Source of the DNA: Sarea resinae
Lineage: Eukaryota
DNA: 64,000 bases
NCBI GenBank assembly: GCA_026026165.1
Contig: JAPEUD010000001.1
Coordinates: 682,001 to 746,000 of the forward strand
Reading direction: 5' to 3'
Shown: positions 1 to 64,000 of the stretch, in pieces
How the letters are laid out: every line of letters begins with the position of its first letter
How positions within the stretch are numbered: the first letter of the stretch is position 1
The notes under the pieces: generated by a model
What the model was told of the DNA's origin: nothing
The model's database searches: none
Seen by the model: the letters and a program-made list of their open reading frames with translations, nothing else
Position numbers and translations under genes: made by a program

Positions 1-514
1 AGTCGGCAATATCCTCACTGCATTTTTCGCAGCGTAAGTTGTCCGCAGGTTGGATGATTTTAAGACTAAGCTAACATATCTCCAGAGATTATATTGCGCA
101 CCTTGACGGTGTGACTGTGATCGATGGAGGCTGGTTGAACCATCACTGGGTCCAACTCGGATACCAGCTTGCGGACTCGGTTTCCGGCTTTGTCTATTCT
201 TTCGGTGGAACTTGCATCATTCTCTTCATCATGAACCTCATCCCTGGTCTCAGTCTACGTGCGAGCGAAGAAGCCGAGATCCTCGGTATCGATGATGCCG
301 AGATTGGAGAATTTGCCGTATGTCTAGCTACGTCTCCCATTTCACGGCTATACTAATGTGAATATAGTACGACTATGTTGAGCTTACCCGTGAGGTCGCC
401 GCTGGCCAATCCATCGATGGTGGCTCCAAATACTCTGGCGAGCATGAGTCCCCTGTCCGGCCCAATGAGAAGGCTTTCTCTACCTCGGACGATATCATCG
501 ACCCTCGCCAATAG
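1..514 (+). CDS. Ammonium transporter (Amt/Mep family), 3' end only. Exons <1-33, 86-317, 368-514.
   Basis: The spliced translation VGNILTAFFAA/DYIAHLDG...GGWLNHHWVQLGYQLADS...IPGLSLRASEEAEILGIDDAEIGEFA/YDYVEL matches the fungal Mep C-terminal region. Introns are GTAAGT..CAG and GTATGT..TAG; stop TAG at 512-514. Confidence 0.93.
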
Positions 515-1151
515 ACGTGGTCGCCAATCTGTTACGAAGTTTTTCTCATTCTAGATCTGTGATCTTTCCTCATCTCGCTCGACAAAGATTCCTCTTCCGC
601 AAAGAATCATCAAATATCCATGTTCCGGCCGCCCGTATATCCGGGCTCCGGCTGATGACTTGATTTTAGAATAGCGTCTGGCAAGATTTTTTGTGAGGAG
701 CAGGGGAGCGCCGATCATCTGTAAAATGTAGCATCTTAGAGGCTTAGTAGTAACTTATAAATATTCGCTTTCAATGAACTGTATCATCAGCAAGAGTCCT
801 TTTGAATCCCGAATTCTAAAGACATGAAACCGTCAAAGTGCGTCATTATTGGAGGGGGCCAATGTTTACCTACGGGATGGATCTTGAAGGATAGATACTT
901 TGATGCCGATCGATGCCAGATCCTCGGCACTAGTCGGGCTGCCGCGCTAGAGTGGAATCGTGAACTTGCGAGCGACAATTCGACGTCAATTTTGGGCCAA
1001 CGTATCTCTGTCCGAAACAAGGTAAACTCAACAACTTCAACATCATCGTCGCATAAACCACACAGCAAACCCTCTTTTATTTACATCTCGGAAATTGTTG
1101 TCTTTCGGTCATTCTACCAACAGTAGCTGTCAGTATCAGCGCTCTTCGAAA

Positions 1152-2683
1152 ATGTCCGAGCAGGAAGGCTCTCCCCCTCTGAACTCAGCGGGCCTTTCAG
1201 CTGCGCGCGTAGCGTTCCCTCGTACGCCCGAAGAGTTCGAAGGCGACCCACGGGTCTCATTCTCCAAACTCGAAACTAAATGGCTCCTCGAAGAAGACGA
1301 TGGCCAGGAATACGAATTCGATGAGGCGCTGAAGAGATGGATACCAGTGGTACGCCTATCCTCTTGCCGGGAAAGCTCTCTTCGCAGCATCTTATGTTCA
1401 TGACATTGCATATTGTGGTCGAGCGGCAATTCTAATCAGCTTTGATGTGTTCTCGGGTCATACAGTTGGACGATGCGCTGTTAGAGCAGCAGAGACAGGC
1501 CTACGCGGTTTCGGGGGTGGATGAATCGGCGCCTGCTCAACCGCAGAAGAAAAGGAAGAACGTCTACACGAATGGCGAAGAGGTATGGCATTTCCCACTG
1601 TGATTTCAATGGAGCTCTACTTACATGCCACACTTCAGGAGGGCAATGGGAAAGCTAAAAAGCCCAAATCCAGTGCTGAACCCCGGGAGCGGAAGAATAC
1701 CGCCGTCTACGTCACGAGCCTCCCCACCGACGTGACGGTGGACGAAGTCCAGAGCGTCTTCTCGAAATGCGGCGTCATTGCCGAAGAGATCGACAGCGGT
1801 AAACCGCGCATCAAGCTGTACACGGACGAGGCGGGCAACTTCAAGGGCGATGGCCTGGTGGTCTATTTCAGAGCCGAATCGGTGAACCTTGCCATACAGA
1901 TGCTGGACGACACCGATTTCCGCCTAGGCGTTACGGGTCCGGCGGGCAAGATGAAAGTGCAGGCGGCAGATTTTTCGTACAAGAGCCAACAAGATGCGCC
2001 GACGAAGACGTCGATGAAGGACAAGAAGAAGATCATCAAGCGGACACAGAAATTAAACAAGTATGTATTGATCCTGCGTCTCGCATGGGAGGCTACTCTG
2101 ATGTTGATGTAGTAAGCTCGCCGATTGGGATGATGACGATCCTCAGTCCATCACCGAGACCAGTTCTCGATGGGATAAAGTGGTCATACTCAAACACATG
2201 TTCACGCTCCAAGAGCTCGAGGTATTCTCTCCTTATTCTTGAGTCACGCTCATCACAGTCACTCACGCTCGTTCAGGACGATCCGGCTGCCATTCTCGAT
2301 ATCAAGGAGGATATAAGAGAGGAATGCGCCAAGCTGGGCGAGGTCACCAACGTAGCCTTATTCGACAAAGAGCCCGAAGGGGTGGCAAGTGTGCGATTCG
2401 GCAACGCCGAGGCCGCCAGAGCTTGCGTTCGGGTGCGTTGGAATGTTTGCAACCACTGGTGATAGCTGGCTGATTTTCGAAATAGGTCATGAATGGTCGA
2501 TTTTTCGACGGCACGCAAGTCGAAGCCTACATCGCAAACGGCAGCGAAAAGTTCAAAAAGTCCAACGAGAAGAAGCTGGGTGTCGCCGAGGACGAAGAAG
2601 AAGAAGCGGAATCGGAGAATCAGCGGCTGGATAAGTTTGGATCCTGGCTCGAGGAGGAGACCAATCGTGGCGCCGAGTCTTAG
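1152..2683 (+). CDS. CUS2: U2 snRNP-associated splicing factor, Tat-SF1/Cus2/Uap2-like (two RRMs). Exons 1152-1349, 1466-1582, 1639-2060, 2113-2221, 2277-2432, 2486-2683.
   Basis: RRM1 is NTAVYVTSLP...FSKCGVI...PRIKLYTDEAGNFKGDGLVVY. It is followed by KLADWD and a UHM-type RRM2 (VILKHMFT...DIKEDIREECAKLG...MNGRFFDG). Five canonical introns keep the frame. Confidence 0.9.
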
Positions 2684-3199
2684 GAACAGGGTTTCTCGTT
2701 TGTTTATTAGGAGCACTCGTCACAGATCTGCAAGGAGAAGACTTGGATATTGATTTGCCCCAGGGGACTTTGCAAAACCTGGAATGTATTGGATCCGAGG
2801 CCGGATATGGTACGGGGACTGAAACGACCTGCTCGGTCAGGTCCGAAACAAAAGTTGATGTTTTTCGTCTTGTCGTCCGACGAATGTGGATCAAAATGGG
2901 GCCTGCTTGTCAATCAACAGCGTCCGGGTCCGGGACCTGGGAGGATTAGCTTCCTCGGCGAGGGAGCGACGAAGGCAGCGAAGATGGAGGGGGTCGAGGC
3001 TCATAGTCTTCTGTAATAATACCTAGCACCGCCCCCCCTCCCCTCCCCTATTTTTCATCATCCCGACGACTCCACGACCCCATCCTGATCCCCATTTCGG
3101 ACCATGGGGCAATCCCGCACTTTGCTCACCGGCTGCTCTGCGTGTAAGATACGAGTTTCAGTCTTCTTTTATATATTTTTAGCTTCCCTTTAGTATCCC

Positions 3200-4800
3200 A
3201 TCGAAGCTCTATCTCAGTCCCAGTCCCAGTCCCCATAGTCTCAGTCTCAGTCTCAGGTCCCGCATGATAGATCAACATGAGCATCTCGTATGCAGACAGA
3301 CTACGCTAGACAGACAGACAGACAGACAGACAGCTAGACAGAAAGACAGAAAGACAGCCAGATAAAACAGACAGCCAGTACGGACAGATAGATACAAGCA
3401 AGCAAGCAAGCGTGCATACAAGTGACGGGGGTCAATCAGATAGTGGCGTGATATGATACGATACCGTAAAACATGATTTCAGTCGGATCTACTCCGTGAT
3501 TCAATTCAATTCAATCCAATCCAGTGCATCGTAGTCCACCCACGTAAAAGCCCACGTAGAAAAACGCATCCCCCGCATCCTCCTAAAAGCAAGAAAGATG
3601 GAAAGAATGAATGAAAAGAAAAGAAATGAAATGAAATGAAATGGAATCAGCATAAGTAAGCAACACCAAGCTCTAATATCTAATGTCTAGTAACTGACAT
3701 TTTAACATTCTAACATCAACATCAACATCTACATCTACAGAATCTCTCTCCTTCTCCTCCTCTTCTTCTTCTCTTCTTCTTCTCTTCCAAAACCAAAACC
3801 AAAACCAGACCCCAGGTCCTAAGTCAAGACCAAAACCCAAACCCCATGTCAAGCTCAGATCAAGATCAAGAGCAAATCCGAAACCAAACCCAAACCCAAA
3901 CCCAAACCCAAACCCAAAACCCGAAGGCTAAAACTGAGATTGAAACCGAAACCAAACGGAAAATATCACAGCTAGAAACCCCAGAAAAAAGCGCAACTCT
4001 CCTAACCCACATACATATATATATATATACATACATCTATACATCTGTCTTATCTGACTTTGAGTGGAGTGGAGTAGAGTTGAATCAAGTTTGAATTCAG
4101 TCAGGTTGGGAGAAGGCATCTTTAAAGTCCCCGCGTGAGTCCGCGTGAGTCCTCGAGGCTTTTGGAAGGGGATGGAAAGGCTTCTAGAAGGTGATAGGAT
4201 AGGATGGGGATGGGGATGGGGATGGGGACGGGATCGAAGGGGGAAAAGCGTTACGAGTCTTGAGGATGTATAGTTTATTTACTTACTTACTTTCATACAT
4301 ATATATACCTGTATATGAGAATGTTGGCCGAAGGAGATGTGTATGTGAATAAGAATAAGAATAGGAATGTGAATGGATGATGTGAATGGGTGATGTTACT
4401 GACAAGATAGATGAGATAGATAGAACAGACGGGAAGCAGATAGACAGGACAGACGGAACAAACACACAGAAAGATGAACAGACGGATGCGATCAAGATTC
4501 TATATAGATAGATAAATCGATAGAAAGATAGATAGAGACACAAATGGCCCAAGTAAAATGATATACCCATCTCGAGCCAACCACAAAGGGACAATTGATA
4601 TTTAAGCGCCAACCCATAGCCACACCCCCCACGACCCGAGCCGACCCTATCCTATCCTGTCCTATCCTGTCCTGACCGACCCTGTCCTGACCGATCCTGA
4701 CCACAAGTTATCCTGTCCCAGTCCGATCGATCCTGCCCAATGAAATCCCCAGCCAGTTTTCCCAGCCCAACCAGCCAGCCGGCTAGACAGACAGATGACA
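3200..4800. repeat. Microsatellite-dense intergenic tract between convergent genes: (CAGA)n, (GAAAT)n, (CCAAAA)n/(CCCAAA)n, (GGGATG)n, (GATA)n, (CCTGT)n
   Basis: Short tandem runs are directly visible, e.g. 3308-3345, 3623-3645, 3885-3920 and 4202-4230. Confidence 0.85.
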
Positions 4801-5174
4801 GTGTACACGCAGGCTAGATAACAATTCAGATTCTAGATGGAGAGATGAAAGACGACAGAAAGAAAAATGTTAGAGATCAAACGTGACGAGAGCTGAGAAC
4901 TCCAGCCCAGCGATAAAGCAACGACGGAGCGAGAATGAGTGAGTAAGGAAAGGAATTGCGCCACGGGTCAAAGTGAGGGAGTTCGGAGAGGAGACAGGAG
5001 CTCGATCGAGAGATGCGCATACGAGACGAAAGAACGCTTGCTTCGCCCGGGACCGCAGGAAAAAGTTCGAAGATAAAGATACGTCAAAAACTAAACATTA
5101 AAGATTATTATACAAGTAATTAGTCATCAGGTATTCCGGCAATTGAGCGGGAATATATTAAGTTGTTGGGGCAT

Positions 5175-7391
5175 CTAGAAATCCTCCGGTCCTTGGTTCG
5201 TAAAGATATAATTCTTCGGTCTCTGAGGCGAGGACTGTGCTGGAGGAGGTGGGGGAGGCGGTGCTCGCTGCTGTGGCGTGTATTGATGAAACAGTAACTC
5301 TGGAACACGCTTAGGTTCGTTAGCAGTACCGTTGAGCTCGGCTTCAGAAGCGCGATGACGGGCTTGGCTTTGGTAATGATGCTGCTGCTCCAGGATCTGA
5401 CTCTGTTGCAGTTGCAATTGCAGTTGCTGCTGCTGCTGCTGCTCCTCCAGAATGCCTGTCAATTCCGAGTCGCCACAGCCAAGCGGTGAGGCGTAGATGG
5501 GTTGAGGCATGTAAAGCGTCGACGGAAAGGAGATGATTTCGGATGGCAGGATGGAGGCTTGGGACAGGCCACGAGAAGAAAGTAGACCGCTAGCAGAATG
5601 CGGAGAGGATGAATACTCCGAAGGCTGGTGCTGCGGCATCCCGGTGTGCATGTCAATGGCAAAAGGTGTCGAGGGCGGAGAAGTCGTCTCTGTTGTAGTC
5701 GGGACTATATAGCCTGGGTAAGTGGGATAATATAATGAAGAATGATCCGCCATGCTACTAGATCTATCGGACCGTGCATGATCCATATCCAAGGGAGACA
5801 TAGGGGTCGGTGGTGCGAGGCTGCCACTGACCGATGGCATTTGCGAGGCTGACCTTGGCGTTTCGTATCTCTCATCGGAAAGCCCGAATGCATCGGCAAA
5901 GTTGGAGGCGTTGAAAGGTGACCGTTGTGCACTGAAGACCCTGTTCTGCATGCGACCGCGTGTGGGATTGAGATTGTTCGTGGATCTGATGCGACGCATC
6001 GGCGACGATGGATGGAGCAGCGATCCTTTTCCAATTGGAGAGACGGGCATACTGCCCACCATGGCATGCCCTCGCAGTGAAGCATTGCCAAGAGCTGCGG
6101 GCCGAGGTCGCTTTCTCCGAGCGGCGAGGTCCAATGGTGCCTCGGGTTGCTTGAAGACATCGTCGGGCATCTTCTGTGGAAGAACTATGGCGTTGAAGGT
6201 GTCATGTAGCTCTGGTGGGTAAGAACTTCGCTGTACTAGCTCGGTTTCCGAAGGTTCTGTCTGAGCTTCGCCTGAGAATGGATGACAATGCTGTTGTAGC
6301 TGCTGCTGTTGCCGAGGCATGAGCTGCGGAGGGAAGTTTTGAACTCGAAATTGCGGCTGCATCTGATCCGAGTCTGGCGTTTCGGGGATAGCACCAAATG
6401 ATTCCTCATGATCGATTGGCGGCTGATTTGAGTGCGCGTACGAATAATTCCGTTCATCCCTTGCTCCGTTTGCCTGCAGCATATCTTCCGCCTCATATGG
6501 ATGAGGCCAAGACAGGCTGGATCCCTGACTGCTGCAGTATTCCGAGAACGAGGGTGCCGGGATAAGAGCTTCCGGAATTGAGATATCCTGGGTCGATCTA
6601 TCATCTAACGAGTAAGTGTAGGGCGCGATGCCCTCATGAACCTCGGCATTGGGTTTGCTCGACGAGAAGCCTTCGCTCAAATCGCCCATAGGGGAGATTT
6701 CATAGACGGGACCTTGTTGTACTGAGTGATGCGCATATCGTAGATCAACGGGGTGGGCTGAATTGTTGCTGAGGTACAGACGACTCAGTGTGTTCCCGCA
6801 TTCATCGGTGAAGCCGCCAAAGCTCCCTCCAGGAAATTGAGATTGATCGAGTTCACAAGGAAAATGTTCCGAAGATATGATGAAGCTGGGGGAGAACACT
6901 TCTGGATAGCTCCCTCCGCTAGGGTGTTGATTTGCGTGCAGAACCTCGTACTCTTGCTGCTTTCTCTGCTGTTTCGCTTTTGCCCGTCGGTTTTGGAACC
7001 AATTCTGCGGTCAACGGTCAGCCTTGAGCATGGAAATAAGCTTTTGAACATGGCTACTCACAGCGACGCGCTGGAGTGACAAGCCAGTCTCCTCAGCCAA
7101 GTGTCGTTTGATATTACTATTAGGTTTATGGTGGGCCTGAAATTGCTTCTCTAGCAGCCACACCTGCTCCCTGGTGAGGCGTGGCCGAGTCGATACATCG
7201 GTTTCCTCATGTTCTTCCGATGAGCGGACAGGCTGACGTTGGGCGGATCTTGGGATTGATTGGGTTCCATGGCTTGCACCTTGATGCTGGAGGTCATGGG
7301 AAGCTATTTGGCAGTCATCCGTCCTAGCCTCGACCAGTCTCTCATCAAGGTCCTCATGGGTAGAGGGTGTGTTATACTCGCCCAAGGCCAT
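5175..7391 (-). CDS. hbxA: Homeobox transcription factor, HbxA/Hbx1/Htf1-like developmental regulator. Exons 7391-7062, 7004-5175.
   Basis: The homeodomain RPRLTREQVWLLEKQFQAHHKPNSNIKRHLAEETGLSLQRVA|NWFQNRRAKAK is joined across intron 7005-7061 (GTGAGT..CAG). Downstream are an LAARRKRPRPAAL motif and a Q/P/S-rich tail. The start ATG at 7391 is inferred. Confidence 0.88.
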
Positions 7392-8545
7392 GTTTGTCAA
7401 CCTGAGGCTTGGGAGGGATTGAAGTAGGCTATTGTCGGCAGTCACTAGATGGATACTCCACCAAGACGGATTTGACGATTGTCGTCAGAGATCGGCACTG
7501 CACCGAGGGATCGACCTGACAGCCTCACTGAGAGCGGCTAGAGAGTTGATATTGCATGCTTCTGCTAACGTAAACGAACGACTGAGATCCACGGCGATAT
7601 AGAAGTAGAGTAACGAATGTAGAGGGTGTCAACACAACACAAAGGGAGGGTGTGGCTCGAGGATTCCGAGCGGTTTTAGAGCAGCTGCAAGATCAACGAG
7701 GACGGAGTGTGCTTGAAGCACGCACACACACACACACCATCAGCACGATAGCTTGGATGGAGCCCTCAGCGTGGGCGAGCACAAAAGAGGGAGCAGAAAG
7801 AATGACAGAAGGAACACCATGTGGTGGTGGAACCAACGGGATGCAGGATCATGAGCGTGAGAGAAGCAAGAGTCGAAGCAAAGCGCAGCAGCGAGCAGCG
7901 TCGAGCAGCATCGGTCGAGCAAGGTACGCACGCTGCACCAGATTCCGGACTCCGGAGCTCGCAACGAACGAACGAACGAACGAGACGGACGGGCCTGTCT
8001 GTAGGAGTACTCCGTACACGACCCTGGGACGTACGAAGATACTTCATGTTCGCACACGAGCGTAGCGCGTACCGGCTGGCTCAGCCAGCAAGTTCAAGCT
8101 CGGGGCCATCTACTACATAGTATGTACGAGTACAGCTCTGCAAAGCCACCGACAGAGGAAAGTCGACAAAGACGGGCGAAGCGAGCTGCACGACGGGCCC
8201 CTGGTAGGAATCTTCCTGGTCTAGCCAGGGGCACGAAGACAGACGAGAGAGTTTAACGAGAGATGGCCGCCAGGCCGCACGGTAGAGTAACGAACGAGAC
8301 GAGACGAGAAGAGTTGGGGACTCAGGCGGGAGCCCTGCGAGTCTGGTTGGCCCATCCTTATCCGAGGGCGCATCGAGAACTGTCACGATGGGTAAGACAT
8401 GGCCAAAGATGATGCCCAGCTGGCGAGCCAAGACGACCATCACGATCTCCGAGATGTCGTCGACGAGAGGTGTCATAGGGCGGTACCAAGTCCAGCGGGT
8501 ACCTCGGTAGGCTGTGTCCATGTGCACGGTGTGCCACTTGAGAGC

Positions 8546-8547
<2 letters not shown>

Positions 8548-8614
<67 letters not shown>
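8548..8614. repeat. Poly-G homopolymer, 67 nt
   Basis: Uninterrupted G run counted directly; a second short G run lies at about 8636-8644. Confidence 0.95.
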
Positions 8615-8615
<1 letters not shown>

Positions 8616-11384
8616 GGGATGGCATGGCGTGGATGGGGGGGGGGCGGACCGAGAGAGAGATGCCTCCGCTTCTCTTCCTCCAGTACGAGTACAGTAGTAG
8701 TAGTCAATGAGGACGAGTAAGGTACTTCTCCGTCCTTCTTCTCCTCTACATAGTAGACAGAAAGAGAATGGATGCGTCAGGTATGGAAGGATTGCTAAGG
8801 TAGGTCTCTCTACTCGTACTTGTTCCTCTGACCTCTGACCTCTGACCTTGAGGGCTTCTCACGGGAGATTGAGGGTGCCGTTTGGCTTGGGCGCGCCATC
8901 GTATGACTTGCATACCTTAGGTCTCCTTTGACAGATGATGATGATGATGATGATACCTAGGCCATGATGATGATATGGTTTCGACATTGGGGACAGTTGG
9001 GAGATGAGCACAGAGGTACCCTTGGACCCTGCGCTCAAGACCGGCAACGACGCCGCCACTGGGTAAGGCAGCTTAAATACGGATGTCGAGTGCAACAACA
9101 CTGTCTTGGAGACAGTGGTAGCGGGAGAGAGAGCTGGCACCTTGCCTGGGCCAGGCAAGGCAAGGTAGGTACAAAGCACCAATACAGTAGGTAGCCAAAG
9201 GATCTTGCTTTCCTGGGCTCTTCCACTCGTACCTGCAGCTCCAGACGTCCGCCGGGTACTCCGTACTGCATACCTTACTAGGTAGTAAATGAGGATCATG
9301 ATCCAATCTGTGGCAGCATCCGTCTGCGGCGATAGCTGGGCCAGTAGGTAAGGTCGCCATCGAGGAAATTGTCCTCGGCCATACCTGGGCACTTTAGGCG
9401 CAAAAGGGAGAGAGCTGGAGGAGAGAGCGGCGGCCCTTACTGGTTTGGTGGCTTCTCCGCCCTCTTTGGTCAGGTTCTATGCGCAGGAAGAGAAGGAAGA
9501 AAACGCCAGCGGCAGCACCCGAGACGAGCGACGGGGCGGGCCCTTGGCCTGTCTGAGCTCCACAATCAATACCTACTTCGTACGAACGACATCACCTACT
9601 CCGTACTTTACATGTATTGCACGCAGTAGCTCTCCAGCTTCTTATCGGGCCCCCCGCCTTGGCCAACTTCCAGACCAAGTTCGCTTGATAGGGATCGAGA
9701 TCTGTTACGGTTGATGGATCATCGCCGACCACAGCGATGATAGGAAGATAGGTAATGATAGAATGGTCAGGATCATGATCATAACTTGATGGTGTCTCCT
9801 CGCCTCTCTTCTCCTGGTGTGTATCCGTACGAAGCCACTGCGACAAGCTCCACGTCTCCACAATGGACTTGGCCATGCATGAATGATCGACACTTGACAG
9901 GTCGACTGATCATCACTTGGCATCTACCTACCACTCCCTCTGCGTCCATCTCATGTTTCCAGAATCACAGATCAGGTACGCTAGGGAGGTAAGGCAAGGT
10001 CCGAACCCCGTACTTGAGTAAGATCACAACCATGGGACTCGCAATGCTCATCATCATCATCATACATACCTACATGCATACATACATGCATGCATGAGCC
10101 CCGTCGTCTTCACTTGACTAGATGCGGGGGGCAGTGGGAAAAAGGGTCGCGGGAAAGGGGGCTATGTCCGTGATGTCTATTTCCGTCTCTCTCCCTCTCT
10201 ACTCCTGCCCTCATGTCCTCTCATCCTCCAGCTCTCAACCAGCTCTCGTCATCTTTTCCTGGACCTTCCATCGTGCATCTCTCTCCCGTATGCGCTTTTG
10301 CTTCGGAAAGAATCGTATCCAGGAGCGACGGCAGCTGTTGAATCAATCCTTAGTGGCATCGATATGCGTCAAGCCCGCTTGCATTTCCACAGGACCGCCG
10401 GTCGGGTCTATCCTCGTCTCGTGGGGGCTTAGGGTAGGACGAGAGAAACAAGAGAAGGAAGCGCTGAGTTGACTCTGAGCGCGTCGAAGACCTCTTGTGC
10501 GACACCATATGCATCTTGGAATACGGGCTCCGTGCAGAGCGGTAGTACGACGCCCAGAGCGCGCGCCTCTCTTCTCTCTCTCTCTCCCCTCAAGGATAGG
10601 CTCACCCCATAGCGGAGCCTCGACCGAATGAAGGCTACTCAATCGTCTACGCACCTACCATCGGTCCTCTCTACCCACTCGTACTTCGTACCTTGTCTGC
10701 TTTACCTTTTGCTGAGTACGTTAAGTTTTGCCTCGATCATGCGCACTGTCACTGCATCATTAGCTTGGCAGCGAACCTTGGCCTCATTGTGTCGCCTCCG
10801 ATCTCGTCGGTGAGCTACCAGAGAAGTCGTTTGCAGGGAGTGATTTAAGCTCCTTCTATCTTGAGTTTTGACTATGCACAGAATAAGACCACCATCTAAG
10901 TCGATGATGGCGTGAAAGCGGTGAGAAACGTTCTAGCGACCTCATGTCGATGATCTTCTTCTGTCGTGACATCTGCTAGGCCATGTGCGTTCTTGACGAT
11001 TGCACGATTGCGTGTTGAAATCAATCTTATAAGGTTGGGCTCTCCACGAGCTTCGCGCGCTGGTTGGATATACCCTACGACCGTGACTCTGCTTTTGGAA
11101 TCATCGCCGTCTCTGCAGGAGCGGTAGTGCTATTGTTGGAGCTTCCAGGACCTCACCATGGTAATGTAGCATGACCATTCGTTCGTGCCACCTCGAGCTG
11201 AGAACGAGTTCTTCGCACGCTGATGGACCGAGGATCCTATGACGATGGGAGATTCCGTCTTTCGTCCATTCATCGGCTGCGTACATCCACCCCAGGGAAT
11301 AATGACAGAACACATGGATGACGGGTATAATGACAGGGCAATTTCAAATCTTTCGATATCAAAGGCTAGCGAAGGCAGGAAAGT

Positions 11385-12214
11385 CTAATCTTGTAATGCA
11401 TCTCGAATCTCCACCAGCAGCTCTCCTGTCTTCACATCCTTTCCTTTGAATGATACACTCCGCATGTCTCGTACGATCCAGTCCGCACCAGCGTCTTTCA
11501 ATTGCTCAATCGAGTGCGTTGTCGCCAGACCAACTACTTTGCACCTGGCGGCCTTGCCAGCACGGATGCCCGCAGGCGCATCCTCGAATACTAGAATCGG
11601 CGCATCCTGCGACAAGCCGAGCTTCGAGCGTCCTAAAGCATAACAAGCAGGATCTGGCTTGCCATTCTCGACATCCTCTGCGGTGACCAGATTCTCGGGG
11701 TGGGCTAATTTGAGAACTTCGAGCCAACCAGTGACGAGCGGACGTGTGCCTGAGGTCACGATTGCCCTTGGAGCATGAGCGCTCTCGAGGGCAGAGAGCA
11801 TATCACGCGCTCCTGGAATCAACGTGGCATCTTGTCCAAACTCTCTCGGGATGAGGCTCTCTACGTGGGCAACGTCTATTCCCGAAGTTAGAACTGACCA
11901 TCGAGCAAACCAATCTGGCTGGGGCATTTACACTCCCTGGTGGCCCGCTTCGGGTCGTATAGCTTCAAGACATCGATGGACCGACGGCCATGAGAAGTGG
12001 CCAAGATCACATTTGGGTCCACTCCAAGTTCCGCACCGAGCCTGAGGTGCGGTCAGCGTGTCAAGCAGAGAAAAGTGGTCTTTGCTCACTTGTGCCAATG
12101 CTTGATGATTGCATTTGTCGAATCAATGATAGTGCCGTCCATGTCGAGTAGCAAACCTGCAAAAGAATGCATCTGCGCGGGGGCAGAGAACTGAGCTTCC
12201 TCTAACGAAGGCAT
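11385..12214 (-). CDS. GPP1: HAD-family phosphatase, glycerol-3-phosphatase (Gpp1/GppA-like). Exons 12214-12090, 12041-11932, 11875-11385.
   Basis: HAD motif I LLDMDGTIIDST, cap motif TSHGRRSID, motif II IVTSGT, motif III GKPDP, motif IV FEDAPAG. Two canonical introns. Confidence 0.88.
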
Positions 12215-12599
12215 ATTGAATATGATAGCAGTAGATTGGATGTGAAAGAAGAGGAGAAGACTGTGCCTCCGTCGATATAAATACTAGCGTCTATACATAG
12301 AGCTTCCAGGTGCTTTCCGCGTGGATATAAGACCTCTTCCCACGGACCAGATACGAGTCTGCTCCATTCTTAGCAGTAAACCACGCAATGACTAAGGAAA
12401 TTCTGTCGCGATGGAGGGTCCTCGTAGGGTTGATGGGATAAATTCCCAATTACCCGGTGAGCTGACTCATTGCGACCGCCGGAAAAAAGATAGGCCTATC
12501 TCCTGGGCCTCTCGACCGAGTGGACTCGGGCCCCTCGCCCCCTCGGGCTGGCTTGAAGACCGAGTGCTGCAGTCGTAAATCTTGCATAGTGGTTGGTGA

Positions 12600-12648
12600 A
12601 AGCTCGTAAATCTGGAAGTTCGTAAATCTGGAAGCTCGTAAATCTGGA
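12600..12648. repeat. 16-bp tandem repeat x3 (AAGCTCGTAAATCTGG), with a partial copy near 12572
   Basis: aagctcgtaaatctgg aagttcgtaaatctgg aagctcgtaaatctgg, in the divergent GPP1/NUG1 intergenic region. Confidence 0.9.
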
Positions 12649-13146
12649 CTTTACTATCCATGGACCCAATGAGAGACTTTGTCGAGATTGAGCGAGGCAA
12701 TTTAGCTGGTTGCATTGGGTATTTGGGCCTCACCAATCACTCATTATCGCCAGCCTTAGGAATAAGGGGCCTAGCCTTGTATCATAGATTTGCCTGTAGT
12801 CAATAGTCATCTATGATCCCTGTCAGATAACAATGGGCCTGTCTAAAGAACGTCTCTTTAACAGTGTTTTTTTGAATGCCTCTCGGGATATTGCTATATA
12901 CAGCTTTTAAGAGTGACGGTAGAGCTGTTGTTAACAGCGAGATCACCATGTACCGCAGCATGCGCGCTCTAGTGGCCAAGTACTGCGTATAGAGAGCGGT
13001 ACCTCCTACTTGTACATAGTATGTCCGTGAGTACCTTAGCTTCTCTACTATGGTAGTAACGGAGAAATCTTGGCGAGCCCCACGAACTTTTTTTGGGAAC
13101 CTCGACCAGAGTGCGATAACAACAACATCGACCAAATTCCGCAACA

Positions 13147-15020
13147 ATGGTCAAGGTTGGCAGTAAGTGAACCGTCTAGGGAGCGCTATCTGCTGTTTTG
13201 ATCAGCCTCAGCTAATGCTGTGTCAGAACCAAAATCAAAGCGGACGCCAGTGCGCCTGCGCCACAAGATCGAGAAAGCGAGTGCTGCAAAACAGCGAAAG
13301 CAGCGCAAAGAAGCCAAGAATGTAAATCTTCCATTCGCCGTTTCGGCAGATCACCGGCTGACTTGAGCTGTAGAATCCCGAATGGCGCTCTCGCCTAAAG
13401 AAGGATCCTGGCATTCCGAATCTGTTTCCGTACAAAGACAAGCTACTTCACGAGATAGAAGAGAAGAAGAGATTGAAAGAAGAGGAAGTCGTCCGGAAGA
13501 AGGAAGAAGCGAGAGCGAGAAGACAAAAGGTCACTGATGGAGATGACGTGGATGAAGGGGTGATGAAGGAGGCAGACATCGCTGGAGAAGGCTTGGCTGA
13601 TGATGCGGAGGACGACATGATGGATGAAGTGAGTGCTCAACTCATTGCAATCTTCTTGGAGACTATCAGAACTAATTTTTTCTGCAAGGACGATTCCAAT
13701 CCAATGGCAGCACTCTTAGCATCAGCTAAAGCTCGTGCGGCTGAATATGCTCAAGATGGCGACGGAGACAGCGCCGATGAAATGGACGAGGACGACGAGG
13801 ATGAGTGGGATGGCCTTGGCTCAGGCGACGATGCAGATTCTGCACCCGTTGGACGAAAAGACTCCTCAAGAAGGGCCTTTGACAAAGTTTTCAAGCAAGT
13901 CGTCGAGGCCGCCGACGTCGTGCTCTACGTTCTGGATGCCCGCGACCCCGAAGGAACCAGATCCAAAGAGGTCGAGCGCATGGTCATGGCCGCCGAAGGA
14001 GGCAACAAGCGCCTCATCCTCATCCTCAACAAAATCGATCTCATCCCCCAGCCCGTCCTCAAAAGCTGGATGATTCATCTTCGACGCTACTTCCCCACCC
14101 TTCCTCTCCGTGCCTCCAACCCGGCTCCCAATGCCCACACCTTCAACCACAAACAACTCACCGTAAAAAGCACCTCGGAAACCCTGTTCAAAGCCCTAAA
14201 ATCCTACGCCCACTCCAAGCAGCTCAAGCGCTCCATCACCGTCGGCATCATCGGCTACCCCAATGTCGGCAAATCGTCCGTTATCAACGCCCTGACCTCA
14301 CGTCTGGGCGCGCGCGCCCCAGCGTGCCCTACGGGAGCCGAAGCGGGCGTCACCACCTCCCTGCGCGAAGTCAAACTCGACAACAAGCTCAAGCTGCTCG
14401 ACTCGCCCGGTATCGTCTTCCCAAGCGCCTCTACGCCAGGCGAAGCTAGCAGCAAGACGGACGAACAAGCCCGCCTCGTTCTGCTCAACGCCGTACCGCC
14501 TAGGCAAATCGACGACCCCTTACCAGCCGTCTCGCTCCTCCTCCGCCGCCTTTCCGCCTCGCCCGACCTCTTCGCCAAACTCCTCGCCGTCTACGGCCTC
14601 CCGCCCCTCATGACCGCGCCCAATGGCGACCCCACCACCGACTTCCTCGTGCAGGTCGCGCGCAAACGTGGCCGGCTTGGCAAGGGCGGCGTGCCCAATC
14701 TCAGCAGTGCGGCCATGACCGTCATCACGGATTGGCGGGACGGCCGTATCCAGGGCTGGGTCGACGCCCCGACGCTGCTGGTCGCCAACACCCCTGCTCC
14801 TGGTGCCACCCCGTCTGCGTCAGCGTCTGCGGCCGCTGCCACGTCTACTGCCACTGGCGGCGCTGCTGCTGCTGCGGTCGCAGATGGTGCCGTCGTGGGC
14901 GATCAGAAGGAGATTGTGAGTGAGTGGGCCAAGGAGTTCAAGTTGGAGGGTCTCTGGGGTGACGGCAATGCTGGCATCGGTGGTGGTGATGACGATGATG
15001 ACGAGTCTATGGCGACCTAG
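13147..15020 (+). CDS. NUG1: Nucleolar circularly permuted GTPase Nug1/Grn1 (GNL3-like). Exons 13147-13162, 13227-13321, 13374-13628, 13689-15020.
   Basis: Basic N-terminus KPKSKRTPVRLRHKIEK...LKKDPGIPNLFPYK. GTPase motifs occur in permuted order: G5 DARDP, G4 NKID, G1 GYPNVGKSS, G3 DSPG. Also RKRGRLGKGG. Confidence 0.95.
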
Positions 15021-15898
15021 TCTACATGTGTGTGTGGGTGTGGGTGTGTGCTTATGGAAGGGGAGGGGGGATATACGTGGTCTACCTTCTTTGACCAGAT
15101 CAGAATAGAAAGAGAAAGAGAAAAAAAAAAGGGTCAGGAGGACGGACTGGAAGGGTAGTCAGGTGATCGTGGGGGCCAAAAGTCCGTCTTTTCTCTTTTC
15201 TCATGAGGATCTTGAATTGACTATGGAAACTGTGGCGTTTTGAGGGCGTCGTTTGCCGATCTCATTGTTGATGTCGTCGTCGCGAATCACTTGTTCTTTA
15301 CAGCTCCCTTCATATATATATACATGCATACATACATGACCTTGATCTTGATCTTGATCTTCTCTGATGGGATGGGGACAGGATAAAGCATACATCTCGT
15401 GATCGTTACCAGCTCCATAACTACCCTCATCCCTCCCTACCTCCCTCCCTACCTCCCGTGACGCAATCCTGCAGCCTTTCTCCTCCTCCCTCTTTTCCTT
15501 CCTCTTCACCACCATGATCTTCATCGTCATCGTCATCTCAATAGGGGGGACCAGAGGTATATGCCGAGTGGATAGATAGAAAACAATGCCATACCGTACC
15601 ATACCACTTACTTACTGTACAAGATCATACCAAGAGCCCCTTTTGATGAAAATGAAACGGAACCGAATGAAACCGCCCTATCTCGTAGGTATAGGAAGGG
15701 AGGAAGGAAGGAGCCCAGGAAGGTGGACCTAGGAAGGTGGGGACACGGGAAGGTTGGAACCGAGCACACGAAAAGAAAAAAAGACGCCGATGGAGATGCA
15801 CCAGAGAAGTCACGCCCGAGGAGGAACAAGGGACACGGCCCCAGAAAACAACAAGGACACCAGCCCAAATAAAAAAAAAACAATTGAACAAATAAGAC

Positions 15899-18181
15899 TC
15901 AGGCCACGTCGCCGCCGCCGCCGCCATTCGTGGCCCCACCACCACCGGCACCGGCTTCAGCCCCCGTCGCTTTCTCCTGCTTCCACTTGTGCGCCATCAT
16001 GAGCAGTTTCGACACCTTGGCCGCGCTCTCGTCGTCGGCCGGGAACACATAGTCGAGGTATTCCTCGAAGCTGCCGTCGTCGACCTTGCGGCGCTTCTTG
16101 ACCTTGCGCGGGAGCTGCTTCTCGACGGCGGCGATGTCCGCGCTGCTGCCGTGCGTGTGCTCGAATGAGAGCCAGGCGTTGAGCAGGGAGACGCGCTGGG
16201 GGGTTTTGGACGTTAGTGGGTGGATGGCAAGGAGTGGTGTGGGGGATATGGGGTGCGGTGCGGTGTGGTGCGGATTTAAAGGGTAGCATGGAATGGGATG
16301 GGAAGGATGGGATAGGATGGGAAGGATAGGACATACCTCTTCTTTGAGCTCTTTCTCCTTCATGCTGGTATATGCGCGCTCGAAGATCTTCCGAGCCCGT
16401 TTCTTCGCCTCTTCGCTGACCGGCTTCTCCTGATCTTCCTCCTCTTCCTCCTCTTCCTCTCCCGGGTCGGGCGCGTTGATCTCGAAATGCGCGTAGCTGA
16501 TCCACACCTTGACATGATCCGTCTTCTCCAGCAGGCGCTCATACAACGCTCTCGTGCGCTCGAACTCGCCCTCCTCCTCCTCGAAATCGATATACGCCTT
16601 CCACAGCAACTCAGGCATATCGAGCGCCGGCTGGCCGACCGCCAATTCGAAGATGGCCCTCGCTCGATCCAGATCATCCAGGCCACGCTCCAACTCGGCG
16701 AACTTGATCCACGCCTGGCAGTTGGCCGGGTTCCACTCGATCTGCTTCTCGTACAGCGTGCGGCAGCGCACGAACTCGAACAGCTTGAGCTCCAGCTCGA
16801 TATAGCCCTTGAACAGCCGGTCCTTGGGACACATGCCGATGGCCTGGCCCAGCGTCTTCCGCGCGTTCTGGAGCTGCATCTGCCGGATCTCGAATTGGGC
16901 CTTCAGCAGCCAGATTTTGGCAAAGGTGAATTTCTTGTGCGGGATCAACTTGAGGCATTCTTGGTAGATCTGTCGTGCCCGTGTCACCTCCTTGCTCTCC
17001 ATCTCCTCCCACAGCGCGTAGAAGATCCAGAGGTAGATGTAGCGGCGCCAGTGGCGCTTTTCTTGCGACGGCGGGATCTGCGCAATGGCACGCTCGTAGA
17101 CGTCGCGAACGCGGTCGATGTCGCCGGATGTCTCCTCGAGACGGGCGTAGTCGAACCAGACATCGTAGTTTTTGGGGTTTTCCTTGATTTGCTCCTCGTA
17201 CTGGACGCGGCGTTTGGAGAGAATGACGTCTTCGACGCCTTCTCGGTCGCCGAATTGCTTCTCGAATGTCGTGTAGGCCTTGTGCAAGATCTTTGCCCTG
17301 GAACGCGGGAGTCGATCCAGAGCGTACTTGTAGATGGCTCGCGCACGCTCGTACTCCTTCAGCTTGGCCTCGTAACGCGCATAGGCGATGAAGAGCTTCT
17401 CTTCCATGAACTCGTCCCCGAGAGTCTCAATCGCCATGCCAAACACCTCTCGTACTAGGTCGCTCGTGCCGTTCTCTTCCTCGAATCGGGCCCATTTGAT
17501 CCAATTTTTCGGTTCGGGGTGGACGACGGTGAAGCGCTCGAAGATGGCCCTGGCTCTCCCAAACTCGCCATATCGCTTCTCCAACTTGATATATGCGCTC
17601 CATGCTGCTTCATCCGGCTCCCACGACATCCATCTCTCGAAGACCTGACGAGTTCCCGGGATGTTCCCTAGGGTCTCCTCCATATACACGTATTTGTACC
17701 ATAGCTTGTCCACCCGGGGAAGAATAGTCACGGCCCGGTCGAGAATATTGCGGGCATGGTTGATGTTCCTGCTTCGCATCTCCGCTTCCACATAACGAAT
17801 CCACAGGTTGACGGCAGTAGAGTCGACATCAAGGGCGCGCTCGAAGATAGATCGAGCTCTATACAAGCGTCAGCAGACTGTTTCGCCATAACTCGCCGGG
17901 TAGAGAACATACCTTTTGAACTCCTTTTGCTCAAGCTCCCACTGCGCATACCGCATCCAATTGTTCATGTTAATGCGGTTGCGCTGCACATAGTCCTCGA
18001 ACTCCTTCCTCTTCCGCCCCTGGAATTCATGGAGCTCCTCGAGATCGGCAAACCTCTGCGTCGGCGCCTGAAGGCCGGGTTCCTGACGATCGACGGCCTC
18101 CCGCAGCAGCTGCTCTGCGCTTATCTGGGTGGGAGCGGCGCTCTTGTTTTTGACCCTTGGAGGGCCGCGTGAGGACTCCAT
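15899..18181 (-). CDS. CLF1: Pre-mRNA splicing factor Clf1/Syf3 (crooked neck, HAT repeats). Exons 18181-17913, 17858-16337, 16195-15899.
   Basis: N-terminus [21 protein letters not shown]...RKRKEFED, then many HAT repeats ([32 protein letters not shown]) and a C-terminal DYVFPADD. Confidence 0.97.
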
Positions 18182-18577
18182 GATGGCTGACGGGAAGAAG
18201 CGTGAGCCTCTGATGCTATGGTAGTCCTAGCTAGAGAATGGGCCTCTCTCTTGGGATTCCTTCGTAAGGCTGAAGGGCCTGCAGAAGCCGTGATGTTTGG
18301 TGGTTGACGTGCAGGAAAGCAATGATATTGAATTTCTGGGTACAAGCTTGCGGTACTTGCGGCGAACAGACGGAGTCACGTGGCGTCAACTTTCAACGCC
18401 TCCTACTACGTATACTCGTAGTCGCTACGGCCAGAACCGACTCGACTCGACTTTCGTTCCAGACTTTCTGCTGCTGTTGCCTTTGACGATCACAGCCGTG
18501 GCCACTCAACTCGGCTGCACCCACTTCACCTCACCACACCTCACCTGCTATCCGCATCAATTACTCATCTTTCCAGC
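18182..18577. promoter_or_regulatory. Putative 396-bp bidirectional promoter shared by CLF1 and PRP31, with an E-box GTCACGTG at 18375-18382
   Basis: Start codons are head-to-head. A Cbf1-type RTCACGTG sits near the midpoint, and there is an inverted pair GTTGACG (18303-18309) / CGTCAAC (18384-18390). Confidence 0.6.
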
Positions 18578-20576
18578 ATGGCGACTCTTGCGGATGAGCT
18601 GCTGAACGATTTCGAAGACTCTGGCTCCGAGGGCGAGCGCGAACATGAGACCGGCTTTCTGCAAGATGATGGAACTTCAACGCCCAATCTGACTCTGACC
18701 AATGGCCAGCGGTCGCAGTCCACCGAGCAAGATGGTGGCATGGAGCTGGATGACGACGAAGATGCAATCGGCGACGAGGACGAAGAGATGGCCAGTGGCT
18801 CCAATTCCGCGGCTGCGACCCTGCAAGGCGCCGACGACGAGGAAGATGCCAAGGCCAAGGTCGAGAAGATGCAGCTTGGAGGCGTCGAGGATGTACGGAG
18901 CGTCGCTGGGTTGATGAAGACCCTGAAACCCGTTCTCGAGGTCAGTGCTTCTCCCCCTTCCTTGAAATGAAGTTTTGGAGTTTACATCTTGGCCGTTGAA
19001 TATTAGCCCTGACTCAATCTCCGCCGCCCTACAGAAAATCGAGCATTATCAATCTCTGCCTCCCGAGAAAAAGACAAGCAATACTGGCTCGATCGAAGAA
19101 AACCCTGAATACCGGCTCCTTACCCAGTCAAATTCCCTGTCCACGACCATCGACGCCGAGATCTTGCTGGTGCATAAGTTCATCCGGGACCACTACTCGA
19201 TACGCTTTCCAGAGCTGGAGACGCTCATCACTAATCCTCTGGACTATGCCAAGGCCGTCGCAATCATTCGCAATGGGCCCATGGACGACATCCGCAGCGT
19301 CGCCTCGTCAACCGATAACATGCTGGGCATGACCCTGCGAAGCGTACTGGACGGTCCAACTCTAATGGTTGTAACCGTTGAAGCCACAACAACGCGAGGC
19401 CGCGAAATGACCGAACCCGAACTCCAAAGAGTCCTCCGAGCCTGCGAAATGACACTCTCGCTCGACCGCGCCAAAAGAATCCTCACAGACTACGTGCAAT
19501 CGCGCATGAACCTCTTCGCGCCCAACCTCACCACCCTGATCGGTTCCTTAACGGCGGCACAACTCCTCAACTTCGCCGGCGGCCTCACGGGGCTCGCCAA
19601 AACCGCCGCCTGCAACCTACCCCCATTGGGGTCCAAGAAGCAATCCCAGACAGGCTTCGCCACGAACGTCGGCGTCCGCCAGCAGGGCTTCCTCTACCAC
19701 TCCCCCATCATCGCCGGCATCCCGGCAGACCTCAAGCGGCAAGCCATGCGCATCGTGTCGGCCAAAGTCGTCCTCGCCGCTCGCATCGACAGAGTCCACT
19801 CCAGCCCCGACGGCTCCCTTGGGCAAGATCTCAAACAAGCCTGTCTGGACCGTCTCGAGAAACTCACCGAACCGGCCCCGAACAAGGGCCCTCGCGCCCT
19901 GCCAGCACCCGATGACAAACCGGCCCGGAAACGTGGCGGGCGCCGCGCTCGTAAAGCGAAAGAAGCGCTGGCCGTGACGGACCTCCGCAAAGCGCAGAAC
20001 CGCATGGCGTTCGGCACCGAGGAGAAAGAAGTCGGCTACGGCACGGGAGAAGGCACCAAGGGCCTCGGGATGATCGGGCAGGCCAACGAGGGCCGCATCC
20101 GCAACCTCCAGATCGACCAGCGCACCAAGGCCAAACTCAGCAAGAGCAACAAGGGCTGGGGCGCCGCGACCCCGCTGTCTTCGGGCACGGCCTCGTCGCT
20201 ACGGGGCTTCGGCCAGGGCGCGGCCGGCAACTCGACCGTGCTTCGCGCCCACGGACTCCGCACCGCGGGCGTCGGATCGACGACAGGCGCTGGTGCGGGC
20301 ACGGCCAGTTCGCTTGCCTTTACGCCCGTGCAGGGCCTCGAGCTTGTGGATCCCAAGGCCATGGCCGAGATGAACCGGAAGAGGAAGGCCGAGGAGGACC
20401 GGTGGTTCAAGAGCGGCACCTTTACGCAGGTCGGCGGGGCTGCAGGTGCAGGAGCCGGAGGCGGGCCAGAGAAAGACGGATTCAAGGTCCCGGAGCTGCC
20501 GCGGAAGAAGGTCGATACCGGCGCTGCCAAGGCGGCTGGCCGTATGGCGCCCCCGCCCACGCCGGCTGCGAAGTAG
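18578..20576 (+). CDS. PRP31: U4/U6 snRNP protein Prp31 (Nop domain). Exons 18578-18940, 19035-20576.
   Basis: MATLADELLNDF start, NOSIC region HKFIRDHYSIRFPELETLI, Nop domain APNLTTLIG...AKVVLAARID, then KRGGRRARK, RKAQNRMAFG and SSLAFTPVQGLEL. Confidence 0.97.
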
Positions 20577-20859
20577 TTCCAGATTGTTTGTCTCTCTATT
20601 TGCTGGTCTTTTGTTGGAACGTGGCACTCGGTAGCGAGGGAGCGACAGGCTGGCGTTGTTCTTTTCCTCTTTTTGTCTCTGCCTCTCTGGCATGCGTGCA
20701 TGGATGCATAGATGTAGCCGGTCGGCGTATCAGGCGCTCCGTGGCTCTACTTGCTCATTCTTCATTTGCCTCTTCCCCCCCTTTATCTATCTAGCTATCT
20801 GTCGTCGAGCCGTCGTCGAGCTTACATATCACATTACTTTACTTGCCTCCTGCTATGGT

Positions 20860-21530
20860 ACGCCATACAGTGATACTCTATACCATGCTCTACCATGCTA
20901 TACCTCCTACTATACCTCCTACTATACCTCCTACTATACCTCCACTATACCTCCTCCTATCCTCTGCTATCCTATCCTCTACTATGCCATGATCTACCTC
21001 TTCCTATCCTCTGCTATCCTTGCCATACTATCCTCTGCTATCCAAGGTCATCCTCTACCATGCTATCCTCTGCCATGCCATGCCATGATATCAACACGAA
21101 TGTAAACCTCACCTCCACCTCCTCCTCCTCCTCCTCCTCCTCCTCCTCCTCCTCCTCCGATGATGCTGAAGATGATGATGATGATACTGATAATGATAAT
21201 GATGATAAAAGACTCGACTAACCTATAGGAAAGGAACCCTTGATTCTATATATCTCTCTCTTAGTCTTGCCCTCTTTCTCAGTCTCGCCCTCTCTTTCTC
21301 AGTCCACGCGTGTTCGTGAACCCTGTACCTGTATGTATGAGCACAATCGAGTAGAGTAGAGCAAAGTAGAGGAGAGCAAAGTAGAGGAGACGAGACGAGA
21401 GGAGACGAGAGTAGATAATTCCCAGGACCCAGGACCTAGGCTCGGTATCGGTCTCGGTCTCGGTCTCGGTATCGCTATCGCTATCGCTATCGCTATCCGC
21501 AGACAGGTAGACAGGCAGGTAGGCAATTAG
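20860..21530. repeat. Low-complexity block: 12-bp (TACTATACCTCC)n, (CCT)n, (GAT)n, (CTCGGT)n, (CTATCG)n
   Basis: Visible tandem runs at about 20897-20955, 21118-21158 and 21450-21495. Confidence 0.85.
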
Positions 21531-22511
21531 GCAGACAGGCGCGGGAGATTACCATCTTAGAAAAGGGGGCAAGACGGGCACATGTAGATAAGATAGATAA
21601 GAAAGACAAGGTACGCAAGAGATCCGAACTCTCTCGCTCTCTCTCTCCAGCCATCTCCATTTCTTCCTCGAGGTACCTATGGATGCATCTATCTACAATA
21701 AGAAAAGAAAAAGGAAAGAAGAAAAGGGAAAAGGCGATCCGCCCGGGTCCACTCCAACTCGGCGGTCCTATTTCCAGCCTTGCCTTGCCTTGCCTTCCCT
21801 TCGCTTCCTTTCCGATCCATCCATTCGTCCATCCATCATCCCAATGCCCTCTTCTAAAGACGTAGATGCAATATGCAAGAGTGACGGATGCCAATGCGAA
21901 GCCGAATAACATCCCCAAAAAGGTCCCATCCGAATAAAAACAAGAAAATGTAGAGAAAAGTATCCAACAACGAAGGAAAAAATTGGAAACTCCGAGAGAA
22001 GAAGATTAGCGCGCGGGGCGAGATCAACGCCCAAGTGCGATAGATGGGATAGGACGGCGGTCAACGACAGCGGGAAAAGGGAAAGCAAGGCGCTTCGAAG
22101 CAACGAGCGAGACAACAAGAGGTTGGGAGGGCGGGGAGGTGAGAGAAGGCGGGAGAGTGGCAGGAGAGAGAAATGGATACAAAGAAAGCAAAGAGAAGCA
22201 ACCGAATTGCTTTCTTCTGGAGCGCCGAGGCAGTCGGACAGATGGTAGGCCCGCAGTTTAGATATCTGAGAGGGGCATTGGATGGGACGGGATAGGAGGA
22301 CATGACTCGCGAGATGGGGGAATATAAAACGTGGCAGCAATAGAAAAGATTCAGACCAGCTAGCTCCATGAAGAGAAAAACAGGCAGAGTAGGGGAAATG
22401 ATGCCAGAAACGAACGCTCGTAGATGCTCCGTGACGATGTAGTAGTGGTATCCGTAATTGCAATAGCGAACGAATTGATGATATACTTTGGCCCCTTGCA
22501 TGGTGACCAGA

Positions 22512-24971
22512 TCAGTCCCTCGAACCACCCAGATTCAACCAACTCATGTCCGACTCCCTCGTATCCCTCGCGCCATAGTCAGCCAACGCGATAGCTCCAA
22601 CGCCCATACCACCACTAGCAGAGCCGACGTTGCTACTGCTGCTATTATGGCTATTCGCGCCCCCGGGCAGCGGCGTGACCCGCCCTCCTTGCGGCTGGCC
22701 ACCAGGATATGGGAACCGCGTCAGAGTTGTCGACGAGCTATCTCTCTGCTGCTGCTGCTGTTGCAGCTGTTGATGGTGCGAAGACACCAAAGTCGGGGGA
22801 GCAAGCATGTTATTGGACGTATTCGGCGTGACGTTCGATTGCCGTGGCAGGTTCATGATATCGTAGCTGCTCTCCGTGTAGACGGAGCTCGTAGCTCTAT
22901 CACCGTTACTACTGGTCCTCCACTCAAGCGGCTGGATTGGGGTCCAGGAATGCACTTCCTCCTGCACGGAAGCGGGTACCCCGCTGGAAAACGCGTCCGG
23001 ATCGTCAATGGATGAGATATCAGATATGCTGTCAGCGGAACCTGGCCGCGATAGCTGCGCCGTAAGACCATCACTGACGGCCAGGCCAGCACCCTTGAAG
23101 TCTGTCGGCGAGTGGCCTATCGTAGGGCTGCCTCTCGACACCTCACTGAGATGGTCCTGACCGGAGCTGAAGCGGCCAAAGTTGAAGCGTGGCACCGCTT
23201 CGTCGCTGTTCGGCGTCACGATTGATGGCCGTTGAGGTCGTATTGGCCCCCTTGCATGATGAGAGTCGGTTAATTGCGACTGCGAGCCTTGGCTCGAATG
23301 TGATCCGTAGCTGTGTATGGAGCGACGCGACGGCTCCAAGGTGGCCAGATTGGTCGCGCTGTTGCCCGCAAAGTATTTACTCCATCCCGAGCTACGCGAT
23401 CTGCTGAGGGGATTTGTTCGAGGCTGAGCTGATCCGGCAGCGAAGTTAACACCTCTCCCCCGCTCCGGGGTTGAAGGATCCTTCTGCTTGAAGAGTGCCG
23501 CCTTCGCTCCACCGCTGCCTTTACCGAAGAGCTCTCTCTTGTGGCCGTCTGCTGCGCGGCCGGATATGATGGCCATGGATGTCTGAGACGCCATCGAGTC
23601 CATCTTGACGTGCGAGTACGATGGTGCTCCCTGTTCTCCACTCATGAAGCTCACCCCACGATCTACAAAGCTCATTCGATCCTTTTCGTCGCCGGCGGCT
23701 TGGTCGGTTCCGGGTCGGTTTTTATTGCGTTTCCATTTGATAAACAACAGAGCTATGATGCACAGGAGAGCAACGCCAAGAAGACTGCCAAGGACTGCAC
23801 CAAGGATCGTCAAGTCTTTTGATCGGGAAGTGTGATGGGAAGTGCCAATGGCCGCGGTGGTTGTTGTTGCTGTTGGAGACGTCGTCGAGGTGGGCGTTGT
23901 GGAAGAGCTCGGCGTAGCTGATGCATCGTGGACGTTAGTGTGATCATCGCCGCCGAATAGCTGATTCGCATCAACCCATGAGTTTTGTCGCTGGTTGAAG
24001 ATGCATATCGGATCTTGGTCATCGCCTCCAGAGATGACCGCGAGACCATTGTCGCCCTGAGCCAAAGAGAAGCCTGTTCGGGTAGCCGTTGGTGCGAGCG
24101 TGTTGTTGTAGGCAGGCCAGTCCTTCAACGTCAGGTCCCTCCTTCGTCGCTTTGCCGGACTCGGGCTTGGCGAGCTCGATGACGAAGCGGTCGAGCTGCC
24201 CACGGTCTGCCCCGAGGACGCGGGCTGGCCGTTGGCACCCAGCAGAGCGACTCGTGAGACCGCATTGGGCGACACCGACATGTCATATGTCTCGAGGACT
24301 TTGCTACCGTCGTCTCCTGTGACCAAGGTGCACTGCGCCTTGCTATCGTCCGGGAGGGCTTGTTGAAGGGTCACGTTAAGATCTTTCCAGCCGGCGGCCG
24401 GGTCGAAAGTGAAAACCTCGGTATTTTGGCTTCCGCCTCCAACCATGACGGCGCTACTACTGTTCCAAGGCATGAGGAGCGGTGCTACCGCGGGTGGGGC
24501 GTCGGAATTGAAGGCGTCGACACTATACGGAGAGTTGGTCGAGATGACGAAAGTCTGCGAAGAGGGTCCGTCGTCTCCATTTTGGGATCCGGCATAGACC
24601 AATATCGAGGAAGAGTCGTTCAGATAGACGGCCGCATGATTTTGCCGATTCTTCGTGACTTGGACCAGCGGTGTGATGGTTTCCCACGTCTTGTCCGAGA
24701 AAGAGTATCGTTGAAGTCCGGGATAGTTGCTTTGGGATGCATTGGCCGCACCGCCAACGACGTACATGGCCGCTCCACCGCCGCCATTGGGAGGTGCCGC
24801 CAAGACACAGCTTGCCCCCGTCGTCGAGACGCCCATCGGTATCTGTGCCCATTGCCCGCCTTCTTGCAGGGGAATGGATTGAAAGGCGTCTGGCGAATAT
24901 ACATAAAGAACGTTGTCGTTGATGACCGAACAGTGACCGCTCAAGGCCACGGGCGGCTTCGGGGGCGACAT
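22512..24971 (-). CDS. Intronless 819-aa single-pass membrane protein: kelch/galactose-oxidase-like beta-rich N-domain, S/T stalk, one TM helix, long disordered tail
   Basis: Kelch-like segments (GHCSVIND..LYVY, MYVVGG, HAAVYL..ILVYAG, VMVGGG, VISGG), a T-rich stalk, and TM LTILGAVLGSLLGVALLCIIALLFI followed by KWKRNK. Confidence 0.85.
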   Translation of the reverse strand: MSPPKPPVALSGHCSVINDNVLYVYSPDAFQSIPLQEGGQWAQIPMGVSTTGASCVLAAPPNGGGGAAMYVVGGAANASQSNYPGLQRYSFSDKTWETITPLVQVTKNRQNHAAVYLNDSSSILVYAGSQNGDDGPSSQTFVISTNSPYSVDAFNSDAPPAVAPLLMPWNSSSAVMVGGGSQNTEVFTFDPAAGWKDLNVTLQQALPDDSKAQCTLVTGDDGSKVLETYDMSVSPNAVSRVALLGANGQPASSGQTVGSSTASSSSSPSPSPAKRRRRDLTLKDWPAYNNTLAPTATRTGFSLAQGDNGLAVISGGDDQDPICIFNQRQNSWVDANQLFGGDDHTNVHDASATPSSSTTPTSTTSPTATTTTAAIGTSHHTSRSKDLTILGAVLGSLLGVALLCIIALLFIKWKRNKNRPGTDQAAGDEKDRMSFVDRGVSFMSGEQGAPSYSHVKMDSMASQTSMAIISGRAADGHKRELFGKGSGGAKAALFKQKDPSTPERGRGVNFAAGSAQPRTNPLSRSRSSGWSKYFAGNSATNLATLEPSRRSIHSYGSHSSQGSQSQLTDSHHARGPIRPQRPSIVTPNSDEAVPRFNFGRFSSGQDHLSEVSRGSPTIGHSPTDFKGAGLAVSDGLTAQLSRPGSADSISDISSIDDPDAFSSGVPASVQEEVHSWTPIQPLEWRTSSNGDRATSSVYTESSYDIMNLPRQSNVTPNTSNNMLAPPTLVSSHHQQLQQQQQQRDSSSTTLTRFPYPGGQPQGGRVTPLPGGANSHNSSSSNVGSASGGMGVGAIALADYGARDTRESDMSWLNLGGSRD

Positions 24972-26690
24972 GATCGAAGAGAGGATAAAGGAAAGGTCTC
25001 GAGGGCAACGTCGAGAGGAAGAGAGTGTGCCGAGACACTATCGCATCCGATGGCGACCGAGAATGCCACTGACCGCACCAATCTCATAATCTGGTCGTCA
25101 AATCGATGGCGAGTGTCATCAGGAAAGGAAGCCTCTGCTTCAGCAGGGAAGTGGCCCGTTCGTTCTCGCGTCGAGAGTCAGGTGGGGTCAAGAGCAAGTG
25201 GAAGTCCAGTCTTCCAGATCCTCGGATCTCGAGCTCTTCGGGGGCGGAGAAGGGGTTGGCAAGATGGCGATGGATCGAATAGAGGTCGTCTAAGAGGAGG
25301 TGAGAAGTCGAATGGTCATTCTCTGCGTGTCCTTCCCGAGGGCGCGTCCGTTGTCCTCTCAGCCAAAGTCTCCTTTGGGCTTCAAGCTCTCGAGTCGAGG
25401 TCGTCAAGGATCAATCAATCGAGCCAGCAAGCAATCAATCAATGACCGCGCCGGGCAGCTTTGGATTCGAAGGGTTTGCTAAGGTGAAAGGAAATGCAAA
25501 TGGCGGCAAGAAGTGACAACTGGGATGCGATTGGCGTCCAAAAGAGGGTATGGGACGAAAGAATGGAAGGTCGAAGAGAGTTGTGTGTCGAAGGTGCTCG
25601 GGGGGGACGTGGGCGTGGGAACAGGCGTGGGAGCAGACATGAAACACGAGCACCATCGAGTACCATAGTAGGGAGGTACGAACCAGGACGAACACTCAGT
25701 CAGTACATAGGAGTGGTCGAGTACGGAGTAGTGCCAGGTACTGCGCAGTAGTCCGAGTAGACTCATAGTACGACGGATACATGACATGGGACGGTATGGA
25801 TGGTCTGGTCTGGTCTGGTCGTGAGCCGAGTCCAGTCCAGTCTCGTCTTAGACTGACGGCGGAGGCACCTTGCGACGGATATGATTCTTCTTGGACCTGC
25901 AAACAATAATCACGGCTGCATCATGATTGTCCCATGGTCCCATGGTGCACTTCTCAATTGCCTCGAGTGGTCGCGGTAGAGTACACGATGATAACTCATG
26001 GCCCGGGGAAAGGAGCGAATGCGCCGGTCAGTGGTGGAGTGGTGGAAGGGTGATGACGGTGCTACCGTCCGTACCTGGAGTAGCTAGAGGACGGAGCATA
26101 ACGCTCTCTCTCTCTCTCTCGCTCTCTCGGTTCAGGGATGAGTGCTCTTGAAGGCGCCCGAGGGTCTCCCAAAGGGTCTTCCCCCACCCCCTGGGAGATC
26201 CCCGACACGAACGGTGACGGCCACGATCAAGGACGTACTATGTACGGAGTAGTGCAACTACTACTACGAAGGAGCCGGAGCAGTCGTGGAACGGGCATGA
26301 GCGCCGTCGCACCATGACCAGAGCGGTTCGGCTGTCAGGAACACCAGGAACACGCCACGCCTGATTGGAAGGTGCGGAAGTGCTGACTACTTTAGAGTAC
26401 TACTTCAGTACTCCGCAAGTACTACGTACTCGTAGTACTCCGAGTACTCTACTCTACTCTAAGCGCCCACCGTCTATCACGAACCCTCTTCCGTTTCTCC
26501 CTGAGTCGCCGTCTGTCTGTCTGTCTGTCTGGCTGCCAACAGTATCAAGCCGAACCCGTGCCTCCATCGCCCACCTGACCTGATCTACTCTAGAGTATGT
26601 AGTATTGACTGGTCCACGGTCTTCTTCTTCTTCCTCAATCTGTTCCATGCCCAATCGAAAGTAACTTCTAGAAGGGCAGGTAACGGGGTA

Positions 26691-26728
26691 CCTCGTAGTC
26701 CTCGTAGTCCTCGTAGTCCTCGCAGTCC
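26691..26728. repeat. 9-bp tandem repeat (CCTCGTAGT) x4
   Basis: cctcgtagt cctcgtagt cctcgtagt cctcgcagt cc. Confidence 0.9.
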
Positions 26729-28116
26729 CACAATGCGTTCATGCCGTGCCACCGTCGTTTTAATCTAATCGCATCCATCATCTACTATGTATCGCTCATC
26801 CACAACCATCCCAGCCAGGTATTACCTACTATGTACTCTACAGATAAACCCCCGCCCCCTACAGAAGCCCGTCCAGCCAGCCCAGGCGAACAACACAACA
26901 CGCAATTACCTACCTCCCTCCAGCCCCCTCCCTCCACACATCGACTGCATTTAATATATATATCTCTCCCACCTACCTCACCTACCTATCCTTCCACGAC
27001 ACCCGTACACGGCTGCCAGCCCGCCACGGCTCTGCTGCCACGCAGCCATGCCCCGCCTATGCAGTGCTGCCTCAAGAACCAGCCCAGACAGACCGAAAGC
27101 AAGCCTCAGCTCACAACCCAAGACCGTACCTAAGGTAGGTACGCTTGATGGCTCAGCATGCACCCCCCAGCCAGATCAGCGAGCCAGCAAGCAAGCACAT
27201 TTGTAGACATGGCAAAGATAAGATTTTCAATCCATCCACGGCTGATCGTCGATCCATGCGGAGATGTATGGATGCAGCTGTACGATGGCCTCAGATGGGG
27301 AATGAGATGGATACTGTAGCGGATCAATAATCTCGCCATTGTGCGGTCTCTCTGTCGAGGAGGATTTCTAGATGATCATCATAGACGAGGTAGGTAAGGA
27401 AGTAAGTTTGTAGGCATATCACACGTCCCACGAAGAAACGAAGAAAAGAAGAACCCTACAGAGAGAGAGAGAGAGAGAGACATCAACACTTTTCTCTCAA
27501 CAAGTTACAACCACCTACCTGCTTGCCTACCTACTCACACGAGATCAGGCAAGGCAAGGCAATACAAGACAAGACAAACAGAGCACAGTCGAAGAAACAA
27601 ATCAATAAATCAATGAATAAAGCACCAACCCCACCCAAACCCTCACCAACCCAATTCCCCCCAAGAACCCCTTCTCTCGAGCAAGCAACAATCCATTGAT
27701 CTCGAAAAACAGCCCCATCGAGTAGAGAGAGACCGAGTATGCAGCAAAGCCATCCATCCTCTTCCTCCTCTACCTCCTCCTCCTCATGATCCCCCAACAA
27801 TAGCGGTGAGAGAGAGAGAGAGAAAGTGAGTGCGAGAAAAGCAAGGTCGCACGACATGAGACAACCGACAAGCTGTCCAGCACCTATTCAGCATCTATTC
27901 AGAATCCATCCACATCCATCCATACATGCGTCGAACGTCTCCCGTATCCCCGTCTCCCATCTCCCGTATCCCCGTCTCCCGTATCCCGTATCCGTACAGT
28001 ATGCCAGGTGAGAAAACGAGAAACCAAAGGGTTCACAGGGTTTTTCGGTTTGGGGGGGGGATGCTGCTGTCTTTTCCCTGCCTGCCTGCCCGCCTGTCTG
28101 TCTGCCATCATCATAC

Positions 28117-28164
28117 ATTAGGGCTTCAGGGCTTTAGGGCATTGAGGCCTTGGGGCATTGGGGT
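28117..28164 (+). repeat. Degenerate 8-bp G-rich tandem repeat (NTTAGGGC-like) x6
   Basis: attagggc ttcagggc tttagggc attgaggc cttggggc attggggt. Confidence 0.75.
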
Positions 28165-28299
28165 GTTGTGTCACCAAGAAAGAAAGAAAGAAAGAGCAGG
28201 AAAAAAAACATGTCTGATTTTCATCTGCACGGCACGGACGGCCTTTGTACTCACCGCCCGTATGTAGCCCATGCGCGGAGCGAGACAAAAGAGAGAAAG

Positions 28300-28355
<56 letters not shown>

Positions 28356-29275
28356 CTCTAAGGTAGGAAGGTATACAGCGACGACTTTTGCGCATACATA
28401 TTTCTTTCCCTTTCGCTGACCACCCACTTTCAGCTGCTACGATCAAAGTACTACGACGTGTGAGCGGAGCGGCGCGTTCTGAATAATAATCCGTACATTG
28501 TGAAGCAGCAGCAGCAGCAGCAGCATGAATCGTCTCTTCTTGGTCTCATCTTGGCTTCTGGAAGAATATCCTAAGGGTAGGTAGGTAACAATCACGTATA
28601 TGCTTTAGCTACTTCCTGGAGCCCCATTTCCAGACATCCCCCCCCCTCCCCCTCCCCCGAACCAGCCGGCCAACGCAGCGCCGGCCAACCGAAACCATAT
28701 CAAGCTCCCCTGCATACACACCGCGCCATACTAGACAGCATCTGGACGCGTTTCCCAGCACTGCGGTCTCCGTCCGTTCGCCCCATAGACACAGACCGCC
28801 TTGGTCTGGTCTTTACTTTTCTTTTCGAAATGAGAGAATAAAAGGAAAAAAGCCTGGGAAAGGAGCAGAAACCCAACTGCAGGGCCGCATTTGGACCTTC
28901 GTCCTACCCGTTGTTTGCTTGCAAAACATGATCGTAAGCCCGATCCGACATTCCGGCATAGAAAGCGTGAGTGGCTAGTAAAATACTGAAAACAATGCGT
29001 GGCTCGTTAACGTGTCGCTCCGAAGTTTCCCTGGAGAAAAGCAACCCAGCTTCGCAACCCTAGCGGCTCCAGCAACGATACGCCAAAGGGCCTAAGACAC
29101 ACATAATAATGGAAGTGATAGGAGTGCAAGACTGGAAGGAGTCGAATGATGTTCCGAACGTTGAGTTTTTCATGAGTTCCGATAATGATGATGGAGATGA
29201 GAATGATTGTTTGGGAAAGTGCCCGTTTTCCCGAGAGAATAAGGCTAGTATGTCAATACGAATAAATCGTCCGGC

Positions 29276-31848
29276 TCAGCTACTCGGTAATAGCAGTTTC
29301 GAACAGAATTTCAAGTCTAGGCTCCTCGAATCTAATGGATCGAAGACAGCATTCTGTCTTTGCTCGAGCTGTTGACCTACTCAACACATCAGTATCTTTT
29401 TCTTCGACTGCAAGTACTATGGACACCATCAAGACTTACTCGATACGCCAATACTCTCGAAATAGGCTTTTGCCACCTCATCGCTGCCTTCGACCGTGAG
29501 AAGCATGCCATCCTCGGGGCGAGCGTACGTCCTAGGCGGTAAGCCACGCATCTTGAGCAGCATGTGCAGAATGTCTGCAAAGTGTTCGCCTTGGGAAAAG
29601 TAATACGGTGGACGGCGATCGAGGGGCCACTTCAAACATGGTAATTAGCGCGTGGGGAAAGCATGACGTCGAAATTAAGGCGTACCTTTGCTCTGAACGC
29701 TTCATCTTCCCATGTCCGGAAGAGCCAGCTTGTTCGCTCGACGCAATTCAACAATATCAATGCCGACAAAAATGTCTCGAACCAACCACTCTGCTGTCGT
29801 TGCAGCAATCGCCTTTCCAGATCATTCATCACAATCTTGCTCAGCTGCGCCGCTCTCTTCTCAGCACCGGAACGTAGTTGTGAGCACAGCAGAGAGTAAG
29901 ATTTTGGGCTGGTTGAGTTATCGATCGGGTAGCTGCTATTGTTCGTCGTTGTAGTGCTAGCAGGTAGAGACGAAGGGAAATTTGTTGGAGATGTTGACGG
30001 CGGTAGGTTGGGGTTTGAGAATGTATTCCAGTGTAGTTCAACATCAGCAAGCACATGAGTTGCGGTCCACAGCTCTAAAACCCGCGGCAGAAGAGCATCC
30101 TAGACGTAGTGAGCGTGTGAGTCAGATTACATCCTCTATGCAGGAGAGATGCAGATTTAGGTGACATACGCTTCTTTGAATGCTGAGTTCCGACGCAAGA
30201 TGCAAAGTAGGCTTCATGAAGGTGGAGCACTCCCTCTCGTAGAAGGTCGGCGCCATTTTCTTCAGATACTGCTCTAGCTTACCGGGCAGATCGTCCGTCT
30301 CCCAATCAAGTAGAAGATTTTGAGGCTCTGGGGTCTCTTCTGACTTCACGCCCTCATACTCACGCCCCGCGAGAGCACTGAATGTAACAAACAAAGACGA
30401 GTCCAAGTAGTGCGTAGCTTCGACACGACCCAAGAACGGTAGGAAATTAAAGCGGCTTTTCGCAGAGTTGACTTCATGAAAAGCTATGATACCGTGAAGT
30501 CCTATTCCTCGTCAACTTGGTGAGGCCTGCATTAATTGATGAGACGATGGCGTACCAGCAGAATATAGTTCGAGCTCATCAGCTATGCGAGTCCGTATAC
30601 ATGGCTGCTTCCATAGACGTGCACTCTCTACATTTATGCACGTGCTACAAGGGCTTTCGCCAGAGCACTGATGATGGTCAGTCAGGATCGCCTCAGATAG
30701 AAGCAATCACTCTTACAGGCTTTTTGAGCATTCGGCATCGTATGCAGGCACCTCGTTTCCGCACTTCTTGAACCTCTTTTCGTCTCGAAGCAGTAAATCG
30801 ACCTCTAACTTTGGGTCTCGGTGGTCTCGTGCCAGCGGTGAACTCGGTTGTGTAGTCTCTCTGGGGGGTATTTGGATTCATAGCAATCGGCCTTGGGAAC
30901 GTCGCTGCTCTGGTTGTGATAGCCTCGAGTGTCGCCGGGGGTTCCCGAGACCCGTCAAAGAACATCTCGGTAGATTGCTGCATGATAGGCCATGTCGTAG
31001 AAGGTCTAGGCCCTTGAGGATGGAAGAACTTGTCGGAAAGCCCCACGGTAGGAGCAATTCCTACGTCTGGCTCCATGGTCAGAGCTGCGCTCGATAACGA
31101 AGCTTGAGAATCCTCGATGGAAGCTTCATTCAGGGACAAAGCTGAAGGAGCTCTGGCCAGTGTCGAAGACGTTGCGTTCGGTAAAGACAGGCTGGGGAGA
31201 TGTGGAGATGCAGAGGGCGAATTTGACATGCCACGAAAATATTGAATAGGCGGCAATGCCGTACTATTTGGCGGGCATGAAGGATCTATGACTGGGGTCT
31301 GAGTAATTGATCAAGGCCAGAAATGGGTTTTGCTTACATGGCTTTGTCGGTTGAAGAGCAGGGTCGATCGGCAAAGAATTATCTTGGCTCCATCGTTCCT
31401 CTTCCTCTGACGGAACCTGATCACTGCCGTTACCGGTCATTTTATCCCCCGCACTCGACTCACGCCCGGGAGAGTCTCTCTTCTCGGATAAGTCTATCTG
31501 TCTGGACACCTCGGCCAACGTCTCTAGGGCCGTCCAATTTCTGTTCGGAGCATAAGGCAGGTCCACAGTCTTGCCCTTCTCTAGCCCATCTCTGCGACCT
31601 TCCTTGAGACCTTCGGGCGCGTCGCCAAGATCTGGTAGTTCGTGTAACTGCAGCAGCGCTCTCTGGCGATCTCTGAGCGCAATCGCGGGGCACTTCTTCA
31701 CCAGATGGGTTGTGAGGCTGTCGATTCGGCCCTTGGGGAATTTCTCGCCGCAAGCCTTGCAGGTGTGCTGGTACCGGTTACTAGCATCTTCGAGCTTCTG
31801 ACCGCGCTCGAAGAACTCGAGGATGAGCTGATTCGGTTTCCTTCCCAT
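29276..31848 (-). CDS. Fungal transcription factor with an N-terminal BED-like zinc finger and a Zn2Cys6-type cluster. Exons about 31848-31338, 31285-30717, 30667-30556, 30501-30170, 30099-29686, 29629-29440, 29376-29276.
   Basis: MGRKPNQLILEFF...HTCKAC...LTTHLVKKC; RRKEVQEVRKRGACIRCRMLKKP|CSGESPCSTC...LWKQPC. Six GT-AG introns join the listed ORF fragments in frame. Confidence 0.85.
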
Positions 31849-32751
31849 CACGGGTATCTGGCGCAAGCAGCCAGATGGCTACAGATATGGCCTCGACGTG
31901 AAAATCGAGACTATACCGGTAGACCACACGGGACGCTAGGGGGGCGAAGGGAACGTTCAGCTTTGATGGGTACGACCAAGGCGCAGCCGGCGGTGAAGGC
32001 TCGAAGAAAGGTAATTCGACGTGAGGCGACGGGGAACGATGTGATGTGATGCGACGAGATGTGATGAGATGAGGCGTATGGAGTTGGTTGGCGATGGGGT
32101 AAGTGGAGAAGACGCAAGGTACGGCGATGGCGATGGCGATGGATGCAGGATGTTGGTGAGCAAACGATGCTCACCACACGTAATGTCGGTGCTCTGCCCC
32201 TCTCTCTCATACGCGTGCCGGCATCGAGAAGATGGGAGAGAATGGGATTCTGGAGGAGAGCAAGGACGGCAGATGGGTGAATGGGAGTCGGATCACGATG
32301 CTGATGCCAGGGCTCGAGGCTCAGGACTCGAGGCTCAGGCCGCAGACACGCCTACATCCAGCAAGCGGCGCCCTCGGTTTCCTTTTGTCTGGCATTTCGG
32401 CAGCTGTTGCTCGCACCACGGGGCGTCGCAGCCAATCAACGCCAGCGGCGGAAGGGCCTCGCCTCTGACCGCTTCCTTAGCGCTCCTTTTCTGCTGATGC
32501 TACTCTGGACGATGGCCAGACTCGACCAGCGCTACCACCACACTTGCAACGGGCCACGCAGCACATCCCACCCATCCCATCCAGCCCCAGCCCGAACCCC
32601 ATCTTCTTCACCGATGCTGATCGGCGACGGATACGCAGGTACTTGATCCTCGATCACTTACTCATGGTGCTCGTACTGGGTGGCAGGCTACTCTACAGCT
32701 ACGTTCTTGATGCACGCAACCTCTTCTTTGCCCTGGCTGCTCAAAAGGATA

Positions 32752-35023
32752 TCAACAGATTCGATGCTCGGGCGGCCTCCACGGCACACCCAAGAGCTCA
32801 AAGATCTTCTTCTCGCTCTTCCCTTCGACGAGCACACCTTGCGTAATCCTCTCGCCGCTCTTGCTCCGAAGAACGTCCTGCCACAGTCCTCGCTGATTCA
32901 GTCGCATGCCTTTTTTCCGTGCGAGTAGCCGGATGCTTCGATTGAAGAGGTCATTGCCCGTGAAGTAGATCAAGGCAGCCCCCAGTTCATCCCAAGGAAC
33001 GAACAGAAAATCGATCCGCCGCCAGACTGGAGAGCCAGGCAGCGCCGATGCCCCGTGCCACTTTGTGCCGCTTGCATTATGCGTCGTAGCCAAGCCGGCT
33101 TTCAGAAACCCCCGATCAAATAGGGTGGGAATAACCCTCGATAGCATGACCTCCCGGACTACCTGGACTCGAGCATCTGGTTTGGTGATGATCAAATCAA
33201 TATCCCCTGAGTCGGCTGCTCCGCGTCGATAAGAACCCATCACGATGACTTGAAGTTCGGGATCGATGCTCTGACATAAGTTGTGGACCAAAGTCCCGTG
33301 AGCTTCAACTTCCGAGCGTGGAATCCGAGCTAGGAAATCGTCATAATGCGCAATGCCGATCTTCTGACTCGTGCTCAAATCTGCTTTCTCTTGCAGATCC
33401 GTCAGAGTTCGGAATCCTTGTGAGACCCATTTGGAGGCTTGTGACAGCCCAACCCCATATATGTTCAAGAAACATTGTAGAATAGAGTCTTCGGTATCGA
33501 CAGCGACATTATCAAGCCGACGGAGCCGGTTTGTCAAGACGATCTCCTCGATCTTGGAAGCCAGACGCTCACCGACGGATGGAAGGCTCAAGGCTTCTTC
33601 CTTCGTGGTAATATTCACGGTCTCTTTCCGGAGTACGGCAATGGCTTTTCGGTAGGCATAGATGCGCCATTTGTCGTTCATGCGATCGTAGTAATCAACC
33701 ATCTGTTGTAGGATCTCAATAGTTCGAGCATTGGGATTGTCGCTAGTATCAGTGCCATCGTGTTTGTGCATGCAATTAAATCGATCTTGCCATGACGTCG
33801 ACGAAGATGGCTTGTTCAGTTTCCTTTTCTTGGGATTTGGCGCATTTCCTTCTGACTCGCTGTTGTCACTGGCCGTCTGCCCGCTGGCATCGTCTTCTTC
33901 CTCGGAATCAAGTGGCTACACTGATTAGTACGAGACATGTAATATTCGACTGTTGATCTGGAGACTTACCAAATGTTCAATAGCCTTGGTTTGGCTTATC
34001 GCCTCGTCCAGAGCATCGCAACTTTCTCGTTGACCTATTTGCCCAGTGTCGTTTTGCGGAGGATGTATTGATGGTTCAGTCGAGCTCCCTCCCAGTTGGA
34101 CTACATCGGAGTGGCGTGGTGTTGGTTCTTCCGTCACTTATGGAGTCTGTGGTGTGCGGAGTACTGCCTTTTCAGGCTTTAGTTGGAGCGATGAATTGCT
34201 CGACTGTTCAGTGGTGCTGAGTTCGTGCTCTGTGGTGACTGGTGGAATATAACCTTCTACCCGAAAACGAGTCTGTTGGGGGTTCATTAGGAACCCAAAT
34301 GATATGCATTCTATAGGGTACGTCTCGTTGACCAGCGTGACATCTGCCTATATGCTTTTAGCTGGGACATTCAGGACAAGGGTTATCATACTCACAGGAA
34401 GATGTGATATTTTCAGAAATGAGAGGATGTCTCGATAGGTTATATTCCGGTCGACGATAACATGAGAGACGTCCTGTCCCCACTGCTTCAACCAGGTGGC
34501 CCCATACTCAATGGCTTTAGATATCTTCAGCCGACGTGCGGGTGCCACATCATCATTAGGAATAAAATCTGATATGGTCAGCTGAGAAGACGTATCGATA
34601 AATGAAAGTCTTACAGAAATTATGACCGTTAAATATCTTCTGTGCGTCCGGGATGCGATTAGGAGCTTCGACCCGCTTTCTCCTCCCAGATTTCCTTGAA
34701 GTCTCTTCAACTCTAGTATTGAGAGCTGTGGTTGATTGGGGACTACGGCCCAAATCTGAAGTTTGAGGGACTATAGCATGATTTGCTGGTAGCCCTGGAG
34801 CGGACGCCGTTTGTGAGACGGGTTGCACGGCAGGTTCGCCGAGAGGGCTGAGTGATTTAGCTGGAGGTCTGGACGGCTCTGAGTCATCGGGTTTCGGTTT
34901 GCGACTCTGCTTCAACAATGAACTTATGTTGCTCATGTCTTCTTCTTCTTCTTCCTCCAATGTCCCAAGGCTGTATAATTGGTTGAAGAAGGACGACTTT
35001 TCATCTTCCTCTTTCGACGCCAT
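32752..35023 (-). CDS. POL4: Family X DNA polymerase lambda/Pol4 with N-terminal BRCT. Exons 35023-34615, 34568-34396, 34347-33970, 33915-32752. Interrupted by an in-frame TAA at 34140-34138.
   Basis: BRCT (FIPNDDVAPARR...YGATW...SHVIVD), lyase domain (YAYRKAIAVLR), HhH (IYGVG) and catalytic motifs GSYRRG..SGDIDL, RRIDF, ALIYFTG, RLNQRGL. The exon 3 frame reads ...TPQTP*VTEEP. Confidence 0.92.
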
Positions 35024-35730
35024 GTTTGATGTCTTAGGTTGATGGTCGGATAGAGCATTGACAAATAGAGCTGAATACCTACTTGGGTAGGTAGGTGATT
35101 CCAGCGCTATATTTGGGTTGCTCGCTGGTTGACAGGGAATGGTTGACAATATGGTGAATGAGGGCAATATCTTGGCAAGTAGGATGCTTTCCTTTCGAAT
35201 ATAAGGATCTATAGAATGCTATTAGAAGACTTGTGATCTTCAACTAGCTATGGTACTTGTCACCTTAATTTGGTGGATTATTATCAGTTGCAGAGATGAT
35301 TCACGTGCTGTATTTAGAAAATATTGTTGTGGTCTCAACTCGTAAAACAGACAGGAATCTATAAACAAGAGTGAGTCGACGCGCGTGACATAATTTCGGG
35401 TGCTATGAAGCAAATACTCTTGACATGAGGTGTCATTCAGCCCTGCAGAGTCTAGAGAACAATAATTATTTAATACAGATCCAAAGACTCTGTAATGGCG
35501 AGGTCTCTAATGTAGACCTCCAAATCAGAAGCAACCTGGAATGGAAGGTAAGGTAACCTGGAAGGTATCGAATCTCAGTGCGCTGCTGTCATTACGTAAT
35601 GCCTTATACGGCGATGCATATGGACCTCAATCGCAGAACAGTGTCACCTCGTTTTTGTCTCTTCTCACTTGCCGTTCGGTTACACTCCTTCGGCGTGATT
35701 AAGTAATTCAAGATCATTGAGTGCTCTCGC

Positions 35731-35753
35731 TTAGGGCGGGCTTGCAACCCTAG
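35731..35753. promoter_or_regulatory. Inverted telo-box-like pair (TTAGGG...AACCCTAG) upstream of RPL35
   Basis: ttagggcgggcttgcaaccctag, about 120-140 bp upstream of the ATG. It resembles Tbf1-type ribosomal-protein promoter elements. Confidence 0.5.
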
Positions 35754-35869
35754 ATTTCGCGCACGAAATTAACAATCGAGACATCTCGACTTTGAAGGAA
35801 CCGAGGAGACGACGACGATAGACGACACATAGCATCCACGACGATCGACGCCCACGACCCACGTTCAAG

Positions 35870-36535
35870 ATGGTGAGGATTATCGCGATAGCCATAAAGC
35901 GCAAGGGAATGAAATGCTGATACTTATATGTTGCAGTCGTCCGGCAAAGTCAAGACCGCACAGCTCTGGGGCAAGAGCAAGGATGATTTGAAGAAGCAGC
36001 TGGATGAGCTGAAGACCGAGCTGGGAACTCTGCGTGTGCAGAAGATCTCCGGAGGCGCTGCTTCCAAGCTCACCAAGATGTACGTTTTCTCCGCCCTCGC
36101 CGCCGCGCGCTCGTCTCAGCCACCGTCTGGAGCCCTTTTCGTGTCGGACAGCGATGCTGGATAAAGAGGAACCTTTTCCTGGTCTAACTTTTCTTCTCAA
36201 TCCAGCCACGACCTCCGCAAGTCGATCGCCAAGGTCCTCACCGTCATCAACGCCAACCAGCGCGCACAGCTCCGTCTCTTCTATAAGAACAAGAAATACC
36301 TCCCTCTCGATCTCCGCCCGAAGCAGACCCGCGCCATCCGAAGACGGTTAACGAAGCATGAGGCATCGATTGTGTCAGAGAAGCAGAAGAAGAGACAGAC
36401 GCACTTCCCCCAGAGGAAGTTTGCTGTTAAGGTGCGTTAGAAGAGAGCCCAGGAATAGCGATGGTGGTGGTGTTGGGCATTACGTCGTGACAAAGTTCAA
36501 TGGGCTAATATTTGTGTCTTTAGGCTGAGGCATAG
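35870..36535 (+). CDS. RPL35: 60S ribosomal protein L35 (uL29). Exons 35870-35872, 35937-36079, 36206-36431, 36524-36535.
   Basis: [37 protein letters not shown]...[24 protein letters not shown]...[21 protein letters not shown]...[13 protein letters not shown]. Confidence 0.97.
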
Positions 36536-37744
36536 AGTAGTTATGTGATGGGGGGATTGTTTAGCATGGCATGACGGATGGCTGGTTTCGAATCAAAATG
36601 TTCTTTTCTTGGGTCGCTGATGTACCTTTAAAAGAATCAATGACTCTCGGCCCACTTCACCACCAGGCAGCAGCAGCAGCAGCAGAAACCATACTGTCAA
36701 GTGATGCGACCTGACCGCCGAACTACACCCTTTCGTTAAGCTCATCTACGTTGAAAACCCCAGTCTTGGCAGTAGTATATACCCACGCATGGGCCTTGCA
36801 AGACCAGCACCACCCATTCCGACTTTTCCTGTGCCAGCCTCCAAAGGCTCAAATAGACTCCAACCGCGGCATCCAACCTACTCCCACACACTCTCAGCCA
36901 TCTCATTCTCAGACTTTGAGCTCCAAACCCCACCCGCACTGAGTCGGACCCGCCCTTCGCCAATCCCATCCCATCCCATCCCATCCCCTTCCTCATCCCT
37001 GCGCCTTCCACCCCCGGTGTTCTATTCCTCTCCCTCTCTCCAGCACCTTCTGCCCTCTCTCCCCCAAATCGCAAATCGCAAGACACAACCGAGACAGACA
37101 GAGACAGAGACAGAAAACAGCCCCAACCCGGCCTCCTCAACACGTACCAAACCATCTATGCTATGCATATCCCGGATGCCGCTCCGCCCACCCACCACGC
37201 TCGAACCTAGGATTCTTGAATGGGACGGGATCGTGTAAGCTTATGTGTTGGGTTATGTGTTAGGTTGTGTTTGTGTGTTAGGTTGGGTATGTGAACGGTG
37301 AGTGAGTGGGTGGGTGAGTGGGTGTTTGGGCCCATGGGTCGGCATTCTGTGGGCTGTGACTCCGGGGGGAGGGGGGTTTATGAAGGTAACGTAAGGTAAG
37401 GTCAGGTAAGGTAAGCTATGGTGGCTTATACATGGGAAAGAAAGAAAGAATGAATGAATGAATGAATGAATGCTGGGATCTACGTAGTAATGTAGTATAT
37501 ATGCGGTATGCAGTATGTGAAAAGGAGTTTTTAATTATACACAAAGAAGAGAAGAGAAGAGAAGAGAAGATGAAAGGTCTATCTACTAATATACGATATC
37601 TATTCTCCGTAACTATGTCTATGATCATACGCCTAGCTTACATTTCTACATTTGGCGAGGAAGAACTCTCTTCTCTCGTCTTGTCTCCTCTGCGCTGCTC
37701 TTCCCTTCTTTTTCTTGATTCATTCGTTTCATTCATTCATTCAT

Positions 37745-39045
37745 TTACTCCTCCTCGCCATCTCGCCTCGCCAACCACACGCGTCCGCTCTCATAGACGC
37801 CGAGGTAAAGACCGCTTCCCAGCGCCGTCCACGCGGCGCGAAGGAGACCGCCCCGCCAGAGAGCGCGGGGGCCTTCGTCTCGCAGGATGTTTTTCGCCGT
37901 TTGGAGGGAGCTGGGCCGGGCTGAGGTGTGAGAGCTGGATGAGAGGACGGAGGATGAGGATGAGGGGGGAGGCTTGGCAGACGAAGATGAAGAAGAAGGT
38001 AGGGAGGTAGATGGGGATGATCTTGATGAAGAAGAAGAAGAGGGAGAAGACGAGGCGGCGAGCATGACGCGCGTCTTAACGACGTCGACGGGCGTCGTGA
38101 CGAGCGCAGCGACGCTCCCCGCCGAGCCGGCGCTTACGGCCGTGATGGTGCCCGTCTCCCACAGGGACGGCGGCGGCGGCGCTGCATTGAGCGATGCGTT
38201 TCCGCTGCTGTGTTTGTCGGCGCGATATGCGTAGATGGCCTGTTTCAGATGCTCGAACATGGGGAACTGCAGTGCGGTGAAAGGGAGATTGCGCGCCGCG
38301 AGGGCGGTGTAGCCGGTGAAGAGCTGCGAGGGGTGGCTGCGGAAGCGGCGCAGGGTCTGGATCGTCGCGTTGGCGTTGATTTTCGCTGCTGAGGTGGCTG
38401 GCTTTGCCGTCTTTGGGGACGAAGGCGATTGTTGCACCATCTGGGCGTTTTGCTTGAGGACTTCTGCGGGCGTGAGGATGACGCATGAGACGAGTTCTGC
38501 GATTGAGGAGGCCGTGGCATGGATCAAGGGGGTCGGGAGAAGGGGCGAAGATGTGTAGGGGTTGGTTGGATTATGCCGTTTCAGGAGCGATTTTATGGCT
38601 TCGTAAGTGGTGAAGAATGCTCCTGCTTTTGGGGTTGGAAATACAGTCATTAGCTGAACTACTTTGGGGTTTTACACTAGTTTTCTGACACATTTGAGCA
38701 GGAAGAGCAGAGGGGTCGCTGGAGGCAAAGACGAGGCGGGGCTTTTATTTACAAGAAGGAAGAGTGGCTAGGATGACGCTTCCCACGCCCTGATACAGGC
38801 CGCGGAACAGCGCCGGTCGGTTGATGGCGCCGGTCGAGCCATTGAGGTAGATGCGTGCGTAGTCTGGGGATTGCCAACGAGTTTTGAGAGTGTCGAGGGG
38901 GTAGACGAGGAGATCGACGGAGAATGCTGCTACCGCGCCGGCCTGGAGTTTGAGGGTTTGTTAGGTTTCGATGTGCGAAAGATGCTCAGCTGGGTCCTGC
39001 TCCGACTTGACTTACCACGAGGATCTCGGAATTGGTATTAGACAT
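37745..39045 (-). CDS. PET8: Mitochondrial carrier, S-adenosylmethionine carrier (Pet8/Sam5)-like. Exons 39045-39016, 38942-38753, 38625-37745.
   Basis: Three carrier signatures (YPLDTLKTRWQ, TPAEVLKQNAQ, TPVDVVKTRVM), plus LFRGLYQG, SGAFFTTYE, RNLPFTALQFP and LGVYE. The substrate is an inference. Confidence 0.82.
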
Positions 39046-40871
39046 TGAGGAGGGGGTGGGGAGGTAGAAGGGAGGGGGGTCGCAGCGAGGAGGGTATGAA
39101 AGGCGACTTGAAGCTCTCGATCACAGGTCCGATGGCTGCTGGTCGAGGTCGAGGACGAGGACGAGGACGAGGACTCCCTAATGGACTTCGTGGTGATGGT
39201 GGGCGTCATCTGTTGGCGGGTTGATCGAATTTGATTATCTTATCTGCGGTAGGTACGTAGCTAGAGGTATTGTCGTCACCACCTCGCACCTCAGACAGGT
39301 CTCGGCCCTCTAGGGCTTCTATCACATCAGGCACCTGGATACCTACCTTACCTTACCTCACCATCTACCTAGGTACGCAGTACTCGTACGCAGTGAGTGG
39401 AAACCCTCAGATCAGCAGTCACGAACCCCCGACTGTTCTCTCGAGTCCGAAATGAAGGCCGTCCTCGAGATGAATCCTGTCGGTCTTCCAAGACCTGTAC
39501 TGAAGTACGCTCTTCATTTGAGCCTCCGATCTTGACGATGCTCGATCCCATGGCGACGGATGGCTGCTGCGGCAACGCACGGGACTAGTGGCTCGCTCGT
39601 TCTTCTGCGACTTGTATGATGTGGAAGCATCGGGAAACGACCATGTATGATCATATCGGTAGTCTCTCTGTGGTCTACTGCATACTGTATATCTTGTTTT
39701 GACGGCGTACTCTTCTCTTGTCTGTCTCTCTCACAAAGAACTGGAAGCTCGGCAGATGGTTGATCCATCATGTACGATCGAGATCAGTAACGGGTTGTGT
39801 ACTCCGGAGTACCTACCTTCCTACTGAAGTAGAGGGACTTCACCTTTGGAACGCTAATAGCGGCGGCGTGCTCGGGAGAGACCCTGGACATCCCGATGTC
39901 CAGCCACGAGGGGTCCGCTCGTCTGTCTTCTGTTTACCTGCGATGCAATTCTGACTCTTCCTTCCCTTTCTCCTTGCCTCGTCGTTCCTCGGTGATGTTG
40001 GGCAGCGCTGGCCATTTAAGAGAACCGAGCACCGAGGACAGAGGACAGAGGACAGAGGACAGAGTCTGGTGGCGACACTAATCTTGGTTGGGGGGAGGGC
40101 AAAAGTTGGACAGCGACCGAGGCAGGAGGGTGTCAGCTAATGCATGAGGGCGTCATCCGGCCGACACAGGCCAACGACGGCCAACGACAGCCAACGACAG
40201 CCCAACCTACTCCCGAGTACACGCTCTGCCTTCTGATCAGCATGGTCGAGGTACCGCCACCGCCAGCCCCTCCCCCACCCGTGCAGAGGTACTCGACCCC
40301 TCACCCCTCCGATCGATCTCGCGCGCCTGCACACGCCCCTCTGCACACCGACTCTCATACTTCATAGAGCGACTGCGCTGCTACTCTACCTCTCAGACCT
40401 CCGTAGTGACACCAATCGTAAACCCATTCCCTCTCCTCTCTCTCTCTCCCACGCTCCTTCAACCATTCACCCTCGCTCGTCTCTGATCCCCCTGCCTTGA
40501 TTGCTGCATTGCATCTTCGGTTCGCCGCATCTTCTGCCTTCTCCGGCCGTCTCCTCGCCTGAGAGCTCTTATTGCGTAAGTGGTGCTTCGATTCCTTATT
40601 TCAGGCATTTGTCCGCTCATCCTATTCCTTCTCTTCCCATTTCCGCCACTTTCCCCTCGCGCAATAGTCTCATCCATTACCCAAGCCACATTTCACTTCA
40701 CTACCCCATCATCAGTACCACCTTGCCCGATCATCGTCGTCTTCGTCCCAAACCTGAAGAGAGTTTTCACAGAGTCCTCATCAGCGTTCTCGCTGTTGCT
40801 CGTCTCACCTGCTTTGAGCGGTCGTGACTGATCGCTGACTTGAAACTCCGCCATCTCGTAAGGTATTCACC

Positions 40872-43274
40872 ATGTCGGAATACGCCTACGATGGCGATCG
40901 TCGCTATCGCTCCCGTCGGGACCCGCGCGAGACCGAATACGTCGAGCAGTCTTATTACGCTCCTCGAACACAGACCGAAATCGTCCGACGGCCGCGCGAG
41001 GACAGTGATATATCCGTCGAGGAGATTCCACGAGACTTCCCGCCCGGCGATGGATATTACTACAAAACCCAGACCCGCGATTCCTATGCACCGGCTCCGA
41101 GGCGAGCCCGTTCTCTCGAGCGTGGTCGTCGCGGCCACTACGAAGATGATTATTACGGCGGGGGCGGTCGTCGCCGAGAATATCGCGAACAGCGACCCGC
41201 CAGACGTCAGTCTTTATCAAAGGCGCAAGAACTGGCTTCGGCGGGAGCCGGAGCGGCTGCCGCCATTGGTGCGGCAGAACTCTGGGAACGCCGAAAGGGT
41301 AACAAGCCAAGATCACGATCACAATCGCGCAACGCACTTGCTACTGCCGCCATTGGCGTCGCTGGTGCTGCGGCGGGAGACTTCATCGCCAAGGAATATG
41401 TTCGCCGGAAATCCAAATCTCGCAGCCGTAAGGTCGTTGAAGAGAGAGGCGGCCGAGATGACTACTACGCTGATGGCGAATCCGATTACGAGGAACGGCC
41501 ACGACCCTCACGCCGCAAGTCATTCAGTGAGAAAGCTCTTGAAGCGGTCGGTCTAGCAGGCGCCGGTGGTGCTCTCGCCTCGAGAAGCAAATCTCGCGGC
41601 CGCCATGGCGACAAGAGTCGTCGCAGTTCCTATGATTCTCGCTACGACAGCCGGTCTCGAAGCCGAGGCCGAGGCGGTGATGATAAGAATGACAAGATGA
41701 TGCAAACTCTCAAAGCAGCCGCTCTTGCCGCCGGCGTCGAGGCTTTCCGAAGCCGCAAGGAGCCCGGCGGATGGACCGGAGAAAAAGGCCGCAGAATCCT
41801 GACAGCAGCTATCGGCGCTGGCGGTGTTGACGGCCTGGTTGACAAAGATCCTGGTCACCACTCCAAGCGTCATTTGGTCGAGGCCGTGGTCGGTGGCCTG
41901 GCTGCCAATCGTATCGCCAATGGCCCTCGAGATCGCTCGGGTTCTCGATCACGTTCCATGTCTCGTTCTCAGAGTCGAGGCGGTCGTTCGCGAAGTCGCG
42001 GCGGTCGTTCCCAGAGCCGCGGTGGACGGTCCCAGAGTCGTGGTGGTGGTGGCGGTGATGGATTAAAGAATCTCGCCGCTGGTGGAGCATTGGCGGCAGT
42101 TGGCAAACAGATCTACGACCGCGTTAGCCGATCAAGGTCGAGGCCGCGGCAAAGATCGTACAGTCGATCAGATGAGAGCAGTCTTAGCCCTCCCCCGCGC
42201 GATAGGAGGCGGAGAGGGAGCAGTGTGAGTCGTTACGTTACCAAAGGCCTTGCAATGGTTGGACTCGGTGAGGGTGCTAAGGATGAGGCCAGACGGGACC
42301 GAGCGTACGACGATGAGTCCGACGGCTATTCTCGACCGCGAGCCATGCCGTCGGATGGCGGCTATTCTCAACCACGAGCCATGCCACCGGACGGCGGCTA
42401 TCCTGTCAACGGAGGCTATCCAGACGATGCTTACTACGCTCAATCACAGGCGATGCCTCCCGAACCAGCCTATGCTAGGAGCGATGTCTACTCGCGGCCG
42501 AGTTCACGTAACGGCTACGAGTCGCGGGATGAGAGACCGAGAGGGTCGAGACGAGACGGCGAGAAGTCTGGAAGAGAAAAGAACGCTGAACGCCGGCGGA
42601 ATGGAAGCGCCAAAGGAAGTGCCGACGGAAGTGGCAGTGGAGAAAACAAGACAGACAAAAAAGGTAGTAACAGCAGTTCGGAAGATGATATATCAAGCTC
42701 GGAGGAGGAAGCGCGACGCAAGAAAATGCGAGGTAAGGAATTTGTCACCGCCGGTCTTGCCACGGTCGCCTCCATACACGCGGGCCACAGCCTCTATAAG
42801 AGCATCCAAGCCCGAGACAAGCGAATGCACGATGTCTACGAGGGCAAAATGACCCCGGCAGAAGCTCGCAAGAAGAAATCCAAGGCGCTTCTCCAGGACG
42901 CGGCCTCTGTTGGACTCGCGGCACTCGGTATCAAAGGTGCCATCAGCGAGTGGAAAGAGGCCAAGGAACAGCGCGACGAGTGCCACGAGTTTGACAATCA
43001 GCGCGAAGAGCGCCACAAGAAGCGCTTGGAGAAGCAGCAGAAGCAGCAGGGGCATGACCGTGGCAACGGCAACGGCAATGGAAATGGAAATGGAAATGCC
43101 AACAAGAGACTGACTAACGGTTCTTATCGCAATTCAGCCCCCGACCTCCACTCCCAGGGTCCGATCCCCGTCTACACTGATGGCAATCCCTATGCGGCTG
43201 GAGGACTACCACCGCCACCGCCTGTGGGAGTGCCACCACCACCGGTGGGGTACGATGATCGGAGGTACTACTAG
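40872..43274 (+). CDS. Intronless 800-aa RS/G-rich protein, DUF3824-like
   Basis: Long ORF in which RSRS tracts alternate with small hydrophobic A/G helices (AALAAGVEAFRSRKEPGGWTGEKGRRILTAAIGAGG...KRHLVEAVVGGLAANRIANGPR; GLATVASIHAGH). It ends in a coiled coil and a PPP tail. Confidence 0.82.
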   Translation: MSEYAYDGDRRYRSRRDPRETEYVEQSYYAPRTQTEIVRRPREDSDISVEEIPRDFPPGDGYYYKTQTRDSYAPAPRRARSLERGRRGHYEDDYYGGGGRRREYREQRPARRQSLSKAQELASAGAGAAAAIGAAELWERRKGNKPRSRSQSRNALATAAIGVAGAAAGDFIAKEYVRRKSKSRSRKVVEERGGRDDYYADGESDYEERPRPSRRKSFSEKALEAVGLAGAGGALASRSKSRGRHGDKSRRSSYDSRYDSRSRSRGRGGDDKNDKMMQTLKAAALAAGVEAFRSRKEPGGWTGEKGRRILTAAIGAGGVDGLVDKDPGHHSKRHLVEAVVGGLAANRIANGPRDRSGSRSRSMSRSQSRGGRSRSRGGRSQSRGGRSQSRGGGGGDGLKNLAAGGALAAVGKQIYDRVSRSRSRPRQRSYSRSDESSLSPPPRDRRRRGSSVSRYVTKGLAMVGLGEGAKDEARRDRAYDDESDGYSRPRAMPSDGGYSQPRAMPPDGGYPVNGGYPDDAYYAQSQAMPPEPAYARSDVYSRPSSRNGYESRDERPRGSRRDGEKSGREKNAERRRNGSAKGSADGSGSGENKTDKKGSNSSSEDDISSSEEEARRKKMRGKEFVTAGLATVASIHAGHSLYKSIQARDKRMHDVYEGKMTPAEARKKKSKALLQDAASVGLAALGIKGAISEWKEAKEQRDECHEFDNQREERHKKRLEKQQKQQGHDRGNGNGNGNGNGNANKRLTNGSYRNSAPDLHSQGPIPVYTDGNPYAAGGLPPPPPVGVPPPPVGYDDRRYY

Positions 43275-43779
43275 TTAGTTGGCAGGCAAGGTTCTGGGAA
43301 AATGGAGCGGGGCGAGACATGGATGGGGAGGGGGTGATTTGATCCATCTAATGATGACGATTTTCGACGACATGTATTCATGTCTGCTGGCCGATTACAG
43401 GAACACGGGCAATGGGAAGGGAGGGTTCTCTTTGGCACTTCTATCGGCATCACTACTATGATTTCCTCTGTTTTGCTTTTTCCTTGTTTATCTCCTTTCA
43501 AATGGCGTTTGCAATGTTCCGTTGGCATTTTCTTTTTTGAGGTTCGAGAAGCTAGCTATCCGTGTTAGTTTGTGCATCACTTTATTTTGTTCTAGAAAGT
43601 GTTTCCAGTCTGATCTACGACAGTTGTCGAAAAGATATATATCAGTTTTACTTGATTGCGGGTTCGGTAGTTCACTATCATCTATTGATCTCTCTGTCTT
43701 GAATGCCACTAGTGATCCTGTACTGAATCTAGGACTGTGTGATTGAATGCTGCCACTAGTGATCCCTATATTCAATAGA

Positions 43780-44800
43780 GAGCTATCTTATTGACAACAT
43801 ACTTACCTCCTACTCCCCTTCCTCCTCCTGCTACTCCTAAGCAAACACCCTTAACAAATTAACCAGTCTATACAGATTATCTAGGTATCTATCGAGAAAT
43901 AAAAAAATCCTGTTTTCTCTTTGAACCCTGCTAAGTCAAGGTAGTGTGTTTCACTTTTCTACGTTTTAACCTCTCTGACAAGTTGTTGGTAGGTGCTTTT
44001 GATTAATCAATTCCATTTCGTCGGTTGATTTTGTAGGTCATGTTGATTTCCTAGGTTATTAGTAGATTAGTTTGTAGGTGGATTAGTAGGTTACTACATG
44101 TATTGTAAGAGAGAAAGAGAGAGAGAACAAGTGTGTGTAAGGGGGGAGAGAGAGAGAGTTTTAGGGGTTTAGTTAGTTGGGGAGGAGAGAGAGGAGAAGG
44201 GGTTTGTTCTGCCCTACCTCTCTCTCTCTCTCTCTCTCTCTTTCTTAGACTAAGTAAAAGTAAGACTCAAAGTGAAAAATAAAGTGAAAGTTAACGTTCT
44301 ACCTAGTAGAGAAGAGGGGGTAGAAGAGATACCTAGCAAGGTGGTTTTAAGAGGGGGTAAGGTAGTTAGAGAGATAGGATAAGAGAGAGAGGGAATAAGG
44401 GGGGGAATAGAGAAGTAAGATAGATAGATAGATAGAAAGAAAGAGGAGGTAGTTAGAGAGAAGTAAGATCGATAGATACTATCTCTACTCTCCTCTTCTC
44501 CCTCTGCTCTTTTCGCTCTGCTCTGCTCGTTTCCCTTCTACTCTCCTCTTTTTCTCCCTGCTCTCCTCTTATCCTTTCGTCCTCTCGTTGCCGCTGCTCT
44601 TGTTACCCTTCTCTCCTCTCTTATTTCCCCTACACTCATTAACGCCGGACTGTGTTAACAGCAAGAATCTGCAATTATATATATTAGGTTTGTCTATCTG
44701 TCTCTCTAGCTGCCTCTCTGTCTATCTGTCTGTCTGTCTCTCAAGTAGTAAAGCAGAGCAGAGCAGAGTAGAGAAAAATAATAATAATGATATATAGATA
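43780..44800. other. AT/TpA-rich, CpG-poor island, possibly a RIP-degraded repeat relic
   Basis: TAG/CTA/TTA words are dense and CG is scarce. Internal direct repeats: GGTAGTTAGAGAG at about 44361 and 44448; GAAGTAAGAT at about 44412 and 44460. Confidence 0.45.
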
Positions 44801-45274
44801 TATAGATATCTATCCACCTATCTATTCATCCACTCATCCATCCATCCACTCTGGCCAAGTTTCTCTATTCTTTTTTCTTCGTGCAAGCTATTTATTATGC
44901 TTTACCTGACATAGCTATTCCTTACCCACCCACCTGCCTACCTCCCTGCCTACATACCTACCCACCCACCTACCTACCCACCTAGCTACTTACTACACGT
45001 CTCATGCCAGAGGGCAAGTCCAGATTCGAAAATCTCATATCGTAGAAAAGTGAAAAGCTAGAAATTACGCCCCGGATCGAGCGAGAAGACAGCCCCCGAA
45101 TGAAGCCCCTTCCTTCCCCGGAACCAAGCGAGCAAGCAAAGCGTGTGCCGATACCGTCCTTAGCCGTTACTATCGCTATTACTATCGCTATTACTACCTT
45201 ATCGCCATCGCCATCTCCACCGCCGTCATGCCATCACCGCCAACGTTTGAACAGAATAGAATAGATGAAAAAGA

Positions 45275-48200
45275 CTAAAATACATCCATGGCATCCGCTC
45301 CCCCCCCTCCTTGCGCGCCACCACCAGCAATCACAGAGCTGCTGCTAAATCTACTGAACGCAAACCTGCCCCCCTGGAGATCCGACACCCGGTCGAGCTC
45401 CCTCTGATAGGCGTTGCGGATATCGTGGAGGGTCACGATGGTCCTCTTGTCTGTAGAAATAGACGTGGACGTAGACGTAGAAGGAGCGGGCACGGACGCA
45501 AGGATAAATGCCTGTGGCTCACCAACGCACGAAAGTACGTTGATGAGTGCGAGGTATGCGCGAGCTATGGTCTCGTTCTTCGCCGCCGTGGCGTCTTCGT
45601 CGTCTCCGTCGTCCGAGTCATCGCCATCGTCATCATCATAATCGTTGTGGGAGTGAGAGTCTCGGCCGTGCGCGTGCTTGGGGTATGATGATGATGAGGG
45701 CGTGGACGACGCAGAAGTCGGCAAGAGAGACTGCAACCATTCCCACAATGCCGTTGCCGCACCTCTGAAATCCTGGCGTGAGAGACGGTAGGATGCGAGT
45801 AAGGTATGATAGTTCTTGTTATTACTATCCTTGTCCGCAGCGGCCCCGCCAGTGGTCGAGGATTTAGGGATAATAGGAAAAGCGTGCGAGTGAGTAGCAG
45901 CTAGAGCCGCGAGAGCCGCGTCGATGTCGATTCGGGGGTTGTAGGGAAATTGGGAGAGCAGGTGAGTGTGATTTGATGTTGTCAGGGATTGCACTAGAGT
46001 GGCAGTCGCAGATTTTTGTCTATGGTTGAGGAATTCTTAGCGACTCCACCTTTGGAAGAAAGATTCGGCATTCTGGGCATGGAAAAGGGGCTTACAAGGC
46101 TGTGTCCGTATAGCGGGATAGAGCTGAATAAGCTTCATCAAATCGACAGGCCTGAATAGAGGCGTAGAAGAGACGGGAGAGGACTTCGGTCTGCAACTGT
46201 CGATTGTTCTGTACCTAAAAATACACCCCACCCTGTCAGATTGCCAAACTGTTCGTCTATCATTTGGAGGTTGAGAGGGGTATTGCATGATCTTACCTGA
46301 TCGCTATCGTTGCTATTGCGGCGAGCACCGTTCAAGCCTGGAGATTGTAGGCTTAGAAATTGGAGGGCCAGTCGCGCAAAGTCGGCTACGAAAGAATGAG
46401 CTCTGGCTTTCTCGAAGAGGCCCAGGATATGCAGGTAGTATCTTGGCAGGCCGTCCCGGAAATAGCCTAGATCGTCAAGGTCGAGGAGACCCTCTGATTC
46501 GTCTGTGCCCACACCAGAATGCTTCCCACGGGCTTCAGGAGGTATTAGTATTTGACGAAGAGGAGATTTTCTAAGCTGAAAGCTTACCAAGAGTAAAGGC
46601 GGCTCTCTTAAAGCAAACGGCCGCCATGGCATACTCCATGCAAGATAGGTGGAAGCGGCCTTTGACGTACGTCGACCACGCCGTGTCGGGTAGGAAACGA
46701 AGGAAGTCGGTAGCAAGATTGATTTCGTTTTTGTGCAGCAAGTTACACATGATGCGGGTAACAACGTCGTCATAAGCGTCGACTAATTCGATATTCGAAA
46801 TCCAACATCTGCACGAATAGGTGAGAAGAGAATAGTATGGGACGCCTGTCACGACTGGACTACGCCAGAAGGTGATAAAGATGCTCTGCAGGAGAGTCAT
46901 GGTTTTCTGTGCAGGCTGTGACGGTTCGATCTCGACCTGACGGCTGTTTTCCTTGTCTTCATTATCGGATTCCGTGCGAGTGGTTTGTGACAGCCATCGC
47001 AAGACCTCGTACTGTTTGAGAAGACGAAGAAGTCGCACATATATCCTTGGGGCATCGAAATTCTCCAACGGCTCCTCCTCTTTGTCGATCTCGATTTCAA
47101 CAAATACCACCATCACCAGAAGGTCGAGAAGAATGTCCATGACTAGATGGATAGTTTCTTGGGCACCTCTCACGAGGACTCCTGCCCCAAAATCGCTCGA
47201 CGCTATCCTGTGATCGGTCGCCCATTGTTTTTGAGAAATCGTATCAAAGATGGAGAGAAAGAGGTCGTTGTCTAGGGTCTGGAGGCCGCCAATATGTTCG
47301 ATAGCATCCATAAGTTTGTTATAGTCATCATCGGAGATTTGGCCTACAAAGTTGCACCGATCATAAAAGGACTGTATCCGTGCTGGCACAGAGTAGGAGG
47401 AATCTTGCAAGATTTCGGAGTCGAGAACGAGTGTACACGAATGCGATAGGGCCGGCGAAAAACCTTCACGGAAGACTTTCGCAGCCTGGAGCAAACCTGC
47501 AACAGCGGCCGGCTCTTTATGTCTCTTGCCAGGAAGTTGTCGATACGGGGTCTTTTCGTCAAGATGAGCCTGATACCGGGCCATAGTCTTCCTATTGTGC
47601 CAGAGTAGCTCCGTGTCGCTGCATTCACGTATTGCGACAGCACCATCCGCGTTGATGACCCAAGGCATATCTGCGTAGTCATCGTAGGCCAAGGATGTAG
47701 CTTCTGACCTCCGCTTGTCTAATTCCACCACCAGGTAGTAAAACCGATCCCACTGAGCATGAGTCTCGGCTCGATATTGATCGCAGAAGATAGTCTCTGG
47801 GTCTTGTCCAAGGACTACGGTTGACGCAACTGCCAAGCAGATACGTTCCTTCAGAGTCTTCCCCTTCCTCACAAGAGCGTTCCGTTCAGAAGAGAGATTC
47901 TGCAGATAAAGAGACAGTGAGGTTGCCAGAGTTGCCTCAGTAAACCTTCCGTGCGAGAAGAAGTAGTCAATCCATTGGTCCGTTGCGTCCGTTGATCCTA
48001 GGTCCGTGGGAACGGGCTTTGGCGCATTCCGAAGACTCTCACAGGCCATTGCAACCCAGGAAGTTGTCCAGGCACCAGGCAAGGCTAAGAGATCAAAGGC
48101 TAGGCTCTGTACCTGATAAGTAGTGTTGTTCTTCCACAGTATCCAAAGCTGCATCCCCTTCCCCCCAGGAGCAGACTTTATCCGGAACTCATGCATGCTC

Positions 48201-49403
48201 CATATCTCTGAGTCGGAGTAGTAGGGCTCTGGAGGCCTGAGGCATACGCTGGGAAACATATCATACATCCCTAGCTCTGAATTGTCTGCATCTCTGACAG
48301 CCCAGAACTTGAATTGGCCAACGTCGAATGGGGAATATGTCACCACATAATAAAGATCTCCGCTCTTCGCTCCTTCGGCACTGAAGACTTGTAGAAGCTT
48401 GGATTGAGTTGGGTCCATTAAATATTTGCTGATATCCCGCGGCTGCCGCTCTTCATTGAGAAGGTCCCTGACAACCCCAATCTTGCCCGTGGATAGATTC
48501 CAGGCTTTGAGTGTATGATTGAGGCACACAGTGAAGACATGAGAATCATCGGGGGACAAAGCGATAGATGTTACCGTCGTCTGCTCCAGGTCGATGTTCC
48601 CATAACGAATAGTATTATGACCCTTCCAGGGTATGAAGCCGCGAAGTGAGGAGCCCCAACCACCCTCGGTGAAAAAGGTCTCCCGCCAGGACGATCCTGA
48701 AAGAAAATTAGTCTAAAGCTCTTGACGTGAGTGTTTGTATGAACCCACCATCATCACCCGCTTTCCTTGTGAGCCTAAGCAAGCCACCATCGTGAAGGGA
48801 GACCAGAAGTTCTAGCGGACTGTTGGCGATCAGCCGATGTGGATATCGAAAGCTGAATGACGATGGCTGGAAGCTCTTGCACCAGCCAGTCGTATTTCCC
48901 TCTAAAGCGGCAGGATCGGAGAAGAATCTCGGTCGCAGAGTCAGGGTATACAGGTCATTGTTCGTTGTTAAAGCGAATACGGTGAGGATATCGTGCTCTG
49001 TCGTGTCGGCCAATGCTACCCCAGAGGGACGTAATGCGGTCGGAAAGCCCAGCCTCAGTCTGAGTGTGGCATCCGGTTTTTCTCGCTCTGCTTTATTCAC
49101 ATCTGCGGACTGAAGTTCCAGCACTTTGCCATCCTCCAATATTCTCCATAAAAAGCTGCGCGGATAGGACTTGTTCTGTCGAAAGTAGATCGAGGCTTCG
49201 GTCGCGATATGCTTCCTCCCAAAGGCCGCCTCGTCTTCAGCATGTGTAAGGTCGGATACGTTAGAGCGCTTTGTATTCGGTCTCGAGCTTTGGTTGCTGC
49301 CATCGCGCGCTGTTAGGCGGATGAAGATGGTCGATCTCGAAGAGGTAGGCTCCAAGGTCAATCGCGTTTCCTTGAACAGATAGAAGGGTTCTTGTCTGGC
49401 CAT
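45275..49403 (-). CDS. NUP120: Nucleoporin Nup120/Nup160 (Y-complex). Exons 49403-48749, 48696-46588, 46532-46297, 46214-46096, 46019-45275.
   Basis: N-terminal LFKETRLTLEP...YPRSFLWRILEDGKVLEL, LLVSLHDGGLLRL, VFTVCLNHTLKAWNL; a helical region with TAWSTYVKGR and LPRYYLHI; C-terminal YRLSRQDFRGAA and VTLHDIRNAY. Confidence 0.9.
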
Positions 49404-50037
49404 CTCTGCTCCATCAGTAATAGAGCCGGCACCGAATGGGAAGCAGAGGTAGAAGGAAGGTCTGGCCGCTCACTCGACTCGCGCGTGTAGATACCTACCT
49501 TACCTAGTACCTATAGCTTTGGAGAAGAATTGAGGATCAACACAGCGCTGTGCAGGAACCTGAGTAGCGAGCACCCGCCAAACACGATTCATCACACATC
49601 CATTCATCAACGCAAAGCACTACATCAAAGGCACATCCAATGTACACCCAGCCAGCGTGATATAACGTAGAGGCTCACTGAGATATACTCCATCGGCCCT
49701 TGGGAACATTGATCTTTATTTTCAAGAGGGGCTGAAATTCTATCTACAAATGGACACAGCGATGGTAGTCCAGACCTTGATTATTCTCTTCTTTCGGTCA
49801 AGCCTTGTTTGGCGGCATAGAAAAGAAAATTAGCGAACGAGAGAAGGCCATCAAAGCCAGCTGCCCCCCAGAATCCAGATTATAACGATTGAGAGAAGAT
49901 GGCGGTACCCAAACACCGCCGAATCGTCAAGCAAATCGCACGACCGACCCAACGCCCAATGCCAAAGGATGCCTGCGGCGGTTACGATCCGCAAGCCCTC
50001 ATACCAACGGCAGCAAACTCATCACTCAAAACAGCGT

Positions 50038-50991
50038 TCAATTGTCAACTTTGACTTCCGGGGAAGGACTGACTCCGGGAGACTGCATATTTCCGAGCTC
50101 CGCACCTTGACCACTCTGCCCCCGCTTTCGACTGGTGAAGTGGAAGCCGTGGTGGCTGGAGCTAGGTCTTACAGATTCTGATGTTGCAGTATCGGAGGAA
50201 TCTCCGAAACGGGAAAATAGACCTCGCCTTTTAGGCTTTGCTTCGTCGTTCAAACCGACGTCCTCAAAATCTTCTTCATTCGTTGGCTGAGGGCGTTCAA
50301 AATGCCGTTCATGTACTGCTGATCGTGGAAGACGGTTTGTCCTTGAATCCAGACTTTGACGTGGTGCGGCGTAATCCGGCGTCAAGACTGGTGATCGAGC
50401 AGATATGTCCTGGCAGGAGTGTAAGTAAATTCTCAGATAGCGACCGCGTATGGAAGGTGTACAAAGGATCTGCGGTACGAGTCGAAGGATTCGCGTGATA
50501 TCGAGAATGGTTCGTTTTCGTTCAGCACCGACTTATGATTTGAAGAAGCATAAGACGAGTTTGACCTGTGAAAGAACCCCTTCTTCTCTGGCGGCGATGG
50601 CTATAGAAGGTCAGCAGACTATTTCGGGCCATTGCTAGAATGATGGTAAGACGGGATGATAGCCACGTACAGGAAGGTAGACCCCGCTGTCATTAACGAC
50701 TGTGAAGGCCGACGGGCGGTCAGCGCAGTTTCAAGTGTGCGCCGGCAAACATAACGGGAGCTAGCTTAAGCAAGCATCCGCGCATTGCAGTCATAACATA
50801 CCACTAAGCTTAATCTCATTCGGCTGGCCTTTGATGTCCCAAGAAGCGGTTGAAGGTCTTGAACCGATGACCTCAGTCTTTTGAAAGCCTGGCTCGGTCC
50901 TGTCGCGCGAGGGTGAACGGGTACGCTCGTCCTGCGGCGGCTCAACGCCATTAGTAGCGCCGCCTTTTCTGAAAGGATTCCGGATTGGCAT
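50038..50991 (-). CDS. Small S/R-rich hypothetical protein, probably conserved in fungi. Exons 50991-50802, 50699-50671, 50600-50463, 50409-50038.
   Basis: MPIRNPFRK...EIKLS|VVNDSGVYLP|PSPPEKKGFF...PFSISRESFDSYRRSF|DISARSP...EEDFEDVGLNDE..KRRGLFSRFG. Three canonical introns keep the frame. Confidence 0.8.
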
Positions 50992-53766
50992 GATATCGTA
51001 GAAATGCTAACATATGAATACGATTGTGATGTTGGCTCCCTTCGTTCTCGTAATGCTGCCAGAGTAAATAGAGACGGCCGACTGCTTTCTCGGCAGACGA
51101 TTGATGTTTGATGTTCGATTGATGGGAGCTGGAGGGCGGTGCCTGTCGATGACGCTTTCCCCAACGATTGATTGACAGCCCTGGAGTGGGTACGGAGTTA
51201 CATCAGATCCTCCGTCCCGGATGTGTGCCGCTCGAATGCCGAAATCTAAAGGATCCCACCTTCGTATCTTTCAATCTGAGGAAGCTGCCCAAAGATGCAG
51301 GTGGGGAATCCGAGGTATGATAGAGTAGATGGCGCAAGGAACATCAAGGATCTTCAGTCATTCATACACTCCTCGAGTTCTTCGTAAGTCTGCGGACTTA
51401 CGAGTAGAGCCCACCCAAGGCAATCCATGGTCGATGTCCAGCTGTCCACGGTTGCTGGGTTCAAGAAGAGGCCCACCTGCATGTACGGAGGTACTCGTGC
51501 TGGCGGTTCAGAGGAATCCGCCCAAAGCGAGGGCAGATCGGCTGGTGATTTGGCACGAGCAGTGGACTAGAGCAGCCACAGCGGGAGACTACTGAATCGC
51601 CAGACAGAGGTTAGTAGTGAGGCAGGTATCACGCTCCCTTTCGAACCCATGAATAAGGTAATGAACAAGGCAATGACCGCACACAATAATTGTGCGTACT
51701 TAGGTATGTTCTGTATCCCTCCTTGCCTGTATCTGCGTACTTTCTTAGTACGAGGTACGCAGTACTTCGTACTTCTACTACGTACCTAGGTAGACGAGAA
51801 CCCTCGAACCTCCCGTCCCTGGGCTCTCGGGTACCTCTCAGATTCGACGGCTACGAGTAGATTCCCCACATCAGTGTCTCTGTGCCCTACCTCGGAGTAC
51901 GGAAGTACGAGGAAGAATGGCATCCGACTTACGTCGAAAGCTAAATTACCATACTCCGTAAAGATGTCTCAGCGCAAGGAGGCAATGCGAGTGTGCAAGG
52001 GCCTAAGGGGCTACGAAATCTTATCGGCTCTCTGCTTTCTATCAGGTTACCCTGATACTGCCCTAAAGTTGTAAGCTTGGAGATGGTGGTATGGATCTTC
52101 CCGTCCTTTTCCGTCAGCCTCAGCCCAATCAATATATTGCCGACGACTGTTCCAGTGCCGTGCAATACTCTGGTCACTCTTGAAGCACCGAACAGAGTCC
52201 AAACATCATGAGAACGGAAGCCGTTCAACAGTGCAGATGGTTGCTTCTGCAGGGAAAATCAAGCGTAAGCAAATGTGATTATTCGACTCTTCGTCTGAAT
52301 GGCGTTCTCGTCCCCTTCCGGCGGTCATTCATTTTCTGTGTCCCTTCATAATACGTTGTAGTAGTCTGACTCGGTATCATTATGGATGGATCGCTGATAT
52401 AAAGAGTGATGGCGAACAACGTGATTCTGTTCGTGCTGGCTGTTCTAAAGAAAGATCTGTCCAATCAGTGTGCTAAGGTACATGTAAGGTCATCAGTTCC
52501 AGGCAGGACATGTAGGACTAAGGTATGGAACAGTCGGGTTAGGTCCTACCATGACCGTGCATTTGAGAGGACAGAGGAATTGACAACAAGGGCTGATACG
52601 GGATCTCCCCACATATCGTAGACAGAGATAGGGCACACAGATCTCTGGTAGACAGGAAGGGGCCGGCCTCCCTTCCAAAAATAACTCTGCATCACGACGG
52701 CGTTCCTCGGGTCCCTAGCAGCAGTCAAGACTTACCGTCTATGACGAATCGGGTCGTGTACAAACCCAAGAGAAAGACAGATCGGCCTACACAGTAGTAT
52801 CAGTAAAGCGTTTCCCATGGTGAGCCTCGCTCTAGAGACCGGGGAAACTTGGAGAAGACGACATACATACCTAGTACCAGGCACAAGGTGACACCGTCAG
52901 ATGCACCAAGCATACTCCAAGGTCAAAAATATATCATTCAAGCAGGTCCAGGGCGATGTACTACAGACCAGATGGGAAGCCGAGCTGCATGCGAGACGAC
53001 TTGGCTTCGGATTGGGCTCCCTTCATGCCTGCCTTGTTGTTAGCTGCGTCTCAATACGGGTCAGTCTTAATCACATTGACCAGATTGGATGTTCTCACTT
53101 CTGAGCTTCCTTGCTTGGACGAAGAGAACCGTCGCTCAGAGGGTAGCCAGCACGAACACTGCTCATGGTGTCTCATCACTGCATCCCGCGATGACAGATC
53201 TGGATTCGAAACGCAGCAGCAGCAAGGGCTAATACCGCTGTATGCATGATCACATACATGAATGGGTTCTGCCTACCGTAGGTAGGTATGCAACGAAAAC
53301 AGTGTGGAGTGTAATGGATAGTAGTTATTACTTGACTGTCACGTCAAATTCACTCTGATCTTCACTACTCAGCTTGCTTCACACTCATCTTCGTTTTTCT
53401 CTCTCTCGATGGCCGTTTCCTTTCTACTGTATACCTCCAGTGGAATACTAATTGAGGCCTACTCACTTTGATTTGGGAGAGTTTGTGTTATCGGCTCCCG
53501 AAAGCAAACCGCCATTGCCTGTCAATTCCTTCCCGGACAGGAACTCAACTCCGATCGGTCGCTGCCCCAAGTGATTGATGGCCAAACCAACGAATCGATT
53601 CTTGTGCCTCAAATTGAAACATATTCACATACCTATCGACCTTTCCCTAATTTGAGCTCATCGTACTTTACCTATCGAGTCTATCGTTCTTTCCTACTTA
53701 TAATTTACGCCTCCATACTCACTGCGGCGCCGACTGTTCAGAGACAAGTGAACTCGAGAGGCTAGA

Positions 53767-55420
53767 ATGGGGCGGGCCTTCTTCAATTCATGGCAGACAT
53801 GGGAGAAGATGGTGTTTGTAAGTAGTGAGAAGGCAGATTTGAGAAGTTTGCCAACGGTGCTGACTATTGTACAGGTGCTGGCATGTGCGATCGTACGCTT
53901 TTCTCCCACGTATCGAAGGTGGCTGGCTAATAGCAATCCTTACATAGGTGGTCACAGTTTTTGCCGGGTGCTTGAAACTTCTCTGGAACCGTTGGAGGCT
54001 TCGGAAATACACGGCTATAGCGAAAGCAAATAAGAGTCACCTTGAATATGTCAGACAGACTCGAGACGTTATCCAGCTCAAAGGCGAAGATGTTCCTTTT
54101 GGTGTGCGTGCCATCGAGAGCGGCATCGAAGTCGACGGTATCTGGATCTCTAAATCGAACACGCCCGCCTCAAGTATGCCTGTTAGCCCGGCTCTCCCAG
54201 CAACAGGCGATGTCGGCGAAAGTTTTAACACTGGAGGTCAGGCCTTTGGGACCCCACCCCACCTCGAGATCTCTCACCTGGGTAGTGAACGCCCGCAGAG
54301 CAGCTCTCGGAAATCGAGCAGCTCTTCCAGGCCGCCATGCTCATATGATCGAACTGTTTCCCGTGACCGACTGCCGAGCCGCTCCTCGTCATCAGGCTCA
54401 ATGTCTGGCATTCGTCACCTGCCCCGCACATCATCTAACCTGAAGTTTGGGAATTATGGGTTGCTGGCGGACCAATCTACTTTGGATAGATTGGAGGGTT
54501 ACAAATCTGGACAGTCTCAAAGAGGTAAGTCTCGACCAATTAAAGCCCTTTCAGCATTCCGTATTTGTGTTCGACATAACCTTCCAGAAATACATCACGA
54601 GAGATTAGAAGCCTAATTTACGATCTTAGCATCCGAGGAAAGCACTTACGGACGAAGCTTCGTTTCTACATCTTCTAGGCCTGGTAGTGCCAGAGAGCAG
54701 CTTCTACCGAAGACTGGCCCACGTCCTTCATCTGAAGCGCTACCGCATGTACCAGGTGATATTGACCTCGCTGATGCTGGCCGCGTCTCTGAGGGAGGTT
54801 CTGCGAACTTGCAATCACTCTATAGCCATCGCATCTCCCATGCGGCAGAGACTGGCCAGCTTCTGCCCCGGTCTCGGCGCTACACTCACGATGCTGGACC
54901 GCCTAGTATTCCGCCGATCGTCGTACATTCAGGGAGCTCAGATGACTTCTTCAACTTCGGAAAGCCACCTTTGGAAACGCCACCCTTGGAAACCGACAGA
55001 GCCAGTAACCCTTTTTCAACCCCCCCAGGAGCTCCCTCGCCTGGCGCACTCGACTTCCAGCCACCACCAGCATCACATGTATCAATTTCAGCTTCTCATC
55101 CCTCAAGCTCTGCTCAACCGGTTGAAACGCCTCAACAGAACTTCTCTCGGTCTGCTGTTCAGACCCCTGCACATGCTCTTCAGCCCACGGATGTAAATCA
55201 GCAGGGACGCAGAACTCACATTCTACGCAAAGTCAACTCCAACTTCGAGATTCTAGTTCCCGGTACGCTTGACGTGAGAGACAGCCACGTTGATGGATCG
55301 GACGATCCAGATCCAGATCTAGAAGCGGGCGCCAAGCGGCATTCCAGGAAATTACGGAAGAAGAAACGATTGACGCTGCACGGCAGAAGTTCTAATTTCA
55401 CGGAAGAGTTTGATGCTTGA
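53767..55420 (+). CDS. Hypothetical membrane-anchored protein: N-terminal TM, DVPFGVRAIESGIEVDGIWIS motif, disordered tail. Exons 53767-53817, 53875-53892, 53948-54524, 54630-55420.
   Basis: The spliced N-terminus is MGRAFFNSWQTWEKMVF|VLACAI|VVTVFAGCLKLLWNRWRLRKY. All three introns are GT-AG with CTGAC/CTAAT branch points. C-terminal RKVNSNFEIL and SRKLRKK. Confidence 0.8.
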
Positions 55421-55929
55421 AGGCATATGAAGGGCTATGATTACCAGGTATAAATGGTCACATGATGCCATTGCTTCTTTTACGAATGGTCATGATTGCC
55501 AATGAAGAATGAAGGGTTGGTCGAGTTCCGGCAAACTATTACGGATATAAAGATTTATGCAAGCATTACTTATTACTGGCATCTTTGCATCGGGGAAGTT
55601 CTGGGTAGGCGTCAAAATGCATGGAAAGGCGGATACAATAGCATCACGACATGATTCACGGGTGATCCATCGGGCTCTGTTGGATGCGGGACCAATATGC
55701 AGATGATGAGTGTTCGGATAATGCTTCCAGCGCCAACGTTCAACAGAATTTCTATTGAGAAGACTCAAAAGCACGGTCCACAGGGCACATTAAGCTCACA
55801 TGTAAGTGTAGGCCAGCGAAATGGCAAAAGTAATCTGAATCACAATTTTCGAAAGGCAATCGCTACGTACTGCGCAGTAGTATTTTCATTGTGATGCACG
55901 GATAGGTCACATGCTTTCGTGTCTGCTTT

Positions 55930-55955
55930 ACGCGAAGCCCATTGCCACGACGCGT
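55930..55955. promoter_or_regulatory. Two MCB-like elements (ACGCGA, ACGCGT) upstream of RAD51
   Basis: ACGCGA at 55930-55935 and ACGCGT at 55950-55955, about 100 bp upstream of the ATG. MBF control of RAD51 is established in budding yeast. Confidence 0.55.
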
Positions 55956-56052
55956 TCCCCACGACACAAGGTAGTCAATGTTGATGTGCGCCACTCGAAA
56001 GCATTGAGCGTCATTTTGAAGCTACCAACACCGATACCATCGATTCGCCGAG

Positions 56053-57331
56053 ATGAGTGCCGAAGAAGCTGAACAGAACGACGCCGGGTATGAAGAGAGC
56101 GGTGTGGGAGGCCCGGGAGCTCCAACGCCGTTGTCAGCTTTGGAGGTGAGAAACCTTCGATACTCTAAGACCAAATGATGCGCGACTGATATATCCTGAA
56201 GGGCGTCGCCGGCCTTACGGCTCGAGATATCAAACTCGTCGTGGATGGAGGATACAATACCGTCGAGTCCGTAGCTTATACGTACGCTTGACGCTTTCCT
56301 GTGCAGGCTCCAACACTCACATACCTCAGGCCGAGAAGAACGCTAGAACAGATCAAGGGCATCTCAGAGCAGAAAGCGACGAAAATACTTGCTGAAGGTT
56401 GATAAAGTGCTTCTCTGCATTATTGGACTTTGGCTGAATGCAGATTACAGCTTCAAAACTTGTGCCTATGGGATTCACGACGGCTACAGAGATGCATCAG
56501 CGGCGCAGCGAGTTGATTTCTATCACCACGGGTTCGAAACAACTAGACACTCTCTTGGCTGGAGGCATCGAGACAGGTTCTATCACCGAGCTGTTTGGGG
56601 AGTTTCGAACGGGCAAGAGCCAGATCTGCCATACCCTCGCCGTGACGTGCCAACTGCCCTTCGACATGGGTGGCGGAGAGGGCAAGTGCCTCTACATCGA
56701 CACTGAAGGCACATTCAGGTATGTCAGATTCTTGAAGTATCGAACTCCGCACAGTTCAAGGAAAATGCTTATCGCAAACCCTACCAGACCCGTACGTCTC
56801 CTTGCTGTCGCAAAACGCTACAACCTCTCGGGCGAAGAAGTCCTCGACAACATCGCCTACGCCCGCGCCTACAACTCCGACCATCAGCTCGAACTCCTGC
56901 ACCAAGCCTCGCAAATGATGTGCGAGACGCGCTTCTCCCTCCTCATCGTCGACAGCGCCACGTCGCTCTACCGGACCGACTTCATGGGCCGCGGCGAGCT
57001 CAGCTCGCGGCAAACGCACCTCGCCCGCTTCATGCGCACGCTGCAGCGACTGGCCGACGAATTCGGCATCGCGGTCGTCATCACCAACCAAGTCGTCGCG
57101 CAGGTCGACGGCGGGCCCAGCGCCATGTTCAACCCGGACCCCAAGAAGCCGATCGGCGGCAACATCATCGCGCACGCGTCGACGACGAGGCTGAGCTTGA
57201 AGAAGGGCCGCGGCGAGACGCGCGTGTGTAAGATTTACGATAGCCCCTGTTTGCCCGAGAGCGACTGTCTCTTCGCCATCAACGAAGACGGCATTGGCGA
57301 TCCGAGCCCGAAAGATTTGGAGAGGGATTGA
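56053..57331 (+). CDS. RAD51: Recombinase Rad51 (UvsC/Mei-3). Exons 56053-56145, 56202-56281, 56330-56397, 56451-56718, 56788-57331.
   Basis: HhH region [18 protein letters not shown], Walker A GEFRTGKS, Walker B LLIVDS, LYRTDF.GRGEL and [26 protein letters not shown] and MGFTTATE favour Rad51 over Dmc1. Confidence 0.98.
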
Positions 57332-58667
57332 TCGATCGATCGATGGCTTCATGGGCTGGTGGCTTGGCTATTTATTCGAACCGTATAAAAACCATATTCC
57401 TCGTTCGTTGGGCGCAACATTGGCGACCGGAAAGGAAACGGAAGGGAAAGGAAGGGAAGGGAAGGGAAGGGAAGGGAAGGGAGGCGTCTAACAGGGAAGA
57501 AGCATAAAGTTCTGTTTTCTCCGTGTCACACACTCCATACATACATACATACATCTAGATGGGGGCTATGCATTCAATCCACACCTTTTCCAACCTTCTC
57601 TCAAAGGATAGTCCTTTTCTTTCTCCTCTGTCTCCACCTCTCCCTCCCACTCCCACTCCCACTCCCACTCCCTCCCCCGGTGATCTGTTTCCCCCCCCCC
57701 GCGGCATTTTCTTCCCCCCCACTTCCCTGCCCTAGACCTGATCTGATCTGATGTGATGTTATTTGATGTGAAATGTCCCCTCTACTTATTCTCTGCGTCG
57801 AAAAGGGGGACTTGCGAGGATGGAATTCGCTCGGCCGCTTCTCACCCATTCTATGGCCTGTATCTAGAGAGACAGTTTTACTCAGGCAATGTGCTAGATG
57901 GTGTGGTGAATGGATGGATGGATGGATTGATGGAGTACTTAGACTCACTAGATTGAAGAGCACAGAGCACGGACAAAGCACGGATAGAATCAAAATCTTT
58001 TTCACTGTTTTACGCGCTTTTCAAAATGGTCGGGTCGGTCTGAAGATGAGATAGGGAAAGCTGCCTAGTTTTCTAGAACGTCGATATCTAAGTCGGAAGA
58101 ACAAGAACAAGAAGAACGGGGGATGCAGAGACAACAAAGATGTAAGAGACAAACGGAGAGGGAAGAGAGGACGTGAGTAGCTTTCGAGGGGGGTGGAAGG
58201 GTGGTCTGTGTCTGTGTCTGGGATGGATGAATGAATTAATGATGGATGGAGGTTTGGGGGGATGCTCCTGACCAGGGCTCAAAGGGTGGGAAGGATGATG
58301 GGAGGGAAGGTAGTAGGGGTAGTAGGAGGATTCTAAAGACCCGCTTGTGACGACGAGAGGAGAGTCCGTGGAATGTGTTGGAGTAGATCCGAGAGTGCTT
58401 TGTGGTAGTGTTTGTGAGGGTTTGATAGTAAATCGGGGTTTGGATTGCTTGAGGTGTGGATAGAATGGTAGCGCAACGCGGTCATGAGCAGGAAGGATGA
58501 AGTCGTCGCATGTCTCCCCTCCCCTCATGCCCAATGAGCGAGAGGGTTCAGAAGGCCAGGCAGCGAGAGAAAATGGAGGCTTTCTTGTCCCTGGACTTAT
58601 GGATGATACTGTAGTCGTCAAAGGCTCAGACTAGTCGGGGCAGGCCATCGTTCGCTGGTCGCTCGCA

Positions 58668-59933
58668 TTAAGCCGCGTTCGCTATCTGCTGCTGTTGCTG
58701 TTGTTGCAGGGCCAGAGAGCCCTCGGGCGCTTGGCGGTAGAGAACAATCTCGGACTGTTTGAAATAGCGGCGAGCATCTGCGATGACATTGTAAGTTAAG
58801 GGATGAAGAGATGGCCGGGAAGGAAGCCCGAGGGAGGAGTCGTGAACGGTATGGACACAGGGGCAGGCAGAGAGCAGGGATATCGCCATTATATTTACCT
58901 TCGTCGATGAGCACTAGACTAAGGTAGTAACGGACTGAGAACTTCTTGTTGACTTCGCGGAAGGTGGGTGTTAAGTCGAAGCCTCCGAGGAAGAGACGGA
59001 TCGGGATGGTTTCACCTGTTGATTGAGCATTGTTAGAAAAAAGTGATCTGAAAAACGGAGGTCTGGGCGCGGAAAAGGGTCGCTAAGTAGGTTTATCATA
59101 CCTCTTGATGGAGAGCCATCCATAATCTACTAATGGGTTAGCCAAGAAGCTTTCAAAGTCGGTGAATTAGCATACCTCAAACCGAACCAGCGTTTCGCTC
59201 TCATTATACTGATTTGGAGCCGTGCCGGTAGTTTCTCGCCGAATTATCGAAAGCTCCATATGCTTGATCTTCAATCTCACCAGCAGGAAATAGATACGTC
59301 CGACAATGACGTCCTTCAGATGGTATTTCGACTTCGAGTATTCAAATTCGATGTGCAAGCAGTCCTCAATGCCCACATCCATTTTGATAGAACTGTTCGT
59401 CTCGGGCGGGATGCGGTATGAATAGACCCAGATGTCCTTCTCGCGGATTACGTCCGCCATGCGGCGAGAGACCGTCACCCGCACAAAGTAGCGTAGCTTG
59501 ACATTGATGCCGTTGTACGATTCGTATTGCTTCTCGACATTCTTGAAGTTGAAGTCAAAGGTTTGCGGATGCTGTAGCTCTCCAGGAGCCGCGAGTTCTT
59601 GGCCAAGGGACAGAAATTCGTAGTGGCTGCCGCGGTCGAAGAACATCTCTGTCAGGGGAGCGATTGATGAGCATCTGGTGGCTTAAGAGGATATCCCATA
59701 GAAAAGCCTGACAAACCGATAGTCCCAATGAATTGCACCTTGATTCCCGTATGCTCCAAACGCTTGCCGTCTTTGGGTCGAATGGTCACTGCGCCCTTGA
59801 CGGACTCGCCGTCCATGTAGAGGGGCGCCTTCTCTCGCCGGTTCTTGTCGAGGCGGACATCGACCATGGAGCGTTCGTCGGGCTCATCGAGGACGATGTC
59901 GATGTCGACCGGGGTGGAGAAGAAGATGGACAT
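58668..59933 (-). CDS. VPS26: Retromer subunit Vps26 (Pep8). Exons 59933-59717, 59648-59176, 59126-59102, 59015-58899, 58777-58668.
   Basis: GKRLEHTGIKVQFIG, EKQYESYNGINVKLRY, IKMDVGIEDCLHIEFEY, IMDGSPSRGETIPIRLFL and DARRYFKQSEI. Confidence 0.97.
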
Positions 59934-62734
59934 GGTGAGCAATTCGTCTTTGTCCGATCAGCCAGTTCGATGTCGCATTGAGCCTTCGCGCTGGAGGGTC
60001 TGATAGAGCGAGACTGTTTGTGGTGTGTGCTTCAACTTGACCGCCGTCAGTCGTCACTCATGGGAGGCTCGTGGAATACATATAGGTACTTGTGAAAGCG
60101 CGGTGAATTCGATGCTCAGCCAGTATTTTGAAGTACCTGATAGGAATAGCTACCTTTACCTCGAAATATCCAATGTCCAGAAAGTCCGGCGGTTGCCGTG
60201 CACTACTGACCGATTCAGCTCCCCGTACTGCTTGCCGGATCCTCCACTCCTTTCCTTCGGCCATCCGTAGACCACAGTGACGCATTTCCACTCCAGGCAA
60301 CAGTGCAGGCCCCTCGGCCGGCACACAATGAATTTTGATAGGATCTGAGGTGACCAGCATGGGGCTCATCGTCTACTTGCAAGCAAATCCAACCGGAATT
60401 TCAAGGAGTCATCTTACAGACACTGCCTGCCTAGGTATTAGGTAGATGGAGAAGCTTGGCCTATCCCCTCCTGATATGGTCAAGACAGGGTCATCGATGC
60501 ATCCGACAATCCCCAGGGTCCGTCGGTCCTGAGGAAGGTTTGTTGCTCGCAATTGTTGCTCGCATGCCCGGTGCTCCTCACAGCCTGCCTCGTTGGCACA
60601 ACAGGTCCCCTCGTTCGTCATGGATATCACATCACGTGGCAGTGTGGGGAAGCAGCACTCTTGACTTGCTGCTGTCAAGGCGGCCGCCGTCAAGCGCAAA
60701 CCTGATTGCAGGCAGATCATGTACTGCGCAGTAGGCTACGGGTAGATCCTGGGGTTCTGGACTGGTTTGAATGCTACCTAGCAGAGTAGTACTCGAGCAA
60801 CATGAGTATTGGCCGTCTAGGGACGGACACGTAGTTGGCTGATGTCCGTGTTCTGCAGAAGGCTTGCAAGGCAACGATGCCAGGAGGCAAGGAGGCAAGG
60901 AGGCAATTGGCATCGGGCTGTACGAAGTACCTTGTTGGACGGATCAATGCGCTGAACATCATCATGCAAAGTCATTTCATCCAGCGTACAGCAATTTGTT
61001 GCATCCATGAGATGGGGGTCTCTCAGCTCGGACCTGCAGGGCATCGTCCGTTCGCGGCGGCAAGTACCTTATTTATTAATTCTCCAGAGTCACTAGCTGC
61101 CCGTCCAAAGTACGATTATTACACTCATGAAGACCGGGGAATAAACTTAAGGGGGGAAGTATCGAAATGACTGTCTGAATCGGTGGAGAAAGAGTGTTTT
61201 ATGATTCACGATCGAATCATTCGCTGCTACTCCGGTGTAGACAATGGTTGTAGGCGTTCAGCGGAACGATTACGTTGCCGATACTCGAAGTCGCCAGACC
61301 ATGAGGCGATCCCATCCGGAAATGATGCGTTGATGCACCCCAGAAAAAGGACAAACTGGGAAAAAGGAGATCGGCAGTGGCCGGGGCGGTCAACATCAGG
61401 CGGAGACTATCAACTGTCATTCGCACTTACAATGTTCCGGTTCCCCGTTGGCCGTCCAGTGGCCTTTGGAAAAGGTCTGATTGGGTCATTCCCCTCCTCG
61501 TTCGATCCAATTCCCTGGAAAGTGCGGGGCAAATGCACTGCCATATGGGTGTGCTTCGTACAGGGCGCAGTCGAGTACTCGGACGTGATGTACGAATAGG
61601 TAATCCAAATGCACGACTTCATCCACAGTCGAGAAGAACTGCCGTGCGGAGTCTGAAAAGGAGGAGAAGACCTCACGTGGTGCATTAGATGCACATACTC
61701 CGGAGTAGTCATTAGTCGTCTCCATCATATGAAGTCATTCGTCTTGATCCAATCCACCCAGACTTCGTGTGATCAGGGAAGTCAGGGACCGAGGGACCAC
61801 CTGTGCCAAGATGAATCAAGCAAATCTTCTGATGTACCGCAGTATCCGTGCTCTCGATCGTCAGCGGCATTCGTACTCTACAGTATCTATGCCCCTATCA
61901 GACCAAGATGATCGGGAACTGATAATCTCCAGCCACGGCATGTTGAAGGCCGAGGACTCAGCTACTGCGTATGCACTCCGTACTCCGTGCTCTCCTCTAG
62001 CCCTGGAGGTGAACGGCTGGGGAATCTTCGGCGCGCGCCGTGTGTACTTCGTAGTGGTGGTGGCGTGCGCATCACTCAGCTCCCAGCTCTCGAGGACCGA
62101 GGACCCCCACGCTTCCGCTCTCTCGACCTTCTGCCGGATCAATCCTGCGCGAGAGGTCGAACCATGACAGGTTGGGACTATCCAATTACACAATTACATA
62201 GTACGGCGTAGTGTGTACTTTGTAGAGCACTAGCTCCTACTATGTAGGTAGAGTGCGACTCAATAGACCACACGAACAGAATCTTTTACTCAGGAACCTT
62301 GAATCCCTGATCACACTCATTCAAGTCTCTGCTCAGTCGACTGATGATCGTCTGCAGTACAGTAACGTTACGTTACGTTACGTTACCTGGCTCTACTATG
62401 TCCAGCGGCACGCCTGACCTCACTGGCCTTACCTAAGTCGAACCAACTCTTCTCATCGAAGGTGGAAGAAGTTGATTTGCTAATGGAAAGTCGATGATAC
62501 ATCGAGCATGGCGAACATGACCAGGCGCATATGCGTACATGAGTAGAGTACATGCGTGTAAAATATGATTTCCCAACGGCCCAATAACAGCCTTTCAAAG
62601 CGGCCTGCTTCGAGCAGTACCAGCAGCAGCACTGCACATTCCCTGAGACGACGTAGGTCGTGGAGGTAGGTGCTCGACGGCGCTCTGGGCGTTTAAGGCA
62701 GCTCGGTCAGAAGTTTCTTGATCCATTGATCCCA

Positions 62735-62766
<32 letters not shown>

Positions 62767-63759
62767 TCTTCCAACACTTTGATTGATGCGCCGAAGTATG
62801 GCCGGGGCCGTGGATCAGATGTGATGTACGGCAGCCGCAGCATGGACTGCAGTTCAGCTCCAGATCAATTTGATCGAACAGGAGTGCAAGGAGTGGAAGG
62901 CGTGGAAGGCGTGGAACAAGATGGAGTACCATGTAGTACTCGTAGTCCTCGTACTGCCCTCGACCCCGTACGACGTAAGGTACGAGGTCCAGGATGGCCG
63001 GTGCATCGCTAGAATCATCTCAGCCGATGCGCTATATCCAGCCCATCACTCAGCATCATCCCACGCTCTAACCACGCTCTAAATGTCTCTCTCCACACTT
63101 TCTGGACTGGACTTGCTCGGAACAGAGATACCAGATGCGAAGTGCTCGCGACCTCGGTTCGGCGCGGTCGAGACCTCGGAGTCGAGGTTGTCGAGACCTC
63201 TGCGGGTCGTACTTCTCCGCCAGAAGATTCGATCGACGGCCTTGTTCGTCCCAACCGTCCAGGCGAAACGGCTAAGGCTGCTAAGACTTTGCTTTTCTGT
63301 CTTCCTTATTCCCACCGTCCCATTCTCCTGATCCCCTCCAATCCCCAATCCCCCATCACGTCCGGCCTTCCGGCTTGACCTGCCTCCTTTAATCTCTTGG
63401 CCGCCGCGTTCTCGAATAGATATCCCACGAATAATCCCCCCTCAAAGGTGACGGAGGGCCCTCCTATTCGATGATGATGAGTATCTGATCATTCGTGTCC
63501 CTGGTCTGGCAGGTCGCAATATCTCCCCACGCCGGCGTGGTGGCCCATCTAGACCTGGCGTGCCGAAAAGAGGGACAGCCCATCGCCAATTACGACGTGC
63601 GCTTTGAATGTTCCATGGCTTATGCCTTACCGGACCATCCGTGCTCACTCTTAGTGTGGGGTCCAGTTGTGATCAGTTTTGTAACTCTCTGACGCATGGC
63701 TCCAAGGCCCGGCCCTACGTATGAGGCTACTCTCTCAGGCCGGTCCCAGCAGACATTTC

Positions 63760-64000
63760 CTCCTTCCCCGGCTCACCGACAGTTTCGTCTTTTTTTCCTA
63801 ATTTACATTGTTTTTCTTATCCGTCTTGGCCATCGTTTTCTACATATACGATGCTTCGTCATCTTCTGACTCGAAATCATCCATCATTGTCAATTAATCT
63901 CCTTCTCATATATAATCCGACGGAAGCGAATATAAACGCGCAGGCAAACAAATCCATCAGTTCTTAAGCCTTACTTTTTCTACCACCTACCTCATCTAGC
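63760..64000 (+). promoter_or_regulatory. Probable core promoter or 5' leader of a gene starting beyond the window
   Basis: Pyrimidine-rich tract with TATA-like words (TATATAA at about 63909, TATAAA at 63931), at the end of about 4 kb with no recognisable gene. Confidence 0.3.

Follow-up and report, generated by a model that had tools for sequence, protein, structure and literature searches.

A probable recent nonsense allele of the DNA polymerase lambda gene in Sarea resinae

The stretch of DNA analysed here (the window, 64,000 nucleotides) comes from Sarea resinae, a resin-dwelling, endophytic ascomycete placed in the Xylonomycetes in one revision (PMC9157775). On its minus strand lies a gene that, judged by its sequence, is a family X DNA polymerase lambda (Pol4/PolX2), single in the genome. 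Its model has four exons (35023-34615, 34568-34396, 34347-33970 and 33915-32752) that join to 2124 nt and 707 codons, with introns of 46, 48 and 54 nt, and the only stops in the joined frame are codons 264 and 708. The upstream neighbour is an RPL35-like gene at about 35870-36400 on the plus strand. The features of the polymerase gene are as follows.

34615..35023, minus strand: exon 1 of Pol lambda (Pol4/PolX2), with the start ATG at 35023-35021; the N-terminus, mostly disordered, and the first BRCT residues; identical to residues 1-136 of the public protein P0002
34569..34614, minus strand: intron 1, 46 nt, GTAAGA...CTGAC...CAG, placed from the sequence and P0002
34396..34568, minus strand: exon 2, BRCT domain, from the gene model, structure alignment, Pfam and predicted fold
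34348..34395, minus strand: intron 2, 48 nt, GTGAGT...TAG, lacking a CTRAY branch site (CTAAA and CTGAA only), placed from the sequence
33970..34347, minus strand: exon 3, 378 nt, phase 0-0; end of the BRCT domain (to about codon 225), linker with conserved SLxLK and TPS motifs, and the stop
34138..34140, minus strand: premature TAA, codon 264; the run X3 contig has TCA (Ser) here, its sole difference lying at 34139
34137..34253, minus strand: 117-nt GTTATA...TAAG stretch, an intron in P0002, probably coding (39 codons) from sequence and ortholog alignment
33916..33969, minus strand: intron 3, 54 nt, GTAAGT...CTAAT...TAG, from the sequence; unspliced frames of relatives likewise read into the junction
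32752..33915, minus strand: exon 4, with the rest of the linker, the 8-kDa lyase, fingers, palm and thumb, and the normal TGA at 32754-32752, from Pfam, structure match and orthologs
33769..33771, minus strand: Met369, the first in-frame ATG past the stop, opening a 339-codon frame; within a conserved CMxKHDG motif, with a weak initiation context; Met in 116 of 119 orthologs

Pfam families PF14792, PF14791, PF10391 and PF14716, which describe the Pol beta-like palm, thumb, lambda fingers and 8-kDa HhH domains, all score above their cut-offs. The best sequence match in the PDB is full-length human Pol lambda (E 1.9e-74), with which the N-terminal BRCT region aligns from residue 63 onward. The predicted core superposes on Pol lambda crystal structures with a Z of 28.9 over 322 residues (rmsd 10.7, falling to 2.1 for the 244 residues of the polymerase part). 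The catalytic motifs downstream of the stop are intact, as the preliminary description of this DNA had claimed: aspartates D558, D560 and D622, GSYRRG and YFTG all line up with their counterparts in human Pol lambda. The Pfam score of the BRCT is weak (15 bits, against a cut-off of 21.3), and residues 131-220, in the BRCT region, are predicted as an alpha/beta domain with pLDDT of 94-97. Human POLL, the Aspergillus fumigatus PolX2 ("putative Pol4") and yeast Pol4 share the same order of BRCT, disordered linker, 8-kDa lyase, fingers, palm and thumb. The allele of this strain departs from the family in that it stops in the linker, where the 119 aligned orthologs are single chains (one of them lacking the segment). 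The combination of BRCT and catalytic core in one chain is thus absent for the TAA allele if the three canonical introns are spliced, and present in the TCA allele described below and in the orthologs. The closest public protein, P0002, is labelled Sarea resinae, is identical to the gene apart from a 39-residue gap, and is alone in its cluster; the next relatives are about 55% identical.

The interruption itself reads CCA-TAA-GTG on the minus strand; the TAA occupies 34140-34138 and is in phase with exon 3, whose frame stays open past the stop up to the GTAAGT donor at 33969, just as first described. It sits in the linker directly after the complete BRCT domain, and the four-exon model gives 263 residues ahead of it, in agreement with the BRCT-only product of about this size that had been predicted. 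As far as the sequence can be read, the stop is not accounted for by a canonical intron. Among five other same-frame pairs of open frames split by one stop, two do lie within introns; these have GTGAGT/GTAAGT as donors, CTGAC/CTAAT as branch sites and end in YAG. Elsewhere in the window, an 841-codon frame with kelch repeats ends at a TGA at 22512-22514 (minus strand), beyond which the reading stays open in phase for 247 codons that have no Pfam match; this TGA is probably the true stop.

The public annotation that gave P0002 excises 34253-34137 as a 117-nt GT-AG intron, which removes the stop. We regard this intron as probably an artefact of prediction, and the stretch as probably coding. The segment is kept in 118 of 119 orthologs, and the motifs within it are conserved: in SLxLK the S is found in 106, the first L in 105, the second L in 99 and the K in 110 of the 119, and in TP the T in 95 and the P in 92, a coding constraint that speaks against a true intron. 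As a candidate intron it has a GTTATA donor, no CTRAY near its end and an AAG acceptor, the last being a consequence of the mutation, which turns CAG into the weaker AAG. Splice-site statistics from 400 kb of genome (283 anchors and about 24 excess donors) are noisy on weak sites such as these; in them the GTTATA donor is not enriched (one seen against 0.7 expected), one GTT-type donor hexamer is enriched, and an A stands at acceptor position -3 in 20 of 103 candidates.

It had also been claimed that no strong donor/acceptor pair removes the stop in frame. With respect to strength this holds, as none of the 12 stop-removing pairs of at most 200 nt has a CTRAY-type branch near its acceptor, but in-frame GT-AG pairs as such do exist, 96 of them being listed, and one is the pair used by the public annotation. 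As a control, in-frame GT-AG pairs of 45-150 nt span 419 of the 434 codons of exons 3 and 4, so that a "rescue" of this kind is nearly always available. Cryptic splicing could in principle act through 34253-34137, through a longer intron sharing the real acceptor of intron 3 (as five of the listed pairs do) or by skipping of exon 3, which is symmetric and would preserve the frame. The choice made by the public gene model speaks for such a rescue, as does the 668-aa spliced protein, which keeps the BRCT and the core, both predicted with pLDDT above 90; intron 2 of the same gene is also without CTRAY, and the noisy sample leaves AAG acceptors and GTT donors possible. Set against the retention of the segment with its motifs in the orthologs, the equally spannable control codons, the unenriched donor, the missing branch sites and the weakened acceptor, we consider it unlikely that splicing restores the protein in a useful share of transcripts, though some leak by this route is possible. 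A variant of the idea is that an intron is being born, in which the 117-nt exonic stretch would be spliced often enough, favoured by decay of the unspliced form, to yield the 668-aa polymerase, making it a polymorphic new intron derived from coding sequence. We hold this, too, to be unlikely; a literature search returned nothing specific on introns that hide stops. The SLxLK and TPS motifs of the segment (34144-34191, minus strand) are conserved in lichen-forming fungi, Eurotiomycetes and Dothideomycetes, while the linker after the BRCT is otherwise variable, and the TP could be a site for a proline-directed kinase.

Sequencing runs, four compared out of five listed and none of them RNA, give a direct view of the codon. 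In run X1, the likely source of the assembly, one contig spans 32500-34527 at depth 350 with zero differences and reads TAA, so TAA is the majority letter in that run, which is probably not independent of the assembly and whose contigs drop minor variants. Run X3, a soil metagenome from another study, contains a 250-nt contig over 34006-34255 that is identical at 249 of 250 positions, and its sole difference, at 34139, turns the stop into TCA (Ser); this contig has a depth of 2.2, is flagged as possibly erroneous and is the single observation of an intact allele. TAA and TCA segregate among near-identical genomes of the species, with the intact allele represented by that one depth-2.2 contig. 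Run X2 shows 0 differences over 428 positions in two pieces in or beside the gene that miss the stop codon, and run X4 gives a weak 38-nt match only. Among JGI metagenome contigs, a collection from which very close records may be left out, the exact pattern across the codon was not found, and a protein scan with exon 3 gave 152 pattern matches, none of them confirmed.

One side of this comparison could be an artefact: the TAA might be an assembly error, or the TCA of X3 an error in a species where the stop is fixed. The probable tie of X1 to the assembly and the low depth of the X3 contig leave room for this. Against it stand the agreement of X1 over 2 kb at its depth, and the fact that the lone difference in X3 hits the very base that restores the serine of the orthologs, an outcome given by only 1 of 750 single random changes in the 250-nt contig (7 of 750 give any sense codon). 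We therefore hold an artefact on either side to be very unlikely, including the base-call error that had been offered as one explanation, since X1, though not independent, carries the TAA so deeply.

The residue at the stop column points the same way. Across 119 orthologs, P0002 excluded, it is Ser in 72, Thr in 19, Gln in 2 and Trp in none; among the 30 nearest it is Ser in 24. Exon 3 used by itself as the query of another search, which favours proteins that align along the exon, finds Ser in 49 of 101 hits and again no Trp; all 101 extend at least 30 residues past the column, none ending at it. Given a near-identical sense allele with TCA and Ser as the commonest residue, the change reads as TCA>TAA, a C>A transversion at codon position 2 with loss of Ser264, and not as CAA>TAA.

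The preliminary description was therefore wrong in proposing a CAA>TAA mutation of the RIP type. Several cytosine methyltransferase loci in the genome, two of them RID-like by eye, would be compatible with RIP. The change, though, is C>A and not C>T in a CpA context, Gln is as rare at the column as stated above, the stretch is single-copy (one match in the genome), and the indices over the gene, TA/AT of 0.55 and (CA+TG)/(AC+GT) of 1.28, lie outside the ranges that mark RIP. The probability of a RIP origin is negligible. The methyltransferase matches, six at five places (L047-L052), appear by eye to be RID-like on contigs C70 and C78 and DIM-2-like on C103 and C72, which suggests duplicated copies.

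A premature stop need not abolish the protein if the message is recoded. Genes corrected by A-to-I editing in Fusarium graminearum and Neurospora crassa resemble the present case, being conserved genes of filamentous ascomycetes whose frame is interrupted by a stop; they differ in that the edit described for them is UAG to UGG in sexual tissue (PMC11156358), whereas the stop here is UAA, replaces a serine and is not fixed. Stage-specific editing of UAA to UGG, as in such premature-stop genes of Sordariomycetes, or readthrough, would restore the full-length protein. Fungal editing is described as preferring U at -1 and as acting on UAA, and the residue created by an edit does not have to be the ancestral one (PMC11156358, PMC13431901), so that the serine alone is insufficient as an argument against editing; the tests described there are not reported to include the class of this fungus. 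Two edits would be needed in this codon, and UAA editing is described as leading to UGA, still a stop, while searches for editing in Aspergillus nidulans and Botrytis cinerea are reported to have detected none (PMC11156358). Together with the lack of Trp at the column in both sets of relatives, the polymorphism of the stop, and RNA folding that finds no stable, readthrough-like structure around it (z = 0.32), this makes recoding highly improbable.

A different way to keep function would be a split gene, with a BRCT peptide and a separate BRCT-less, Pol beta-like core. The internal methionine suggested earlier as its start, at 33771, is indeed in frame and corresponds to codon 369. The part of the protein that aligns with the crystallised core of human Pol lambda (residues 244-575) follows a few residues after it, so that the 339-aa product could be catalytically active. 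Five out-of-frame ATGs, however, lie between the stop and Met369, whose own context is weak, and the methionine is conserved in uninterrupted orthologs as ordinary coding sequence. No relative among the 101 ends at the stop column, and a search for short exon 3 fragments found none. In yeast, gap filling was seen in 16 of 24 events in the wild type, in 0 of 18 when Pol4 lacked its BRCT and in 0 of 21 when the gene was deleted (PMC3715435), and by this analogy a BRCT-less core is not expected to serve end joining. The split gene thus finds no support, and we give it a very small chance of being functional. A separate search for shorter proteins gave 2 hits from 90 candidates, both in common with the exon 3 search; both end just past the intron-3 donor, apparent calls of unspliced open frames and not split genes.

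We consider it likely, instead, that the TAA arose very recently and abolishes the function of an end-joining polymerase that the fungus can probably do without; a second Pol X, Ku70/80 and ligase IV are still present in its genome. In eukaryotes, early stops upstream of exon junctions lead to decay of the mRNA. The last exon junction follows 168 nt after the premature stop and the normal stop about 1.3 kb after it, and the genome contains a UPF1 match, so decay is to be expected here. Ribosomes would terminate at codon 264, the mRNA would probably be degraded by nonsense-mediated decay, and at most the 263-aa BRCT fragment would be made. The strain would then lack Pol lambda function, and its gap filling in end joining would be reduced.

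Such a loss would be tolerated because the enzyme is, by analogy to yeast, dispensable and the other components remain. According to a review of fungal repair, the gaps in yeast end joining are filled by Pol4 (PMC13451438), and yeast pol4 deletion strains are viable (PMC3715435); a literature search found no study of a pol4 mutant in filamentous fungi. The second Pol X, at L004:2269-4410 (plus strand) on contig C79, is a single open frame of 714 codons with the catalytic motifs, 26% identical to the first, and may provide backup. The pattern of two Pol X genes per genome is shared with Aspergillus fumigatus (PMC12828229). This second gene has a long insertion in the palm, gives no Pfam BRCT match and lies directly upstream of a gene that by eye is PDS5-like. 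Two Ku genes (Ku70 and Ku80) and three ATP-dependent ligases are also matched in the genome. Ligase IV was recognised by eye among the latter (L055); its family PF11411 gave no match anywhere, controls included. The loss is therefore plausibly cheap.

The state of the rest of the gene indicates the age of the allele. Of 138 core columns on which 90% of orthologs agree, the catalytic core is off consensus at 3, which is also the median for the relatives, so no decay is visible yet. In the BRCT region 2 of 18 conserved columns are off consensus, both conservatively (median 0 and mean 1.05 in relatives). No second lesion was found in the gene besides the TAA, and the nonsense allele appears very young. 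Of the readings put forward earlier, that of a recent nonsense allele, whether arisen in nature or in culture, is the one supported by the TAA of X1, the TCA of X3, the serine of the orthologs and the intact domains.

Polymorphic loss-of-function alleles in single isolates are familiar from population genomics. The present allele resembles other polymorphic nonsense alleles of non-essential genes in that a single substitution hits a gene otherwise intact and an intact allele exists in a near-identical relative, and differs in that the gene is a conserved DNA-repair polymerase. It is most likely an instance of this familiar variation, an ordinary recent knockout. A literature search found no report of this gene in Sarea resinae. 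The public protein owes its intact look to a predicted intron that covers up the stop, and the lesion would thus go unnoticed in surveys of repair genes; other gene models of this assembly may conceal lesions in the same way. The allele offers no new mechanism of recoding, and its value is mostly as a caution and a resource: if confirmed, the strain would provide a natural null for Pol lambda in a class of ascomycetes that has seen little study, and together with a TCA isolate it could be used to separate the end-joining roles of the two fungal Pol X enzymes.

A link between loss of this polymerase and the abundance of microsatellites had also been raised. The window is indeed repeat-rich, with 63 tandem-repeat rows and simple repeats 2-4 times denser than in a 400-kb sample elsewhere on the same contig. 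The link fails on timing, because the intact allele persists in a near-identical relative, and the repeat content of the genome as a whole is left unexplained by the allele. In a fast-evolving lineage of Hanseniaspora, POL4 was lost among dozens of repair genes, including YKU70, along with homopolymer instability (PMC6528967). The two cases share the loss of an end-joining polymerase in a fungus; that loss is ancient and one of dozens, whereas here there is one fresh allele, with Ku, ligase IV and the second Pol X kept. The window also holds a 71-nt run of G at 8548-8618, possibly a sequencing or assembly artefact, and a Rad51 gene at 56438-57331 on the plus strand, about 21 kb from the polymerase gene.
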